This document shows, piece by piece, positions 1-64,000 of a stretch of 64,000 bases of DNA (the stretch's first letter is position 1; the number at the start of each line of letters is the position of its first letter). A program made the position numbers and the translations under genes. The DNA is from an uncultured Candidatus Saccharibacteria bacterium (GTDB taxonomy: Bacteria > Patescibacteriota > UBA1384 > DTJR01): contig CAZAOT010000001.1 of NCBI GenBank assembly GCA_964487045.1, positions 151,863 through 215,862 on the forward strand. Direction: 5' to 3'. The notes beneath the pieces are model-generated. The model was given only the letters and a program-made list of their open reading frames with translations, searched no databases and was not told the DNA's origin.

Positions 1-1
1 G

Positions 2-148
2 AAAAAGCCATTTGAGGAGCCATCGGAGGTTTTTAGTTTTTCCGCTCCAATTCCAAAATCAGATGTTCCAAGGCCATCAGCAGAGCCATTAGTTGCTCCT
101 GAACCTCCGAAGGCCGAGGATGACGACGATTCATTAACCAAGTGGTAA
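2..148 (+). CDS. 3' end of an unknown upstream gene (acidic tail ...EDDDDSLTKW*), partial
   Basis: Open frame 2 from the window edge to TAA at 146-148. No homology recognised. Confidence 0.3.
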   Translation, partial: KKPFEEPSEVFSFSAPIPKSDVPRPSAEPLVAPEPPKAEDDDDSLTKW

Positions 149-161
149 AAACACTTAGCGG

Positions 162-190
162 TTGAATTTTTTAGACCTTTCTGGTATAAA
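162..190 (+). promoter_or_regulatory. sigma70-like promoter for rpsO (TTGAAT-17-TATAAA)
   Basis: -35 TTGAAT at 162-167, 17-nt spacer, -10 TATAAA at 185-190, about 30 nt before the rpsO ATG. Confidence 0.4.
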
Positions 191-220
191 TATCTAAGAA
201 AAGTAAATCTTAAGGCAAAA

Positions 221-649
221 ATGGCAAAAGAAAAAGAAATCAAAAAAACAGCTAAGAAACCCGCTGCCACAAAAGCAGCCAAGGAAGCTAAGAAGGCTCC
301 TGTTAAAGTAGAAAAAAAACCAACTGCTAAAAAAGTAGTTGAAAAAGTTGCTCCTAAAAAAGAAAAAGTAGCCAAAGAAGCAAAAGTTGCAACTAAAGAA
401 GTTAAAAAAACAGCCAAGCCTAAGGCTGAATCTAAAGAAGATACCGGTTCAGTTGAATTTCAAATCAATAATTTTTCTGACAAAATAAAATCCCTTGCCA
501 AACATCTTAAGACTCATCCTCATGATTTTGATTCAAGACGTGGTCTTTTGATCATGGTTGGAAAGAGACGAAGACTTCTTAATTATTTGAAGAAGTCAGA
601 ACCTGCTAAGTATGAAGACGCTGTCAAAGCTTTGAAGCTAAAAGCGTAG
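221..649 (+). CDS. rpsO: 30S ribosomal protein S15 with a ~55-aa Lys/Ala-rich histone-H1-like N-terminal extension
   Basis: The C-terminal 85 aa (FQINNFSDKIKSLAKHLKTHPHDFDSRRGLLIMVGKRRRLLNYLKK...) is a typical S15. It sits immediately upstream of pnp, the classic rpsO-pnp arrangement. The N-terminus is a KKPAATKAAKEAKKAPVK low-complexity tail. Confidence 0.85.
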   Translation: MAKEKEIKKTAKKPAATKAAKEAKKAPVKVEKKPTAKKVVEKVAPKKEKVAKEAKVATKEVKKTAKPKAESKEDTGSVEFQINNFSDKIKSLAKHLKTHPHDFDSRRGLLIMVGKRRRLLNYLKKSEPAKYEDAVKALKLKA

Positions 650-656
650 GTTGTTT

Positions 657-754
657 GTTGTAAATGTTTTTCAGACACGCTTACGGGAACAGAGGGGAGT
701 TTTCGAGCTCCACTCTCGAAAATGCTCGGCAATGGTCTTCAAAACATTTACAAC
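657..754 (+). promoter_or_regulatory. Structured pnp leader: long hairpin closed by a 14-bp perfect inverted repeat
   Basis: GTTGTAAATGTTTT (657-670) pairs with AAAACATTTACAAC (741-754). There are internal sub-hairpins (GAGTTTTCGAG/CTCGAAAATGCTC). It lies between rpsO and pnp, where E. coli has the RNase III-processed autoregulatory hairpin. Confidence 0.5.
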
Positions 755-867
755 TTAGTTTAAAAAAAGAAAAGATTGAAAAAATAATTTGGAGTAGTTC
801 TTTGCGAGCAGAGAATTGGTGCACGAACTAACGTGCCTCAACCTCTGATCGTAAGAACTAAAATGTC

Positions 868-3099
868 ATGAAACAGATCCAGCATAAGTTCACTTTGGCG
901 GGACAAGAAATCTCGCTTTCTTCAGGATTGCTAGCATTTCAAGCTGACGGAGCGGTCGTCGCTCAAGCTGGCGGAACAATGGTGCTTGCTACCTGTGTGG
1001 TTGGCAAAGAGCCGACCGATATTGGATATATGCCCCTAACGATCGATTACGAGGAAAGGTTTTATGCTGCCGGAAAAATTTCTGGCTCGAGGTTTATCAA
1101 GAGAGAGGGCAGACCTTCTGAACAAGCAGTGCTAAATGGCCGAATGATCGACCGACCGATAAGACCGCTTTTTCCAAAGCACTTTAGGCACGAGACTCAA
1201 GTCGTTATCACCGTTTTATCTTTTGATAAAGAAAATGATCCAGATATTCTAGCACTTCTCGCTGCATCTAGCGCAATTAGCCAGTCGATGGCTCCTTTTG
1301 CTGGACCTGTTGGAGGAGTTAGAATTGGAATAGTAGGTGGTGAATTCAAGATCAACCCAACTCGAACAGAGATGCTGGAGAGCGATCTTGATTTAGTTAT
1401 TATTGGTACCAAAGAGCGAATTTTGATGATCGAGGCAGCTGCTAAGGAAGTTTCCGAAGAGAAAGTTATCGAAGCAATTGAGTTTGGCAAGCCGTTCATC
1501 GCTGAAATGATTGATGCTCAAGCGCCATTTCTCAATCCTGACAAACTAACTGCCGAAGACCACACAATAGAAATTCAAGCTCAAGTTAAAGAGCTGATTG
1601 GATCCAGACTTCATCAAACAATGCTTGATCGAGAAAATTCCGAAAAAGAAACATTAGTTGAAGCGCTCAAAGAAGAAGTTCTCACAACCTATGAAGGTAA
1701 GTACAAACAAGCTGATCTAGAAGAAGTTTTTGGAAAGTTTCTAGAAAAGGAAGTCAAAGAAACTATTCTTGCCGATGGAGTTAGGCCAGATGGAAGAAAA
1801 TTAGACGAAGTTAGACCAATTGATGTCAAGGTTGGCTTCTTGCCACAGACTCACGGATCGGGACTATTCACTCGCGGTCAGACTCAATCACTTACAACTG
1901 CTACCTTGGCTAGCCCTGGCATGGAACAATTCATCGACACGATGGAAAAAGAAACGACCAAGAGATATATGCATTTCTACAACTTCCCGCCATACTCAAC
2001 CGGCGAAGTTAAGAGAATGGGTTCAACTAGTCGCCGAGAAATCGGCCATGGCGCCTTGGCTGAAAAAGCCTTAGTGCCAGTACTACCAGACCGAGAATCA
2101 TTTCCTTATACAATAAGACTTGTTTCGGAAATTCTCGCTTCAAACGGATCTTCTTCAATGGCAGCAACTTGTGGTTCAACCCTCGCTCTTATGGATGCGG
2201 GCGTACCAATCAAAGACCCAGTTGCTGGAATTGCCATGGGTATGGTCTCGAGACCAAAATCAGGTGAAAAAGCTCGCCCCGTTAGAGATAACGAGGGTAA
2301 CGATGCGAGTCTTGATGACAATACGCCAACTGATGTTAGTTTAATCTCTAACGGGGTAAAAAATCTGGGATTTGAGCAGGATGATAAGTATGAATATGCT
2401 ATCCTGACTGATCTTCAGGGAGTAGAGGACTTCGGAGGAGATATGGACTTCAAGGTTGCTGGTACTAAAAACGGAATTACCGCTATTCAGCTTGACGTTA
2501 AGATTGACGGACTTTCGATGGAGATGATTAAGTCGACCTTCGAAAAAGCAAAAGTTGGCCGAATGTTTATCATGGGTAAGATGCTCGATGTAATAGCTAG
2601 CCCAAAGACTGAGCTTTCAGAGCTCGCTCCACGAATCATCACCGTTAAGATTAACCCAAGTAAGATTGGCGAACTTATCGGACCGGGAGGAAAGAATATC
2701 CAAAATATCATCCTGCAGGCCGGAGGCAAAGAAGTTGTCGCTGTTGACATTGAAGACGATGGAACGGTTATGATTTCTTCAGCTGATGCTAATGCTGCCG
2801 AAGTAGCTAAGAATTTAGTCGAAGGTCAGACTGTCGAAGCTGAAGTTGGCAAGATTTATGACGGAACAGTTTCCAATATCCAAACCGATCGAAATTCAGG
2901 CAAGGAAATCGGCGCGATTGTTGAGTTTATGCCAGGCAAGGATGGTATGGTTCATATTTCAGAAATCAAAAATGAAAGAATTGAAAAAGTTTCCGATTTT
3001 GTAAAAGTCGGCGACAAGGTCAAAGTCAAAGTTCTCGCTGTTGATCCAGAGCGCGGAAGAGTCTCGCTTTCGATCAAACAAGCACAAAAACCTGAATAA
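868..3099 (+). CDS. pnp: polynucleotide phosphorylase (PNPase): two RNase PH domains, KH and S1 domains
   Basis: 743 aa. It has conserved PH-domain motifs, a C-terminal KH (GPGGKNIQNI) and an S1 domain. Synteny with rpsO. Confidence 0.95.
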   Translation: MKQIQHKFTLAGQEISLSSGLLAFQADGAVVAQAGGTMVLATCVVGKEPTDIGYMPLTIDYEERFYAAGKISGSRFIKREGRPSEQAVLNGRMIDRPIRPLFPKHFRHETQVVITVLSFDKENDPDILALLAASSAISQSMAPFAGPVGGVRIGIVGGEFKINPTRTEMLESDLDLVIIGTKERILMIEAAAKEVSEEKVIEAIEFGKPFIAEMIDAQAPFLNPDKLTAEDHTIEIQAQVKELIGSRLHQTMLDRENSEKETLVEALKEEVLTTYEGKYKQADLEEVFGKFLEKEVKETILADGVRPDGRKLDEVRPIDVKVGFLPQTHGSGLFTRGQTQSLTTATLASPGMEQFIDTMEKETTKRYMHFYNFPPYSTGEVKRMGSTSRREIGHGALAEKALVPVLPDRESFPYTIRLVSEILASNGSSSMAATCGSTLALMDAGVPIKDPVAGIAMGMVSRPKSGEKARPVRDNEGNDASLDDNTPTDVSLISNGVKNLGFEQDDKYEYAILTDLQGVEDFGGDMDFKVAGTKNGITAIQLDVKIDGLSMEMIKSTFEKAKVGRMFIMGKMLDVIASPKTELSELAPRIITVKINPSKIGELIGPGGKNIQNIILQAGGKEVVAVDIEDDGTVMISSADANAAEVAKNLVEGQTVEAEVGKIYDGTVSNIQTDRNSGKEIGAIVEFMPGKDGMVHISEIKNERIEKVSDFVKVGDKVKVKVLAVDPERGRVSLSIKQAQKPE

Positions 3100-3120
3100 A
3101 AAACACTAGAAAAGAGAAAG

Positions 3121-3155
3121 AGCCGCTATGTCGAATGACGTAGCGGCTCTTGGTG
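3121..3155. terminator. Bidirectional hairpin terminator between pnp (+) and the convergent GC-rich gene (-)
   Basis: AGAGCCGCTA-n12-TAGCGGCTCTT stem-loop. Confidence 0.45.
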
Positions 3156-3167
3156 GTGAGGAGCGGA

Positions 3168-4235
3168 CTAGCCCCAACTGATCTTAAGAGCCAGGCGACT
3201 CCTGCGATGCGCAAATGCACTGAAAACCTTTGATAGAGCCTCTGGAACATTAAAGGTTGTTACAGTGCGTTCGCAGTAGAACGCCAGATTCTGACCGTAA
3301 TGGCTGCAGTCAGTATGTGCAGCTAACTCGATCATATCCGTCAGAGAGCGACTGACGCTCGTCCGACTTTCGACCGACGTATAGATTCCGTAGATTGTGT
3401 CTGGAACATCAAGCTCGCGCAGTGTCGCGAACAAGGTCCTAGCGTCGTAAGTAGCACAATTACCGAGCTCGCGTATCTCGTTGCAGAGCAGATCGAGTCG
3501 CTCGGCGGGATCCTCAGGGAGGGGTGCAGGTGTGTCAAAGCAAGGCTGATGCAGTTCGGACCATGCCGCTACTGCGAGGAAAGCAAGAGTCCACCTGGGC
3601 TTCTTGATCAGGGAGTCTTGGACGATGATATAGATAGAACCATCCTCCCTGAACTCGAGATCCTGCAGGCTCTTGTAGGCGTCCTGCAGGAGACCGATCG
3701 CATCCACGTATACGGGGCTGGGTCCAGTCCCACACTGGATGCTCTCGTACTTGGGCCAGCTCTCATCGATACAGAGCTGGTAGAGCTTGCGAATGGGGAT
3801 CTGCTCCAGGTACGGAATCTCAAGCAGGAGTTTATTAAGCTCCGTAGCCTGTTCCTGGGTCATGTGGTTCAAATACCACTGCTGGGCGGCCCAGATAACA
3901 TCGTTCCACTCGTAGCTCGGGTCCGAAAACGGGCCTTGGCAATGCCAGCCGTACTGCGAAGTAGCGAGCTTGATCGCTTGTTCGATCACCATAGAACTCC
4001 TGTGAATCGAATCCACGAGCACAACCACGGTCCGTCTATTGAGCTGTCTTCCGAACAAGATGAGCTGCTCGGCAGGAAACCGCTCCATTTCGGGAGCATT
4101 CGACAGCAGGATCTCGAGCTGCTGCTCGTAGTAGGTCTGGTCGCCGTCTTTGGGCTGATCGGTCATTTCATGTACCTGCTTTCTATCGGCGTTCTTGTTG
4201 AAGCCAGCTACTCGGGCATGTGCAGGTCGCGCCAT
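3168..4235 (-). CDS. hypothetical protein in a GC-rich island (start uncertain; the alternative Met gives ...4169)
   Basis: Long ORF in ~56% GC DNA flanked by ~40% GC genes. No recognisable domain. The antisense ORF 3549..4241 is taken as a GC artefact. Confidence 0.5.
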   Translation of the reverse strand: MARPAHARVAGFNKNADRKQVHEMTDQPKDGDQTYYEQQLEILLSNAPEMERFPAEQLILFGRQLNRRTVVVLVDSIHRSSMVIEQAIKLATSQYGWHCQGPFSDPSYEWNDVIWAAQQWYLNHMTQEQATELNKLLLEIPYLEQIPIRKLYQLCIDESWPKYESIQCGTGPSPVYVDAIGLLQDAYKSLQDLEFREDGSIYIIVQDSLIKKPRWTLAFLAVAAWSELHQPCFDTPAPLPEDPAERLDLLCNEIRELGNCATYDARTLFATLRELDVPDTIYGIYTSVESRTSVSRSLTDMIELAAHTDCSHYGQNLAFYCERTVTTFNVPEALSKVFSAFAHRRSRLALKISWG

Positions 4236-4879
4236 GCCTGAGCTGCGAGCATGATCGGAGGTAAGACATGGAGATAGTGAATCTCGTGCATAATGCCTTG
4301 ACTACGAAGATATAGAATTCCCTCCGCCCGATTCCATTCTCGCCTGAAAGCAGGAGAGAGAACAAGGTAGTACAGCTCAGGGAGTCTAAGAGAAAGAACG
4401 CTTCTATCACCATCGGTTGATGTGAAACCACTGAAGCTAGTCGTCCCAGTGCTCGAGGAGCACTTGAGAAGAGTCGTGAGCGGGAAGCGGTCAGTTGTCG
4501 GAGCGCCAAGAAGCAAGTTGCGTTCCTCTTCATCCAACTCCTGTACCGCTTCGTAGAGAAGCTTGAGCGTGGGGGCGATCACGGCCATCTTCGAGAAACG
4601 GATGGCGACGACTGCTTCCCACCACTTGTCGGCGTAGATGAAGTCATCTATGCCTTCGTGCCTGACTCGGTAGTAGAATGCTCCGCCGAACGGTTCAGGT
4701 ATGATAGTGGTGGTGGTATTCAGCAGCACCTGCAAGACCTCTTCGACAGGGTTTAGCGAGGTCCTGACCAGGATACAGCTGGACAAGCCAGCTTCAACGC
4801 CTGCTTCAGCGAGCTCGGTAGCGGTGATCTCTCGTCTGCCGAGCGCTAGATCAAGAAGCGTCTGTCGGAATTGTTCCAT
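4208..4879 (-). CDS. hypothetical protein in a GC-rich island (start set at MEQFRQ..., behind GGGAGGA RBS)
   Basis: The track ORF 4208..4984 was shortened to the Met preceded by GGGAGGACATTGACATG. The leader upstream is conserved with that of the next gene. Confidence 0.5.
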   Translation of the reverse strand: MEQFRQTLLDLALGRREITATELAEAGVEAGLSSCILVRTSLNPVEEVLQVLLNTTTTIIPEPFGGAFYYRVRHEGIDDFIYADKWWEAVVAIRFSKMAVIAPTLKLLYEAVQELDEEERNLLLGAPTTDRFPLTTLLKCSSSTGTTSFSGFTSTDGDRSVLSLRLPELYYLVLSPAFRREWNRAEGILYLRSQGIMHEIHYLHVLPPIMLAAQAWRDLHMPE

Positions 4880-4950
4880 GTCAATGTCCTCCCATTTTGG
4901 GTGGTTTCTAATGCAAGATTGCATAAGGGGAAATAATATCATTTTTGTAA
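4880..4950 (-). promoter_or_regulatory. Conserved leader copy A, including the palindrome ATGCAAGATTGCAT (4911-4924)
   Basis: About 70 nt aligns with 6104-6175 (copy B): ...CCATTTTGG..TTCTAATGCAAGATTGCATAAGGGGAAATAATATCATTTT.. It contains a 6-2-6 inverted repeat ATGCAA-GA-TTGCAT. Confidence 0.45.
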
Positions 4951-5026
4951 AAAAAAAGAAAGCCACCCAGAGTGCTTGGGGCACGGAGGGTGGCTTGAAA
5001 TCAGTCGCGCAAGTGGACTTGGCCAG

Positions 5027-6103
5027 CTAGTCGGGGTGCTTGGCGAGCCACTGGTTCAGGGCTTCGAACACCTGAATCCAGGGCGAGCCTGCGAGGATAT
5101 AGACCTCGCCGGGCGTGTCGTGGTACCAGATCTTCATGCTGCCGTCAGCTTGAAGATCGCACTTCACGACAGAAGGAGCGATTTCCTCCATGATCTGGAG
5201 GGTATTCAGCACAACCGTCTTGTCGTTCAGCTGGGCCTCGACGTGATCAGACAGACCAGCTATGCGAGCTAGACTACGGATCTCGTAGTAGTCCGGATCC
5301 TCCTGGTCCGGCACCTCATTGAGGTAGTCGAGAAGCGTCTGCATCGTAGGCGCTACCGGCAAGTCGCCTGGTGCGTGCTTAATCGCCCAAAGACGGGCGA
5401 CGAGCAGAACGATGTAGTAGCGCGCCATACTGAGATTGTCCTCACGGATCTCCCAGTGCCCGAGTGGCGTCTCCAGGGAAATGTGCCCTGTCGAGATCTC
5501 GCAAGGGAAAGCGAAGCCGAGGACAAGCTCGATGGCCTTCTCGGCGCTGATGGTCGTATAGCCTTGGCAGTCGCCGTGCACGAAGTGCAGCTTGAAGGTC
5601 CCGCTCTCACAGAGGCGCAGTGCCTCGTTGATGGGGAAATTCTGTAGATCTGCCCACTTCTTGATCTCATCTAGATCGCAGGTGCGGCCAGCTAACTCGA
5701 GCATGCGCTCGAGTTCGTCACGTGATTGCGGAGGTATTTCAGTACCTTTCTGCCCTGTAGGGGCGGGGAAGATTTCGGTCGGGACTGAAATGCCCCGCCT
5801 GATGCAGATGGCGACAAGTGCGTCGCGCCATCGTCCAACCTCGAGCAATGTGCTTTCAAGCAAAATCGCACTAGGCTCCGTTGCCGGAAAACCCATGCGG
5901 TTATTGTAGAGAGCGTCGGCAAAAAGCGTTCGAATCGACCAAGCCTTCTGTTTGGAATTGGGCAGTTTGATCTCCGGGGGAAAGCCAGCCGCGATGCCTA
6001 CTTCGATGATGCGCTCCAGTTGGAACGCTCCACTTTCGCAGGCCTCGCGGCAAAGCTCAGAATACTCCTGCTCGGCTCGCGATTGTTGTTCTCTAGCATC
6101 CAT
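5027..6103 (-). CDS. hypothetical protein in a GC-rich island
   Basis: 358-aa ORF in ~57% GC DNA. The start ATG is preceded by GGAGAAAGTTGACAT, the same RBS context as the neighbouring gene. No recognisable domain. Confidence 0.55.
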   Translation of the reverse strand: MDAREQQSRAEQEYSELCREACESGAFQLERIIEVGIAAGFPPEIKLPNSKQKAWSIRTLFADALYNNRMGFPATEPSAILLESTLLEVGRWRDALVAICIRRGISVPTEIFPAPTGQKGTEIPPQSRDELERMLELAGRTCDLDEIKKWADLQNFPINEALRLCESGTFKLHFVHGDCQGYTTISAEKAIELVLGFAFPCEISTGHISLETPLGHWEIREDNLSMARYYIVLLVARLWAIKHAPGDLPVAPTMQTLLDYLNEVPDQEDPDYYEIRSLARIAGLSDHVEAQLNDKTVVLNTLQIMEEIAPSVVKCDLQADGSMKIWYHDTPGEVYILAGSPWIQVFEALNQWLAKHPD

Positions 6104-6175
6104 ATGTCAACTTTCTCCATCTTTTGGTATCTCAACAAGATTGCATGAGGAGTAATGATACCTCTATTTTGGCCT
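6104..6175 (-). promoter_or_regulatory. Conserved leader copy B (CAAGATTGCATGAGG core at 6136-6150)
   Basis: See copy A. This half-palindrome is degenerate on the left arm. Confidence 0.4.
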
Positions 6176-6286
6176 GAGGTCAAGGCGAAGAGAGGATTAT
6201 TATTGACCCCAGTACAAATCTTTTCTGGCTTATTGATTTACATTCAATCACGCCAGAAGCAGATAGTACGGGGCAGGCAACTAAGG

Positions 6287-6315
6287 TTGACGAGTTTATA
6301 AATTTGTGCTATACT
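6287..6315 (+). promoter_or_regulatory. sigma70-like promoter (TTGACG-17-TATACT) for udg
   Basis: -35 at 6287-6292, 17-nt spacer, -10 at 6310-6315, 35 nt before the TTG start of udg. Confidence 0.45.
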
Positions 6316-6349
6316 AACCCTAAGAGTTTTAGTTCTCTAGGATTTTAAA

Positions 6350-6910
6350 TTGGATAAAGAAGCGCAAATTTCATTGCTTTGTGGACAAGTTAAGGAGTGC
6401 CGTAAGTGCCCCTTATATAAATTTGCCAAAAATCCAGTTCCTGGCGCAGGATCGGTTAATACCGAAGTGATGTTTATCGGGGAAGGACCTGGAGAGAAAG
6501 AAGATGAACTAGGACTGCCTTTTGTCGGGAGAGCAGGGAAATTGCTCGACGAAATGTTAGAATCGATTGGTTTAAAAAGAGAAGAAATTTATATTGCCAA
6601 CGTAGTTAAGCACCGACCGCCAGGTAATCGTGATCCCAAACCGGAAGAAGTAGAGGCTTGCTGGCCATATCTGGAAGAGCAGATCAAAATTATCAATCCA
6701 AAATTAATCGTTTGTCTTGGCCGCCATAGTTTAGGAAGATTTTTACCAAATGTAGGACCAATTTCCCAAGTGCATGGCCGATGTTTTAAAAAAGGTGACC
6801 AGGCTTATATGGCTTTATATCATCCGGCAGTCGGACTTTATAACGGCGGAATGCGCGAAACGTTATTTAACGATTTTAAAAAAATAAAAATTGCTATTAG
6901 CAAAATATAA
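6350..6910 (+). CDS. udg: uracil-DNA glycosylase, family 4 (Fe-S type); TTG start
   Basis: GEGPGEKEDELGLPFVGRAGKLLDEML matches the family-4 UDG motif GE(A/G)PG...G.PFVG.AG.LL. An N-terminal C..C..C cluster is present, and the characteristic HPS/HPA..GLY... end. Confidence 0.85.
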   Translation: MDKEAQISLLCGQVKECRKCPLYKFAKNPVPGAGSVNTEVMFIGEGPGEKEDELGLPFVGRAGKLLDEMLESIGLKREEIYIANVVKHRPPGNRDPKPEEVEACWPYLEEQIKIINPKLIVCLGRHSLGRFLPNVGPISQVHGRCFKKGDQAYMALYHPAVGLYNGGMRETLFNDFKKIKIAISKI

Positions 6911-6948
6911 AAATAATTGTACTCAAAAAGAAAGGTACTAATTAAGAA

Positions 6949-8856
6949 ATGAACAAACAGGAAGAAACTAAAAAACCGCAGGCTCCGCAAAGGATGACTG
7001 CGTATCACGCCTCGCTTGATGGATTTAATGCGCCAAATAGGCCGCAGCAAAATCAGAATCAAAGACCACAGCGTCGGGGGTCATTTTTCGCTAAGAAAGA
7101 AGGCTCTGATAATCGCCCGGCTCCTAGAAATGACAGACCGAGGCAGCAGCAAATGAAACATAGAGCTGACCAAGTGGTTAGCTTCAAGGCTTCTAAAAAC
7201 CTAAAACTTTGTCACCTTGGCGGACTCGAGACAGTCGGCAAGAACTGCTCATTTTTAGAGTATGGTAATGATATTCTCGTTCTCGATCTAGGTTTCAGCT
7301 TTCCCGATGCTGATATGCCAGGAGTTGATTATGTCGTCCCTGACGTCGGATATTTAGTAGAAAATAGATCTAGAATCAAAGGAATTTTACTTACCCATGG
7401 TCACATGGACCATATCGGGGCAATTCCTTATGTTATTGAAAAACTCGGCTCGCCAACAATCTACGGAACCAATCTTACAATTGGAATTCTCAAGGAAAAG
7501 TTGGAAGAGTTTGGCTTATCAAATCGAGTCAAAACAGTCGTGATCAATCCGGAGGAAGATGTGCTCAGACTTGGCATCTTCACGGTTAGCTTTTACAGAG
7601 TAAATCACAATATTCCGGATACGGTTGGACTTGTTATTGATACACCAGACGGAAAAGTTGTGCACACAGCTGACTTTAAGTTTGATTTGACTCCGATTAA
7701 CGAGCCGGTTATCGACCTTGGCAAGATTGCCGAGATTGGTAAGAGCGGTGTACTTGCACTTCTGATGGACTCTACCGGAGCCCGAAACTCCGGTTATGCT
7801 ATCTCAGAGAGTGAAATTAAAACAAACCTAACTGAGCTTTTCCAAAAAGCTCAAGGCAGAATTTTCATTGCTTCATTTTCAACTCTGATTTCTCGAATTC
7901 AACAAATTATTGATGTAACGGCTTCTGTTAATCGCAATTTGACTATTACCGGGCGATCGATGATTTCGACGATTGAAGTAGCTTCAAAGCTTGGATATTT
8001 GAAGGTTCCGGAGAATTTAATTATTTCTCCCCAAAAAGCTGCTAAATATCCAGATGACAAGATAGTCGTGCTTTCTACCGGAACTCAAGGGGAAGACGCT
8101 TCAGCATTAACCCGAATGAGTCGAGGGGAGCATAAATTCTTCAAGATAAGACGTGGCGATACCGTAGTTCTATCAAGCTCGATTATCCCTGGCAACGAAG
8201 GATCTGTTATCGAAGTATATGACAATCTGCTTCGCGCAGGGGCAAAAGTAATCGATTATAAACAAATGGACATTCACACTTCTGGACACGCTCATCAGGA
8301 AGAACTTAAGACCATGATCAGGTTGGTTAATCCTAAATACTTTATGCCGGTTCATGGTAATCGCTACATGAGAGAAGCTAACGCTGATCTTGCTAGGTCA
8401 CTAGGCTATGAAGAAGACAAATTGATTTTGGTAGATGACGGAGAGGTTGTTGAATTAAACAACGAAAGGGCATCAGTACTAAAACCGAGAATTCAAACTT
8501 CTCTCGTACTTGTCGATGGACTTGGTGTTGGCGATGTTGGAAACATTGTTATTCGCGATCGACAGGCGATGGCTGAAGGTGGAATTTTCGTGATAATTCT
8601 GACCGTCGATCATCGAACAGGTGAAATAATCACTAGCCCAGACATCATCTCGCGAGGTTTTGTCTATATGAGAGCGGCGGAAAACCTTATCCACCGAGCT
8701 CGCGCCGAGGTTAGATCTATCTTCAAGCATCATGTCTCGCACAAACCAGTTGACCTTCAATTCATCAAAACGGTCTTGAGGGAAGAAATCGGCGAATTCT
8801 TGTATGAAGAGACGAAGCGCCGACCTATGGTGATACCGGTAATCATAGAGGTCTAA
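6949..8856 (+). CDS. rnj: ribonuclease J (metallo-beta-lactamase/beta-CASP RNase) with an ~85-aa Q/R/P-rich N-terminal extension
   Basis: HGHMDHIGAIP MBL motif and the beta-CASP and C-terminal domain layout typical of RNase J. Confidence 0.9.
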   Translation: MNKQEETKKPQAPQRMTAYHASLDGFNAPNRPQQNQNQRPQRRGSFFAKKEGSDNRPAPRNDRPRQQQMKHRADQVVSFKASKNLKLCHLGGLETVGKNCSFLEYGNDILVLDLGFSFPDADMPGVDYVVPDVGYLVENRSRIKGILLTHGHMDHIGAIPYVIEKLGSPTIYGTNLTIGILKEKLEEFGLSNRVKTVVINPEEDVLRLGIFTVSFYRVNHNIPDTVGLVIDTPDGKVVHTADFKFDLTPINEPVIDLGKIAEIGKSGVLALLMDSTGARNSGYAISESEIKTNLTELFQKAQGRIFIASFSTLISRIQQIIDVTASVNRNLTITGRSMISTIEVASKLGYLKVPENLIISPQKAAKYPDDKIVVLSTGTQGEDASALTRMSRGEHKFFKIRRGDTVVLSSSIIPGNEGSVIEVYDNLLRAGAKVIDYKQMDIHTSGHAHQEELKTMIRLVNPKYFMPVHGNRYMREANADLARSLGYEEDKLILVDDGEVVELNNERASVLKPRIQTSLVLVDGLGVGDVGNIVIRDRQAMAEGGIFVIILTVDHRTGEIITSPDIISRGFVYMRAAENLIHRARAEVRSIFKHHVSHKPVDLQFIKTVLREEIGEFLYEETKRRPMVIPVIIEV

Positions 8857-8992
8857 CTAACCTAAGATGGCCTGCCCCGCAGTTAATGCTCCACGCGATA
8901 ACAGGAAGTAATCCGTTTCGCTGGAAATTATACTGCTGGGGTCATTCCGGTTATAATCGAAGTGTAGATAGTATATAGTTCTAAAACCGAGA

Positions 8993-9020
8993 AAGCTCCT
9001 TGATTAAAAGGAGCTTTTTT
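8993..9020 (+). terminator. rho-independent terminator after rnj
   Basis: AAGCTCCTT-gattaaa-AGGAGCTTTTTT. Confidence 0.6.
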
Positions 9021-9645
9021 GGTATATTGTCCGCTTACAGCGATACACTCTAGCGAGGAGCTGAGAACCTTGATTCTGAACACAGTAATCCCCACACTTC
9101 TTGTGGTTGTCGTGCTCCTCAATCAGTGGGCATACATCCGCAAGATCCGGCACCAGACTCTCCCGAGCGGAGTGACTTGGCTGGTGTGGTCCTTCGTGGC
9201 CTGGGTGATGTTTTACTCCCAGCTCAAAGAAAAGGGCTTTGCCAGTTCATGGATGTTTTTGGCCTATGCGATCGGAGCATTGATCGTTTTGCGTGCTACC
9301 ATCAAGGAAGGCAAGTTCGAGTGGTATCCTATCCACAGGATTTGTCTGACGCTTGCTGGAGTCGCGCTCGTCATCGCTATTTGCCTCAGCGGTAAGGCTG
9401 GGCTATGTGTCAACGTGACCGCCCATCTCATCGGTACTGCACCGCTGTGGAACAAGATCTGGAGCAGACAAAGTCGCGAGCCGCTTAGTTGTTGGTTTGT
9501 CTGGCTGTTTTGCTCTGGTTCCAATCTGCTCTTGGCGATATTCGCACACAACCTACTTATCGCCCCGATTTACTATGCAAGTCACAACGTTGTCATGGTC
9601 AGCTTGCTGCTCTGGAAGCAGCCGAAAGGACTGCCAAGTGGGTAA
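9019..9645 (+). CDS. hypothetical polytopic membrane protein (GC-rich segment)
   Basis: 208-aa ORF with about 6 hydrophobic helices. Local GC is ~52% against ~40% background. Confidence 0.4.
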   Translation: MVYCPLTAIHSSEELRTLILNTVIPTLLVVVVLLNQWAYIRKIRHQTLPSGVTWLVWSFVAWVMFYSQLKEKGFASSWMFLAYAIGALIVLRATIKEGKFEWYPIHRICLTLAGVALVIAICLSGKAGLCVNVTAHLIGTAPLWNKIWSRQSREPLSCWFVWLFCSGSNLLLAIFAHNLLIAPIYYASHNVVMVSLLLWKQPKGLPSG

Positions 9646-10009
9646 CTATCAGACAGCAATCGCAGCGGTAGCCGCAGGGTCTCTCATTCTAGTCGCATTT
9701 GGTCTTCTCTGGGTATTGAGAGGTCGACGTCATCAAGAAGAGCTGACCTTGGCCATCTATGGCATCGCTGCTGGAATTCCGATAACGTTTGCTCTCTTCC
9801 TCTACTGGAAGATCACTCCTGACAATCACACGGTTGTGAACGCAATATGTAACATCTCGAGCTTTGCGGTCATTCTTTTTTCTATTCGCTACATGAGGCC
9901 GAGACGATCCCCGTCAAAGTGGCTTCATATAGTTGTTTGGATAGTGTTGACCATTGTGGTTTCAGCAATGTCCATCAACTTCTCGCAGCTTAAAATGGGC
10001 ACCAGCTAG
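9638..10009 (+). CDS. hypothetical small membrane protein (possible GTG start overlapping the previous stop)
   Basis: The track ORF 9497..10009 overlaps the previous ORF out of frame. GTG at 9638 overlaps the stop of 9019..9645 (..AGTGGGTAA..). There are about 4 TM helices. Confidence 0.3.
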   Translation: MGNYQTAIAAVAAGSLILVAFGLLWVLRGRRHQEELTLAIYGIAAGIPITFALFLYWKITPDNHTVVNAICNISSFAVILFSIRYMRPRRSPSKWLHIVVWIVLTIVVSAMSINFSQLKMGTS

Positions 10010-10070
10010 AAATAGCGAGGTGCCCATTCTTTTTTTGAAGAATCTTCCTTATTCTGCTAAAATTTACTTA

Positions 10071-12191
10071 ATGGCAAAGCGTGGAAGGAAACCAAAAAAT
10101 CCTAATGTTTTGGAGTCGGTAGATCCCAAGGTTATTAAGGAAGTCCTGGGGCTTCTTTTCGGGGCATTGGCGGTAATTATAATCCTTGCTGAGTTTGGGG
10201 CTGCCGGGAGTTTTGGCAAATCAATTTTTGAAAGCATCAAAACTTTCTTTGGTGTAGTTGCTTATGTTTTTGCCTTCTGGCTCGCTTTCGCCTCAGTAAT
10301 GTTTTTTGAACCCAATATTGTGAAGCGCGGCCGGGTTATTTTATGGGGAACATTTTTCTTTTTAATTTTCTTCAGTAGTTTGATCGCTCCATTTGGCCAA
10401 AGTGGCGGAGTGTTTGGTTCTACTCTTTTTTATTCGCTACAGCCTGCAATTGGTGATGCTGGGACATTTATCATTATGTTAGTTGGGGCAATCGGAATGC
10501 TTCTTTTGATCTCAAATGCATCACTTTCGGAAATTTTGAAAAAAATTGGCGCGTCAACGAGAAACGCTTATCCAAATGTTAACGTCGATCTTGGCGCTCA
10601 AAGAGTTTCGGTCTTCAAGGCTGTCAGAAGGAGAATTGGAATGGGCGGTAAACCTGCCGTAGTTGAGGCTCAAAAGCCGATTGCTCCGATGGACGGCAAC
10701 TGGGTTTTTCCTGAAACTGATCTTTTGGAGGATCAAAAATCAACTGCTCAACCTGGAAATGTTACCAAAAATGTTGAGATACTACTTAAAACATTAAATG
10801 ATTTTGGTGTTGAAGTGACAGCAGGCAAAATTAATGTTGGTCCGACCGTTACTCAGTATGAACTCAAACCTTCAGAGGGTGTGAAGCTTAATACTATCAA
10901 GGCCAGGGCTGATGATTTGGCTTTGGCACTTGCAGTTCATCCAGTCAGAGTTGAAGCTCCAATTCCGGGTAAGGCTGCGGTTGGCGTAGAAGTTCCAAAT
11001 AAGGAGGCGGCGAGAGTGAGTCTTCGTTCAGTTTTGGAAAGCGATACCTTCAAAAAACGAAAATCAAATACTTCGCTTCCGCTAGGACTCGATGTTGCTG
11101 GAGATATAATACTAGCCGACCTCAAGAAGATGCCTCATATGTTAGTTGCCGGAGCGACCGGTTCTGGTAAGTCAGTCGGACTAAACTCGATGATCCTTTC
11201 TCTTTTGTATCAGAACTCGCCGCGCGACCTAAGACTCCTCTTAGTTGATCCAAAACGAGTTGAATTTACTGCTTACAATGGAATTCCGCATTTGCTTACC
11301 CCAGTTGTCGTTGATGTAGATAAGACCGTCAATTTACTTCGCTGGGCGGTGACGGAGATGGAGCGCCGATTTAAATTATTTCAGGAAGTAGGTTCTAGAG
11401 ATATCGAATCTTATAATGAAAAGGTGGGGAAGGGTCATAAATCAGAAAATGGTAATAATCATGAAAAAATCCCTTATATTGTGCTTGTGATTGATGAGTT
11501 AGCCGATCTGATGGCTCAGGCCTCTAATGAAGTTGAAGCGGCAATTGTCAGATTGGCTCAGCTGGCTAGGGCAACCGGCATGCATTTAATTGTTGCTACG
11601 CAGCGCCCGAGTGTTGATGTTATCACCGGATTGATTAAAGCTAACATTACCTCTAGGGTCGCTTTTGCGGTTGCATCACAAATCGACTCACGTACTATTA
11701 TCGACCAGTCTGGTGCAGAAAAGCTTATGGGAAATGGAGACATGTTGTTTCTCGGTGGGGAGTTTAGTAAGCCAAAGCGTCTTCAGGGTGCATTTATATC
11801 TGAAAAAGATGTTAAAAGTGTTTGTGACTTCTTGAGAAGCGAAGGCTCGGCTATTTATGACACTTCAATTACTGATTATCGTGAGGTTGCTGGAATCAAA
11901 AGTTCTAAGCGCGGTGGCTCAGGTGGTGGTATGGAAGGATCTGATGCAATTCTAAAAGAAGCTATCCAGCTAGTTGTGGAAAGTGGCACAGCTTCAGCTT
12001 CGTTCCTGCAAAGGCGACTTAGCGTCGGTTATGCCAGAGCGGCAAGACTTCTAGATTTGATGGAAGAACAAGGTGTAATTGGGCCGCCACAGGGCGCAAA
12101 ACCAAGAGATATACTTATAAGCTCATTGGACGAGATCTCTGAAGAGCCTCCTTCGTCAAAGGATAATGGTTTCGATGAGCGTGACTTTTAA
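10071..12191 (+). CDS. ftsK: DNA translocase FtsK/SpoIIIE (N-terminal TM domain, motor domain, gamma winged-helix)
   Basis: Walker A GATGSGKS, the motor domain, and a C-terminal gamma domain (ASFLQRRLSVGYARAARLLDLMEEQGVIGP). Start set at MAKRGRKPK, not the upstream out-of-context Met of the track ORF. Confidence 0.9.
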   Translation: MAKRGRKPKNPNVLESVDPKVIKEVLGLLFGALAVIIILAEFGAAGSFGKSIFESIKTFFGVVAYVFAFWLAFASVMFFEPNIVKRGRVILWGTFFFLIFFSSLIAPFGQSGGVFGSTLFYSLQPAIGDAGTFIIMLVGAIGMLLLISNASLSEILKKIGASTRNAYPNVNVDLGAQRVSVFKAVRRRIGMGGKPAVVEAQKPIAPMDGNWVFPETDLLEDQKSTAQPGNVTKNVEILLKTLNDFGVEVTAGKINVGPTVTQYELKPSEGVKLNTIKARADDLALALAVHPVRVEAPIPGKAAVGVEVPNKEAARVSLRSVLESDTFKKRKSNTSLPLGLDVAGDIILADLKKMPHMLVAGATGSGKSVGLNSMILSLLYQNSPRDLRLLLVDPKRVEFTAYNGIPHLLTPVVVDVDKTVNLLRWAVTEMERRFKLFQEVGSRDIESYNEKVGKGHKSENGNNHEKIPYIVLVIDELADLMAQASNEVEAAIVRLAQLARATGMHLIVATQRPSVDVITGLIKANITSRVAFAVASQIDSRTIIDQSGAEKLMGNGDMLFLGGEFSKPKRLQGAFISEKDVKSVCDFLRSEGSAIYDTSITDYREVAGIKSSKRGGSGGGMEGSDAILKEAIQLVVESGTASASFLQRRLSVGYARAARLLDLMEEQGVIGPPQGAKPRDILISSLDEISEEPPSSKDNGFDERDF

Positions 12192-12226
12192 TTTAAAATT
12201 TAAAAGCCAAAATTTAAAATTATGGT

Positions 12227-12251
12227 GTCCGCTTACACGGACGTTTTTATT
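12227..12251 (+). terminator. terminator after ftsK
   Basis: GTCCG-cttaca-CGGAC followed by GTTTTTATT. Confidence 0.45.
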
Positions 12252-12363
12252 GGTTGCATTTTTAACATAACCGGACTACATTAAGATTGTTTTGAAATTA
12301 AAAATTAAGATTTTTATTTTAAATTAGTAATTAGTAATTTAAAATTCCCACTGGAGGTGGGCA

Positions 12364-13020
12364 TTGGCTTTTAAGCGGAAGAAAATTCAGTCAGCCCAGA
12401 CGGTTGGAGCGAAGCTGCAAAGTGAGCGTCGCAAACGAGAGCTCGATATTGAAGATGTAGAAGAAGCTACAAAAGTCAGGGCTAAATACATCAAAGCTAT
12501 TGAAACTGGCTCTTGGAATGATTTGCCCAGCAAGATTTATGTTTATGGCTTCGTACGAAGATACGCCGAATTTTTAGATCTCGATAGCGATAAGACGGTT
12601 GAAGAATTTAAAAGCGAATTTGGGGTAAATAGGGTTAATTTTCTAGGCAAAAAGAACGGAAAATTATCAGATCGATTTGTAATAACTCCCAAGCTGATAA
12701 TTATAATTCTTGCGGTTATTCTTTTTATAAGTCTAATCGGGTATATTTTTATTTCAGCGGAAAAGGTATCTAAGGCTCCGGAGATCGAAATTATTGCGCC
12801 AAATGAGGAGTTAACTCAGAAGCAAGAATTGACGATTGAAGGTAAGACTTCAAATACCGCCATAGTTGATATCAATGGACAGCTAGTAAATGTAGACGAT
12901 AAAGGTTATTTCAAGCAAAAAACGACTTTAAATGAGGGTATGAATATATTCGAGATCAAAGCAAAAAGTCGAGTTGGAAAAGAAGCGACCAAAGAAATAA
13001 AAATTTTGAAGACAAAATAA
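12364..13020 (+). CDS. RodZ-like cytoskeletal protein (N-terminal XRE-type HTH + TM + C-terminal domain); TTG start
   Basis: The N-terminal KLQSERRKRELDIEDVEEATKVRAKYIKAIETGSWNDLPSKIYVYGFVRRYAEFL resembles the RodZ HTH. A single TM follows. RBS GGAGGTGGG. Confidence 0.55.
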   Translation: MAFKRKKIQSAQTVGAKLQSERRKRELDIEDVEEATKVRAKYIKAIETGSWNDLPSKIYVYGFVRRYAEFLDLDSDKTVEEFKSEFGVNRVNFLGKKNGKLSDRFVITPKLIIIILAVILFISLIGYIFISAEKVSKAPEIEIIAPNEELTQKQELTIEGKTSNTAIVDINGQLVNVDDKGYFKQKTTLNEGMNIFEIKAKSRVGKEATKEIKILKTK

Positions 13021-13029
13021 GGAGGCCAG

Positions 13030-14103
13030 GTGGCTAAAAAAATAAAAAGTGAAATTCCAAGTGAAGGAGCGCAGCTTACTGGTAAGCAACAAGCTCTCGA
13101 GGCAGCAATTTCAAGTATTGAGAAGCAATTTGGTACCGGCGCTATCATGCGAATGGGGGAGAGTAAAGGATTAAATGTAGAAACAATCCCTACTGGTTCA
13201 ATAAATCTAGACCTAGCGATGGGAATTGGTGGTGTACCTCGTGGAAGGATTGTGGAAATTTTTGGTCCGGAATCTTCAGGTAAAACTTCACTTTCACTTG
13301 CGATTGTTGCAGAGGCTCAGAAGGGCGGAGGGCTAGCTGCTTTTGTCGACGCTGAGCACGCTTTTGATCCCGAATATGCAAAGAAAATTGGCGTTGATGT
13401 CGATGCGCTTCTAATCTCTCAGCCAGACACTGGAGAGCAAGCGCTGGAAATTACCGAGACTTTGATCAGATCAAACGCGCTTGATGTAATCGTAATTGAC
13501 TCGGTTGCCGCGCTCGTTCCTCGCGCTGAAATCGAAGGTGAAATGGGAGACTCGGTTATGGGAGTTCACGCTAGATTGATGAGCCAAGCGCTTCGAAAAA
13601 TTACTGGCGCAGTCTCAAAGTCAAAAACGGTTGTAATCTTTATTAACCAGCTCAGGATGAAGATCGGGGTAATGTTTGGTAATCCAGAAACAACCACTGG
13701 CGGAATGGCCTTGAAGTTTTATTCTTCAGTCAGGCTTGATGTGCGAAGAATCGAACAGATTAAAAAAGGTGAAGAAATTGTAGGTAACAGAGTGAGAGTG
13801 AAGATCGTTAAAAACAAAGTTGCTCCGCCGTTTAGAATTGCTGAATTTGAAATGATGTTTGGTACGGGAATTTCTAAGGCTGGAGAGGCGATCGATCTTG
13901 GGGTCAAATACAATATAATCAATAAAGCTGGAGCTTGGCTTACATTGACCGACGCTAAAGCTCTCGGTGAGGACAACGACAAGCTCGGCCAAGGTAGGGA
14001 AGCAGCTAGGGCGTATATCGAAAACAATCCTAAATTATTAGAAAAACTTATCAAAGCCATAAGTGAGCGAGCAAAACAAGAAAGCGCTCCAGAAAGCGCT
14101 TGA
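13030..14103 (+). CDS. recA: recombinase RecA (GTG start)
   Basis: [10 protein letters not shown] Walker [21 protein letters not shown], and the L1/L2 loops. RBS GGAGG. Confidence 0.97.
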
Positions 14104-14530
14104 GTTACTATCAAAGAGAAGTTATTCAAAATCTATTTTAGCCGATAAGCTTCGCCTAAAGGATTTTGAGGAAAAGGAAATCGCACAAGCGATGAAGCGG
14201 TTAGAGTACTTAGGATTTATCGATGATAGAAAATACGCTGAAAATTTAGCAAGAGAATATTCGACTTATAAGAAATATGGTGCCCAGAGGATAAAATTCA
14301 AACTCAAAGAAAAAAAGATCTCTGATGATATTATTGTTGAGATTTTGGCGGGAATTGATGAACGGATTGAAAGTGAAAACCTAGATGAACTTACAAAGAG
14401 ATATCTAAGTAAAATTAGAAGTATTCCGAAGGAAAAACAATACAATAGAACGCTCGGCTATTTGATCAGGCGTGGTTACTCATTTGATGCGGCAAAAAAA
14501 GCCTTTTATAAAATTTCTCAAAATATTTAA
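14063..14530 (+). CDS. recX: RecX regulatory protein (overlaps the recA 3' end by 41 nt)
   Basis: 155-aa helical-repeat protein immediately after recA. The composition is RecX-like. Confidence 0.65.
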
Positions 14531-14557
14531 TTTAATTTCATTACTAGATAATCAGCC

Positions 14558-14586
14558 TTGACTAAAAATAACTTTTTGTGTATAAT
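14558..14586 (+). promoter_or_regulatory. strong sigma70 promoter TTGACT-17-TATAAT
   Basis: Both hexamers are near consensus and the spacer is exactly 17 nt. It drives the untranslated GC-rich segment below. Confidence 0.55.
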
Positions 14587-14592
14587 CCGATC

Positions 14593-14914
14593 TAAGCCTA
14601 CGGCTTCTGGATAATATCTTCTCCTGCAGGAGGGAGCTTAGCAGAGTTCTTGGATCTTTTGGGCATATAGCTCTGACCAAGATGCTTGGCACCTTCCCGA
14701 CCACTCGAGAGCCTCATGGCTCCGAAAGTTCAAACAGGCGGACGAGTGTGGCGCTAGGTTGAAGGGCTAGCAAGGCGACGGCTATCTAGCCTGAATCCCG
14801 ACAAGCGTCGACACCTGAGGAGTCGAAGGGCAATCAATTCTATCCTTTTGGGTTCAATCGATCTAGATGGGATAGGATTCGGGGCGCCAGCTTGCTGGCG
14901 CCCCCTTTACCTTC
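14593..14914 (+). ncRNA. candidate structured ncRNA (~320 nt), class undetermined
   Basis: No ORF. The sequence is GC-rich (~55%) between a consensus promoter and a strong hairpin (GGGGCGCCAGC-ttgc-GCTGGCGCCCC). No match to the tmRNA, RNase P or SRP signatures I checked by eye. Confidence 0.3.
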
Positions 14915-14952
14915 AGGTTGAGATTACTCCTTAAATATGGTATATTTCTCGT

Positions 14953-16005
14953 ATGATGAATATATTTTCTTTTTCCAAATCTGCCCAGCGACAGACCAAA
15001 ATTATCGCTACAATTGGACCGGCTACTTCAAGCGAGTCCGTTTTGAAAAAATTGATGTTAGAGGGCATGGATATTGCCAGATTTAATTTTTCGCATGGTA
15101 CTAAGGAAGAATTTGCGGCATGGGCCAAATTAATTAGAAAGCTAGCCAAAAGGCTTAAAAAAGAAGTTTTGATTTTGCAAGATCTCCAGGGCCCAAGAAT
15201 TAGAGTAGGTAAGCTCAATCATGAGGGACGCCACATTGATTCCGGCCAGGAAGTTAAGCTCAACTTTGGTGATGAATTTCACCGAAATGACATTCCAGTT
15301 CAGACAGACTTAGAAGTTGCACTCAAAAAGGATCATACGATTTTGATCGATTCTGGACTAATCGAATTAAAAGTTAAAAAAATTGAAGGCAAGAGAGTTG
15401 TCTGTAAAGTAATTGTTGGTGGGGCGCTTCACTCAGGCAAAGGATTGAATTTTCCTGACACTCCAACTCAAGAGGCTTTCACTCAAAAAGACGAAGAAGA
15501 CTTGGCTTTTGGTCAACAAATTGGAGTTGATATGGTTGGTCTTTCATTTGTGGAAAATGCCCAAGATATTATTTCCTTAAGAGAAAAAATCTCAGCAAAG
15601 ACAAAAATTGTATCAAAAATTGAAAGGCCTCAGGCAGTTCATAATTTCGCTGAAATTTTAGATGTATCTGATGCGATCATGGTTGCTCGTGGTGACCTTG
15701 GCGTTGAGATACCGATTGAGAAATTACCATTTTTACAAAAAAGAATTATTAGAAGGTGCCGAACTGCAAACAAGTTTGTGATTGTTGCTACCGACATGAT
15801 GGCTTCGATGGTTTCTTCACCGAGACCAACCAGGGCTGAAGTGCTGGATATCGCAAATGCAGTTCTCGACGGTGCCGATGCAGTTATGCTTTCAAACGAG
15901 ACTGCGGTAGGAAAATATCCTATCCAGACTATTTCGACAATGCGAAAGATCGTCGAAGAAACAGAAAATTTCAAAAAGTCTCAAGAACTATCGAGTTTGC
16001 TCTAA
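14953..16005 (+). CDS. pyk: pyruvate kinase, short form lacking the C-terminal allosteric domain
   Basis: KIIATIGPAT..., MVARGDLGVEIP, and MLSNETAVGKYP motifs. It is 350 aa versus ~470 typical. Confidence 0.9.
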   Translation: MMNIFSFSKSAQRQTKIIATIGPATSSESVLKKLMLEGMDIARFNFSHGTKEEFAAWAKLIRKLAKRLKKEVLILQDLQGPRIRVGKLNHEGRHIDSGQEVKLNFGDEFHRNDIPVQTDLEVALKKDHTILIDSGLIELKVKKIEGKRVVCKVIVGGALHSGKGLNFPDTPTQEAFTQKDEEDLAFGQQIGVDMVGLSFVENAQDIISLREKISAKTKIVSKIERPQAVHNFAEILDVSDAIMVARGDLGVEIPIEKLPFLQKRIIRRCRTANKFVIVATDMMASMVSSPRPTRAEVLDIANAVLDGADAVMLSNETAVGKYPIQTISTMRKIVEETENFKKSQELSSLL

Positions 16006-16164
16006 GCCATACGATTGACTTGGCAAGTACTTTGTGCTACGCTAGAATGCACTTAAGCACATTTATATGTGTGATCATGGTTTCAAGCTAAAGAGCTGGG
16101 AGGGCTCAGTTAGCTGAAGCTAGGCAGTGTACGAACAGCTTGTCCACCATTGGAGGGTGATTTG

Positions 16165-16404
16165 ATGTCAGATGCTTTCGCGATCGATGGAGTCGGTCCT
16201 GAGCTGGAGTTGAAGCTTGATCCTGACGAGGTATCGAGGGCATATCGCCTCGCGATCCGCCACGTCAAGAAGCAGGAGAGCAGGATCGCACGCCACGCGA
16301 AGAGATCGGCAGTGAAGAGTCGCAAGCTGCCACCCCGTACTCGGGGAGGCGAGGGAGTATTCCGGACGGCGCACGCTGTCCGGGCTGCAAGTCCGAGGCG
16401 GTAG
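16165..16404 (+). CDS. hypothetical small basic protein (GC-rich island)
   Basis: ATG 7 nt after GGAGGG. ~60% GC. Arg/Lys-rich C-terminus. Followed by a hairpin. Confidence 0.35.
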   Translation: MSDAFAIDGVGPELELKLDPDEVSRAYRLAIRHVKKQESRIARHAKRSAVKSRKLPPRTRGGEGVFRTAHAVRAASPRR

Positions 16405-16420
16405 AACCGCCTCTACATGA

Positions 16421-16452
16421 GAATCTGGCCGGTGGGGAGCTCACGCTCCGCA
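16421..16452 (+). terminator. hairpin terminator
   Basis: GGCCGGTG-n16-CACCGGCC followed by TTTTCT. Confidence 0.4.
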
Positions 16453-16545
16453 CCGGCCTTTTCTAAAGATCATTTATTAAAATTAAAGTAAAAGAAAGCC
16501 GCCTCAAAGAGGCGGCTTGGGGTGTCATTTAGTTCGTGCCGATTG

Positions 16546-17421
16546 CTACTCGAGCCAATCGCGCATCCGAGCCATCGTTTGATCGATGGCGTTGTTGGTG
16601 GGGATCTTGCCCTGTGGGTCGGGATACCCGAGGTACTGGCAAGTTTCCTCGTGCGACCAGCTGCATATTAGCTGTCGAAGCGCGACGTACAGTGCGCAAA
16701 AACGTCCCATCTGACTGATCCGCCAGACATGGTAGAATCCGATCGCATTTTCGGAACAATGAACGTACTCGGCCTCATTGTCAAAGCGTTCGTCTGGGTG
16801 AAACTGGCTCTCGCAGTAGTTCTGGGCGAGAGTTGTCAGTAAGCCATCTGCGATGACTTGCTTGCGACAATCGGGGCAGGAAGCGAGTGCTTGGTAGGCA
16901 CGTTCGCCTTGTCCCCGCCTAATCTGGCTCTGACATAAGATCCACAGCCAGTGCCAGCAGTCGCCACCTAACCATTCGGGTTCTTCGATGTCAACTCCTC
17001 CTGGGTATGGGTGGTCAAGGTTATAGTATCCAAATGAAAGATGGGGGCGGTCACAGAGATGCTGCGCTTCTTCTACAGTGAATTCAGCCGGGCCGTTGAA
17101 AGCGAAATGTACGTCATTCAGGTCGCCGATGAGATCGGCGAAAAGCTCCATGACAGGAGAAGCCAGAATTAGCCGCTCGGTCAGGCCACGCAAGCGCGCA
17201 CTGGCGCGAGCCATGGGCCAGAAAAAGCCAAGTCGTCTTGTCGCCGAGATAGTCGGCTTGTGGTGGCCGAGCCCCTGGTCACCGGTCTTAGCCCGAACGA
17301 ACGCTTCTCGGAATGCTTCCACTGGCGCCCCATTCATTGCTAAGTCATGGATGACATACCAGGCGAAGTGGATCGGAGTTGTAAACCCGTTTTCTAGATT
17401 CTCGCTTTGCACGTGCATCAC
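16546..17421 (-). CDS. hypothetical protein (GC-rich island)
   Basis: 291-aa ORF in ~57% GC DNA. No recognisable domain. The hairpin AAGCCGCCTC-aaa-GAGGCGGCTT lies just past its 3' end. Confidence 0.5.
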   Translation of the reverse strand: MMHVQSENLENGFTTPIHFAWYVIHDLAMNGAPVEAFREAFVRAKTGDQGLGHHKPTISATRRLGFFWPMARASARLRGLTERLILASPVMELFADLIGDLNDVHFAFNGPAEFTVEEAQHLCDRPHLSFGYYNLDHPYPGGVDIEEPEWLGGDCWHWLWILCQSQIRRGQGERAYQALASCPDCRKQVIADGLLTTLAQNYCESQFHPDERFDNEAEYVHCSENAIGFYHVWRISQMGRFCALYVALRQLICSWSHEETCQYLGYPDPQGKIPTNNAIDQTMARMRDWLE

Positions 17422-17558
17422 CTCAAGACATATTTGTGAGGATACTACGTTATGAAAATCTATACCACAATTCGGCTACTAAATCAATCGAGAAAGTTTC
17501 TACTGGCTTCTTGAGAAATTACTCCTGATCTGATAAACTTTTGTTCGTAATCGCAAAT

Positions 17559-17793
<235 letters not shown>

Positions 17794-17893
17794 AATAGCC
17801 ACTAAAGGCTATTTTTGTTATATTTAGGCGAGATAAAAAGGAGACAATATAGATCTTAATAATATTAAATTAAATCCACCCCTTGAGTTTATT

Positions 17894-18487
17894 GTGGATC
17901 CAGATAATAACAACAGAAGATTAGGAATTTGTATAAAAGAAATTTCTGCGGATGGAAAGAGGGATCGCTTGCATCAATTCGATATAGGTAGCGGAAGTTA
18001 TCTCGGCTATCGTGATCGCGAGCTGAATCCTGGAACTGGACTTATGCTTTCTTCTCGAGGGATGAGTTATTCATACAAGGGAACTCTTGCCAATGGAGAC
18101 AAACGTTTTTATAAACGGGAGCTTGGTCCTATTTATCAAGTCGGAAAAAAGAAGGTAGTTTCGGGAAAGTTTTTGCCTGCAATTAAACTTGAAGGTGATA
18201 CGGTGGATTTAGTTAGAATTGAAATGTTACCATCGTTGGTGAAAGAGGAAACATCTAGAGAGCGATTGGAAGCACGAGCTGAATCAGAGGGGCGAACGTT
18301 AGCTGAAGTTTATGGTGATCGGGACGGGAGTCTAAAGGACGACCCAAGCGAGCCAATTTCTCAAGATCAGAAGAAGCAAGAGCCTCTGCCTGAGGCTGAA
18401 TTTGATGCTGAGGGTAAGGCTAAATTTGATTTCGAAGAGGAACCGAAAAACCCCGATCCAGAAACTCCAGGTATGGGAACCTATTGA
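17894..18487 (+). CDS. hypothetical protein with an acidic C-terminus (GTG start)
   Basis: 197-aa ORF. Nothing recognisable. Confidence 0.35.
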   Translation: MDPDNNNRRLGICIKEISADGKRDRLHQFDIGSGSYLGYRDRELNPGTGLMLSSRGMSYSYKGTLANGDKRFYKRELGPIYQVGKKKVVSGKFLPAIKLEGDTVDLVRIEMLPSLVKEETSRERLEARAESEGRTLAEVYGDRDGSLKDDPSEPISQDQKKQEPLPEAEFDAEGKAKFDFEEEPKNPDPETPGMGTY

Positions 18488-18538
18488 CGCTTGGTCCGGG
18501 TGTGCTTTAATTAAATTAAAATTAATTGGGGAGGAACT

Positions 18539-18700
18539 ATGTCAAAGACAGTCCTAATGATCGTAGGAATTGTAGCGATCTTGATGGGAGTTGCAGCTTT
18601 GATCCCATCGTGGACCTTGGCTAGTGAGCCACAGTGGCATGCTATCGTTAAGATCGTCATCGGTCTTATCGGCGTGTACGTTTCAGCCACAGACAAATAA
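18539..18700 (+). CDS. small (53 aa) two-helix membrane protein
   Basis: ATG preceded by GGGGAGGAACT RBS. MSKTVLMIVGIVAILMGVAALIPSW... Preferred over the antisense track ORF 18511..18696. Confidence 0.45.
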   Translation: MSKTVLMIVGIVAILMGVAALIPSWTLASEPQWHAIVKIVIGLIGVYVSATDK

Positions 18701-18779
18701 GAGAGTTCTTCGTACCTTGATTAGCAATTGCCCCGTTGGGGCAATTGCTTTTTAAGTTCGCTTCAATTATCTTTGATTC

Positions 18780-20486
18780 ATGGATGAAGTCTCTGATATC
18801 AAATCAAGGATAGATATTGTTGAATTTCTCACTCAATATCTAACACTCAAAAAAGCTGGTGTAAATTATTCTGCCTGCTGTCCTTTCCACAATGAAAAAA
18901 CTCCATCATTTATGATCTCGCCCGAAAGGCAGACGTTCAAATGCTTTGGTTGTGGCGAAGGTGGGGATGTAATTACTTTTTTTCAAAAGATTGAGGGGCT
19001 GAGTTTTCCAGAAGCGCTTAAGATTCTGGGCGAGAGAGTGGGGGTTCAGGTAAAATTTGAGAAGAATCAGGATTATGCCAAGCAAAAAGCAACTAAAGAA
19101 AAAATTTATGATATAAATTTACTTTGCGCTAAATATTTTAAATTAATGCTCTCTAAGCCACAAGGTAAGATCGCTCTCGATTATTTGCTCAGTAGGGACT
19201 TAAGCCAACAGACAATTGACGAACTCAAGCTTGGTTTCGCTCCAGCGGACTCTGAATTGCAAAAATTGCTCGAAAAGAAATTTTCATTTAGCGATCTTTC
19301 GCTTGCTGGTCATCCCGAAAGATTTAGACATCGTCTGATGTTCCCAATTTTTGACAATTTTTCCTTGATTACTGGTTTTTCAGGAAGAATTATCGAACAG
19401 GGTCTGCCGTCTGGACTTTCGCCCCATCCTAAATATCTCAATACTCCTGAAACTGAAGTTTTTCATAAATCACAAGCGATTTATGGAATAAATTTTGCCA
19501 AGGACGCGATCAGGAAAAATGGCAGAGTTATCATAGTAGAGGGTCAGATGGATGTAGCGTTGGCTCATGATGCGGGCATTAAGGAAGTGGTTGCTAGCTC
19601 TGGAACAGCCTTGACCCAGGAGCATATTAAAATTTTATCGAGATTAACGCATAATATTATTTTTTGCTTTGATGAAGACGAGGCTGGCCAGAAAGCGGCC
19701 AATTCCGCTGTCGAGCTCGCGCTTGAAATGGGCTTAGATCCAAAGCTTACTATTATTGAAGGATACAAAGATGTCGGTGAGCTAGTTAAAGATGACCGAG
19801 CTAAGCTTAAAGATATTTTTGACAAGGCCTTGCCTCCAGTTGAGTGGATATTTGCCAAAAGAGACAAAAATAAAGAATTTAATGTGCAAGAGAAGAAAGA
19901 TTTTGGTAAAAGGGCTCTAAATTTTGTCTCTAGAATGAAGGATGAGATAGAAAAGGCTCACTATGTTTCATTTGTTTCAAAACAACTGGGAATTCCCGAA
20001 ATATCAATTGAAAAAGTTCTTAACAACCAAAGGATGATTAAGCGCGCCAAAGATGAGTCAAGTGATCAGAAAAAAGATAGCATCGAGGAGTTATTTTTGA
20101 GCTTCCTGCTGAATTATCCAGAAAAGCTCAAGGGCATAGCGCTATATGACTTAGAGTTTAAAAATCTAGACAATGCTACAATTTACAATAAGCTTAGAGT
20201 TTGCTATAATTCCAAAGAGGTAAAGACAGAAGAGATCAAGAAAGAATTAAGCCGCGAACAAGGTGAGCGGCTTGATGCTGTTAGCGTGGTTTGGGATGAA
20301 AAAATTAATAAAGATGAGACGATCGCAATTGAAGAATTTTTTTCACTCAAATCCCGGCTTGACGGCCAAGCAAAAGAAAAGATAAAGGATGGGTTTGCAA
20401 AGGACATCGCTGAAGCTGAAAGAAGCGGAGATATCGGTAAGGTCAGAGCGATTATGGAGAAGCTTCAGGAAGAATTAAAAAAATAA
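18780..20486 (+). CDS. dnaG: DNA primase DnaG
   Basis: Zinc ribbon CPFHNEKTPSF..CFGCGEGGD, TOPRIM domain (EGQMDVALAHDAG), dnaG-rpoD synteny. Confidence 0.95.
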   Translation: MDEVSDIKSRIDIVEFLTQYLTLKKAGVNYSACCPFHNEKTPSFMISPERQTFKCFGCGEGGDVITFFQKIEGLSFPEALKILGERVGVQVKFEKNQDYAKQKATKEKIYDINLLCAKYFKLMLSKPQGKIALDYLLSRDLSQQTIDELKLGFAPADSELQKLLEKKFSFSDLSLAGHPERFRHRLMFPIFDNFSLITGFSGRIIEQGLPSGLSPHPKYLNTPETEVFHKSQAIYGINFAKDAIRKNGRVIIVEGQMDVALAHDAGIKEVVASSGTALTQEHIKILSRLTHNIIFCFDEDEAGQKAANSAVELALEMGLDPKLTIIEGYKDVGELVKDDRAKLKDIFDKALPPVEWIFAKRDKNKEFNVQEKKDFGKRALNFVSRMKDEIEKAHYVSFVSKQLGIPEISIEKVLNNQRMIKRAKDESSDQKKDSIEELFLSFLLNYPEKLKGIALYDLEFKNLDNATIYNKLRVCYNSKEVKTEEIKKELSREQGERLDAVSVVWDEKINKDETIAIEEFFSLKSRLDGQAKEKIKDGFAKDIAEAERSGDIGKVRAIMEKLQEELKK

Positions 20487-20521
20487 ATCCTTGCGAGAAG
20501 TGCAGGGGTGGAAGGTGATAT

Positions 20522-21628
20522 ATGGCTAAAAGGGCAATAAAGATGCCGGTCGACACCCGGATCAAGATGGTACCGGAGATCGAAGCGCTTATTTCAAAAG
20601 GTGAACTCCACGGATTTGTAACAGAGCAAGAGATTTTACAGATCGTTACTGCTCCAGAAGAAGATATCCAGATTCTGGATCAGATTTATAGTGTCTTATT
20701 TGAAAAGGGAATCCAGATTTTAGAAAAAAAGAGGCTTCTTGATACTGAAGCACTTCTTAGCGACAGCAAGGAAACTGAGAAGCAACCAGATTTGCCAGAA
20801 ATATCCGATGACTCAGTCAGGATGTATCTAAGAGAAATCGGAAAAGTGCCACTTTTGTCTGCAGATGAGGAGATGAGACTTGCCAAGAGAATTGTTTCTG
20901 GTGATAAGGTTGCCAAAAAGAAATTAGCTGAAGCAAACCTTAGACTGGTTGTTTCGATTGCTAAAAAATATATTGGCCGAGGTTTGTCACTACTTGATCT
21001 AATCCAGGAGGGGAATACTGGGCTACTTCGAGCTGTAGAAAAATTTGATTTTAGAAAAGGTTATAAATTTTCAACTTATGCAACTTGGTGGATTCGCCAG
21101 GCGATCACCAGGGCTATTGCCGATCACGCTAGAACTATCAGAATTCCAGTACATATGGTTGAGACTATTAACAAAATGATTCGTGTTCAGCGCCAATTAG
21201 TTCAGGAACTTGGCCGTGAGCCTTCTGTGGATGAAGTTGCCAAAGAGATGGGTGTACCAAGAAACAAAGTTGAACACATTATGAAAATTTCTCAGGAAAC
21301 CGTTTCGCTAGAGTCTCCTGTAGGAGAGGAAGAAGATTCAAAACTTGGAGATTTCATCGAAGATAAAGAATCTCTTTCACCTGAAGAAGTTACAATTCGC
21401 TCGATGATGAAGCTTGATCTTGATGAATTCTTGCAATTCCTTACCGCTAGAGAGCAGAAAATCTTAAAAATGAGATTTGGCTTGGAGGATGGGCGCACTC
21501 ACACACTTGAAGAGGTTGGTAAAGAATTTGGTGTTACTCGTGAGAGAATTAGACAAATTGAAGCAAAGGCCCTGCAAAAACTCAAAAAGCACGAAAGATC
21601 TCAAAGGCTAAAAGATTATTTAGGGTAA
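20522..21628 (+). CDS. rpoD: RNA polymerase sigma factor RpoD (sigma70, regions 1.2-4)
   Basis: Region 2 [16 protein letters not shown], and region 4 [25 protein letters not shown]. Confidence 0.95.
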
Positions 21629-21640
21629 GGTTCCGAAGAG

Positions 21641-23377
21641 TTATTTAGCTGTAGTCTTGGCGGCAAACTGCCTAACTAATTGATCCGATTCTCCGCTTGC
21701 TATTGATTCGAGTTCTTTAGCTTTTAATTGTTCTAAAGTTATTTCTTTTTTAGTGATTCTGCCCAGCAGATAGGCGAGATAATCTCCGGAGATAAGCGAT
21801 GGGACTATGACAAGATCTGCGCCTAGTTGATAGAGCTCTTCCGCTTCCTCAACATTCTGTGCAGTCAAGATGACTTTGAGATTTTTATTAACTAAGCGAT
21901 ATGTTTCCATCAAAAGCTGATTCTCTTCGATTTTCTCGATCGTAGAGATAACCATTTTTGCTTTTTTGAGATTTAATTCCTCAATAATATCGTGATCGAC
22001 TGCATCTGCATATGTGCAAATTTCATTTCGATCAATCAGCTCCTGAATTCTCTTTGGGTCATAATCGATTACCGCAACTGTTTCGCCCTTAGTTTTCAAA
22101 GCTTCAAACAGGATTGTACCCATACGATGGTAGCCAATCAAAACTATGTGGTCTTTGAGTTCATCTTTGAGGTTATAAAGATCTTCAGTTCTGTGAATTC
22201 CTTTGATTCTATTCAATAATGGTCTGATCCACGAATAAATCTTATTACTTGCGAAATATAGGTATGTAGAGACAAAGACCGTTATCACTGCAACCATTGA
22301 AACGAGCGTAAGTGCTTCTTTGGGTAGGATGTTTGCTTTTGTTCCTAGAGCAACTACGATAAAAGCGAATTCGCTGACTTGAGTTAATGAAATTCCTGTT
22401 AGAAATGCTGTTCTTCGTCTATAGCCCATGAATGATAACACTAGCGTTACGACAATTGGGTTAATAATCAGAATCAAAAGAGAAATTACTATAGCTGGAG
22501 TGATTGTCGCTCCGATGTTGTCAAAAACCAAATTTGTTCCGAGATAGATAAAAAAGATCATAATAAAGAAATCTCGAAGTGGTCTTGTTTTTGAGGCGAC
22601 ATGATGCGAGTAAGGAAGCGTAGCTAAGGAGACACCGGCGAGGAAGGCGCCAATCTCAGCCGAGAAACCAAGTGACAAAGCGACGATTGATAAAAAGAAG
22701 CACCAAGCCAGCGAGGTTATAAATAGAAGCTCTTGCGATCTTGCGATTCGGCGGAAGATTGGAGGAAAGACATATTTTGAAATTAAAAATATTGAAACGA
22801 AGAGAATAATTGCTCTAAAGATGATTTGAGTAGAAAGTTGAAGTATTGCTGGATTATCTCCGGATGAGTTGATTCCGGACATAATTGTGAGCAAAAAAAT
22901 GGCGACAAAATCCTGAACTAGTAAAATTCCGACAAGTAATTTGCCATGTAGAGTGTCGAGATCATTTTTATTAGATAAAAGTGTGATGATGATTGCGGTC
23001 GAAGAAAAAGCTAGTGCGACAGCCATATAAGCAGAGGCGGTCGAAGAATAGCCAATTAATTTGACGGCTATAAAGTAGAATATTCCCGAGAAAACTATTT
23101 GGAAAAATCCAGCAATTAAAGCGGTGTTTCCGATCTCAAGCAGTTTTCTTGGGTTTAGTTCTAAGCCAATCAAAAATAGTAAGAAGATAATACCGATCGA
23201 AGCAAATGTTTCGATTATTTTTGGCTCATTGATGACTCCGAGAGCAAAAGGACCAATTAGAATTCCCGCGACCAAATAGGCGAGGATAAGGGGTTGTTTG
23301 AATAACCTAGCGAAGACCCCGAGTACTGCTGCAACAATTAAAACTGCCCCAAATTCAAGTAAGTAGGTTTGATCCAT
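21641..23377 (-). CDS. monovalent cation:proton antiporter (CPA2, KefB/KefC-like) with a C-terminal RCK/TrkA-N domain
   Basis: About 12 TM helices, then the Rossmann segment HIVLIGYHRMGTILFEAL. Confidence 0.85.
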   Translation of the reverse strand: MDQTYLLEFGAVLIVAAVLGVFARLFKQPLILAYLVAGILIGPFALGVINEPKIIETFASIGIIFLLFLIGLELNPRKLLEIGNTALIAGFFQIVFSGIFYFIAVKLIGYSSTASAYMAVALAFSSTAIIITLLSNKNDLDTLHGKLLVGILLVQDFVAIFLLTIMSGINSSGDNPAILQLSTQIIFRAIILFVSIFLISKYVFPPIFRRIARSQELLFITSLAWCFFLSIVALSLGFSAEIGAFLAGVSLATLPYSHHVASKTRPLRDFFIMIFFIYLGTNLVFDNIGATITPAIVISLLILIINPIVVTLVLSFMGYRRRTAFLTGISLTQVSEFAFIVVALGTKANILPKEALTLVSMVAVITVFVSTYLYFASNKIYSWIRPLLNRIKGIHRTEDLYNLKDELKDHIVLIGYHRMGTILFEALKTKGETVAVIDYDPKRIQELIDRNEICTYADAVDHDIIEELNLKKAKMVISTIEKIEENQLLMETYRLVNKNLKVILTAQNVEEAEELYQLGADLVIVPSLISGDYLAYLLGRITKKEITLEQLKAKELESIASGESDQLVRQFAAKTTAK

Positions 23378-23485
23378 TGATATAATTATATCATGCTGAT
23401 GTCTTTAAACGAACTTGAGTGGCGGGAGTAAGTAGGGCATTGTAACTGATCGTATTATAGTAGGTTTATTGATAGAATATATTAG

Positions 23486-26368
23486 ATGAGAAGAAGGGGA
23501 GTTATTTCGTCAATAAACAGGTTGGAGCTGAAGGCAAAGAGACCACTGCTGGTGATTTGTTGTGTTATTGTTTTGTGTTTTTCTGCCTTTGCGATAAAGA
23601 TTTTGGCTTCAGACCCACCGGTTTTTTCAAATGTATCATTCGATCCCACCCTGGATGTTTCAAGATTTTCTACTTATCAAGTTACTGCAGATATCGCAAA
23701 TTTGCCCACGGACCAGTCGGCCAGCGTTGATGTCTCTGGAATCAATGGTGACGGGGGCAACTACTGGAACTATTATGCCAATGGAACTCCTGTGTCAGAC
23801 ACAGTTACCAAAACAATGACTTATGATGCTGGAAGCTCAAAGTGGCGAAGTGGAAATATTTATCCGGATAGTATCTATCCTGAAATTTTCTTTGCCCCCT
23901 CTTCAGTAACTTGGAATAACAATCCTGATAATATGGTTGTTAGAAGAAATAATTATCAATTATTGCACTACGCTAATAATTTTTCCTCGACAGGCAATAT
24001 GTCTTTTTGGATAGAGGTCAATGCGTATAGGCGTTCAGCTGTAAATTCTTCTGATCTTGAAGTCTATCTAGTTGAGAAAGGCCATAATATTGATTTCTTT
24101 CAGTCTGATTGGCGTAATTCGGCTGATGTAGAGCTGGCTGGAACTATCAATAGAAATGCTGCGTTCAATCATTCTCATTCTGTTAATTCCTCCCATCACT
24201 TAGTCGCTTTGTCGGCTAATAATGATGGTACATTCGGGACAAAAAATCTTGATATTTCAGGAGATTTTTGGGTAATTATATATTCTCAGTCTCCCAACGA
24301 TGACCGAGGTTTTGATCTTAGATATCAGGGTTCTGGTTTGTGCAATAACAATGGACGATGGTACTCGGGCAGTCAGGCGGGTTGGACAACCACAGCACGC
24401 TCAGGTTGTCCTGATGCTCATATTCACTTAGCCAGAAGATCATCCACAGGAGGGGTTCGGGATGGTGTGAAATTAGTGACTTCGGCCACATATGATGGTG
24501 AAACAGGCAATAAAACTACTAATCTCTATTACAATGATCTTCCGAATTTGCCACCTAATTCGACCTCATTCTCATCTCCTTCATCCGGAGGAACATATTC
24601 AGGGGATATTGCAGTTGCCTGGGATCCTGCATCCGATCCAAACAACGATACTTTGAATTACGATCTCTATCTAATGGATGAAAATAATGTTCAAGTTGGA
24701 AATGCTCTTCTTACAGATAGCGCATTAACAACTTATAATCTTCAAACCACAATTGAGGGTCAAGAGATCCCAAACGGTAATTATAGCCTCAAGGGAACGG
24801 TATGTGATCAGGGAGCGCCAGCCAATGTTCCGCCTGATCCGCCGCTTTGTACTGATTTTAATTTGCCCGGAACTTTCACTATCGACAATACTGATCCGAT
24901 CAGGACAATTAGCACTATTTCTATAACTTCAAATAATTCAAATACCTCCTACGCGAAAGCTGGCGATACGGTCACGCTGACTTTCACTACGTCAGCATCT
25001 ATTCCGACACCCACGGTTAATTTTTATTCTAATGGAAATATTCCGATTAACGATATTAGTTTAACTTCTCCCGACAACATCCACTGGACAGCGAGCTACC
25101 TTGTTAGTCCTCTTGGACAGTCCGGAGAGGTGTCGTTTGAAATATCATCTCCAAATTTAAATCAAACCTATTTGGATACTACTGATAATTCTGTAATGAC
25201 CGTGGATAACAATAATCCTATCATAAGCACATACTCTCCCGCAGATGATTCTGATAAGATAGCAACCACTGCTAATTTAGTTTTAACTTTTGCGGAGAAT
25301 GTTAGTGCTGTTGTCGGTAAGAATATAGTTATAAAAAAATCTTCGGACGATAGCACCATTGAAACAATCTCTCTAACTGGACCGCAGGTTGTGATCAGTG
25401 GAAATGGAACTATTGTAACGATTGATCCCTCGAATGATTTCGTGGACAAAACATCCTATTATATTTTAATTGATTCTGGATCATTTTCAGATGTTGCTGG
25501 AAATTTATACGCAGGTATCAACACAAGTACGGTCTGGAACTTTACAGTTGGTGACATTACACCCCCAGAGATCAGCTCTGTGGCAATATCATCAAATAAT
25601 TCAAATAGCTCTCTTGCAACCTCTGGGGAAATTGTAACCCTTTTGTTCGAGGTAAATGAAGAGATAATAACGCCATCGGTTAATTTTAGTTCTACGAATC
25701 CTCTTATCAACTCAGCAGTTGTTACAAACACCTCTGGAAATATTTGGACTGCCGTATCTACCATTTCCGCTTCTGATTTAGCTGGCTTGATCTCATTTAC
25801 TATAAATTTTGAAGATACTTCTGGTAATCAAGGAGCTGAAGTAACGGCAACATCCGACAACTCATCAGTTACTATATATTTCGATCAGACGCCGACTGTC
25901 ACTGCAACTGACACTCTCTCGGCTACTGCGACTGCAATAACTACCGCAACTGCGACTAACTCTCCTGCTTCTATCTCGCCAACTGCAGTTGTTGGAGCTT
26001 CTCCGTCATCGTCAGTCAGCTCTACGCTAGAATCCTCGTCTTTAGCGAGCGACTCTATCTCGCAAACAGCTGTTAGATCTACATCACCTTTATCTACGCC
26101 AACCTCAAGAGTGAATTTATCTTCTACTGCTACCGCAACTTATGGGCCAGTCGAGGATCTTTATAATCTGAAACTTAAAATCTTAGAAGACGGTCGCCCT
26201 CTAGCTGGTGCAAAGGTGGAGCTATATTCTATAGTTAGAGAGGGCACGACTGATGTACATGGTGTAGTTGAGTTTGCAAACGTTGAATCAGGTCTACACA
26301 AGCTCAAAATCTTCTCAGGAGACGAAGTATACGAAAATGATATAAAAGTAAACGGAGAAGAGAAGTAA
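23486..26368 (+). CDS. large surface protein: N-terminal TM/signal anchor, Ig-like repeats, Thr/Ser-rich linker, C-terminal carboxypeptidase-regulatory-like beta-sandwich
   Basis: 960 aa. Repeated TISxxSNNSN..AGxTVTLTF modules, a TATxT low-complexity stretch, and the end ...DGRPLAGAKVELYS..TDVHGVVEF. Confidence 0.55.
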   Translation: MRRRGVISSINRLELKAKRPLLVICCVIVLCFSAFAIKILASDPPVFSNVSFDPTLDVSRFSTYQVTADIANLPTDQSASVDVSGINGDGGNYWNYYANGTPVSDTVTKTMTYDAGSSKWRSGNIYPDSIYPEIFFAPSSVTWNNNPDNMVVRRNNYQLLHYANNFSSTGNMSFWIEVNAYRRSAVNSSDLEVYLVEKGHNIDFFQSDWRNSADVELAGTINRNAAFNHSHSVNSSHHLVALSANNDGTFGTKNLDISGDFWVIIYSQSPNDDRGFDLRYQGSGLCNNNGRWYSGSQAGWTTTARSGCPDAHIHLARRSSTGGVRDGVKLVTSATYDGETGNKTTNLYYNDLPNLPPNSTSFSSPSSGGTYSGDIAVAWDPASDPNNDTLNYDLYLMDENNVQVGNALLTDSALTTYNLQTTIEGQEIPNGNYSLKGTVCDQGAPANVPPDPPLCTDFNLPGTFTIDNTDPIRTISTISITSNNSNTSYAKAGDTVTLTFTTSASIPTPTVNFYSNGNIPINDISLTSPDNIHWTASYLVSPLGQSGEVSFEISSPNLNQTYLDTTDNSVMTVDNNNPIISTYSPADDSDKIATTANLVLTFAENVSAVVGKNIVIKKSSDDSTIETISLTGPQVVISGNGTIVTIDPSNDFVDKTSYYILIDSGSFSDVAGNLYAGINTSTVWNFTVGDITPPEISSVAISSNNSNSSLATSGEIVTLLFEVNEEIITPSVNFSSTNPLINSAVVTNTSGNIWTAVSTISASDLAGLISFTINFEDTSGNQGAEVTATSDNSSVTIYFDQTPTVTATDTLSATATAITTATATNSPASISPTAVVGASPSSSVSSTLESSSLASDSISQTAVRSTSPLSTPTSRVNLSSTATATYGPVEDLYNLKLKILEDGRPLAGAKVELYSIVREGTTDVHGVVEFANVESGLHKLKIFSGDEVYENDIKVNGEEK

Positions 26369-26512
26369 ATCAATTTAGATATTAACGTAAGCAATAAGAA
26401 TTGTGGTTGGATCTGGTATCTGATCGCACTATTTATTTTATTACTCGCCGGCTATTTTACGATGAGAAGAGCTAATAAAACACCGCCAGTAAATAAGGTT
26501 TTGGGCAAGTAA
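26369..26512 (+). other. in-frame continuation of the 960-aa ORF beyond its TAA: encodes a TM helix plus basic tail (C-terminal anchor-like)
   Basis: The same frame stays open for 47 more codons: INLDINVSNKNCGWIWYLIALFILLLAGYFTMRRANKTPPVNKVLGK*. Other big surface proteins in this window end with such anchors. Confidence 0.35.
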
Positions 26513-26536
26513 TTACATCAAAAAATATGAAACGAA

Positions 26537-26566
26537 AAAGCCGCCTGAGTTCAGGCGGCTTTTAAT
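26537..26566. terminator. bidirectional rho-independent terminator
   Basis: AAAAAGCCGCCTGA-gtt-CAGGCGGCTTTTAA. Confidence 0.6.
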
Positions 26567-26571
26567 CTGAT

Positions 26572-26775
26572 CTAGATTAGACCAGCCAGGCGAAGTAGGT
26601 AAAGTGCGCCAGCACAAGACACTACAAATATCGCCCATCCAAGCGATAACCCAACCGGCGAACCCCATTCATCCCATTTAGCCCTTTTCCTAGCCCAATA
26701 TCTTGGATCACTCATGCTTTCATATACTGCTCGCTCAACATTTTCAGTGAGCTTTTTTTCTTCGTTTCGATCCAT
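26572..26775 (-). CDS. hypothetical small protein with a C-terminal TM
   Basis: 67-aa ORF. Weak support. Confidence 0.25.
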   Translation of the reverse strand: MDRNEEKKLTENVERAVYESMSDPRYWARKRAKWDEWGSPVGLSLGWAIFVVSCAGALYLLRLAGLI

Positions 26776-26971
26776 TTTTTCTCCAAAAAAATTAGTTCAT
26801 AATTTACTATCTTTTCGACCCAGAGATAGTTTGGGGTACCCTTGAGTTTTGCCGGTTGGGCTCGTTTAGTTGTTCCAAAGGGTAGAACACGAGAACTTAT
26901 TCCAACGCCAAAAATATAACTTAATTAAAGTTATGTGTAAATATTACAAAATTTATTACCAAGAGATAATC

Positions 26972-28189
26972 TCATGCGGCTGACTTACCAGCTAAATATC
27001 CGCTTGACCAGGCCCATTGCAAGTTGAATCCGCCGGAATCGCCGTCAACATCCATGATTTCACCGGCAAAATATAGACTCTTAATTTTCTTTGATTCCAG
27101 AGTCTCGGGATTTATCTCATCGGTAGTAATTCCACCACGTGTCACCTGGGCTTCTTTGAATGGCCTGAGCTTAAGAATATGAAGTGTTAACGCTTTAAGA
27201 TTTTTAACTATTAATTGACGCTCTGATTTAGATATTTCGGCGACTTTTTTCGATTCATTAATATTAGATTCCGCGAGAATTATAGAAATTAAATTGGCTG
27301 GCACCATGCCGACAAGGGCGCTTTTTACACTTTTATGCCCGGCAGAGTTAAATATTTTTGAAATTATTTCATCTAGTTCTTTAGCCGAGTTATCCTTTAC
27401 AAAATCAAGCTCAACCTTGATATTTGCTTTATCAATAAATGGTGCGATAAATCTAGCCTGCGACATAATCGCCGGACCAGAAACCCCATAATGAGTAAAA
27501 ATTAAATCTCCAGATCTTTGAGAAATTATTTTGTTATCGACGAAAAAACTCGCTTGAGCTTCAGCCTTTAGCCCTTGCACATTTTTGACCCAAGACTCTT
27601 TGGTTTCCATTGGGACAAGCGCTGCAAAAGTTGGCTCAATTTGTACGCCTAAATTTTTACTCCAAAATAGTCCATCGCCAGATGAGCCAAATTGATGGGC
27701 GGCTTTGCCACCAGTCGTTAAAATCAATTTTTTGCAGATTATTTCAGATCCATCAGTGAGTCTAATTTTCCAGCCATCGTTTGTTTCAATTTTTTTAACT
27801 TCACTATTGAGTTTGATCTCAACTTCTAACCGGCTAAGTTCGTGAGAAAGAATATCAACTACACTCGTAGCTTGGTTTGTTCGTGGGAACATTCTGCCGC
27901 GGTCTTCTTCTTTTAATATAAGCCCAAGATTTTCGAAAAACTTAATTGTTTCGTGCTGATCAAAAGATTTCAATACTGAACCGATAAATTCTGGATTTGA
28001 ACCATGATAATTTTCAACTTTAGCTAAGCGATTAGTTATATTGCAGCGACCATTTCCAGTAGCAAGAATTTTTCTGCCTATGGCCGGATTTTTTTCAATT
28101 AAAATCACACTAGCGCCGTTTTGTTTCGCAGTAATTGCGGCCATGATTCCAGCCGGTCCTGCCCCAATAATTACTATGTCGTATTTCAT
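26972..28189 (-). CDS. HI0933/BaiN-family FAD-dependent flavoprotein (NAD(FAD)-utilising dehydrogenase)
   Basis: N-terminal MKYDIVIIGAGPAGIMAAI dinucleotide fold. Length and C-terminal GG..DxDGxxGGFNLQWAWSSG are typical of this family. Confidence 0.8.
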   Translation of the reverse strand: MKYDIVIIGAGPAGIMAAITAKQNGASVILIEKNPAIGRKILATGNGRCNITNRLAKVENYHGSNPEFIGSVLKSFDQHETIKFFENLGLILKEEDRGRMFPRTNQATSVVDILSHELSRLEVEIKLNSEVKKIETNDGWKIRLTDGSEIICKKLILTTGGKAAHQFGSSGDGLFWSKNLGVQIEPTFAALVPMETKESWVKNVQGLKAEAQASFFVDNKIISQRSGDLIFTHYGVSGPAIMSQARFIAPFIDKANIKVELDFVKDNSAKELDEIISKIFNSAGHKSVKSALVGMVPANLISIILAESNINESKKVAEISKSERQLIVKNLKALTLHILKLRPFKEAQVTRGGITTDEINPETLESKKIKSLYFAGEIMDVDGDSGGFNLQWAWSSGYLAGKSAA

Positions 28190-28299
28190 CCTGGCAATTA
28201 TAACCTATTTTATGTGAATAATAAACTATCTCACACTTGGAACTGAGACCTTGAAAATAATGAGTATTTAAGATAGAATCTTTACAGCTCATTTAAATA

Positions 28300-28357
28300 T
28301 ATTCCTCGGTACCTGCCCGCCAGAGCCTACGGCTCAGCCGTTGGCAGGCGGGGCTCA
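28300..28357 (+). repeat. tRNA-derived fragment: 12-nt copy of the intron-tRNA 5' end (TATTCCTCGGTA) fused to CCTGCCCG from its 3' region, plus a GC hairpin
   Basis: 28300-28311 is identical to 28636-28647. 28312-28319 is identical to tRNA positions 28893-28900. The fragment abuts the ATG of the GIY-YIG gene directly. Confidence 0.45.
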
Positions 28358-28627
28358 ATGATTTATGATGAAATTGTGAGTAAATTTTGGTTCACTTATG
28401 TTTTGAGAAGCAGGGCCGACAACAAACTTTACTTCGGTTTTACAGAAAATTTGAAAGTTCGCATACGGTTACACAACACAGGCAACGTCCCTGCAACAAA
28501 GAATAGATTGCCTCTTGAATTGATATATTTTGAAGCTTGTCTGAATAAAGATCAAGCGATTAAAAGAGAAAAGTATTTTAAAACTGGGTTCGGGAGAAAT
28601 TTTCTTAATAACAGGATTCAGAGTTGA
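28358..28627 (+). CDS. GIY-YIG nuclease family protein (small YhbQ/UPF0213-like)
   Basis: FWFTYVLRSRADNKLYFGFTENLKVRIRLHN carries the GIY...YIG spacing and a conserved Arg/His. 89 aa. Confidence 0.8.
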   Translation: MIYDEIVSKFWFTYVLRSRADNKLYFGFTENLKVRIRLHNTGNVPATKNRLPLELIYFEACLNKDQAIKREKYFKTGFGRNFLNNRIQS

Positions 28628-28638
28628 CAAATTAGTAT

Positions 28639-28908
28639 TCCTCGGTAGCTCAATGGCAGAGCGGGTGCCTGTGAACCTTAAACGCAGCTTTCCGTCAAAA
28701 GGCGGATTGAAACTTCTTGGGATAACGGTGAAGGCTAAGTCGAAAGATATGCTAATACCGTGGGAACTCCAATTTGGAGAGCGCCGTAGAGACTAGATAC
28801 CAAGATGCCTAAATCGAAAGATATGGCAAAGATATAGTCCACGCCACTAGAAATAGTGGATTAAGTGTAAGCACTAGGTTGCAGGTTCGAGTCCTGCCCG
28901 AGGAGCCA
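28639..28908 (+). tRNA. tRNA gene split in the anticodon loop by a ~195-nt group I intron; isotype unresolved (anticodon region reads CT..TGTAA/GTTAA, so Thr or Asn are candidates)
   Basis: Acceptor TCCTCGG pairs with CCGAGGA, followed by G and CCA. D-arm GCTC-AATGGCA-GAGC. T-arm GCAGG-TTCGAGT-CCTGC. Anticodon stem halves GGTGC (28665-69) and GCACT (28871-75) are separated by the intron. Confidence 0.75.
28674..28868 (+). ncRNA. group I intron (approximate boundaries) inside the tRNA anticodon loop
   Basis: It contains the S element AAGATATAGTCC (exact consensus) and the R/P7 element AGAGACTAGATAC, which gives the P7 pair GACTA/TAGTC. There is P4-like pairing AAAGGCGG / GAGCGCCG. No ORF inside. 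Confidence 0.65.
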
Positions 28909-29160
28909 TGAAAATACTCAAGCAAATTGCTTGAGTTTTTTCATAACTTGGGAAAAGGACTCGATACCTGAGTGCGCAATGCGACGTTCATATAAAAAAC
29001 TATTGTCGCATAGGTTTCCTGCCCGAGGAGCCAAAAGAAAACAGATCACGTAAGTGGTCTTTTTTCTTTTGATTTTTGGGAAAAGGACTCGAACCAGATG
29101 CGAAGTCCTGCTTGCCACTCCGTAGCTTAATAGCGAAGGGTGGCCCGAGGAGCCATGAAA
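28909..29160 (+). repeat. two further tandem copies of the tRNA 3' end (CCTGCCCGAGGAGCCA at 29018 and 29143), each preceded by an inverted T-arm copy and hairpins
   Basis: The unit is TGGGAAAAGGACTCGA(T/A)..., where GGACTCGAACC is the reverse complement of the T-arm GGTTCGAGTCC. GAGCCATGAAAATA is repeated after two copies. Hairpin terminators at 28917-28945. Confidence 0.55.
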
Positions 29161-29241
29161 ATAATTACTATTCTAACCAGTCAGTTGATTGTTTATATGG
29201 CTGGAAAATGGTATTTTATAAGTAATAAATAGATTGAATAA

Positions 29242-31485
29242 ATGGTAGATAACCTCGAGAGCAAAGAGTTCGTTATTAAGTTGCCCCAGCATACTAATTT
29301 TGAGATTAGAGTTTTTGCAGAATTTCTCAAAACTCTTTCTAAAATTTTCAAAAATATTCCTTTTGCAGTATCGCTTAACATGATTAATAAAAGGATATTT
29401 TTTACAGTTAAGGTTCCAGCCAGATATCAATCGGTTATGGAGAACCAGCTTTACGCGGTTTTTCCCAAGATCGAACTCGAAGAGATATCAAGAACTTTTG
29501 ATCCTCAGAACGCTGAAGTTGCGGCTCAGGCTGATCTACGACTGCGATATGGCGACCATTATCCTTTTCAGACGTTTGAGAGCTTGGAGGGGTCGTTTCT
29601 ATCTGACATCTACAACCAGTTTAACAGGCTTACTGCTCAGGAAAAATTCTTTATGCAGCTTAAGATCAAGCCTCTAGATCAAGACAAGGCAATTTTTACG
29701 CTGAAACGTTCAGTTGACTTAAATGTTAAAAACTTCAGGCAGAGGCTAAATGTCGTCGAAGGAATATTTTCCAAAAAGGCTTCTCCAGAGATTCGGGCGA
29801 GGGGAATGTCGGCTGCACAGGAGAAAAATCGCCAGCCACTTTATTTGACCGAGATTGATATCTTATTGTTTTCAGAAAGTTATGAACTAGCTGCAGCAAA
29901 GTTGGAGCCTATTGCTCAAGTTTTCCAGAAACTAGAGAGTGAGTACAACGAATTTAAATACAAAATTAGGACTGTTTCAGTTGCCGATTTTGATCGAATT
30001 ACCTCACTGGAAATTCCAGCAACTGCTTTTCATATGAGCTCAGACGAAGTATCTACGATTTATCATTTTCCACCAGACTCTGACTCGGTTCCAAACCTTT
30101 ATAAAATTCTTTCCCCTAAAGCTGAGCCACCGCTTGGACTTCCGACTGTGGATAACACATCGGCTGATGAGCTTTGTCCCTTTGCTCAAACCAACTATCG
30201 TAACATCAAGGAAAGTTTTGGTATCAAGCGCCGGGATCGACAAAGACATATGTATATCATTGGTAAGTCTGGAGTTGGTAAGTCTAAACTTCAAGAATTA
30301 ATTATCAAAAATGATATCGAAAAAGGTCATGGTATTTGCGTAATTGACCCTCACGGAGACCTGATCGAAAACATTATTCCATTTATTCCGGAAAACAGAA
30401 TTAAAGACGTAATTTTCTTTAATCCAGTTGACGAAGCTTTTCCAATTTCTTTCAACCCGATTGAAAAAGTAAACCCACTTCTTCGTCAGCAGGTTGCCAC
30501 TGGGCTTATAGAAATTTTTAAGAAAGTCTTCGGAGCGAACTGGACACCAAGGCTTGAGCACGTTCTTCGTATGACCCTGCTTGCCCTTCTCGATGCCCCA
30601 AAGGCTTCGATTATGAGCGTTCTTCTTCTTCTAACCGATAGAGAATATAGGCAGGAAGTTATTAAAAGTATTGAGGACCAAGTGGTTAAGAACTTCTGGA
30701 CAAATGAATTTGCTGGTTGGAGCGAGAAGTTCGACTCGGAAGCAATCATGCCTATCCTAAACAAAATCGGTCAATTTGTTTCAAACACTATTATTCGTAA
30801 CATTGTCGGTCAGGAAGATAATAAGATTGTAATGCCTGACATTATGGATAATCGCAAAATTTTACTTGTTAAGCTGCCAAAAGGTATTCTGGGCGAAGAG
30901 AACACTTCACTGCTTGGATCTATGATTATTACTAAGATTTATCAGGCGGCCTTGGCCAGAGCTGATGTGCCTGAGAATCAGCGTGTACCTTTCTACCTAT
31001 ATGTGGACGAGTTCCAAAATTTCGCAACTGATTCTTTTGCCAACATCCTCTCTGAAGCCCGAAAATATAAATTATCGCTTACTATGGCGCATCAATATGT
31101 CTCGCAGCTAAACGATGTAGTTAAGAAAACGGTTTTTGGTAATGTCGGATCGATTTTGTCGTTTAGAATTGGTCCGGAAGATGCACTTTTGATGGAGAAA
31201 GAATTTGAGCCGAACTTTACTGCTCAAGATATTGTAAACCTTGGTGTCCGTGAAATTTATTTGAAACTTTCCATCGACGATGAAGTAAAAGAATCATTCT
31301 CGGCAAAAACCTTGGCAGTTCCAGAGCCTACTTTCAATTTCAGGGAACAAATAGTACAATTCTCGCGTGAAAACTATTGTCGAAATAAGGAAGTAGCGGA
31401 GAAAGAATTGAAGCAAGAGAAATCAAAAGAAATGGAAGTTCTCGAAAAGCTCAAGGAAGAAAATTTCTCTGCACCGATTTTGTAA
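29242..31485 (+). CDS. soluble P-loop ATPase of the TrwB/TraD/VirD4 (type IV coupling protein, AAA10/TraG-D_C-like) superfamily; no TM segments
   Basis: MYIIGKSGVGKSKLQELI...GHGICVIDPHGDLIEN...DVIFFNPVD parallels the T4CP Walker A / 'VIDPxGD' / 'NPxD' block. Later YLYVDEFQNF is a Walker B-like motif, then LTMAHQ. The N-terminal ~330 aa is of unknown fold. Confidence 0.5.
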   Translation: MVDNLESKEFVIKLPQHTNFEIRVFAEFLKTLSKIFKNIPFAVSLNMINKRIFFTVKVPARYQSVMENQLYAVFPKIELEEISRTFDPQNAEVAAQADLRLRYGDHYPFQTFESLEGSFLSDIYNQFNRLTAQEKFFMQLKIKPLDQDKAIFTLKRSVDLNVKNFRQRLNVVEGIFSKKASPEIRARGMSAAQEKNRQPLYLTEIDILLFSESYELAAAKLEPIAQVFQKLESEYNEFKYKIRTVSVADFDRITSLEIPATAFHMSSDEVSTIYHFPPDSDSVPNLYKILSPKAEPPLGLPTVDNTSADELCPFAQTNYRNIKESFGIKRRDRQRHMYIIGKSGVGKSKLQELIIKNDIEKGHGICVIDPHGDLIENIIPFIPENRIKDVIFFNPVDEAFPISFNPIEKVNPLLRQQVATGLIEIFKKVFGANWTPRLEHVLRMTLLALLDAPKASIMSVLLLLTDREYRQEVIKSIEDQVVKNFWTNEFAGWSEKFDSEAIMPILNKIGQFVSNTIIRNIVGQEDNKIVMPDIMDNRKILLVKLPKGILGEENTSLLGSMIITKIYQAALARADVPENQRVPFYLYVDEFQNFATDSFANILSEARKYKLSLTMAHQYVSQLNDVVKKTVFGNVGSILSFRIGPEDALLMEKEFEPNFTAQDIVNLGVREIYLKLSIDDEVKESFSAKTLAVPEPTFNFREQIVQFSRENYCRNKEVAEKELKQEKSKEMEVLEKLKEENFSAPIL

Positions 31486-31502
31486 TAATATATGGAGTAT
31501 AA

Positions 31503-33224
31503 ATGGCACAAGATATAACTTGCAAACAATGTCAGGCTAGATTTGAAGCTACCGACGATGATATCGCGTTTTTGGATAAAATTTCCCCCGTGCTTGATGG
31601 AAAAAAGTATCTGATTTCTACGCCAAAACTTTGTCATGAGTGTAGGCAAATTCGCCGCTATTCATGGAGAAATGAAAGACACCTTTATAAAAGAACTTGT
31701 GATCTTACCGGCGAGCCTATTATTTCGATCTTCTCACCGGATAAGCCATTCAAGGTTTATTCAAACAAAGCTTTTCAGTCAGATGGATGGGATCCACTCG
31801 AATATGGTCGCGAATTTGATTTTAATAGGCCATTTTTTGAGCAATTTAGAGAGCTTCTGGAAGCTGTTCCACGCCAAGCCAATAGCTCAATTTTTAATGA
31901 GAATTGTGATTATTGTAATCAGGCATGGCACTCAAAAGATTCGTACATGTCCTTCAATCTAGGATATGGAGAAAGATGTTTTTACTCAAATGAATCTTTC
32001 TATGTGAAAGATTGTGTCGATACCTTTGATATCAGGCATTGTGAATTTTCTTACTCACTATACGATTGTGATAATTGCAATTCGTGTTCATTTCTTGAAA
32101 ACTGCAAAGATTGCTCAGAGAGTCATTTTTCTTATGACTCGGCTGGTTGTCAAAACATAATTCTGTCGAATGGTCTAAAAAATAAGCAATATTACATTCG
32201 AAACGAAAGTTTTTCCAAGGAAGATTACTTTGAGAAGCTGAAAGAATTAAAAATGTACACCCACTCTGGTCAAGCCGAACTTAAAAAAGAATATGAAGAG
32301 TTAAAGAAAAATGCGATTCACCGGGCAAATCATAATTTGAAGAGTGAAAATTGTACCGGTGACTACATAATCGAATCAAAAAATTGCAGGCAGTGTTTTA
32401 ATATCTTTAAGAGCGAAAACTGTGTGAGAATAGGAAATATCGATGATGCTGGTAGAGACTCAAGAGATATGAATTACACTGCCGAGATGGAACTATGCTA
32501 TGAAGGAGCTTCAATCGCTGGTTACAAAAATATCTTCGGTGTGTTTATGGCATATGGAGAAAATAATTATTACTGCAACTTCTGCGAATACTGCAAAAAT
32601 TGTTTCGGATGTGTCGGTTTGAGGCGAAAAGAGTACTGCATTTTTAATAAGCAATATACCAAAGAAGAATACGAGCAATTATTCGCTAAAATAATTGAAA
32701 AAATGCAAGAAACGGGTGAGTGGGGCGAATTTTTTCCTATCTCAATATCCCAAGTAGCTTACAACGAATCAGTCGCTCAAGATTATGCTCCAAAAACCAA
32801 AGAGGAGGTAGAAGCTATAGGCGGTTATTGGCAAGACAACTTCTACGAGAGTGAATTTACTGGGGAAACTTACGAGCCCAAGGACGATATACATGAATAC
32901 ACAAACAATGAGGAAGAGACCAAGAAGCTACTTGCTGGGGTAATTAAATGTGAGAAGTCTGGCAAACCATTTAAAATTTTGCCACAAGAATTTTTATTTT
33001 ATATCAAGAACAACATTCCAATTCCAACGGTTCATTATAGTGAAAGATTCAAGGAATTATTCAGACTGAGAAACCCACGAAAACTTTTCGAGCGACAATG
33101 CGATTGCGATCGTAATGGACATGGTCATGAAAGCCGCTGTCCGAACAAATTCGAAACGACCTATTCTCCAGATAGGGAGGAACAGGTATACTGTGAGCAG
33201 TGTTACCAAGCGAGCATTTTATAA
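31503..33224 (+). CDS. Cys-rich protein, paralog A (573 aa; N- and C-terminal zinc-ribbon-like modules, two internal C-x2-C repeat halves)
   Basis: 17 nt after the ATPase stop. About 40 Cys. N-terminal CKQC..(27)..CHEC. The motif YCNFCEYCKNCFGCVGLRRKEYCIFNKQYTKEEY. C-terminal C..C/H..C..C cluster. Confidence 0.7.
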   Translation: MAQDITCKQCQARFEATDDDIAFLDKISPVLDGKKYLISTPKLCHECRQIRRYSWRNERHLYKRTCDLTGEPIISIFSPDKPFKVYSNKAFQSDGWDPLEYGREFDFNRPFFEQFRELLEAVPRQANSSIFNENCDYCNQAWHSKDSYMSFNLGYGERCFYSNESFYVKDCVDTFDIRHCEFSYSLYDCDNCNSCSFLENCKDCSESHFSYDSAGCQNIILSNGLKNKQYYIRNESFSKEDYFEKLKELKMYTHSGQAELKKEYEELKKNAIHRANHNLKSENCTGDYIIESKNCRQCFNIFKSENCVRIGNIDDAGRDSRDMNYTAEMELCYEGASIAGYKNIFGVFMAYGENNYYCNFCEYCKNCFGCVGLRRKEYCIFNKQYTKEEYEQLFAKIIEKMQETGEWGEFFPISISQVAYNESVAQDYAPKTKEEVEAIGGYWQDNFYESEFTGETYEPKDDIHEYTNNEEETKKLLAGVIKCEKSGKPFKILPQEFLFYIKNNIPIPTVHYSERFKELFRLRNPRKLFERQCDCDRNGHGHESRCPNKFETTYSPDREEQVYCEQCYQASIL

Positions 33225-33241
33225 TATAGCTAGGAGTTGAG

Positions 33242-34960
33242 GTGGAAAACAAAACGTGTAAGCAATGCAGCGCTGATTTCGTGGTAGTGGATGAGGATCT
33301 TGAATTCTACAAAAAAATGTCCCCGACATTTAATGGAAAAGTCTATGATTTACCGGCTCCCGATTTTTGTCCTGATTGCCGAGATAGTCGAAGGTTGTCA
33401 TTTAGAAACGAGAGATCGCTTTATAACCGCAAATGTGACAAGACAGGAAAGCAAATAGTATCTATCTATTCTCCTGATAAAACCGATTATAAAGTTTTTG
33501 AAATTGCCGAGTGGTATAAGGATGACTGGGACGCCATGGAGTACGGTCGCGACTTTGACTTTAATAAACCATTTTTTGAACAATTCGATCAGTTGATGAA
33601 AGATGTCCCTAGACTTTCTTTATTCAATACAAATACCGAAAATTGCGAATATGCGAATTTTGTTGAGGGTGTTAAGAATTGCTATATGACAATGGTGACA
33701 TACTATGGCACAGAAAATTCACATTTTTGCTACAGAACCTACCGCTCAAAAGATAATTTAGACATCAATTTTGCCGAAGAACTGCAGAAGTGTTATGAGT
33801 GTGTGTTTACTACAAAGTCGTATAATTGCCGATACGGAATTAGATTAAATAATTGCCGGGATTGTGCTTTTTCAGTTGATCTAACAGGATGCAATGACTG
33901 CTTCATGTGTTCCAATCTAAGCAGGAAACAATACTGCATTAGGAATAATCAACTGACAAGAGAAGAGTATGATCGACAAATGGCCGAATACGATCTAGGA
34001 TCATTTGAAACTGTTGAAAAATTAAAAAATGAATTTGAACAATTGAGAATTGATTCGCCGGTTAAGTTTGCAAACCTGACAAACTGTGAAGACTGTATCG
34101 GTGACGATATGCATGACTGTAAAAATGTGAAGTATGGCTTTAATACTTTCGAGTCTGAGAACTGCAAATATATTATGGGCGAGAAGGCAAAGAATGTGAT
34201 GGATAGCCGAGGAGGAGGGTATGAATGGTGCTATGAATGCAACCATACTGGACTAGGGGCAAATCATATTATGTTCGCAAGCGGAGTAATCGGCGGCTAC
34301 AACATGACCTATTGCGAGACCTGCCATGGTTGCCATGATTGCTTTGGCTGTGTGGGACTTAGAAAGAAAGAATACTGCATTTTTAACAAGCAATATACTA
34401 AAGAGGAATACGAAAAAAAGGTTGCTGAAATTATTGAAAAAATGCAAGCAGATGGCGAGTGGGGACAGTTTTTCCCAAATGGTACCAGCCCCTTCGGCTA
34501 CAACGAAACAATCGGAAACAGACTTTTACCGCTAACTCGCGAAGAAGCCATTAAGCGTGGTTTTAAGTGGCAAGAAAAAGAATTTGATATTGAATTCAGT
34601 GGGGAATTTTATACTCCAGCGGATAATATAGCCGATTATGCTGATGAATCAAAACAAAAAGAACTTCTTACTGCCGTGTTAAAATGTTCAGATTCAGGCA
34701 AGCCATACAGGATAATGCCGCAAGAACTAGCTTTTTATCTAGACAATAAAATTCCTGTTCCGAGAAAGCATTTTGAAACGAGATATGGCGATCGTCTAAA
34801 ATTAGAGTTTGTTCGAAAAATTCATGATAGGCAGTGTATGTGCGAGGAGCCGGGGCATGGTCATGAGGGCAGATGTCAGGAAAAATTTGGAACAACTTAT
34901 GGACCTGATAGACCGGATAAGGTGTACTGCGAGAAGTGTTATCAAAGTATTGTTAAATAA
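33242..34960 (+). CDS. Cys-rich protein, paralog B (572 aa)
   Basis: Collinear with A and C: CKQC..CPDC, RNERSLYNRKCDKTG, YCETCHGCHDCFGCVGLRKKEYCIFNKQYTKEEY, C-terminal HGHEGRC..YCEKCYQ. Confidence 0.7.
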   Translation: MENKTCKQCSADFVVVDEDLEFYKKMSPTFNGKVYDLPAPDFCPDCRDSRRLSFRNERSLYNRKCDKTGKQIVSIYSPDKTDYKVFEIAEWYKDDWDAMEYGRDFDFNKPFFEQFDQLMKDVPRLSLFNTNTENCEYANFVEGVKNCYMTMVTYYGTENSHFCYRTYRSKDNLDINFAEELQKCYECVFTTKSYNCRYGIRLNNCRDCAFSVDLTGCNDCFMCSNLSRKQYCIRNNQLTREEYDRQMAEYDLGSFETVEKLKNEFEQLRIDSPVKFANLTNCEDCIGDDMHDCKNVKYGFNTFESENCKYIMGEKAKNVMDSRGGGYEWCYECNHTGLGANHIMFASGVIGGYNMTYCETCHGCHDCFGCVGLRKKEYCIFNKQYTKEEYEKKVAEIIEKMQADGEWGQFFPNGTSPFGYNETIGNRLLPLTREEAIKRGFKWQEKEFDIEFSGEFYTPADNIADYADESKQKELLTAVLKCSDSGKPYRIMPQELAFYLDNKIPVPRKHFETRYGDRLKLEFVRKIHDRQCMCEEPGHGHEGRCQEKFGTTYGPDRPDKVYCEKCYQSIVK

Positions 34961-34972
34961 GGGAGTTGAAAA

Positions 34973-36673
34973 ATGTCAGAGCAGAAACATTGTAAAGTAT
35001 GTGCTAAACAATTTACAGTTGAAGATGAGGACCTAGAGTTCTACAAAAAAATGTCACCGACTTTCGCGGGCGAGACCTTTGAATGGCCAGCGCCGACTCA
35101 TTGTCCCGATTGTCGAGCGGCAAGACGCCAAGTCTGGAGGAACGAAAGACATTTATATAAAAGAAAATCCGATAAATCAGGCCGAGATATCGTATCAATT
35201 TACCCACCAGAAAGAGCTGATTACAAAGTATTTGCTATCGATGAGTGGTGGGCGGATGACTGGGATGGCACGCAATATGGAATCGACTGGGATCCAAGCA
35301 AACCCTTTTTCGAGCAATTTGAGCAGCTTCTAAAGACCGTTCCTCGCCAAGCACTCTATAACACGAAGACTGAGGCTTGTGAATTCTCAAATTACATTGC
35401 CGAATGCAAGAACTGTTATATGACGACAGTCACTTTCTATAAAACAGAGAATACACATTATTCATATTTCGCCTATCAGTCAAAAGACAATGTGGACATA
35501 AGCTTCTGTAATGAATCAGAACTGGGTTATGAGCTTGTCGATGGAAATAAATGTTTTAACTGCCGATATTCCAATCGTCTAGAGAACTGTCGAAATTGCT
35601 ACTTCTCCCAAGACCTAATTGGCTGTAGCGACTGTATCTTATGTGACAATTTGCGAAACAAGCAATACTGCATTGAGAACGAGCAGTTAACTCAAGAAGA
35701 ATATCAGAAGAGATTAAGCAAAATGAACTTCGGTTCTAAGAAATTTGTTGATGAATGCCTCGCAAAGTACGAAGCGATGCGCTCAAACAGCATTGTAAAA
35801 TTTGTAAACACAGTAAAATGCGAGAACTGCCAAGGCGACAACCTGAGAGAGTGCAAGAATGTTAAGAAAAGCTTTTCTTCGCTTAGAGTTGAAAACTCGC
35901 GTTACTGCCTTGATCAGGAAGACGGCAAGAATATCTGGGATTCGGAGGGGGGCACTTATGAGTGGGCTATTGAAGTTAACCATACTGGGTTTGGACAGAC
36001 TTTCGTAGTCAACTCGAGCGTATTTTACTGTAACTTCATGTATTACTGTGAGAGCTGTTATAGCTGTCGGGACTGCTTTGGTTGTGTGGGGCTAAGGAAT
36101 AAGCAATATCATATATTTAACAAAGAGTATTCCAAAGAGGAATATGAAAAAAAGGTTGCTGAGATAATTGCCAAAATGCAAGAAACAGGTGAGTGGGGAG
36201 AGTATTTTCCATTTTCACTTTCGCCCTTTGGCTATAACGAAACCTTGGCTTATGATCATTTCCCGAAAACCAAAGAGGAAGTATTGGCGATGGGGTGTAA
36301 ATGGCAAGAGGATGATCATTCGCTTCAATATAGTGGTCCGTTTTATGAACCAGATGATGACATAAAGGTTTATCAATCAGATGAGAATAAAGCCAATGAA
36401 CTTTTGCAGGGAATCCTGAAGTGTGAAAAAAGCGGTAAGCCGTTTAAGATTATGCCTCAAGAACTGGCATTCTATCTGAAAAGCGGAATTCCAATTCCTC
36501 GCAAGCATTATGATGTCCGGTTCTATGAGAGGTTTAATGTCAGAAACCCCAAGCACTTTTATCATAGAAAATGTATGAACGAGGGATGCGGCAATGAGTT
36601 TGAAACAACTTATGCACCGGAAAGAAGCGAAAAGGTCTATTGCGAGGAGTGTTATCAGAAGAATGTTGGCTAG
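34973..36673 (+). CDS. Cys-rich protein, paralog C (566 aa)
   Basis: Collinear with A and B: CKVC..CPDC, RNERHLYKRKSDKSG, YCESCYSCRDCFGCVGLRNKQYHIFNKEYSKEEY. Confidence 0.7.
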   Translation: MSEQKHCKVCAKQFTVEDEDLEFYKKMSPTFAGETFEWPAPTHCPDCRAARRQVWRNERHLYKRKSDKSGRDIVSIYPPERADYKVFAIDEWWADDWDGTQYGIDWDPSKPFFEQFEQLLKTVPRQALYNTKTEACEFSNYIAECKNCYMTTVTFYKTENTHYSYFAYQSKDNVDISFCNESELGYELVDGNKCFNCRYSNRLENCRNCYFSQDLIGCSDCILCDNLRNKQYCIENEQLTQEEYQKRLSKMNFGSKKFVDECLAKYEAMRSNSIVKFVNTVKCENCQGDNLRECKNVKKSFSSLRVENSRYCLDQEDGKNIWDSEGGTYEWAIEVNHTGFGQTFVVNSSVFYCNFMYYCESCYSCRDCFGCVGLRNKQYHIFNKEYSKEEYEKKVAEIIAKMQETGEWGEYFPFSLSPFGYNETLAYDHFPKTKEEVLAMGCKWQEDDHSLQYSGPFYEPDDDIKVYQSDENKANELLQGILKCEKSGKPFKIMPQELAFYLKSGIPIPRKHYDVRFYERFNVRNPKHFYHRKCMNEGCGNEFETTYAPERSEKVYCEECYQKNVG

Positions 36674-36692
36674 AAAGTTCTAAAGGCTGAAA

Positions 36693-36728
36693 AACAAACG
36701 GCTCATGAGTGAGCCGTTTGTTTTTTTT
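36693..36728 (+). terminator. strong rho-independent terminator closing the ATPase/Cys-rich operon
   Basis: AAACAAACGGCTCA-tgag-TGAGCCGTTTGTTTTTTTT. Confidence 0.7.
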
Positions 36729-36808
36729 AACTTAAACTATTTATATTTAGGCAGATTTCTGCTATTCTTTTGTGATCTTTGAAATCCAGGGAAGGGACTG
36801 AGGTAACT

Positions 36809-37270
36809 ATGCCCAAGAGGAAGCAACCGAACTTTCGCAAGGCGCTTCAGCTGATGCTTAGCTACATCTTTGAGCACCAGTTGGTGGTCAATGATGTGGT
36901 GTTTATGCTCTCGACCGATGTAATGCTCAAGAATCCTCTGATCGTGCAGACGCTTGAAGAAGCAGGGTGCATTGAGCGTCTTGGTAGGCTGTCTCTCACA
37001 ACCCAGGCCAAGTTCAACAGAGCTTACCCTGGCTGCATGAGAGCAGTTCACGACAAGGCGCTCCAGAAGTTCCCGAAGATGAAGTGCCCATGGGGACATT
37101 GGATTTGGGTCGTTAATACGACCCGTTATGACCAGATGAATCCACATCTTCTGCTGTCTCGTCCGCTCCTTGAGCAAGTCGAAAGGCTCTATGGTAAGGA
37201 CACGCAGGTTAGAGCTGTTGACGAAGAAGATCGTCCGACGGACGAGAAGCCATGGCGGGCTGAGCCGTAG
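36809..37270 (+). CDS. hypothetical protein (GC-rich island)
   Basis: 153-aa ORF, ~55% GC. The RBS-like GGGAAGGGACTGAGG precedes its ATG. The antisense ORF 36737..37177 is judged spurious. Confidence 0.4.
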   Translation: MPKRKQPNFRKALQLMLSYIFEHQLVVNDVVFMLSTDVMLKNPLIVQTLEEAGCIERLGRLSLTTQAKFNRAYPGCMRAVHDKALQKFPKMKCPWGHWIWVVNTTRYDQMNPHLLLSRPLLEQVERLYGKDTQVRAVDEEDRPTDEKPWRAEP

Positions 37271-37400
37271 AAGCTAAGAGAAGATCGCACAGGCGCCCGA
37301 AGCAAGATGCGTTGCATCATGCGCAGGGCGCCTTTCCTGTTGCAAAAATCTTAAAATAGTTTAACAATACATCTACTACGCGGGCAAAGGAGGCTCAGGC

Positions 37401-37493
37401 ATGTATTACAAGCCAGTCGTTAGCCGGACTCTCGTGCACCATGAGTGGACGGCTGCGATCCTGGACAATTTGGTCCCACCTCTGCCACCGTAG
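37401..37493 (+). CDS. possible 30-aa peptide ORF (GC-rich, strong RBS AAAGGAGG)
   Basis: ATG 8 nt after AAAGGAGG. Very weak otherwise. Confidence 0.15.
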   Translation: MYYKPVVSRTLVHHEWTAAILDNLVPPLPP

Positions 37494-37533
37494 ATGGGCC
37501 ATAGGCCCACCGGGGAGCCTTGCTCCTCAAAAA

Positions 37534-37560
37534 GGCGCCCCGTCACTGCGGCGGGGCGCC
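37534..37560. terminator. GC hairpin terminator (bidirectional)
   Basis: GGCGCCCCG-n9-CGGGGCGCC followed by TTCTCTCTTT. Confidence 0.45.
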
Positions 37561-37585
37561 TTCTCTCTTTAATCTTATCTAGTTT

Positions 37586-38194
37586 CTATTTGGCTACTTC
37601 ACTAATAGTGATCGATGCTGTCTTTGCTGTTGAGTCGGTTGAGAACAATACTTCCCAATCAACATGTGCCATTTCTGTAGTTCTGACGTTGTCAGTGTTT
37701 AGCTGCTCCTTGGTCACAAAGCCGGCTCTTTGAAGATCCTTCTGATATTTTTCATAAGCATCAGAATCAACCTGTTCAAATGTGATTGTCCAGCCCGCAG
37801 GCTCTGTGGTTGCAAGTGATCCCGTGACATTACCATAGGTAAATTTTGGTACTACACTCGGTGTGCTATCTGGCCATTTTGATGATCCAAGCTCCACACT
37901 TCCGTCCTCTCCGGTCACTTTGACAGAGTTGTCACTCGAATTTATATCAACTTTTCCGCCTGTTGCGGCTCCGATAAGACTTTCTGCACCCTTTTCAGCA
38001 ATCTTGCCAGCGAAGTATTTTGTTGCGATATAACTACCAATTCCTAGTACCGCTAAAATTATAACTATTATAATAATTGCAGTGGTGCAGCCCTTATTTC
38101 CACCACCTGAACTTTGCGATGAACTAGTGCTAGATGACGCAGCTGGTTTAGCAGGTTCTGCTTTTGGTTGCTCGGTCTTAATTTCTTCAGCCAT
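37586..38194 (-). CDS. membrane-anchored extracytoplasmic protein of unknown function
   Basis: N-terminal Ser/Ala-rich linker, a single TM (IIIIVIILAVLGIGSYIA), and a ~130-aa domain. Confidence 0.55.
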   Translation of the reverse strand: MAEEIKTEQPKAEPAKPAASSSTSSSQSSGGGNKGCTTAIIIIVIILAVLGIGSYIATKYFAGKIAEKGAESLIGAATGGKVDINSSDNSVKVTGEDGSVELGSSKWPDSTPSVVPKFTYGNVTGSLATTEPAGWTITFEQVDSDAYEKYQKDLQRAGFVTKEQLNTDNVRTTEMAHVDWEVLFSTDSTAKTASITISEVAK

Positions 38195-38316
38195 TAGGTT
38201 CCTCCTTAGACAATAATGCCTTAACTCATCTTATGAGTATTATTTTACTTTCTTATTATACCAAAAATACCATCTATTTTATTGTGCTTTGCAGGTTGAG
38301 TTAAACAGCGCAAGGC

Positions 38317-38436
38317 TTATCCACAACTTCTCAAAGTTATCCACCCCAGTATCAGTTCCTTTCTGTCATCAGAATTCACTTCTGATTGACAGAAGCAGAA
38401 TGATACGGGGCAAGCAATAAATCTTACTTATCCACA
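38317..38436 (+). promoter_or_regulatory. cluster of three DnaA boxes (TTATCCACA 38317-25, TTATCCACC 38337-45, TTATCCACA 38428-36) plus palindrome CTGTCATCAGAA-n6-TCTGATTGACAG (38364-38393)
   Basis: Two perfect and one 8/9 match to the DnaA-box consensus, all in the same orientation. An AT-rich tract with TATATAACAT x2 follows at 38500-38560. Confidence 0.4.
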
Positions 38437-38757
38437 AAGAGTGACTAGTTTTCCACAGGCAAGCGTGACCAACCCGAACAAACTTACATAACTTAACTTC
38501 GATATAGAGTAAGTTATATAACATTTTGATAATCTATATAACATATTTGACAAGTCGCACGCTTGATGGTTCTATGGATTTACATTAAATAAGTGTGAGA
38601 TGGGTAAGCGCGGTTAAATACCGTCACAGTCCCGCTACCGTAAAGTCGGAAAACCACTCATACATTCATCCCGAGGAGGAATTATGCAGCATACTTAGGT
38701 GTTTTTTAACTAGCTCAAAAGAGCTTTTTTTAGTCTCTTAAAAATATAAGGAGTAAA

Positions 38758-39111
38758 ATGAAGAAAATTAGAATTATACTTATCGCGTTATCTATCTTGG
38801 TCTTTCCAGTATTTCTAGCAGGCTGTCAGAATACAGCTAATCCTACGCTGCAAACGAGTGTTGCGCCTAGCACAGAAGTAACTTATTCTGGCGTAGAGGG
38901 TAAAACGGTTTACGAATTGCTTAAGGATTCACATCAAGTCGAGGCTGATGAGTCTTCTATGGGAGTTTTGGTCAAATCAATTGATGGCGTAAGCCAAACT
39001 GACAAGGAGTTTTGGCTATACGATATCAACGGTCAGCAGTCTAATCTTGGAGCGGACAAGCAGGCGACGAAAGATGGCGATGTTGTTCACTGGCAATTAA
39101 AAGGCTTCTAA
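38758..39111 (+). CDS. lipoprotein (signal peptide + lipobox LAGC), unknown function
   Basis: MKKIRIILIALSILVFPVFLAGCQN. Confidence 0.55.
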   Translation: MKKIRIILIALSILVFPVFLAGCQNTANPTLQTSVAPSTEVTYSGVEGKTVYELLKDSHQVEADESSMGVLVKSIDGVSQTDKEFWLYDINGQQSNLGADKQATKDGDVVHWQLKGF

Positions 39112-39113
39112 TG

Positions 39114-39141
39114 AAACAGGCCCACCCGGGCCTGTTTTTTT
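39114..39141 (+). terminator. rho-independent terminator
   Basis: AAACAGGCCC-accc-GGGCCTGTTTTTTT. Confidence 0.6.
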
Positions 39142-39180
39142 AACTTAGCAAGATCTGGTAAAATCATATGAGGAGGCCAA

Positions 39181-39744
39181 GTGAAAAAATTCAAGATTGG
39201 TTTGGTAGTTATTATAGTTTTCGCAATTTTAGCTGTAGTTACTCTAGTTTTGGTCAAAAAATATCGAGTTGAGCCCAAAAAGACCGAGCAATGCGAGACC
39301 GGGGAGGCGACTACTTGCAAGATCGATCTCAAGGACGCTGCGACTATTGAAGCTACCAAAACGACTGTTGGTAGTTTTGGCGATAAGGAAAAAATAAAAA
39401 ATAATATTTATTCAAACGAAAAGTTAAAATTTAAAATTTCTTTTCCTCAGAATTGGAGCAGTGCTCTCGTTAAGGAAACAATTCCATCAGGCAATTCCGA
39501 AGGGATGATCGAGTTTCAATTACCTACAAGTGATACGGTTTACAATGGTTATATATCGGCATTGGTGATTACGTTCTACAAGAAAGCATCGTATAACCCC
39601 ACTAATTCACTAGAAATGAAATTAGCAGAAAATACTGAGTATGTAGTTTCTTATCGTGCTTGGGAGCAGCCGCCAAGCGATAGTCCTATCACCGAGAAAG
39701 AAATTGCGACCATTGCCTCAAGCTTTGAGTTCATGAATAAGTAG
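39181..39744 (+). CDS. membrane-anchored hypothetical protein (GTG start)
   Basis: N-terminal TM, then a ~160-aa soluble domain. Confidence 0.45.
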   Translation: MKKFKIGLVVIIVFAILAVVTLVLVKKYRVEPKKTEQCETGEATTCKIDLKDAATIEATKTTVGSFGDKEKIKNNIYSNEKLKFKISFPQNWSSALVKETIPSGNSEGMIEFQLPTSDTVYNGYISALVITFYKKASYNPTNSLEMKLAENTEYVVSYRAWEQPPSDSPITEKEIATIASSFEFMNK

Positions 39745-39767
39745 CAAATTTTGGTAAAATAGAGAAA

Positions 39768-41135
39768 ATGGGGAAAGATTTTTTTGAAGATATTGTTGAG
39801 GCACCTGCTAAAGTTTTAGATAGATCAATTACTTCTTCGTCTGATTTTAAAGACAAAGTGATGGAGCAAAGGCCAATTAAGAGTGCCAAGAAGTATTGGG
39901 ATTTACTCGGCCCTGGGCTGATCACGGGGGCATCTGACGATGATCCCTCTGGAATCGCGACTTATTCTCAAACTGGCGCAAGATATGGTTTTTCTCTTCT
40001 TTGGTTGTCTATTTTTACATTTCCCTTAATGGCTATTGTTCAGGAAATGTGTGCCAGGATTGGTCTTGTGACAGGTCGGGGACTTGCTGCAAACGTAAGA
40101 AAGTATTTTCCAAAATATGTAATTTATATAGCTGCTTTATTGTTATTTGGAGCAAATACTTTCAACTTAGGAGCGGACCTTGGAATGATGGCCAGGGCTG
40201 TGCAGCTTCTATATCCCGGAATAAATTTTGTTTATTTAATTATTGGATTTACTCTACTTACCTTGTTTCTTCAAATTTTTGCGCCATACGAAAAATACGC
40301 AAAATATTTAAAATGGATGGCCTTGGTTCTACTTTCTTATATTTTCTCAGTTTTGATCATGAAGGGCGTGGACTGGGGTGAAATATTCAGTCATGCCATC
40401 CGTCCAACGATTGATTTCTCCAAGGACCAATTCATACTGATCTGCGCAATCCTCGGAACTACGATTTCACCTTATTTATTCTTCTGGCAAACTTCGCAGG
40501 AAGTTGAAGAATTAACCGAAAAGAAGGTTTCTGTCAGAAATGCTTCTGCGCCCATTACAAGAGGCCTTCTAAAGGATATGAGAGTTGATGTTTGGTCTGG
40601 CATGTTTTTATCAAACTTAGTGATGTTTTTCATAATTGTTGCTTGCGCGATCACCTTAAATAAATCAGGTTTGACTAATGTTCAGACTGCTGAAGATGCC
40701 GCTAGAGCCCTACGGCCACTTGCAGGCGATATGTCATACCTTCTTTTTGCAGTTGGCATCATTGGAACAGGCTTACTAGCTGTCCCGGTACTTTCAGGTT
40801 CAGCGGCTTATGCGATTTCTGAAAGCCTGAGCTGGAAAGAAGGACTACACAAGAAATTAAGCCACGCCTATTCATTTTATGGAGTAATGATTATCTCAAT
40901 GCTTATTGGGCTTGGATTAAACTTTGTTGGTCTTGATTCTATCAAGGCCTTAATTTATTCGGCCGTTCTTAATGGTTGCGTCGCTCCGGTCGTTTTAATT
41001 CTAATAGTGCTTCTCAGTTCCAACAAGAAAATTATGGGGGAGTATTCTAACTCTATTGTCATTAGAATAATCGGTTGGATCACAATAGCAATAATGCTAA
41101 TTGCCGCTGGAGCAACGATTTACTCTATTATTTAG
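39768..41135 (+). CDS. mntH: NRAMP-family divalent metal (Mn2+/Fe2+) transporter
   Basis: GPGLITGASDDDPSGIATYSQTGARYGFSLLW and MPH-like motifs. About 11 TM helices. Confidence 0.85.
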   Translation: MGKDFFEDIVEAPAKVLDRSITSSSDFKDKVMEQRPIKSAKKYWDLLGPGLITGASDDDPSGIATYSQTGARYGFSLLWLSIFTFPLMAIVQEMCARIGLVTGRGLAANVRKYFPKYVIYIAALLLFGANTFNLGADLGMMARAVQLLYPGINFVYLIIGFTLLTLFLQIFAPYEKYAKYLKWMALVLLSYIFSVLIMKGVDWGEIFSHAIRPTIDFSKDQFILICAILGTTISPYLFFWQTSQEVEELTEKKVSVRNASAPITRGLLKDMRVDVWSGMFLSNLVMFFIIVACAITLNKSGLTNVQTAEDAARALRPLAGDMSYLLFAVGIIGTGLLAVPVLSGSAAYAISESLSWKEGLHKKLSHAYSFYGVMIISMLIGLGLNFVGLDSIKALIYSAVLNGCVAPVVLILIVLLSSNKKIMGEYSNSIVIRIIGWITIAIMLIAAGATIYSII

Positions 41136-42372
41136 AGGCCTTAGCAATTCTCGAGATCGCTAGCAGATAAGCAGCCTCACGCAGGCTGACTTTTCGTTTT
41201 TGCGCTTCAAGCTGTATTTGTCTTAGTGCTTTTCTCATTTTAGCAATTAATGCTTTTTGAGCTTCTTCGTATTCCATTTTAACGCCTTCGACGTTTTCTT
41301 GCCATTCATAATAACTCGCCAGGACGCCACCGGCATTTGCCAGAATATCTGGGACAATTGCAACACCTTTTTTGACAAGTATCCCTTCGGCGTCTTCCAT
41401 GATCGGGTGATTGGCTAGTTCAACGATTATTTTTGCTTTAATCTTATTGGCATTTTTAGTTGTGATTTGCTCGCCAACTGCTGCTGGGATCAGAATATCA
41501 CAAGGCGTTTCAAGTACTGATTCTGCGCTTGTAAATTTACAATCGTTAGAATCTCCATGCACGCTGCAAACACAAGTTTCGCAAACTTTCTTACCACTCT
41601 TAACGTGCTTCATTGTGTTGTGATAGTCTAATCCATCTTCATGCACTACTCCGCCATCGACATCAGCAATTGCAACTATTTTAAATCCCATATGAGTTAG
41701 ATGGTGGACCAAGTGGGAGCCAACATTGCCGAATCCTTGTACGGCAACGGTTATGTCTTGAGGCTTCTTGTTAAGTAATTTGGCTACCTCAGCAGTAACG
41801 GCTGCTCCGCCAAGACCAGTTGCTTCATCTCTGACTTTTATTCCGCCGTCTGAGACTGCCTTGCCGGTGATAACTCCAGGAGCAGAGGAATCAGTAACTC
41901 TTTCATATTCTTTTCTAAACCATCTCATGATAAGCGGATTTGTATTCATATCTGGGGCAGGAACATCCTTTGTTTCCCCAATATCATCTGCAATTGCTCG
42001 AGCAAATGCCTCGGTTATTTTTTTCAATTCTTTCTTGCTGAGTGTTCTTGGGTCGACAGTAATTCCACCCTTGCCGCCACCAAAGGGGATATCGATGACT
42101 GCAGTTTTCAAACTCATAAGTGCAGCGAGAATCTTAACCTCATCATTATTAACTCCTTGGTGATATCTAATCCCACCCTTATAGGCCCCTCGGGCATTAT
42201 TGTGTTGCACTCTTATTCCATCAAAAACCTTGGTTTCTCCATTATCAAGTTTAACTGGAAGTTTTACCTCAATAATTTTTTGTGGTTGTTTAAGGGCATC
42301 AATTAAACCTTTCTCTAGGCCTAGTTTTTTACCGCTTTTCTCGATTAGACTCTCGATTGCTTCATAATTCAT
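41128..42372 (-). CDS. gdhA: NAD(P)-dependent glutamate dehydrogenase
   Basis: KGGIRYHQGVNNDEVKILAALMSLKTAVIDIPFGGGKGG, and the dinucleotide motif GFGNVGSH. Confidence 0.95.
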   Translation of the reverse strand: MNYEAIESLIEKSGKKLGLEKGLIDALKQPQKIIEVKLPVKLDNGETKVFDGIRVQHNNARGAYKGGIRYHQGVNNDEVKILAALMSLKTAVIDIPFGGGKGGITVDPRTLSKKELKKITEAFARAIADDIGETKDVPAPDMNTNPLIMRWFRKEYERVTDSSAPGVITGKAVSDGGIKVRDEATGLGGAAVTAEVAKLLNKKPQDITVAVQGFGNVGSHLVHHLTHMGFKIVAIADVDGGVVHEDGLDYHNTMKHVKSGKKVCETCVCSVHGDSNDCKFTSAESVLETPCDILIPAAVGEQITTKNANKIKAKIIVELANHPIMEDAEGILVKKGVAIVPDILANAGGVLASYYEWQENVEGVKMEYEEAQKALIAKMRKALRQIQLEAQKRKVSLREAAYLLAISRIAKASK

Positions 42373-42460
42373 GAGAAGTTTTCCTCCTTAGTTAAAAGAT
42401 ATCTATATAATAATTACCAAATTATATTTTTCAAGTGCAAAATTTGCTATTATTATATCA

Positions 42461-44884
42461 ATGAGGAATTTTTGGTTGTCCCCAAGGAGGAACAAGCTTG
42501 GCTTTAGGTTTTTTATTGTACTCCTTTTAGTTCTCGTAATATCGGTTTTTAGGATTAGCGATTTTGCTCGTGGAGCTGCAGGAGATGTTACTCTCACTGG
42601 TTCAGCTTTTTCTGATACCGATGCTGAAGATACCATGAATGCCAGTCAGTGGGTGGTAAGGGATGCAAGTGTCACCGTCTATGACCAGGTAGCTGGCGCT
42701 GTAACTACTATTACGGTACCTGCTGCAACATTTGTAAATGGTACGACTTATTTCTGGAAAGTACGCTATCAGGACCAGCATCTTGTTTGGAGTGATTATT
42801 CCGCTGAGTCATCTTTCGTATATGGTAGTGGTGCGACTCCAACGCCTGCTGCGTCGACGGCTGCTCCTAGTTCTACCGCTACTCCCTCTAGCATAGTCTC
42901 TGGAACTGCGACAGTGACACCAAATCCTTCTCCATCTCCTGCTCCTACTTGGAGCTGTATGTTTGGATGGACGTTTATAAATGGAGGATGGTTTTGTGGT
43001 GATCCCCAGGCTTATAGCACCAGTATTCTAGTTCCAGAAGATCAGAACGATTTTTGCCCACAAGACATGGTAAAAATTACCTATTATTATCATTATGGCC
43101 AACAGGTAAGTGGGGGCTGGGGGCTGAAAACTCTTGAAGAGTATCAAGATTTGGCAGCAAAGAAGGATAGCTCCGGAGAACTAGATTCACCGGTCCATGA
43201 TATTTATTTATCGACAGACGGGGGGAGCGTTTACAATCGTATAGAACATGATTTTGACCCGATGCCAGGAGCGGTTATGGAAAAAGTGCCATCTCCGAGC
43301 AAAGGGCGAACGTATCCTTATGCTGAGAGTGTTAATTATCTGAAGGTAACTCACTATGTAAAAATTCCACAAGGCACAATTTCGGACCCATCGAAGGCTA
43401 AATTATTAGTTTATGTAGCAGCAAATCGTCATCCAATTAATTATTCAGGCTTACCAGAAGGAACGGCTTATATCCCTATTGGCGGAGATGACTTAGGGGA
43501 TAGTTTCTTATTTTCCTCTGAGGGTAACAATTATTGGAAGTCGGCCGATGGTGATGTAATGGACTACTCTAACGGCGTTCAAGCCAAGCAGTGTACTGGA
43601 ATGAGTATTACGCCCACTACTAGCGGTTTGTGTAAATCAACTATTACAAGTCCAAAAAACTGGGTAAAGGGTTCAACTAATAGAATCGCCTGGGCGAGTG
43701 GGTTTGCGTCAAATCCCAATGATCAAAAAACAGTTAATATTTTAGCTGAAAAAAGTAGTAGTACTGAGCCAATTGCAATGACGCAGCCAGATGTTGGAAG
43801 TTATGTAGCTAATTATGATCCAGGAAACGTAAGAAGTTTTAATTTGAAATTAGAACAATATGTCTCAGGCAAGCTTGCTTCAAGCTGCTCAGTCAATTTA
43901 AAAGTTTCGAGTGGCGATGGTAGCTGCAGTGGGGTAGGATGTCTTCCGCAGAAGGTAGATAAGATCCTCGTCCTAGGTTCTTTGATTGCTACCTTACTTG
44001 GCGCTCTTCTTAGTCTTTTAGCAGCATTCCCGGCGTTCTCAAGAGTCCTAAGTGGTCTATTTAATCTCATGTCTGCTCCTGTCTGGGGAATGGGTGGTCC
44101 TTCAGGAAAACATGCTTGGGGAATTGTATATGACACTTCCACAAAAACTCCAATTGAAAAAGCCGTTATCAGAGTCTTCTCAGCTCCCTCTGATCGTCTT
44201 CGCGCTACAATTAGAACCAATAAAAACGGACAATTTGGTTTTATATTGCCACCAGGTAACTACTCTTTGACGGGTTCAGCAAGTGGATTTGATTTTCCAA
44301 CTAGATTGATCACTGCTTCAACCGATGGCCCTTACGCTAACTTATATCGTGGTGGTGCCTTCCAGGTTGATGGTGACGGTACTGAAAAAGCTCAAATTAA
44401 TTTCAATGTTCCTCTCGATCGAGTTAAAGTTACTACATTCGATCTGGTTGAACTTAAGACTTTGACTGCAGTATCAAGATTCTTCCAAGCTATCAGAATT
44501 CCGCTGATGATTCTTGGTACTTTATCGACTGGGTATTTGGTGTTTACTCAGGGGCGAACCTTCGACTATGTTCTGGCGGTTGTTTACGCATTGATGTGGG
44601 GTTGGGAGATAAAGAACATGCTGAAAAAGAAAGCATTCGGAGTAGTCAAAGATCAAAGGGGGAACCCAATTTCACTAGTCGTTATTAGGGTTCTTGATAA
44701 ATATAATCGTCTTAAAACTACCATTGTTACAGGAGATGATGGTAAGTTTCAGGCTAATCTTGATCCAGGCGAATACAGGCTTGATATTTCAAGGCCTGGC
44801 TATAAAAGCGTAAGAACTCAACTCATAAAAATATCTAATGTTCAAGATATTGGTAAGCTAGATATCAACCTTACGAAACTCTAG
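42461..44884 (+). CDS. large surface protein: N-terminal TM, Pro/Thr/Ser-rich linker, internal TM and two carboxypeptidase-regulatory-like domains
   Basis: 807 aa. GIVYDTSTKTPIEKAVIRVF...NKNGQFGF and VVKDQRGNPISLVVIRVL..GDDGKFQANLDPGEYRLDI. Confidence 0.55.
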   Translation: MRNFWLSPRRNKLGFRFFIVLLLVLVISVFRISDFARGAAGDVTLTGSAFSDTDAEDTMNASQWVVRDASVTVYDQVAGAVTTITVPAATFVNGTTYFWKVRYQDQHLVWSDYSAESSFVYGSGATPTPAASTAAPSSTATPSSIVSGTATVTPNPSPSPAPTWSCMFGWTFINGGWFCGDPQAYSTSILVPEDQNDFCPQDMVKITYYYHYGQQVSGGWGLKTLEEYQDLAAKKDSSGELDSPVHDIYLSTDGGSVYNRIEHDFDPMPGAVMEKVPSPSKGRTYPYAESVNYLKVTHYVKIPQGTISDPSKAKLLVYVAANRHPINYSGLPEGTAYIPIGGDDLGDSFLFSSEGNNYWKSADGDVMDYSNGVQAKQCTGMSITPTTSGLCKSTITSPKNWVKGSTNRIAWASGFASNPNDQKTVNILAEKSSSTEPIAMTQPDVGSYVANYDPGNVRSFNLKLEQYVSGKLASSCSVNLKVSSGDGSCSGVGCLPQKVDKILVLGSLIATLLGALLSLLAAFPAFSRVLSGLFNLMSAPVWGMGGPSGKHAWGIVYDTSTKTPIEKAVIRVFSAPSDRLRATIRTNKNGQFGFILPPGNYSLTGSASGFDFPTRLITASTDGPYANLYRGGAFQVDGDGTEKAQINFNVPLDRVKVTTFDLVELKTLTAVSRFFQAIRIPLMILGTLSTGYLVFTQGRTFDYVLAVVYALMWGWEIKNMLKKKAFGVVKDQRGNPISLVVIRVLDKYNRLKTTIVTGDDGKFQANLDPGEYRLDISRPGYKSVRTQLIKISNVQDIGKLDINLTKL

Positions 44885-44896
44885 TGCAAAAAGGGA

Positions 44897-44925
44897 TTGA
44901 CAACTTGTAAAGTCTACTTTACAAT
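44897..44925 (+). promoter_or_regulatory. consensus sigma70 promoter TTGACA-17-TACAAT with an embedded perfect palindrome TTGTAAAG-TCTA-CTTTACAA (44905-44924)
   Basis: -35 at 44897-902, -10 at 44920-925, ATG at 44932. The inverted repeat spans the spacer and the -10. Confidence 0.55.
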
Positions 44926-44931
44926 TAGGGC

Positions 44932-45639
44932 ATGAGTAGACGAGAAATTGCAAGTTATCTAAGAAAGTTCAGAGAGAGGTCAGAAATCACACAAGGTGAT
45001 CTGGCTGATATGCTTGGTATTTCACGCCAATCAGTTATCTCTCTTGAGAGTGGGCGTTGTGTGCCCTCAGTTGCCTTAGCTATTAAGGTATCAAGACTAT
45101 TTGAAATGCCTGTTGAGTTTATCTTTAGAGAATCAAGCGAGATTGAAGAAAATGAAAATAAAGAAACTAAAACGCCGGAAGGCAACGGAGGTATTATGAA
45201 TAGAGATTTAATGCCTTGGTCTCCTCTTCGAGAGATTATGTCGATGAGAGAGACAATGGACAGGTTCTTTGACGAACCAAGCAGTAGATCGACAGCTTTG
45301 TTTCATCCTGCGGTGGGTATCAGAGAATCAGAAAAAGAGTTGGTAATTGAAGCAGATATTCCTGGAGTTAAGGAAGATGATCTCGATGTAGAAATTGAAA
45401 ACGATAAAGTTGTTATCAAGGGTGAGAGAAGGCACCGTGAAGAAACTAAGAAGGAAGATTATTATCATCTAGAGAGTTCATATGGATCATTCTCAAGAAT
45501 GGTATCGCTTCCAAGCTATGTTGACTCTTCCAAGGCTGAAGCAGAATTCAAGGATGGTGTCTTAGAGATCAAAATTCCTAAGGTTACTGAGAAGCAGTCC
45601 AAGAAACTAACAATTAAGAAAAAGGCAGAAGCAAAGTAA
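44932..45639 (+). CDS. fusion protein: N-terminal XRE-family HTH DNA-binding domain + C-terminal Hsp20/alpha-crystallin small heat-shock domain
   Basis: N: ITQGDLADMLGISRQSVISLESGRCVPSVALAIKVSRLF. C: DIPGVKEDDLDVEIENDKVVIKGERRH...FSRMVSLPSYVDSSKAEAEFKDGVLEIKIPK. Confidence 0.75.
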   Translation: MSRREIASYLRKFRERSEITQGDLADMLGISRQSVISLESGRCVPSVALAIKVSRLFEMPVEFIFRESSEIEENENKETKTPEGNGGIMNRDLMPWSPLREIMSMRETMDRFFDEPSSRSTALFHPAVGIRESEKELVIEADIPGVKEDDLDVEIENDKVVIKGERRHREETKKEDYYHLESSYGSFSRMVSLPSYVDSSKAEAEFKDGVLEIKIPKVTEKQSKKLTIKKKAEAK

Positions 45640-45660
45640 TTTTTGCGAAAGTACTGAATG

Positions 45661-45686
45661 AAAAAGCTCCATTACTGGAGCTTTTT
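45661..45686. terminator. bidirectional terminator
   Basis: AAAAAGCTCCA-ttact-GGAGCTTTTT. Confidence 0.6.
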
Positions 45687-45707
45687 CTATATAACTTGTT
45701 ATATATA

Positions 45708-47150
45708 TTATCGGTGTATAAAGACAATAGTTCCTATTTCTGCCCAACTGTAAACTTCCTGGGCGCTACCTCGACCAAGTCTGACGCAGCCATGTGAAAC
45801 GGGAGTGCCTAGATGAGCTTCTCCTTCCTTGGTCCCATTGGCCCATTCTGGCAATTCATGAATTCCATATTCACTTCCGATAAAAGCCATCCAATATGGC
45901 ATGTAGAGATCGTATTTACTTGAATAAGCCCTTGGATCTTTATTGTTTATTGAATATTCACCTTCGGGAGTAGGCATAGACCATTTACCAGTAGATACGC
46001 GATATGAGCCAAGTAGCTGACTACCCTCGAATGTGTATAGCATCTGCTGGGAAAGATTTACTTCTATGAACTTACCAGGAAATTTACCCGGGTTGTAACC
46101 AGGTGATATAACTTCTTCTTCTATTGGAGAAGAAGTAACTTCTAATGCAGCTATCCTTTGATCTTTCTCTAGGGCTTCTCTGATATTTCTTGTACTAGCT
46201 TTGACATCTAGCATTCTTCCTTCTGCGCCTTCATCTATCACAGCATTATCTATACTTGAAACTTTCTTAGTTCTTCCTTTTACATTGAAGTATTTAGACA
46301 CTGAATTAAGATAATCTTCGATTGGCTTATCCGAGAGAGTAAGTTTTTGATTGAGAACAGTCATCTCGAGATCAACAAAATTAATTATATCTTCTTTCTT
46401 CAAGAGCAATTTTTTATAATCAGACTGCAGATATACGGTTTTGTCAATTAGTTGTTCTATGTCAGATCTGAATTGCTCTATGTCCTGCGAAGTATAATTA
46501 GCTTTAGTATCAATTTTGTTTAGAGTGATCACTGAGTCAATTTTAGAATTAAGAGTTCTTTCTATTTGTCGTTCAAAGTCATAAACATCAATTTTATAAC
46601 CAGCTTCCTCTTTCTTTATTGCTAAAGCGTTGTTTTCGATGGCAATAGAAGCATTTACTGAATCTTTTTTAGAGTTTTCAAATAATTCTCCAATTTTCTT
46701 CTCGGTTTCGGAGCTTTTTTTGATATCAATTGGTGCGTTCGCCTTACCGGTTATTATATCTTTAAAATATGAAAGAGTAGGTAGGGAGAAGAATAGTGAT
46801 TTCTTGCCGTAATTAAAAATAGAATCAGTCGTCTTGCTTGATTGGATTGATATTCCTAGTTCATCGAGGGTTTTAGTCTGTCTTTTGCCCTCAAAGTTCA
46901 ATGCAACTGATTGCTTTTTTAGTTCTTTTTCTGACTGCAGGACTAGTTTAGTTATTTCTGGGAACGTTTTAAGCCCAACATCTTGTCCTTGGTATCTGAC
47001 GAAGGGGAGTGAGTAGTCTTGAGCGGCGTAGGTTATTAGCGCATACCCAATTACCAAAAAAATTATCGGGCTTGCGATAATCAAAAAGAGCCACTTCCTT
47101 CTATGTGGTGATGGCTCGTTCAATAACTTATTTTCTTGTTCTTTTTCCAT
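45708..47150 (-). CDS. L,D-transpeptidase (YkuD domain) with an N-terminal TM and a long extracytoplasmic region
   Basis: The C-terminal catalytic domain carries His/Cys: ...GIHELPEW...GTPVSHGCVRL. Confidence 0.8.
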   Translation of the reverse strand: MEKEQENKLLNEPSPHRRKWLFLIIASPIIFLVIGYALITYAAQDYSLPFVRYQGQDVGLKTFPEITKLVLQSEKELKKQSVALNFEGKRQTKTLDELGISIQSSKTTDSIFNYGKKSLFFSLPTLSYFKDIITGKANAPIDIKKSSETEKKIGELFENSKKDSVNASIAIENNALAIKKEEAGYKIDVYDFERQIERTLNSKIDSVITLNKIDTKANYTSQDIEQFRSDIEQLIDKTVYLQSDYKKLLLKKEDIINFVDLEMTVLNQKLTLSDKPIEDYLNSVSKYFNVKGRTKKVSSIDNAVIDEGAEGRMLDVKASTRNIREALEKDQRIAALEVTSSPIEEEVISPGYNPGKFPGKFIEVNLSQQMLYTFEGSQLLGSYRVSTGKWSMPTPEGEYSINNKDPRAYSSKYDLYMPYWMAFIGSEYGIHELPEWANGTKEGEAHLGTPVSHGCVRLGRGSAQEVYSWAEIGTIVFIHR

Positions 47151-47177
47151 CCCTTATATATGATAATTATTTTTGTA

Positions 47178-47206
47178 TTGAAAAACAAGCCTTATCGGGT
47201 TATAAT
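47178..47206 (+). promoter_or_regulatory. sigma70 promoter TTGAAA-17-TATAAT for the tRNA
   Basis: -10 ends 11 nt before the tRNA 5' end. Confidence 0.5.
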
Positions 47207-47217
47207 CATTTTGTTTT

Positions 47218-47292
47218 CGGCCTGTAGCTCATTGGTAGAGCGACGCTCTTATAAGGCGTATGTAGATGGTTCGATCCCATCCAGGCCGACCA
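47218..47292 (+). tRNA. tRNA-Ile (anticodon UAU as encoded), CCA encoded
   Basis: CGGCCTG / CAGGCCG acceptor, anticodon stem ACGCT/GGCGT (one G.U), loop CTTATAA, T-arm GATGG-TTCGATC-CCATC. Confidence 0.75.
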
Positions 47293-47508
47293 AACTTCGC
47301 TTCTCCGAAGCTTCGCTTGGCAAGCCACGTATGTAGCCTTGAATGGGCTATTTTATTTATATTTGGATCGCCTTGGCGGGATCGAAGGGCGGAGCTCGAC
47401 GGAGCGAGCCCAGGCCTGGAGGCGAATTCAGCAGAATTCGACCGGAAGGCGATCCCATCTGTAATCGATTTTTCAGTAGAAATTTACTGAATTGCGATCC
47501 CATCCAGG
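47293..47508 (+). repeat. tRNA-trailer element: conserved hairpin motif (47293-47327), then a GC-rich segment ending in a 13-nt direct repeat of the tRNA 3' region (GATCCCATCCAGG, 47496-47508)
   Basis: GATCCCATCCAGG at 47273-85 and 47496-508. GGATCGCC...GGCGATCC long-range pairing (47378.. / 47449..). Confidence 0.45.
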
Positions 47509-47633
47509 ATCTTGTCCAATATCTACATTTAGGATTAATGGTTCATTTAGTAGATATACGCTCGTGACTTGACAAATGGAAAATAATGTTATATAATAGT
47601 TATAGTAACATTACGAACGTGAGGGAGGGGAAA

Positions 47634-48134
47634 ATGAACGATAAGACAAAAATTGCACTAATTTCAGCTTCAGCTCTAACCATTGCTTTAATTTCTTCTC
47701 TAATTGTTTATAAAAACACTCATCTTTTTGCTAAGGAACAGGATTACTCAAATGAATATTCGCTTTCCCTAGTTAATAACGAAAGAACTGCTCATAATTT
47801 AAAAACTCTTTCTTGGAATGATCAGCTTGAAAAAGCTGCCGAGGATAAGATAAATGATATTTTCGCTAAGAACTATTTTGATCATACTGCCCCCGACGGC
47901 ACTAAGGCTTGGAATTTTATTTTAAGCGAAGGTTACGATTATAAGGTTGCTGGTGAAAACCTAGCTGTTGATTTTACCAATATTTCAGATGCTTTTAACG
48001 CTTGGAAGAATAGTCAGTCTCACTATAAAAATATCGTTTCTAGTGAATATACTGATTACGCTATAGCTGAAAAGGAGGGAATACTTAATGGACAAGAAAC
48101 TAAGGTTTATGTTCAGATTTTTGCCACAAAATAA
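47634..48134 (+). CDS. CAP/SCP (cysteine-rich secretory protein, YkwD-like) domain protein, membrane-anchored
   Basis: Start at MNDKTKIAL, after GAGGGAGGGG. N-terminal TM, then the SCP region ...FDHTAPDG...GENLA...AWKNSQSHYKNI. Confidence 0.75.
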   Translation: MNDKTKIALISASALTIALISSLIVYKNTHLFAKEQDYSNEYSLSLVNNERTAHNLKTLSWNDQLEKAAEDKINDIFAKNYFDHTAPDGTKAWNFILSEGYDYKVAGENLAVDFTNISDAFNAWKNSQSHYKNIVSSEYTDYAIAEKEGILNGQETKVYVQIFATK

Positions 48135-48312
48135 ATGGTTCCTAGGAGGGAATTATGAGAAGTTTAATATATAAGAAAAGTTACAAAAGAATCCGGGATC
48201 CTGATTGACCCGGATTCTTTTATTGACAGTAATAATTAAAGTGTTACATTAATCCAAGCTATGGCAACGGCTATGGCCCCTATACGACAAGGGGCCAATT
48301 TTATTAAAAACT

Positions 48313-49950
48313 ATGAAAATTAAACTCTTATCACCGGTTTTTGTACTAATATATCTTTTATTTTCATTGCCAATTTCGGTTAAGGCGGAATCATATGTCG
48401 ATTGGTCCAAAGTCGAGATACTGCCAAGCTCCAGTTCTGCTACGCTAGGGTTTATAAATTCTACCAGTACGGGCTTTCGAGTTAACCTGGGTCTTTCTGA
48501 TTCGTATAAACCAGATAGTTTGCATTTATTTATCGGCTCCTGCGTTAATCCAGTAGACTCAGAATCGTTCGATAACGGTTCGGAATATTATCTTTCGACT
48601 AACACTGCTTCTTTGAGCGAGCTTAAAGCGTTGCTTCTTAATTGTTCTGGCAAACAAGAGGGCGAGAACATTGTCGAAGTAAAAGGTTTTACTGGTGGGC
48701 TATATCAAACTATCTATTCAGATATAATCACTTCTGATTTTACTGCTCCAGTAGGAATTTTCTCTATAGAGGCAATGAATGGGTATATCTATAAGGTAGG
48801 CGAGAAGATTGATATTGTTTTTGACCCGAATGTTAATGCTGATGTTGATGTAATTACTGGATACGTTAACGATCGTGAATTGACTTTTAACAAATCGGGA
48901 AATAAGTTTATTGCGAGCTATGTTATTTCTGAAGGCGGAGCGGATATTACTGACGAATTGATTTTAGAAAACATATCAATTATCGATCTAGCAGGTAATT
49001 TACAAAGCATCGCCCAGGAATCAATCCCGATTAATTTTTCAATTGATGCCAACTCTCCAGTTGTGAATATAACTTATCCATATGAAAACGAAGTAATAAG
49101 CAAATCACAATTCGAGTTCATTTATCTTGCAAGTGGCTATGAAACAATTAGTTTTTATCTAAATGACAAACTGATAGCTAGCCCAATGCTTAGTAATTTA
49201 ACGACCGGAGATTATATACTGAGGATCGTTGCTCTTGATAAGGCGGGCAATCTTACTGTTGCGCAGAGGAGCTTCAGGGTTGATATTATTGGTCCAGCCT
49301 TATCGATTATTTCTAACCAGGGCGAAGTAGCTGAGGGGGATGAGTATTCTTTGTCCGGAGAAAGCGAACCATTTTCGGAAGTAGAACTAACGATTGGAAG
49401 CAAAGTTTATAGCACAATATCTGATGATTTGGGTAAATTTAATTTTAAAATAAATGACTTGAAGCAGGGGAGTTATGATTATTATCTTTGTGCATACGAC
49501 CAATATGGTAATATTTCTCTATTAAATTTAGGTGTACTGACCATAAAGGCTAAACCCGTTACTGACTCTCAAAGTGCAGTGATTGCTAGGGCAGGTGTTA
49601 TAGGAGATTATGAATATGATAAAGTCTCGGTTGTTTCTGTTTCACTTGAGCCTCCTGAAGACCAAAAAGTGGCCAAACAAGGTAAGATTATCTCTTCTTC
49701 GGATGAGCGCACGATGACAGGCGCGAATTATAATAGCTGGTTGATATTGATCGGTCTTGTAATAGTCTCGGTAGCTATCTCATCAGCAGGATATTATGGC
49801 TATTCATTGATTGGCAACAACGGCAAAGCGACTGAACTGGAAACTGAGATTGCGGCGTCAGACGAGATCCCTGACGCTGAGCATGAAGATATTCAGACTA
49901 ACTCCAATTCTGAATCGATCGAAGAAGAAAAAACTGATCTTAGATGGTAA
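48313..49950 (+). CDS. secreted Ig-like repeat protein with a C-terminal TM anchor and acidic tail
   Basis: Signal peptide, repeated beta-rich modules, and ...SWLILIGLVIVSVAISSAGYYG near the C-terminus. Confidence 0.5.
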   Translation: MKIKLLSPVFVLIYLLFSLPISVKAESYVDWSKVEILPSSSSATLGFINSTSTGFRVNLGLSDSYKPDSLHLFIGSCVNPVDSESFDNGSEYYLSTNTASLSELKALLLNCSGKQEGENIVEVKGFTGGLYQTIYSDIITSDFTAPVGIFSIEAMNGYIYKVGEKIDIVFDPNVNADVDVITGYVNDRELTFNKSGNKFIASYVISEGGADITDELILENISIIDLAGNLQSIAQESIPINFSIDANSPVVNITYPYENEVISKSQFEFIYLASGYETISFYLNDKLIASPMLSNLTTGDYILRIVALDKAGNLTVAQRSFRVDIIGPALSIISNQGEVAEGDEYSLSGESEPFSEVELTIGSKVYSTISDDLGKFNFKINDLKQGSYDYYLCAYDQYGNISLLNLGVLTIKAKPVTDSQSAVIARAGVIGDYEYDKVSVVSVSLEPPEDQKVAKQGKIISSSDERTMTGANYNSWLILIGLVIVSVAISSAGYYGYSLIGNNGKATELETEIAASDEIPDAEHEDIQTNSNSESIEEEKTDLRW

Positions 49951-49981
49951 ACATTTGCTCAGCTTTGGTATAATTCAAGTT

Positions 49982-50380
49982 ATGGAAGGCGAACAATCAA
50001 ATTTAAAGCCGAAGCGTTTTTTTGTTGCTCCGCTTTTAATACTTCTAGCTTTGACTTATATTGGATTTTTACTTTATCAGTCGGTCTATGTTAATTACCA
50101 AACTAACAAAAAAATTTCTGCCTTAGAGGATGCGCTTCGTGATAATAAAATCCGAAAACAAAATCTAGAAGTTCTGATAGCTTATTATAAAACTTTTGCT
50201 TTTCAAGAACTTGAAGCACGCAAAAAACTCGGCCTTAAACTACCCGGTGAAAAGGTTGTAAAAGTAGATATCCCTGAGGAAACTAAGTTAAAACTTACTG
50301 AAAGTGAACCCATTGTAACTACTAAGACGAAGTCGAATTTAGAATACTGGATCGACTATCTTTTCTATCCCGATGTTTAA
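49982..50380 (+). CDS. FtsB/DivIC-like septum formation initiator (TM + coiled coil)
   Basis: Start moved to MEGEQSN. TM FVAPLLILLALTYIGFLLY, then a heptad-rich segment ending KKLGLKLPGEKVVKV. Confidence 0.5.
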   Translation: MEGEQSNLKPKRFFVAPLLILLALTYIGFLLYQSVYVNYQTNKKISALEDALRDNKIRKQNLEVLIAYYKTFAFQELEARKKLGLKLPGEKVVKVDIPEETKLKLTESEPIVTTKTKSNLEYWIDYLFYPDV

Positions 50381-50385
50381 AACAC

Positions 50386-50414
50386 TTGACAGTAGGAGTG
50401 CAACTGGTATACAT
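50386..50414 (+). promoter_or_regulatory. sigma70-like promoter TTGACA-17-ATACAT upstream of the TasA-like gene; the 5' UTR carries the palindrome AACCAAT-cat-ATTGGTT (50436-50452)
   Basis: Hexamers and spacing as stated. There is a 125-nt leader. Confidence 0.4.
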
Positions 50415-50538
50415 TCAGCTCAATGGAAAAAAACCAATCATATTGGTTAAAAAATAAGTAAACGCACCCTTTTGGGTTGCGCTTGTTTTGTCTAATGGGG
50501 GTCGACTTTAGGCAAATAAATAAAGAAGTGGAGAAAAA

Positions 50539-51156
50539 ATGTTAAAAATATTAAAGAGTTTAATGGTTATTGTGGCTGTTGCAGCTGTTGCAACTAGTGC
50601 TACTGGTGCTTACTTTAGTGATACTGAAACTTCAACTGGCAATAGTTTTACCGCTGGAACATTAGATCTTAATGTCGACGGTGGTGATACTAATGTGGTG
50701 AAGTTTAATGTCTCAAATATGAGCCCAGGTGACCAAAGAGTTGGAACATGGCGACTTGCTAATGTAGGATCAATAAATGGATATATTGATCTTCATAATA
50801 TCTTGGTTTCTAGCCAAGAAAATGGATGCAATAACGCTGAGACCGACGCTGGTGATGTGACCTGTGATAATCCTGGAGCGGGACAGGGAGAGTTACAAAA
50901 TGTCTTGAGTCTTTCCAAGTTATTCTGGGATACAGATTGTAATGGTTGGGTTGGAGCTGGTGAAACTACGATCTTCGATGGTAAGCTCGGCACTATTGCA
51001 ACTGACTATGACTCTAACGTAGCCCTTAACGCTGGACAGGAAAAGTGTATCACTGGTCAATTCAACTGGTGGAGCACTGCTGATGACAACAAGGCGCAAG
51101 GTGATTCGGCAAACTTGGATATGACCTTCGAGATTGCTGAAACTACTGGCCAATAA
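50539..51156 (+). CDS. TasA/camelysin-family secreted protein (SipW-cognate class signal peptide)
   Basis: After the signal: GAYFSDTETSTGNSFTAGTLDL, the hallmark N-terminus of the TasA/CalY family. Confidence 0.7.
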   Translation: MLKILKSLMVIVAVAAVATSATGAYFSDTETSTGNSFTAGTLDLNVDGGDTNVVKFNVSNMSPGDQRVGTWRLANVGSINGYIDLHNILVSSQENGCNNAETDAGDVTCDNPGAGQGELQNVLSLSKLFWDTDCNGWVGAGETTIFDGKLGTIATDYDSNVALNAGQEKCITGQFNWWSTADDNKAQGDSANLDMTFEIAETTGQ

Positions 51157-51208
51157 TTCAGTTTCACGATCCAGCCCTCATTGGGGGCTGGAGAAGAGGC
51201 ATTGAATT

Positions 51209-51760
51209 ATGAAAAAGTTTTGGACAATTTTCTTAAATACGATCTTAGTCATTTTTCTTTTAGTTGGAGCTTTGCTGATTATCTCTCTTCTACCAATAAA
51301 AAATAACTATCGCATCTTTTCGGTTATGTCTGGTTCGATGGAACCTTCAATTCCAATTGGGAGCTTAATTATTGTTAAGCCAGTAGGTGAATATAAAACA
51401 AGTGACATAATTACTTTCAAATCAACGCAGAAAGAGAATGACTATACCACGCACAGAATAAATGAAATTAAGGAAAAAGACGGATTAAAGTCATACGTCA
51501 CCAAGGGAGATGCCAACGAATCTCCGGATTTTGAGAATGTTAGTACCGACAGGATTGTAGGCAAGCAGATTATTACCATTGCTCTTGTCGGCTATATTTT
51601 ATGGTTTGTTAAAACGTTACCCGGTCTTATAGTTATTATTATTGTTCCAGCATTGATAATTATTTACGATGAAGTAGATAAGATAAAGAAAGAAGTAAAG
51701 ATCTTTAAAAAAAATGGAAGAAAAAAGAAAGGTAAAAATGTTAAAAATTCAAAGTCTTAA
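51209..51760 (+). CDS. sipW: signal peptidase I, SipW (archaeal/ER) type
   Basis: N-terminal TM, MSGSMEPSIPIGSLIIV (catalytic Ser box), TKGDANESPD, C-terminal TM and a Lys-rich tail. Confidence 0.8.
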   Translation: MKKFWTIFLNTILVIFLLVGALLIISLLPIKNNYRIFSVMSGSMEPSIPIGSLIIVKPVGEYKTSDIITFKSTQKENDYTTHRINEIKEKDGLKSYVTKGDANESPDFENVSTDRIVGKQIITIALVGYILWFVKTLPGLIVIIIVPALIIIYDEVDKIKKEVKIFKKNGRKKKGKNVKNSKS

Positions 51761-52298
51761 GGGGTTATTTTTCCCAATAGCATTTCTTTTCATTGCCGTC
51801 TCGTTTACTGGGGCTCACTTCTCTGACAATGTTTCTACTTCTAGTAACACTATTACTGCAGCTACTTGGTCGGTCTCCCCGGCAAATATTGTTATTAATG
51901 AATTTATGGCCAACCCAGCCGAATCTGACGAAAGCTATTATGAATGGGTTGAGCTATTAAATACTGGCGGAAGTAGCATCAATATTGATGGATGGGTTCT
52001 TTATGATTCATTTGACGCTCACGCTCTTCCGATATCATCATCAAATGTTGCTGGAGGCTCAACGATTGTTAGTCCCGGTGGTTACGCAGTAGTAGGTAGG
52101 AATGGAGACATCGATTTTTCTCTAAATAATTCTAACGATACTGTTAGATTGTATAATGGCCCGATCGGCATTGGATCCTTGATTGAGACCAATTCATATC
52201 TTAATACTATTGAAGGTAAGACTTGGGCTAGAGTGCCAAACGGAACGGGAGCGTTTACCGATGGCCACGATCAAACACCAGGAGGTCCAAATGTTTAA
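51738..52298 (+). CDS. SipW-cognate signal peptide protein with a lamin-tail (LTD) domain
   Basis: Signal ...SFTGAHFSDNVSTSSNTITAATW. Then VINEFMANP...EWVELLNTGGSSINIDGWVL (LTD signature). Confidence 0.6.
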   Translation: MLKIQSLKGLFFPIAFLFIAVSFTGAHFSDNVSTSSNTITAATWSVSPANIVINEFMANPAESDESYYEWVELLNTGGSSINIDGWVLYDSFDAHALPISSSNVAGGSTIVSPGGYAVVGRNGDIDFSLNNSNDTVRLYNGPIGIGSLIETNSYLNTIEGKTWARVPNGTGAFTDGHDQTPGGPNV

Positions 52299-53181
52299 AA
52301 AAATTGCCATAATATCAGCCTTGATTGTCTCGTCGTGCTTAATTTCAGCCAGAGCTCAAGCTGCGACAATTACGCCAGGACCACTTACGATTACATATGA
52401 TGGTGATGGTGCTATATTCTCAGAATCAAATCTATCGCCAGGAAACATAGTTAAAAGAACTTTATCAGTTACTAATAACGGAAGAATTGCCCATAATTTT
52501 GCCATGTCTACAAACAATGTTAGCGGCGATCTTGGTTCTGTGATTACACTATCTGCCATAGAAAATGGAAACATCATCTGGACAAATACACTTTTAGAGC
52601 TACAGAATCTTTCAACTCAGAGTAAATTTGTAACGAACTTGAATCCCGGGGAAACTAAAACGATTGCCCTCGAAGCTAACTTTCCTAGTTCTTCCGGATC
52701 TAGTTTAGCCGGCAAGAATGTAACATTTGACATAGTATATGGCACAGAAGAAGCGGAGCCTGCCGCTAGAGTATTCGGTATTTTCTCTACAAATCCTATC
52801 TCCAGTGCGACTCCAGCAGCTTCGCCGAGTGCTTCTGTGGCTGCATCCTCTACACCCTCGGGAGAGGTAAAAGGAGAGTCAACTGGCGAACAAGAATCTG
52901 GGCTTAACCCATGGTATCTCGTAATTGCTCCAGCAGCAGTTCTGTTCTCGGTGGTTTTTCTGCCGGAATTCGCCTTAGCAGGAGGGCTGGCCGCAGCAAC
53001 AGGAGGAATCGCGTATGTTCTTGGTTATTCCTCGCGCGGAGACATGGATCCGCTAACCTTCTATGTTATTCTTGCTCTCGAGATAATTACGCTAATTGTG
53101 CTTGCTTATTATCTACTTCATCATGATAATAGGGCATCACGAAAAATCCGTGGGCACTATCACAGACTCAGACTCCGCTAA
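52291..53181 (+). CDS. secreted protein with a C-terminal double-TM anchor
   Basis: Start at MFKKIAII (RBS GGAGG). Signal peptide, beta-rich domain, Ser/Ala linker, C-terminal hydrophobic segments. Confidence 0.5.
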   Translation: MFKKIAIISALIVSSCLISARAQAATITPGPLTITYDGDGAIFSESNLSPGNIVKRTLSVTNNGRIAHNFAMSTNNVSGDLGSVITLSAIENGNIIWTNTLLELQNLSTQSKFVTNLNPGETKTIALEANFPSSSGSSLAGKNVTFDIVYGTEEAEPAARVFGIFSTNPISSATPAASPSASVAASSTPSGEVKGESTGEQESGLNPWYLVIAPAAVLFSVVFLPEFALAGGLAAATGGIAYVLGYSSRGDMDPLTFYVILALEIITLIVLAYYLLHHDNRASRKIRGHYHRLRLR

Positions 53182-53265
53182 GATCTAAATTAGTAATTTT
53201 TAAGTAACTTGATTTATTGTCAAAGATCTCTTTTAAATGATAAAATAGATAGGTGAAGGAGGGGA

Positions 53266-53841
53266 TTGTACGTAGACGATAGAGATCGAGTTTTGGCTAG
53301 TGTAAAAAAAAGCGTTGAAGAAGCCGGCAATAAGTCGGAGTATTCTGCTTATTATTTTATAATTGGCCTCAGTATCGCGGTTTTTGTCGGACTTGTTCTT
53401 CTCATGGCAAATATTAAGACCAAGGAAAATCAGCTTGAAGCTTATAAACAGAAAACCAGAGAAGATGTCACTAATCAGCTAAATAAAATTTCATCTAGTC
53501 AGGGACAATCCAAATATCTTGACTCTCAAATCTCGGCTCTTCAGATCGCGCTTTCCAAGAGGATTGATTTTGCCTCATTGCTCTCGGAGCTAAGCAGTAA
53601 GCAATACAAAAACGCTCGCTGGAGCGCATTTAACCTCAGCTCTAAGGCAGTTAGTATCAAGATGGAGGCGAGTAGCTTTGATGATGCGGCTAAGGCAGTT
53701 ACATCATTTAAGGAAGCGAAGGGAGTTAAAGACGCTAAATTATCTAAGGTTAGCGTTAATCCTGATAATAATTCTGTTAGTTTTACGATTGATTTAACGG
53801 TTGATTTTAATACATATAAAGTTGTAACTGGGGCCAAATGA
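53266..53841 (+). CDS. PilN-like type IV pilus assembly protein (TTG start)
   Basis: Bitopic: short N-terminus, TM, coiled coil. It sits at the head of the pilus gene cluster. Confidence 0.45.
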   Translation: MYVDDRDRVLASVKKSVEEAGNKSEYSAYYFIIGLSIAVFVGLVLLMANIKTKENQLEAYKQKTREDVTNQLNKISSSQGQSKYLDSQISALQIALSKRIDFASLLSELSSKQYKNARWSAFNLSSKAVSIKMEASSFDDAAKAVTSFKEAKGVKDAKLSKVSVNPDNNSVSFTIDLTVDFNTYKVVTGAK

Positions 53842-54398
53842 AAGTAGAAGATAAAGGAAAAATAGTAATTATCTTTTCGTCAGCAATGCTACTTATTGCT
53901 TTATTTGTACTAATTCTATTTTTAATCCCTAGGATCAACCAAATTAAAACTCTTGCTACGGAAATAGCAAACAAACAGGCGGAGTATGAAGTGGGGCTTT
54001 TGCGGGTGTCGCTTGCTCAGAAGGCGGTTGATACGATAACTCAAGCAAAAAAAGAAAGTGATCTACTTGGAGTAGCAATTCCGGAGAGTCCGCGAGCAGA
54101 GGAAGCAATTCTGCAAGTTTCTACTTCAGCTTCTTCGTCAGGTTTGCAAGTTACCTCAGCGGAAGTTATTAAGGCGAGCGAAGGAATTTTAAGCATTACC
54201 GTTTCAACCAGAGGCAGTTACGATAATACAATCTCGTTTGTTTCAAAACTTAAGAATAATCTAAGACCGGTGAAGTTAGTTGATCTCACTATGACCAAAG
54301 ACGGCGATGATGTGATAAATGCTAACTTTAACTTAGAGCTGCCGTATCTTTATCAAGTAACTAAATCTCCGGTATCAAGTCAGGTGGTAGTAGAATGA
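53838..54398 (+). CDS. PilO-like type IV pilus assembly protein
   Basis: Bitopic, with a coiled coil and a ferredoxin-like C-terminal region. Translationally coupled. Confidence 0.4.
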   Translation: MKVEDKGKIVIIFSSAMLLIALFVLILFLIPRINQIKTLATEIANKQAEYEVGLLRVSLAQKAVDTITQAKKESDLLGVAIPESPRAEEAILQVSTSASSSGLQVTSAEVIKASEGILSITVSTRGSYDNTISFVSKLKNNLRPVKLVDLTMTKDGDDVINANFNLELPYLYQVTKSPVSSQVVVE

Positions 54399-54628
54399 AA
54401 GAAAAATTTTTACCTTTTATTTTAGGATTTATTTCTACCCTAATTATTATCTTGCTAGCTGGTTGGTATTTTGGTCGACCGGGCCAGATTGAAAGACCAA
54501 GTTTTGACATAGTAGATGAGAATAGTCTGGAGCAACTTAAACAAGCAATTTCACAATTAAATAATTATGGTGATCTTCCTAAAAATGTCGATTCTGGATC
54601 CATGGGAAAGGCTAATCCATTTGAATAA
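54395..54628 (+). CDS. small membrane protein (PilP-like position)
   Basis: 77 aa, N-terminal TM. Confidence 0.3.
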   Translation: MKEKFLPFILGFISTLIIILLAGWYFGRPGQIERPSFDIVDENSLEQLKQAISQLNNYGDLPKNVDSGSMGKANPFE

Positions 54629-56334
54629 TGAAAAATTTTGAACAAACAAATATATTTTTGAATCAACTTGAAATGATGGAAATCATTCAAAAAGAGGATA
54701 TGGTTTTACTAGAGAACCAGCCTAGTCCTGAAGATGTTTTTGATACTCTTCTGCTACAGGGTAAATCTGACGTAAAACTTAGTGAAGCATATGCAAGATT
54801 TCGCTCTATTGCATTTGTGCATGTTCATGAAATAGCTCCTGAGGCAAGAGAAATTATCGATGAAGGTTTGGCGAGAAAGTTTGGATTTGTACCTTTCTAT
54901 GTCGATCATAAGAATAAAATTTTACAAATTGCAGTAAGTGACCCTCGAAGATTGATGCATCTAAATGATCATCAGCTTAGCAAATTATCTAAAAAAATTG
55001 GCTTTAGAATTGAAGTGATGATGGCGGCCAAGAGCCAGGTTGATAAGGCGCTTACAGAAAAACCTAAGCATATTGATCAGACTATAAAGGAGCAAGGGCC
55101 AGCAGAGTTGCCGAGTATGAGAACCTTTAACAATCCAGTGAATATTGATCTGATTAAGACATTTGCCAGTCAGGGTGACCATGTTTCGCTAACACTCGCT
55201 ATATTGAAGTATGCTTTTGATCGCAAAGCCGAAGAAGTTTTGATAGAACCTTTTGAAAAAAAACTATCTATAAAACTCAAGATAGATGGAGCTAACCATA
55301 ATATGTTAGTTATTCCTAGTATTTTACTTGAGGGTATTGTTTCGCAAGTTAAATCAATTGCAACTCTCGAAAACGAAGAAGCGCATAGCTCAAAAGGGCT
55401 GATCGCTTTAAACCTAGGATCGGGTAGTGCTACTGAAATATCCGTGAGAATTCTCCCCACAATTTTTGGCCCCAGAATTAATTTTAAATTTTTGCTTGAT
55501 GGTCGAGAAATTCCGACTCTTGAAAAATTAGGCATGTTTGAGAAAAATCGCGAGGTAGTTGAAGAGGCTCTTTCGGGTGGGTATGGACTAGTGTTAGTGG
55601 GAGGAGTTGGATCTTCTGGTAAGACTACAACGCTTTATTCGATGGCGAATTTTCTAAGTTCGAAAGAGCTTGATGTGATTGCTTTAGAAGGCGAAGTATC
55701 GTATCGACTCCAAGAGGTAAGTCAGGTTGAGATAAAGCCAGAGTTAGGATTTGGTTATAGCGATGCGATAAGATCTTCACTTAGCCAATCTCCTGACGCG
55801 CTTATGATTGATTCTTTGTCAGATAGTGAGAGCGCGAAATTAGCTCTAGAGGGATCTTTGACCGGAAAATTAATTTTAGCTGGTCTTTACGCGAGAACTG
55901 CCTCCCAGACACTCGGGCAATTTGCTGGATTAAGTGAAGAGAGGTTTTTATTATCATCAGCGATTAAGCTTATAATTTCTCAATGCTTAGTCAGACGAAT
56001 TTGCCCACATTGCCGAGTGCAGATAAGGATTTCTCAGTCTGCTGAAGAGAAGGTTAAGAGAGAGCTTAATACCAGCCATGATCTGAAGTTTTATAAGGGA
56101 GCGGGATGCGATAAGTGTAAGAACGGTTTCAGGGGAAGAATAGCGATTTTTGAGATAATTTCTCCCACTCCAGAGCTAATTGAAATTGTAGCTCGCGGCG
56201 GATCTGCAGAAGAAATTTCCCAAGCATCACGAAGATCGGGTATGATTAGTATGCGACAGGACGGACTGCTAAAGGTCGTTTCGGGTTTAACGACTATTGA
56301 TGAAGTTATAAAAGCAACCAAATCGGAGGAATAG
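54628..56334 (+). CDS. pilB: type IV pilus assembly ATPase PilB/GspE family (diverged Walker A)
   Basis: GGVGSSGKTTT Walker A, Asp/His boxes, and the tetracysteine CPHC..(n)..CDKC characteristic of GspE/PilB. Confidence 0.8.
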   Translation: MKNFEQTNIFLNQLEMMEIIQKEDMVLLENQPSPEDVFDTLLLQGKSDVKLSEAYARFRSIAFVHVHEIAPEAREIIDEGLARKFGFVPFYVDHKNKILQIAVSDPRRLMHLNDHQLSKLSKKIGFRIEVMMAAKSQVDKALTEKPKHIDQTIKEQGPAELPSMRTFNNPVNIDLIKTFASQGDHVSLTLAILKYAFDRKAEEVLIEPFEKKLSIKLKIDGANHNMLVIPSILLEGIVSQVKSIATLENEEAHSSKGLIALNLGSGSATEISVRILPTIFGPRINFKFLLDGREIPTLEKLGMFEKNREVVEEALSGGYGLVLVGGVGSSGKTTTLYSMANFLSSKELDVIALEGEVSYRLQEVSQVEIKPELGFGYSDAIRSSLSQSPDALMIDSLSDSESAKLALEGSLTGKLILAGLYARTASQTLGQFAGLSEERFLLSSAIKLIISQCLVRRICPHCRVQIRISQSAEEKVKRELNTSHDLKFYKGAGCDKCKNGFRGRIAIFEIISPTPELIEIVARGGSAEEISQASRRSGMISMRQDGLLKVVSGLTTIDEVIKATKSEE

Positions 56335-57398
56335 TGGAGACGATAAAAGTTTTAAAAGATATATTCTCTAAATCGATCGAATCTCGAGCGAGCGACCTTC
56401 ACTTGATCGCCGGCGAAATGCCGATAATTAGGGTGGATGGCAAGTTAATGTCACTCTCAAACGAGAAGCCACTAGATCCGGCCGCCTGTGAAAAATTAAT
56501 TCTTCTTACTCTGAAACCAGAGCAAGTCTCTTTACTGAAGGAGAAGAAAGAGATAGATTTTTCATTTAACTTCGATGGTTCTAGAGTCAGGGCTAATATT
56601 TATTTTGAAAAAGGACGAGTAGCAGGATCATTTAGGTTTATCCCCGCTAAAGTAAAAACATTCGACCAACTTGGCTTGCCACCGATTATTCAGTCATTTG
56701 CTAATCTTGAAAAAGGACTTCTGATTATTACTGGACCAACCGGACAGGGCAAATCGACTACAATTGCCTCACTTATTGAATATATTAACCATAATTTTGC
56801 GAGGCACATTGTAACGATTGAGGATCCTGTGGAGTATTTGTTTAAAAATGGTAAGAGCATTGTCTCTCAAAGAGAATTCGGCACTGACACAATGAGTTTT
56901 GATCGCGCGCTAAAGAGCGCGCTCAGAGAGGACGCCGATGTAGTTTTTGTCGGTGAGATGCGAGACTTAGCTACTTTTGATGCGGTTTTAACCTTAGCGG
57001 AGGCAGGCCATCTTGTGTTTACTACTTTGCATACCAATGAAGCTTCTCAAACTCCTTCAAGAATTGTTGACGCCTTTCCTAAAAATCAGCAGGTCCAGGT
57101 TCGCCAGCAGCTTGCGAATGTTCTATCGGGTATTGTTTCACAAAGGTTGATTCAACGAGCCAGTGGAGAGGGAAGGATGCCAGCATGTGAAATTATGGTA
57201 GCCAATCCAGCGATCAGAAATCTTATCAGAGAGGCTAAGGATCACCAGATACAATCAGTTATCCAAACTAGTGCGAATGAGGGTATGATTTCACTCGACC
57301 AAGTTTTGGCTGACTATGTTGCCAGGGGCGAAATTACATTAGAAGAGGCTCTTCTTTGGGCAAGTGATCCAAGGCAATTCAAACAAATGGTCTTTTAG
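56334..57398 (+). CDS. pilT: twitching motility ATPase PilT (GTG start)
   Basis: ITGPTGQGKSTT, VEDPVEY, GHLVFTTLHTN. Confidence 0.9.
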   Translation: METIKVLKDIFSKSIESRASDLHLIAGEMPIIRVDGKLMSLSNEKPLDPAACEKLILLTLKPEQVSLLKEKKEIDFSFNFDGSRVRANIYFEKGRVAGSFRFIPAKVKTFDQLGLPPIIQSFANLEKGLLIITGPTGQGKSTTIASLIEYINHNFARHIVTIEDPVEYLFKNGKSIVSQREFGTDTMSFDRALKSALREDADVVFVGEMRDLATFDAVLTLAEAGHLVFTTLHTNEASQTPSRIVDAFPKNQQVQVRQQLANVLSGIVSQRLIQRASGEGRMPACEIMVANPAIRNLIREAKDHQIQSVIQTSANEGMISLDQVLADYVARGEITLEEALLWASDPRQFKQMVF

Positions 57399-57400
57399 TA

Positions 57401-58459
57401 ATGATTGCATCAATTTTTAATTTTCGCCGAGTTTCTTCAAGGGACAAAACTTTGTTTACGAGATCCTTGTCGGCTACGATTGAAGCCGGGTTGCCAATTT
57501 TGAAAGCGGTAACGATTGTCACCCAGGAAACAACCAACAATTATTTAAAAGAAATCGGCAAATCTGTTCAGGAAAGTTTGGAGCGTGGCCAGAAATTATC
57601 TACAGCCCTTTCTTCTTTCCCTGACGTTTTTGACGAAGTGTATATTTCATCTATATCTGCTGCTGAAGCGAGTGGAAGGATGGAGGAGATTCTTAAAGAT
57701 CTGGCTGAGCGCCAGGAGAACGAGTTTAGGATCGAGACCGCTTTAAAAGGTGCAGTAGCCTACCCACTGTTTGTGCTTGGCTCAATGGTTATTGTTACAC
57801 TTTTTTTAATGGCGACCGTAATTCCAAAAGTGAAAGAAATAATTGTGCAGTCTAATCTTCAGGTTCCAGCCTCAACTGGTTTACTACTTAATTCTTCGGT
57901 TTTTATCGCAAAATATTGGTATATAATTTTGCTTGCCATTCTGGGCCTAGTTTTCTGGTTTAGGATGTTTGCCAAAACTGATATTGGCAAAATGTTTGTT
58001 AGTCGCCTGACGTTATCACTTCCAATTATAAGGACAATGTATATCAATGTTTATATGGCGCGTTTTGCCAAAACATCATTAACTCTTTCAACCGCAGGTG
58101 TACCACTGCTTAGAAGTATCAACCTAATTAGCAAGGTCATTAATAACCAAGTCATAGCTAGGGTTTTACAAAAGGCTCATCAAGATGTCGAACGAGGACT
58201 ACCGATGTCCGAGCCTTTATCTAAAAGTTATGCATTTCCCCAGCTAGTCTCTCAGATGATTGCCGTTGGCGAGCAGACAGGTAAGCTTGATGAGGTTTAT
58301 TTGTCGCTTTCCGAACTTTACGAATCAGAATCTGAACGCAATATCCAAATGATCACGTCACTTTTAGAGCCTATGTTGCTTCTTCTTATAGGGCTGGGGG
58401 TTGCCTTAATTGTATTTTCGATCGTTATTCCAATTTATCAAGCTACAAACTTAATCTAA
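57401..58459 (+). CDS. pilC: type IV pilus inner-membrane platform protein PilC/GspF
   Basis: Two GspF repeats, each with 3 TM helices. The position is conserved. Confidence 0.85.
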   Translation: MIASIFNFRRVSSRDKTLFTRSLSATIEAGLPILKAVTIVTQETTNNYLKEIGKSVQESLERGQKLSTALSSFPDVFDEVYISSISAAEASGRMEEILKDLAERQENEFRIETALKGAVAYPLFVLGSMVIVTLFLMATVIPKVKEIIVQSNLQVPASTGLLLNSSVFIAKYWYIILLAILGLVFWFRMFAKTDIGKMFVSRLTLSLPIIRTMYINVYMARFAKTSLTLSTAGVPLLRSINLISKVINNQVIARVLQKAHQDVERGLPMSEPLSKSYAFPQLVSQMIAVGEQTGKLDEVYLSLSELYESESERNIQMITSLLEPMLLLLIGLGVALIVFSIVIPIYQATNLI

Positions 58460-58468
58460 TAATAAAAT

Positions 58469-58927
58469 ATGAGAGCATATACTAGACTTGAAATATCCTT
58501 GGGCTTTTTGATTCTGATTATCTTAGTTTATTATGGCGCCTCTTTAACCAAACATTCTTTTACGCAAGCAAAAGAGAGTTTTAATAAGACGCAAATTTTT
58601 AATTTAGAGCAAGGCTTGAGAACAATGATTAAAAATGAAAATGATCTAACAAAATCATTTCCGTCATGCTTCGAAAGTTGGTGCAATGTAGATGAGAGGA
58701 TGCGCGCTAAAGTCACTAATGATCAGACGGACCCACCTACTGAAATTTTGCCCAAATTACCAAAAACAAGTTCAAATAAATATTTTCGACTTAAGGTGAG
58801 TGGTCCGGCTGATTTCATAATTGAAGGACCATCGGCCTCGAGCGCTCAAAAATGTTGGATAATTGATTCTAACGCCCAGAAGAGCAACACGTCTAAAGAT
58901 CTGCCAACCGAATGTTCAAGCTTCTAA
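58469..58927 (+). CDS. pilin-like protein with a degenerate prepilin leader (..RA|YTRLE..)
   Basis: Glu at +5 of the putative cleavage site, followed by a hydrophobic helix. Confidence 0.35.
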   Translation: MRAYTRLEISLGFLILIILVYYGASLTKHSFTQAKESFNKTQIFNLEQGLRTMIKNENDLTKSFPSCFESWCNVDERMRAKVTNDQTDPPTEILPKLPKTSSNKYFRLKVSGPADFIIEGPSASSAQKCWIIDSNAQKSNTSKDLPTECSSF

Positions 58928-59466
58928 AAATCAAAAAAATAAATCTACTCTATTTCATCTTAGCTGTGATATTTGGTGCAGTTTGTTCTTTTTATAGATT
59001 TGGTCTAAGTCTAGCTGGAGTAATGCTCTTTTTAAGCTTGGGCTTATTTGCGTATGTGTCAGTTCTTGACCTAAGGGATATGGAAATTGATTGGAGAATT
59101 TTAATAATCGGCTTAATTAGCGGACTAATTATCTTGTTATTTACGAGCACTATAACCATTTATTCAATAGCTGGACCGATTCTCTGCGCGTTGATTCCAT
59201 TTATACTAGTTTCAGCTAGTCGTGAAAAATGGATGGGCTGGGGCGATGTTCTGATTGCTCTGTGGGCAGGGGCTTTGGTGGGGTATCCAGCCTCACTAAT
59301 CGCAATATTTTTTGCGTTCTTGCTCGGCTCGCTTTCTGGTATAATTTTACTTAAGTCCGAGCGAAGTCAGTCATCGGCTTTTGCATTTGGTCCATATCTT
59401 TTATTGGGATGTTTATACTCAATTATTCTCTCGGATAGGATTATTTTATTGCTAGGAGGGTTGTGA
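58912..59466 (+). CDS. pilD: prepilin peptidase (A24 family), peptidase domain only
   Basis: About 6 TM helices with the two conserved Asp contexts (VLDLRDMEID... and GWGDVLIAL). It lacks the N-terminal Zn/methyltransferase region. Confidence 0.7.
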   Translation: MFKLLKIKKINLLYFILAVIFGAVCSFYRFGLSLAGVMLFLSLGLFAYVSVLDLRDMEIDWRILIIGLISGLIILLFTSTITIYSIAGPILCALIPFILVSASREKWMGWGDVLIALWAGALVGYPASLIAIFFAFLLGSLSGIILLKSERSQSSAFAFGPYLLLGCLYSIILSDRIILLLGGL

Positions 59467-59963
59467 GAAAGTTAAAAGCTTTTACAAAAGTTGATTTAAT
59501 CGTAGTAGTGGGGTTAATTCTTGTTCTTTTTGGGGCATCACTAACCATGATCGGCAAGACGTTAAATAAGTCGAAGGATGAGGAAACGTTAAAGTCGGCG
59601 GCAACTTTTTATTCATATATTCAGTCATATCATAATAGCAATTTCAATCTTTACCCAGTTTATTCCGAAGAAGATTTGTCAGCTGTTTCATACAGGCATG
59701 TTACTCTTAGCAGAATGGGGGCAGATGCGAATTTCTTGAAGATAAATCTCGGTCCAAAATATACTTCTTTTATCGAGAAATTAAATAATCCTGAGAATTT
59801 AGTATATGTTTACAAGACTGATGGCAGTGAGGCTGCAGTTGTAATTAGAAAACTTACTAGGCTTACCGATAGATGTAATGTCAGCTCTCCCGATGCTCCT
59901 GAAATTATTAAAGAATATCTAATTATCGATCCTACCGCTTGTTATTATATCTCTAAGAGCTAG
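59463..59963 (+). CDS. pilin-like protein (leader ..KA|FTKVD.., Asp at +5)
   Basis: N-terminal hydrophobic helix after a prepilin-like motif. Confidence 0.4.
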   Translation: MRKLKAFTKVDLIVVVGLILVLFGASLTMIGKTLNKSKDEETLKSAATFYSYIQSYHNSNFNLYPVYSEEDLSAVSYRHVTLSRMGADANFLKINLGPKYTSFIEKLNNPENLVYVYKTDGSEAAVVIRKLTRLTDRCNVSSPDAPEIIKEYLIIDPTACYYISKS

Positions 59964-59964
59964 C

Positions 59965-60474
59965 ATGAAATTAAAATCATTCGGACTAGTGGAAGCGGTT
60001 ATCGCAACAGCAATATTGCTCTTATTTGTAACTGGAATATTTTATCTCTCTGCCAAGAGTACGCTTAGGCTTGGGCATTATGAGAGAACCAATGTTGCAA
60101 GCGTTTTTGCAGAAGATTTTTTTTCCAGAATCGATGTGTTAAAGAGTTCTGAAAGAATGACTTTCAAAAAACAGGACTCTTCCGGACAAATCTCGATTGA
60201 GTGTTTTGATAGTTCAAAAGCAAATGATTGCCTTAGCCAGATAGCTTTAGGGTTTCCACTAGATTTATATCCCTTTAGAGATTTAGTTGAACCATCGAAA
60301 GATGAGTTTCTGCGTCTTAAAAATATCGATCCTAAGTCGGGCGGTGTGGATTATAAAATGAAAAGTGTAGTTGCTAAGTCATCTAAAAATCAGTGGAGAA
60401 TAGATTTAGAAATTATCTGGCAACATAATGGCAAAAAAGAAAATTTAACTTTATCTAAAATAATCAATGAATAG
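59965..60474 (+). CDS. pilin-like protein (..KS|FGLVE..)
   Basis: Glu at +5, with a hydrophobic helix. Confidence 0.4.
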   Translation: MKLKSFGLVEAVIATAILLLFVTGIFYLSAKSTLRLGHYERTNVASVFAEDFFSRIDVLKSSERMTFKKQDSSGQISIECFDSSKANDCLSQIALGFPLDLYPFRDLVEPSKDEFLRLKNIDPKSGGVDYKMKSVVAKSSKNQWRIDLEIIWQHNGKKENLTLSKIINE

Positions 60475-61069
60475 GCAATTTTCATTTTGGGAAGTGATGA
60501 TTTCAGGAGTAATTATTTTAGTTCTCGCCTTCGTCCTTATAGGATCGCTTGCTATCTTGTATCAATCCAACCTAAAACTTAGCTTGGCAGAGCAAAAAGT
60601 AAGCTGTCAGAGTATCTTGGAGAGAACGATCTCGAGCGAGTTCGAGAAAGCTTCCAAAGTATATGGAATACAACTCGAGCAGTCGCAGTTATATTTAAAA
60701 AAAATAAATTCTGATCAAAAAGATTTTTCTGGCGCTGCATTTTTAAGCGGAAATGAGCTTAGAATTTTTGTAAAACAACCAGACAATGGAAAAAACTCGT
60801 ATTTTTATTCGATCTATAAGCTAGATAGTAATTTAGAATTTAGTGATACAAAATTAGTCAAAGATATTGGTGATCCAGTAAGCACTGAAGATCTTTTTGC
60901 AGGAAAATGCCACGCAAATCAATCCGCATCACCATTTTATTTAAGAACAATAAAACAATTCAAGAGCAATAAGCAAGCCATTATTCTGCTGATGCAGGAC
61001 GAAATATTTAATCAAAAAAATGATATTAGCTCAAAACTTTATATGAGAAGAATCAATGAATTCAACTAA
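60467..61069 (+). CDS. pilin-like protein (..RQ|FSFWE..)
   Basis: Glu at +5, with a hydrophobic helix. Confidence 0.4.
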   Translation: MNRQFSFWEVMISGVIILVLAFVLIGSLAILYQSNLKLSLAEQKVSCQSILERTISSEFEKASKVYGIQLEQSQLYLKKINSDQKDFSGAAFLSGNELRIFVKQPDNGKNSYFYSIYKLDSNLEFSDTKLVKDIGDPVSTEDLFAGKCHANQSASPFYLRTIKQFKSNKQAIILLMQDEIFNQKNDISSKLYMRRINEFN

Positions 61070-61943
61070 ATTAAAAGCTTCTGCTGTTTTAGTATCCTTT
61101 TTTATTGGAGCTGTCCTAAGCATAATTTTAGTGACAGCGCTTGTTACGATCACCAAATCAACTACATCACTTGGTGCAAAGGAGAACTACAGGATTGCCC
61201 GAGTTGAGGCGCAAAATGGAATTGAGGAAGGCTTGGCAAAGTACAAGGAAAATAATGATGTGGTAAATATTACTGAGACGATAAGGGGGTTTAGTAACCA
61301 AAACAATCGAAAAGCATATCATGATCTTACTATTAAAAGCTCGGGAATTTCCGTTGGGTCTAATTTAGACTCTACCAATTGGTACTCGGACTCTGATTTA
61401 GCGCGCGAGCAAGATGCTTTTGAGCTAGATAGTGACAGAGAATTTAATATCAATATATCACCTTGGTTTAGTCTTGATATCACAAAGCGTCCTCAGGAAT
61501 TGATTATTTTTTCATCTAATTCATTTGAAGAGAAAAATGGCAAGATTAGCAGAGAATCTATTGCAGGAAAAGATATTAGTTTCAAATATGAATTAGACAA
61601 AGACGGAAAAGAAATAAGCTCAGGGAGTGCAAAAACAGACTCTAATCATCAGCTTAAAGTAGATTCTATCGGACAATGCAATAAAGGCTCTGAATGCATT
61701 TTAAAACTTAGCTTCGATTTGCCTCAAGGAGTTCATTCATATTTCAAGATTAAAGCTAGCTCAGCTGAAGGTTTGATGGCTAGCTCCAATGACGAACCGG
61801 GTACTACTTTAATCAAATCAATTGGTTATTATTCTGGGGCAAAGGCGACTTTGGTCTATAAGATTTCGCATCTTGGCAAAAATTTGGGATTATCGGAAGA
61901 AGGTGTATACTGCGAAAGTAAATGTAAAGTAACGGGTGACTAA
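61056..61943 (+). CDS. PilX-like/minor pilin-like membrane-anchored protein
   Basis: N-terminal TM plus RIARVEAQNGIEEG (PilX_N-like). Confidence 0.35.
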   Translation: MNSTKLKASAVLVSFFIGAVLSIILVTALVTITKSTTSLGAKENYRIARVEAQNGIEEGLAKYKENNDVVNITETIRGFSNQNNRKAYHDLTIKSSGISVGSNLDSTNWYSDSDLAREQDAFELDSDREFNINISPWFSLDITKRPQELIIFSSNSFEEKNGKISRESIAGKDISFKYELDKDGKEISSGSAKTDSNHQLKVDSIGQCNKGSECILKLSFDLPQGVHSYFKIKASSAEGLMASSNDEPGTTLIKSIGYYSGAKATLVYKISHLGKNLGLSEEGVYCESKCKVTGD

Positions 61944-61947
61944 GTAG

Positions 61948-62364
61948 ATGAGATTAAAGATTTTTACTGATGGCGGATCCAGGGGAAATCCAGGGGAGGC
62001 GGCAATTGGAGCGGTTATTTTAAATGATGAAAATGGCGTTCGTTTGCAGGAAATTTCTCAGTGCATAGGAGTTGCAACTAATAATATTGCTGAATATCGG
62101 GCGGTACTTGAGGCGTTAGAGTGGGTAAGGGATAATCAGAAAGCTGATGAAATTGAGTTTTTGGTTGATTCTGAATTGATAGGCAAGCAACTAAGTGGTC
62201 AGTATAAGGTTAAAGATCAAAATTTAAAAATTATATATTTAAAAATTAAACAGATCATATTTGAGCTTGATATCAAAGCGTCGTACACAATTGTAAGAAG
62301 AGAGAAAAATGCTGAGGCAGACGCCTTAGTTAATAAAGCTTTGGATGAGAGACTAAATAAGTAA
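61948..62364 (+). CDS. rnhA: ribonuclease HI
   Basis: IFTDGGSRGNPG, EYRAVLEALE, D..E..D catalytic residues. Confidence 0.9.
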   Translation: MRLKIFTDGGSRGNPGEAAIGAVILNDENGVRLQEISQCIGVATNNIAEYRAVLEALEWVRDNQKADEIEFLVDSELIGKQLSGQYKVKDQNLKIIYLKIKQIIFELDIKASYTIVRREKNAEADALVNKALDERLNK

Positions 62365-62369
62365 CAAGA

Positions 62370-62398
62370 TTGACCGAACTTGTTTTTTATGATATAAA
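62370..62398 (+). promoter_or_regulatory. sigma70-like promoter TTGACC-17-TATAAA for tRNA-fMet
   Basis: -10 ends 14 nt before the tRNA. Confidence 0.4.
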
Positions 62399-62412
62399 AG
62401 TAATTAAAGTAA

Positions 62413-62489
<77 letters not shown>

Positions 62490-62777
62490 GATTTATTAAT
62501 TGGCGCCATGGGCGCCATTTAATAAAGACTTGGGAGCGTGAGGATTCGAAAGCCGGAGCGCGACGGCGCCGCGTTTCGGGGGTGGAACCCGAAACTATAC
62601 CAAAAGAATAATCACGGGGTCGAGCGCGATTTCAGCATTTTCGAGGGTGGAACTCGAAAATCACAATAATCGAATGAATATCATCGACGCGTGACCGAAT
62701 CCGGTTCGTTTACAGCGGGTCGAGGATTCGAAATAGTAAATAGTTTTTTGCTCCACTCAAAAAACGCCCCGCTACCA
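62490..62777 (+). repeat. GC-rich ~275-nt insert after tRNA-fMet ending in a direct repeat of the tRNA 3' end (CCCCGCTACCA at 62767-62777)
   Basis: Begins with the palindromic GGCGCCATGGGCGCC. Two hairpins share the loop GGTGGAAC (TTTCGGG..CCCGAAA and TTTTCGAG..CTCGAAAA). GGATTCGAAAG appears at both ends (62530, 62729). The head is about 85% identical to the 17648 insert. Confidence 0.5.
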
Positions 62778-63019
62778 AACTTCGTTTCTTCGAAACTACG
62801 CTTGGCAAGCCAGATTTTATGGAGAAAGAGGATTTGAGTCTAAAAGCGGCTTAGAGCGCTTTTTTTGTTAGGAGCGGGGTTTACCCCGTAAAGTATTTTA
62901 AGCATCAAGGGGGTTGTACGGTCTAATAAATCATGTTTGTTGGTAAGGCAAGTTTTATATTAAAATATACTAACGGGGTTTACTTTATAGGTTCAAAATA
63001 GTAGAATAATTTGGAAAAA

Positions 63020-63060
63020 GGTAGTGTAGCTCAGTTGGTTAGAGCGAAGGAATCACCCCG
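63020..63060 (+). pseudogene. tRNA 5'-half fragment (duplicate of the first ~36 nt of the downstream CAU tRNA)
   Basis: GGTAGTGTAGCTCAGTTGGTTAGAGCGAAGGAATCA matches the downstream GGTAGCATAGCTCAGTGGTAGAGCGAAGGAATCA. There is no T-arm or acceptor 3' strand. Confidence 0.45.
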
Positions 63061-63071
63061 TTAATTAATAT

Positions 63072-63146
63072 GGTAGCATAGCTCAGTGGTAGAGCGAAGG
63101 AATCATAACCCTTAGGTCGGAGGTTCGAGCCCTCCTGCTACCACCA
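63072..63146 (+). tRNA. tRNA with CAU anticodon (elongator Met or lysidine-Ile2), CCA encoded
   Basis: GGTAGCA/TGCTACC acceptor, loop ATCATAA, T-arm GGAGG-TTCGAGC-CCTCC. Flanked by the inverted repeats CCCCGTTAATTA (63057-68) and TAATTAACGGGG (63152-63). Confidence 0.85.
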
Positions 63147-63321
63147 TAATATAATTAACGGGGCAAGTAACCCTTGGTCACAGGCATGTCCCGTAGAAAC
63201 CGCTTCTGTAATAACACTATGTAATAGGTTTTACAGAAAGGAGTTCTACTGGGATTCGAATCATATGGAACTAGTTCGTTAATCGAACTATAAATTAATA
63301 TTTAAGGTTAATTCTTACATC

Positions 63322-64000
63322 ATGAATCAAAATACTCTCAGAACAGTCGGAACCATCGTAATTACGCTGCTACTTGCGACAGCCCTTTTTAACTATTTCG
63401 GGCCAGTCTTCAATAAAAAACCCGAGCAGGTAAGTTTGTCTGAAATCCAAACTCAGTACAAAGACAGCAATATTGAAAAAATTCAGGTAAATCAGAACAA
63501 AATTACTGCCAATTTAAAAGATGGCAGGAAAATGGAAACCTACAAGGAGACAGATGCAAACTTAGGTGATTACGGAATCACTCCTGACAAAGTTACAATC
63601 GACGTCAAAAACCCTGATTCAGGGAGTATTTGGCCGACCTTACTTGGTGTGGTTTTACCATTTTTACTTCTTGGAGCATTTATCTATTTTATGCTAAGAC
63701 AAGCTCAAGGAGCAAACGCCAAGGCGATGAGCTTCGGTAAATCAACTGCTAGACTAGCTAATCAAAAAATTAAAACTACTTTTGCTAATGTCGCTGGACT
63801 GAAAGAGGCGAAAGAGGAATTACAAGAAATAGTAGAATTCTTGAGAAACCCGCTCAAATTCAAATCACTAGGCGCTGAAATTCCTAAAGGATTTTTGCTG
63901 ATCGGTTCTCCTGGAGTCGGTAAAACTTTGCTTGCTAAGGCTGTCGCTGGTGAAGCTGGAGTTCCGTTCTTCTCAATCTCCGCTTCTGAATTTGTCGAGA
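63322..64000 (+). CDS. ftsH: ATP-dependent zinc metalloprotease FtsH, N-terminal part (runs off the window)
   Basis: N-terminal TM, periplasmic domain, second TM, then the AAA Walker [23 protein letters not shown]. Confidence 0.9.

What the first reader, a model, noticed from the sequence alone, without database searches (positions are those of the whole stretch)
62490..62777. tRNA-fMet followed by a ~275-nt GC-rich insert with paired hairpins sharing a GGTGGAAC loop, terminated by a repeat of the tRNA 3' end
CCCCGCTACCA (62479-62489) recurs at 62767-62777. Inside are two hairpins with compensatory stems but the same loop: TTTCGGG-GGTGGAA-CCCGAAA at 62561-62584 and TTTTCGAG-GGTGGAA-CTCGAAAA at 62647-62672 (an internal tandem duplication with covariation). 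There is the palindrome GGCGCCATGGGCGCC. GGATTCGAAAG appears at both ends (62530, 62729). The segment GACGCGTGACCGAATCCGG mimics a T-arm. The co-varying stems argue that the hairpin structure, not just the sequence, is under selection. That is unusual for inert integration scars and suggests a structured RNA or a protein-binding DNA site.
Basis: seen in the sequence. Interest (0 to 1): 0.65.

Follow-up and report, generated by a model that had tools for sequence, protein, structure and literature searches.

The report
Structured insertion element behind tRNA genes
The GC-rich stretch after the initiator tRNA gene is a worn, composite copy of an apparently undescribed family of about 150-base non-coding elements that insert behind tRNA and tmRNA genes of Patescibacteria, duplicate the end of the gene, and fold into a conserved three-armed structure.

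Summary
CCCCGCTACCA occurs at 62479-62489 and 62767-62777, and the GC-rich insert lies between.

It is not an isolated oddity. The window holds two cleaner relatives, behind tRNA-Ser (17693-17796) and tRNA-Ile (47370-47464). A motif scan and a covariance model found about 70 more in metagenome contigs.

- **Position:** they follow tRNA or tmRNA genes, always on the same strand.
- **Layout:** tRNA, spacer hairpin, inverted copy of the tRNA 3' end, conserved core of about 72 nt, direct copy of the tRNA 3' end from T-loop C56.
- **Structure:** a three-way junction; 19 of 23 pairs show compensatory changes.
- **Insertion:** orthologous Berkelbacteria-like loci give filled and empty sites. The inserted block is about 152 nt and duplicates 21 nt of the target.
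- **Constraint:** after insertion the core stayed 97% identical while the spacer fell to 67%.
- **Databases:** no Rfam, phage, plasmid or IMG/VR match, and no recurrent neighbouring gene.

The fMet copy carries two extra GGTGGAA-loop hairpins and a second partial insertion. Those hairpins belong to a separate module family.

Best reading: a non-autonomous structured insertion element that targets the tRNA T-loop and 3' end. The enzyme and the intermediate are unknown.

The parts
62413..62489 (+). Initiator-type tRNA-Met(CAT) gene with encoded CCA. Its last 21 nt (62469-62489, T-loop C56 to CCA) are copy 1 of the duplicated target (O1).
   Evidence: ARAGORN. Rfam tRNA, 61.4 bits.
62492..62526 (+). 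Spacer hairpin H0: TTTATTAATTGGCGCC-ATG-GGCGCCATTTAATAAA. It holds the GGCGCCATGGGCGCC palindrome.
   Evidence: Inverted repeat I6. It is the tip of the 80-nt hairpin 62469-62548. An equivalent hairpin lies in the spacer of most family members.
62530..62548 (+). 5' arm: TTGGGAGCGTGAGGATTCG. This is an inverted, slightly deleted copy of the tRNA 3' end, with GAGGATTCG/CGAATCCTC, AGCG/CGCT and TGG/CCA pairings.
   Evidence: (I1) and the fold (dG -40.8, z -7.1).
62546..62698 (+). Conserved core, interrupted. It runs TCGAAAGCCGGAG, then the P2 hairpin CGCGACGGCGC, then the P3 5' strand CGGGGTCGAGCGCGATTTCAGCA (62615-62637), then the P3 3' strand and end CGACGCGTGACCGA (62685-62698). The 3' strand of P2a (GAGGC) is lost.
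   Evidence: Covariance model R1 aligns 62534-62710 to model positions 1-96, 43.4 bits, E 2e-9. P3 folds as expected.
62573..62595 (+). Accessory hairpin 1: GTTTCGGG-GGTGGAA-CCCGAAAC, plus an A-rich linker to 62614. It is inserted between P2 and P3.
   Evidence: It is absent at this position in 48 canonical members.
62637..62661 (+). Accessory hairpin 2: ATTTTCGAG-GGTGGAA-CTCGAAAAT, plus a linker to 62684. It is inserted in the apical CAGCAG loop of P3.
62696..62702 (+). Start of the 3' arm (CGAATCC), a copy of tRNA positions 56-62. It pairs with GGATTCG of the 5' arm to form P1.
62703..62766 (+). Secondary insertion that splits the 3' arm. It holds a second inverted copy of the tRNA 3' end (AGCGGGTCGAGGATTCGAA, 62714-62732), a truncated core start (TCGAAAT), and the opposite-orientation hairpin GTTTTTTG-CTCCACT-CAAAAAAC (62743-62765).
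   Evidence: I2, 17 of 19 complementary to 62467-62485.. A similar truncated form occurs in L095.
62767..62777 (+). Rest of the 3' arm (O2): CCCCGCTACCA, the displaced copy of the tRNA acceptor 3' strand plus ACCA.
17693..17796 (+). Intact family member behind tRNA-Ser(GGA) (17559-17647). The core lies between GGATTCG and CGAATCC. CGAATCCCGCCCTCTCCGCCAA is duplicated at 17627-17648 and 17775-17796.
   Evidence: Sequence. R1 scores 100.5 bits. The direct repeat is 22 nt.
47370..47464 (+). Family member behind tRNA-Ile(TAT) (47218-47292). The arms are GGGATCG and CGATCCC. The 3' arm is split by a small hairpin insertion, and CGATCCCATCCAGG is repeated at about 47497.
   Evidence: Sequence. R1 scores 74.3 bits.

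Best explanation
**What it is (shown).** 62490-62777 is a composite, partly degraded copy of a non-coding insertion element family, here called E.

A canonical E adds about 150 nt behind a tRNA or tmRNA gene:
- a spacer hairpin;
- a 5' arm that is the reverse complement of the gene's 3' end;
- a conserved core of about 72 nt;
- a 3' arm that is a second, direct copy of the gene's 3' end, starting at T-loop C56.

The gene stays intact because one copy of its 3' end remains joined to its body.

**Fold (shown).** On the tRNA-sense strand the two arms pair as P1 and close a three-way junction. P2 has a conserved internal loop that could hold tandem G.A pairs. P3 is a long hairpin with a YAGCAR loop.

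**The fMet copy (shown).** It has picked up two GGTGGAA-loop hairpin modules and a second partial insertion in its 3' arm. It has lost one strand of P2a.

**How it works (inferred).**
- E is non-autonomous and is moved in trans.
- Insertion is anchored on the universal T-loop sequence TTCGA and produces a target duplication from C56 to just past the gene's end.
- The single-stranded fold of the core is what the unknown machinery, or the host, selects for.
- The 5' arm is complementary to the target. It may act as a guide-like recognition segment that is kept matched to the local tRNA through pairing with the 3' arm.
For: **Family membership**
- R1 hits in the window: 100.5, 74.3 and 43.4 bits, behind three of the four tRNA genes.

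**Recurrence**
- The metagenome motif scan found 108 stretches, about 70 of them true members. The model gave 74 hits at E <= 1e-6.

**Association with tRNA and tmRNA genes**
- In contigs that hold E, 73 of 127 tRNA and tmRNA genes have an E within 300 nt downstream, all on the same strand. These cover 17 amino-acid families plus tmRNA.

**Arms**
- The direct repeat always starts at C56 and ends 0-22 nt past the gene.
- Genes without an encoded CCA have arms without CCA that carry the gene's own flank. The arm is therefore a copy of the DNA, or of the primary transcript, not of mature tRNA.
- An inverted copy of the 3' end is found only where E is present.

**Structure**
- 95% of cells are paired against 75% in shuffles.
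- 19 of 23 pairs have compensatory changes (0 of 500 shuffles reach this).
- Slid controls give 30-49% paired.
- Non-Watson-Crick cells favour the sense strand: 92 G.U or G.A against 26 A.C or C.U.

**Insertion**
- L076 and L067 are filled sites.
- The orthologous loci L132, L133, L134 and L135 are empty. They have the same tRNA-Met and the same downstream YkuD-type gene.
- The native flank resumes after the second repeat.
- The syntenic fMet-ftsH spacer is 40 nt in a Berkelbacteria relative and about 830 nt here.

**Constraint after insertion**
- Core 97%, spacer 67%, intergenic flanks about 49%.

**No linked gene**
- No recurrent neighbouring ORF.

**Repeated hits on the same target**
- Tandem and nested copies occur in L083, L089, L068, L031, and in the window's fMet and Ile copies.
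Against: - No enzyme, intermediate or donor form was found, so the mechanism is inference.
- A transposon would be expected to carry fixed terminal repeats. Here both arms are derived from the target, which no standard transposition chemistry explains.
- The duplication varies in length (21 to more than 40 nt), unlike a fixed staggered cut.
- Copies within one genome are often as divergent as copies from different genomes (0.58-0.89 against a median of 0.73). A single locus kept its core at 97%. Both fit a host-retained functional RNA better than a purely selfish repeat.
- Empty sites could in principle arise by precise deletion between the two direct repeats.
- Only one set of orthologues was examined.
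- Members were first found with a sequence pattern, so apparent invariance of the core motifs is partly ascertainment.
- Many copies have a terminator-like hairpin between the tRNA and the core, so transcription of the core is uncertain.
Confidence: 0.6

Rival explanations
1. E is a host-beneficial small RNA gene paired with each tRNA. It would be a minihelix-capped RNA whose closing stem mimics the tRNA's T-stem, acceptor 3' strand and CCA. Such an RNA could be handled by, or compete for, tRNA-end enzymes such as RNase P, RNase Z and the CCA-adding enzyme, or act as a decoy for factors that target tRNA ends. In this reading insertion is only how new copies arise.
For: - The core stayed 97% identical at an orthologous locus while neighbouring non-coding DNA fell to 49-67%.
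- The E core is 91.6% identical between genomes whose coding DNA is 63-68% identical.
- Covariation is strong and the fold is sense-strand specific.
- E is always on the tRNA strand.
- Paralogues within a genome are divergent yet keep the fold.
- In some copies P1 extends to 14-16 bp, covering the T-stem and the acceptor strand.
Against: - Only 57% of tRNA genes in E-bearing contigs have one, and close relatives lack it at the same locus.
- In most copies the outer part of the 5' arm is decayed, so a tRNA-like 12-bp helix is usually absent.
- A terminator-like hairpin often precedes the core.
- The arms copy gene flanks that a mature tRNA mimic would not need.
- There are no expression data.
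Confidence: 0.25
2. The repeats are attL and attR scars of integrase-mediated genetic elements (phage, plasmid or island) that integrated into the tRNA gene and were later deleted down to a remnant.
For: - tRNA and tmRNA genes, a T-loop crossover position, and a duplicated block running from the T-loop to just past the 3' end are classic features of integrase att sites. This rests on established knowledge and was not tested here.
- The duplication is seen.
- GC-rich islands of orphan ORFs lie nearby in the window.
Against: - The same 72-nt core follows at least 17 different tRNA species and tmRNA, often several per contig. Integrases are specific for one site.
- No integrase, and no recurrent ORF of any kind, lies between or next to the repeats.
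- The complete inserted unit is about 152 nt at a freshly compared filled and empty site.
- There are no matches in IMG/VR, phage or plasmid collections.
- The sequence next to the distal repeat does not resemble a T-stem 5' strand, which an integrase core site would.
Confidence: 0.07
3. The layout is a by-product of replication template switching at two hairpins, the T-arm and the terminator. That would give a direct-inverted-direct triplication of the tRNA 3' end, a tandem inversion duplication. No dedicated element would be involved, and the fMet hairpins would be chance palindromes.
For: - The order O1, hairpin, inverted O, junction, O2 is exactly that of a tandem inversion duplication whose junctions lie at two palindromes.
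- The duplication varies in length.
Against: - The second junction always carries the same conserved, covarying 72-nt core, which template switching within one locus cannot create.
- The spacer is absent from the empty site, so it is imported and not local.
- tRNA genes without E show no inverted copies.
Confidence: 0.05

Closest known systems
Displaced tRNA/tmRNA 3'-end repeats at attachment sites of integrase-borne islands and prophages
   Same: - Targets tRNA and tmRNA genes.
- The breakpoint lies in the T-loop.
- The gene is restored by one copy of the duplicated block, and the other copy is displaced downstream.
- The duplicated block runs slightly past the 3' end.
   Different: - The whole insert is about 150 nt and has no gene.
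- One core serves many different tRNAs.
- An additional inverted copy of the target is present.
- The core has a covarying single-strand fold.
MITEs and REP/BIME-type or Rickettsia-palindromic-element-type small structured repeats
   Same: - Short, non-coding, multi-copy and intergenic.
- Inverted terminal segments.
- Modular hairpins that nest into each other.
- GC-rich in an AT-rich genome.
   Different: - The terminal inverted segments are not element-specific. They are copied from each local target.
- Target choice is strict: the tRNA or tmRNA 3' end, in one orientation only.
- No related transposase-bearing parent was found.
- One copy shows strong purifying constraint after insertion.
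Folded single-strand recombination sites (integron attC, CTX-phage attP)
   Same: - Structure is conserved with compensatory changes rather than sequence alone.
- One strand is the active one.
- A hairpin rebuilds a duplex that resembles the target site.
   Different: - The attC consensus boxes are not evident.
- The E core sequence is itself highly conserved.
- No integron integrase or Xer context was tested or seen.
Guide-plus-scaffold RNAs of mobile elements (group II intron EBS, IscB/TnpB omega RNA, IS110 bridge RNA)
   Same: A conserved structured scaffold lies directly next to a segment of about 18-21 nt that is complementary to the insertion target.
   Different: - No associated protein gene.
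- The guide-like arm is paired in cis with a copy of the target.
- The scaffold has no Rfam match.
- This is a resemblance in layout only.
E. coli tyrT distal repeats and GC-rich palindromes flanking mitochondrial tRNA genes (Neurospora PstI palindromes, yeast GC clusters)
   Same: - Repeats behind a tRNA gene that begin with the tRNA's last nucleotides, and that can be tandem.
- GC-rich palindromic modules next to tRNA genes in AT-rich genomes.
   Different: - Those repeats lack the conserved three-way-junction core.
- They lack the inverted target copy.
- They do not recur across many tRNA species.
- These comparisons are recalled from memory and were not tested here.

Membership tests
E family defined here (covariance model R1) | Full-length match to the model of arms plus core | tested here: met
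   62534-62710 aligns to model positions 1-96 at 43.4 bits, E 2e-9. With filters off it splits into 25.3 and 9.9 bits.
E family defined here (covariance model R1) | Lies downstream of a tRNA or tmRNA gene on the same strand, with a 3' arm that copies the gene from C56 and a 5' arm complementary to it | tested here: met
   - CGAATCC at 62696-62702 plus CCCCGCTACCA at 62767-62777 copy the tRNA.
- GAGGATTCG at 62540-62548 is complementary.
- The 3' arm is interrupted by 64 nt.
E family defined here (covariance model R1) | Intact P2a, P2b and P3 helices | tested here: inconclusive
   P2b and P3 are present, and P3 carries an inserted hairpin. The 3' strand of P2a (GAGGC) is replaced, so this copy is probably degraded.
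Any Rfam 15 family (including tRNA-like, tmRNA, group I/II intron, ribozymes, HEARO, retron-type RNAs) | Score at or near the family's gathering threshold | tested here: not met
   - Nothing in the insert at gathering threshold.
- Nothing relevant at E <= 10.
- For the intact tRNA-Ser copy, nothing beyond a 17-bit chance hit.
Integrase-type integrated element (attL/attR) | Direct repeat of the tRNA 3' end flanking the insert | tested here: met
Integrase-type integrated element (attL/attR) | An integrase gene or its remnant in the insert, and one specific tRNA target per element family | tested here: not met
   - No ORF with a family match.
- One core at 17 tRNA families plus tmRNA.
- No recurrent neighbouring ORF.
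MITE | Element-specific terminal inverted repeats and a target duplication of fixed length | tested here: not met
   The inverted arms differ with each tRNA and are copies of the target. The duplication is 21 to more than 40 nt.
MITE | A related autonomous element that encodes a transposase | not tested
   Complete genomes could not be scanned. No candidate appeared in 856 kb of loci.
IS200/IS605-derived palindrome-associated element | Insertion 3' of a fixed tetra- or pentanucleotide without target duplication, with subterminal hairpins | tested here: not met
   The junctions do follow TTCGA and end in CCGA, which is suggestive. But a 21-nt duplication is present at the filled site.
Retron non-coding RNA | An adjacent reverse transcriptase gene | tested here: not met
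   The neighbours are an RNase H-like gene and ftsH. No recurrent ORF lies next to members.
tRNA-like RNA or tmRNA | Cloverleaf or tRNA-like domain detectable by ARAGORN or Rfam | tested here: not met
   ARAGORN finds only the four tRNAs. There is no tmRNA or tRNA hit in the insert.

The most novel reading that the evidence does not exclude
E is a programmable, gene-less homing module. A 72-nt scaffold would sit next to an 18-21-nt arm complementary to the 3' end of a tRNA or tmRNA. That arm would guide insertion into, or action on, that gene or its transcript, and would be re-templated from each new target through its pairing with the duplicated 3' end. This would be a new class of nucleic-acid-guided mobile element. 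Alternatively, it could be a tRNA-end mimic RNA with a dedicated role in Patescibacteria tRNA metabolism or defence.
Probability: 0.2. Interest if true: 0.9.

Novelty: new variant of a known kind. Interest (0 to 1): 0.75.

Why it matters
- **Unexpected in reduced genomes.** Patescibacteria have very small genomes, so a multi-copy 150-nt element behind more than half of the tRNA genes in some contigs is unexpected and needs explaining.
- **An unusual combination of traits.** The element has the target choice and gene-restoring duplication of integrative islands, the size of a MITE, and a strongly covarying, sequence-conserved fold like a functional RNA.
- **A likely new mechanism or a new RNA class.** Both arms are derived from the target, which fits no standard transposition chemistry. 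The mechanism is therefore likely to be new, or the element is a new RNA class tied to tRNA 3' ends.
- **Practical use.**
  - The covariance model gives a ready way to annotate these regions.
  - It helps avoid calling them pseudo-tRNAs or island scars.
  - It gives insertion polymorphisms that can serve as strain markers.

Tried and rejected
- **First pattern scans.** A three-loop pattern (GGGTGGAAC...GGGTGGAAC...GCTCCACTC) gave nothing in metagenomes. It gave one hit in IMG/VR (L017) that lies inside an RdRp-like ORF and forms no hairpins, so it is chance. An exact hairpin pattern gave nothing in IMG/VR.
- **Other collections.**
  - BLAST of the insert against phages gave no match.
  - BLAST of the intact tRNA-Ser copy against phages and plasmids gave no match.
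  - The core pattern in IMG/VR gave three chance hits, which the model rejected.
- **The window's own RNase H protein.** The look-up returned only a short contig that ends before the tRNA.
- **Known RNA classes.** tmRNA or two-piece tmRNA, group I intron, twister-like and other ribozymes, Y-RNA-like RNA and retron RNA were considered. None has Rfam or ARAGORN support.
- **Mature-tRNA origin.** The idea that the arms are reverse-transcribed copies of mature tRNA was rejected. Genes without CCA give arms without CCA that carry the genomic flank.
- **Origin of the 5' arm.** The idea that it is the tRNA's own 5' strands (a deleted tRNA copy) was rejected. Next to the core it reads as the complement of the T-loop's 3' half (AATCG), not the 5' half (TTCG).
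- **Strand test on the extended arms.** It was uninformative: 41 G.U against 50 A.C, with unreliable alignments.
- **Within-genome similarity as a sign of recent bursts.** The result was mixed.
- **GC-rich orphan ORFs in the window as possible partners.** No Pfam or PHROG match.
- **Literature.** Five searches found no description of this element. The nearest paper, on group I introns in Patescibacteria tRNA genes (PMC13011429), concerns anticodon-loop introns and not this element.
Full report
**1. The observation**

The window holds four tRNA genes. One is tRNA-Met(CAT) at 62413-62489 (Rfam tRNA 61.4 bits). Its 5' end CGCGGGG and its C1xU72 mismatch mark it as an initiator type.

- **The repeat.** CCCCGCTACCA is exact at 62479-62489 and 62767-62777 and occurs nowhere else in the window.
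- **Composition and fold.** The 277 nt in between have 58-59% G+C in the 62500-62650 region, against 23-42% in the flanks. They contain no credible ORF and fold better than all 200 shuffles (dG -99.2, z -3.6).
- **The hairpins.** They exist, but at 62573-62595 and 62637-62661. The shared GAGGATTCGAAA is at 62540-62551 and 62722-62733.
- **One long hairpin.** The tRNA 3' end, the palindrome and the first GAGGATTCG form a single 80-nt hairpin, 62469-62548 (dG -40.8, z -7.1).

**2. The region really is an insertion**

The closest genome relative found is a Candidatus Berkelbacteria MAG, with 61% identity for the upstream RNase H-like protein. It has the same gene order: RNase H, tRNA-fMet, ftsH. 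Only 40 nt separate the tRNA from the ftsH start codon there, against about 830 nt in the window.

A second relative, L018 (FtsH 70% identical), has a GC-rich insert of about 88 nt behind tRNA-Met. That insert ends in a 21-nt repeat of the tRNA's 3' end.

**3. It is one member of a family**

Scanning the window for GC-rich islands showed the same arrangement behind tRNA-Ser (17559-17647) and tRNA-Ile (47218-47292).

The copies share three motifs:
- TCGAARGSCGGAG;
- GGGGTCG;
- a 7-bp hairpin with an AGCA-containing loop whose stem differs between copies.

They end in GTGACCGA followed by the local tRNA's 3' end. In the window the 5' motif occurs three times, always behind a tRNA.

A gapped pattern built from these copies found 108 stretches in the metagenome collection. 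About 70 are true members. The rest are chance hits in GC-rich coding DNA.

A covariance model (R1) was built from 48 members.
- **In the window.** It scores the tRNA-Ser copy at 100.5 bits and the tRNA-Ile copy at 74.3 bits. The fMet insert scores 43.4 bits over the whole model (E about 2e-9).
- **Elsewhere.** It gives 74 hits at E <= 1e-6 in the fetched loci, including copies that the pattern had missed.
- **Rfam.** Rfam 15 has nothing like it, even at E <= 10 on the intact tRNA-Ser copy.

**4. Anatomy**

A typical unit reads as follows:
1. the tRNA, ending in C56-G57-A58 and then O, which is positions 59 to 76;
2. a spacer of 0-140 nt, commonly about 50, usually holding a hairpin that often looks like an intrinsic terminator;
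3. a 5' arm that is the reverse complement of O, with 6-16 contiguous pairs;
4. the core of 70-74 nt, from TCGAA to CCGA;
5. a direct copy of O.

**The direct repeat**
- It always begins at C56 and ends 0-8 nt past the gene, and up to 22 nt past it in one case.
- Eight genes without an encoded CCA have arms without CCA that share the gene's own flank. The arm is therefore a copy of the DNA or of the primary transcript, not of mature tRNA.

**Where E is found**
- Two loci (L053 and L077) carry the element behind a tmRNA gene.
- In contigs that hold at least one element, 73 of 127 tRNA and tmRNA genes have one within 300 nt downstream.
- All of these are on the gene's strand. They cover 17 amino-acid families.
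- tRNA genes without the element lack an inverted copy of their own 3' end.
- Tandem copies (L083, L089, L068) and nested or partial copies (L031, and the window's tRNA-Ile and fMet copies) show that the duplicated 3' end is hit repeatedly.

**5. Structure**

RNAalifold on the 48-sequence alignment gives three helices:
- P1, formed by the arms plus TCG/CGA;
- P2a, GCC/GGC, with flips to GGC/GCC, GTC/GAC and CGC/GCG;
- P3, a long hairpin. Its basal helix switches between GGTC/GACC, GCCC/GGGC, GCCT/AGGC and GGCT/AGCC. Its apical stem varies freely under a conserved YAGCAR loop.

| Measure | 48 sequences | 73 distinct model-aligned sequences |
|---|---|---|
| Cells forming a standard pair | 95.7% | 95.0% |
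| Same, in shuffles | 77.2% | 75.3% |
| Same, with partners slid | 29-45% | 30-49% |
| Pairs with compensatory change | 14 of 23 | 19 of 23 (0 of 500 shuffles reach this) |
| Covariation score (shuffled) | 0.497 (0.144) | 0.492 (0.140) |

The non-Watson-Crick cells are mostly G.U and G.A on the tRNA-sense strand. There are 92 of these, against 26 of the types that would indicate folding of the other strand. The G.U excess comes from a single column.

The sense strand therefore folds, as RNA or as single-stranded DNA. P2 also has a conserved internal loop (CGGAG opposite CGAGG) that could hold tandem G.A pairs. That last point is my reading of the alignment, not a test.

**6. Insertion and constraint**

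L076 and L067 are orthologous: 1769 nt aligned at 82%. Both carry the element between tRNA-Met and a YkuD/PG_binding_4 gene.

Homologues of that protein at 77%, 61% and 57% identity lie in loci L132, L133, L134 and L135. Each has a tRNA-Met directly upstream and no element (0 model hits at E <= 1).

Alignment shows where the native flank resumes. In the empty site, ATCTAG...TTTGTTAAAATTA...ATG follows the tRNA's CCA. In the filled site the same sequence follows the second repeat. The inserted block is about 152 nt: the spacer, the 5' arm, the core and a 21-nt second copy of C56 to CCA. The spacer is therefore part of the insert.

Identity between the two filled sites:

| Segment | Identity |
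|---|---|
| tRNA | 98.7% |
| Core | 97.3% |
| 5' arm | 92% |
| 3' arm | 76% |
| Spacer | 67% |
| Flanking intergenic DNA | about 49% |

A second pair, L064 and L095, shows the element at 91.6% while the surrounding coding DNA is 63-68% identical.

The element is therefore both an insertion and under strong constraint afterwards. Gene conversion from other copies could mimic that constraint, and I could not exclude it.

**7. Distribution and partners**

Three lineages could be named:
- the window, L018 and L076, which are Berkelbacteria-like;
- L011, from a Candidatus Kaiserbacteria MAG;
- L125, whose RNase Y is 100% identical to that of a Patescibacteria group MAG, with Paceibacteria and Kaiserbacteria relatives.

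No true member was found in IMG/VR, phage or plasmid collections. No protein family recurs within 2.5 kb of the elements beyond clusters of four loci or fewer. The element is non-autonomous, or it needs no dedicated gene nearby.

**8. The fMet copy in detail**

Reading 62490-62777 against the family:

| Coordinates | Module |
|---|---|
| 62492-62526 | Spacer hairpin |
| 62530-62548 | 5' arm |
| 62546-62572 | Core start and P2b |
| 62573-62595 | Accessory hairpin 1, with its linker running to 62614. It replaces the P2a 3' strand. |
| 62615-62637 | P3 5' strand |
| 62637-62661 | Accessory hairpin 2, inside the P3 loop, with its linker running to 62684 |
| 62685-62698 | P3 3' strand and core end |
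| 62696-62702 | First 7 nt of the 3' arm |
| 62703-62766 | A 64-nt secondary insertion. It carries another inverted copy of the tRNA end, a truncated core start and the opposite-orientation hairpin. |
| 62767-62777 | Rest of the arm |

The copy is thus a mosaic and probably no longer a fully intact element.

The GGTGGAA-loop hairpins are a family of their own.
- There are 16 hairpins with stems of at least 7 bp and loop RGYGGAR in 856 kb, against 0.85 in shuffles and 0-2 for control loops.
- They occur in both orientations.
- Some lie inside elements (L033, L068, L122). Others lie elsewhere, including window 701-721 between rpsO and pnp.

**9. Mechanism**

Shown:
- insertion behind the gene, with a duplication that starts in the T-loop;
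- a sense-strand fold;
- no linked gene;
- repeated hits on the duplicated end.

Inferred:
- The universal T-loop sequence anchors the event. TTCGA reads the same at both core junctions, as TCGA... and ...CCGA.
- The 5' arm is complementary to the target and lies directly next to a conserved scaffold. It may therefore serve as a recognition segment.
- The pairing of the arms may keep it matched to the local tRNA.

The order direct, inverted, direct also resembles a tandem inversion duplication. Template switching alone cannot supply the conserved core or the imported spacer.

I could not identify the enzyme or the intermediate. A dumbbell-shaped single-stranded circle with the order O, spacer, inverted O, core, integrating by a crossover within O, would reproduce the observed order. 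That is speculation.

**10. Comparison and verdict**

The element shares its target and its gene-restoring duplication with integrase-borne islands. It shares its size and multiplicity with MITEs and REP-like repeats. It shares structure-based conservation with folded single-strand recombination sites. It shares a guide-plus-scaffold layout with RNAs of some mobile elements. It fails the defining tests of each (see the membership table).

Five literature searches found no description of it.

I rate it a new variant of a known kind, small structured insertion elements. There is a real chance that it is something further removed.

Main caveats:
- Members were first found with a pattern.
- Only one set of filled and empty sites was analysed.
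- Taxonomy is known for only a few contigs.
- There are no expression data.

Noticed in passing
window 62778-62812 and 47293-47327; L076 about 404-444; L002 4405-4480 (minus strand): A second small element has the form AACTTCG-hairpin-CTTCGCTTGGCAAGCCA. It sits directly after a tRNA CCA, or after the displaced CCA. In L076 a 36-41-nt version (TCCTTCGCC...GGCACAGCCC) is present right after the arm, and it is absent from the orthologous L067, so it is an indel of its own.
   Followed up: partly
window 63022-63270: A 5' half of a tRNA-Met-like gene (63022-63056) breaks after anticodon position 35. A perfect 12-bp inverted repeat follows (CCCCGTTAATTA at 63056, TAATTAACGGGG at 63152). It encloses a complete tRNA-Met gene (63072-63146). 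After it the anticodon-loop 3' half resumes (TAACCCTT...), but no recognisable T-arm follows. It looks like a tRNA gene disrupted by a cassette that carries another tRNA.
   Followed up: partly
window 63185-63255; L019 170-250: A conserved long hairpin (GTCCCGTAG..CCGCTTCTG...CAGAAAG) lies between the tRNA-Met gene and ftsH, both in the window and in a relative. It could be an ftsH leader or a small RNA. There is no Rfam hit.
   Followed up: no
window 701-721: A hairpin, TTTCGAG-CTCCACT-CTCGAAA, lies in the rpsO-pnp spacer on the mRNA strand. It is the same module as the fMet GGTGGAA hairpins but in the opposite orientation. Its loop is complementary to GUGGA.
   Followed up: partly
window 3168-6103, 16110-17421, 37181-37580: These are GC-rich islands (60-71% against 41% for the window). 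Their ORFs (355, 258, 358 and 291 aa) have no Pfam or PHROG match. One island lies directly upstream of tRNA-Ser. They are probably foreign DNA.
   Followed up: partly
L134 1000-1263 and 1346-1480: A GIY-YIG ORF lies just upstream of a different tRNA-Met. Downstream lies a displaced 3' end (..GGACCAGGCCCACCA) of the tRNA-Met type found at the orthologous site in L132 and L133. This is a second kind of cassette that replaces a tRNA gene.
   Followed up: no
L018 2836-2968: The 5' part of a minus-strand tRNA-fMet (TACCAGACTGCTCCACCCCGCGTTA) is duplicated 107 nt away. GC-rich hairpins lie in between (CCTGCCGGCAGG, GCTCGCGACGTGAGC) and resemble core modules. The model does not detect it.
   Followed up: no
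L011 7740-8060 (minus strand): This Kaiserbacteria region is a GC-rich array of shuffled core modules (CCGGAG, CAGCAG hairpins, GACCGAGTCC, GAGCGACGGCGAGG). No tRNA gene lies nearby.
   Followed up: no
window 38592-38664: An AdoCbl-II (cobalamin) riboswitch aptamer, 40.7 bits against a gathering score of 36.5.
   Followed up: no
window 47451-47510: The 3' arm of the tRNA-Ile element is split by a 33-35-nt hairpin insert (TGTAATCGATTTTTCAGTAGAAATTTACTGAATTG). The insert is flanked by CGATCCCATC repeats, so it is another small insertion into the duplicated tRNA end.
   Followed up: no
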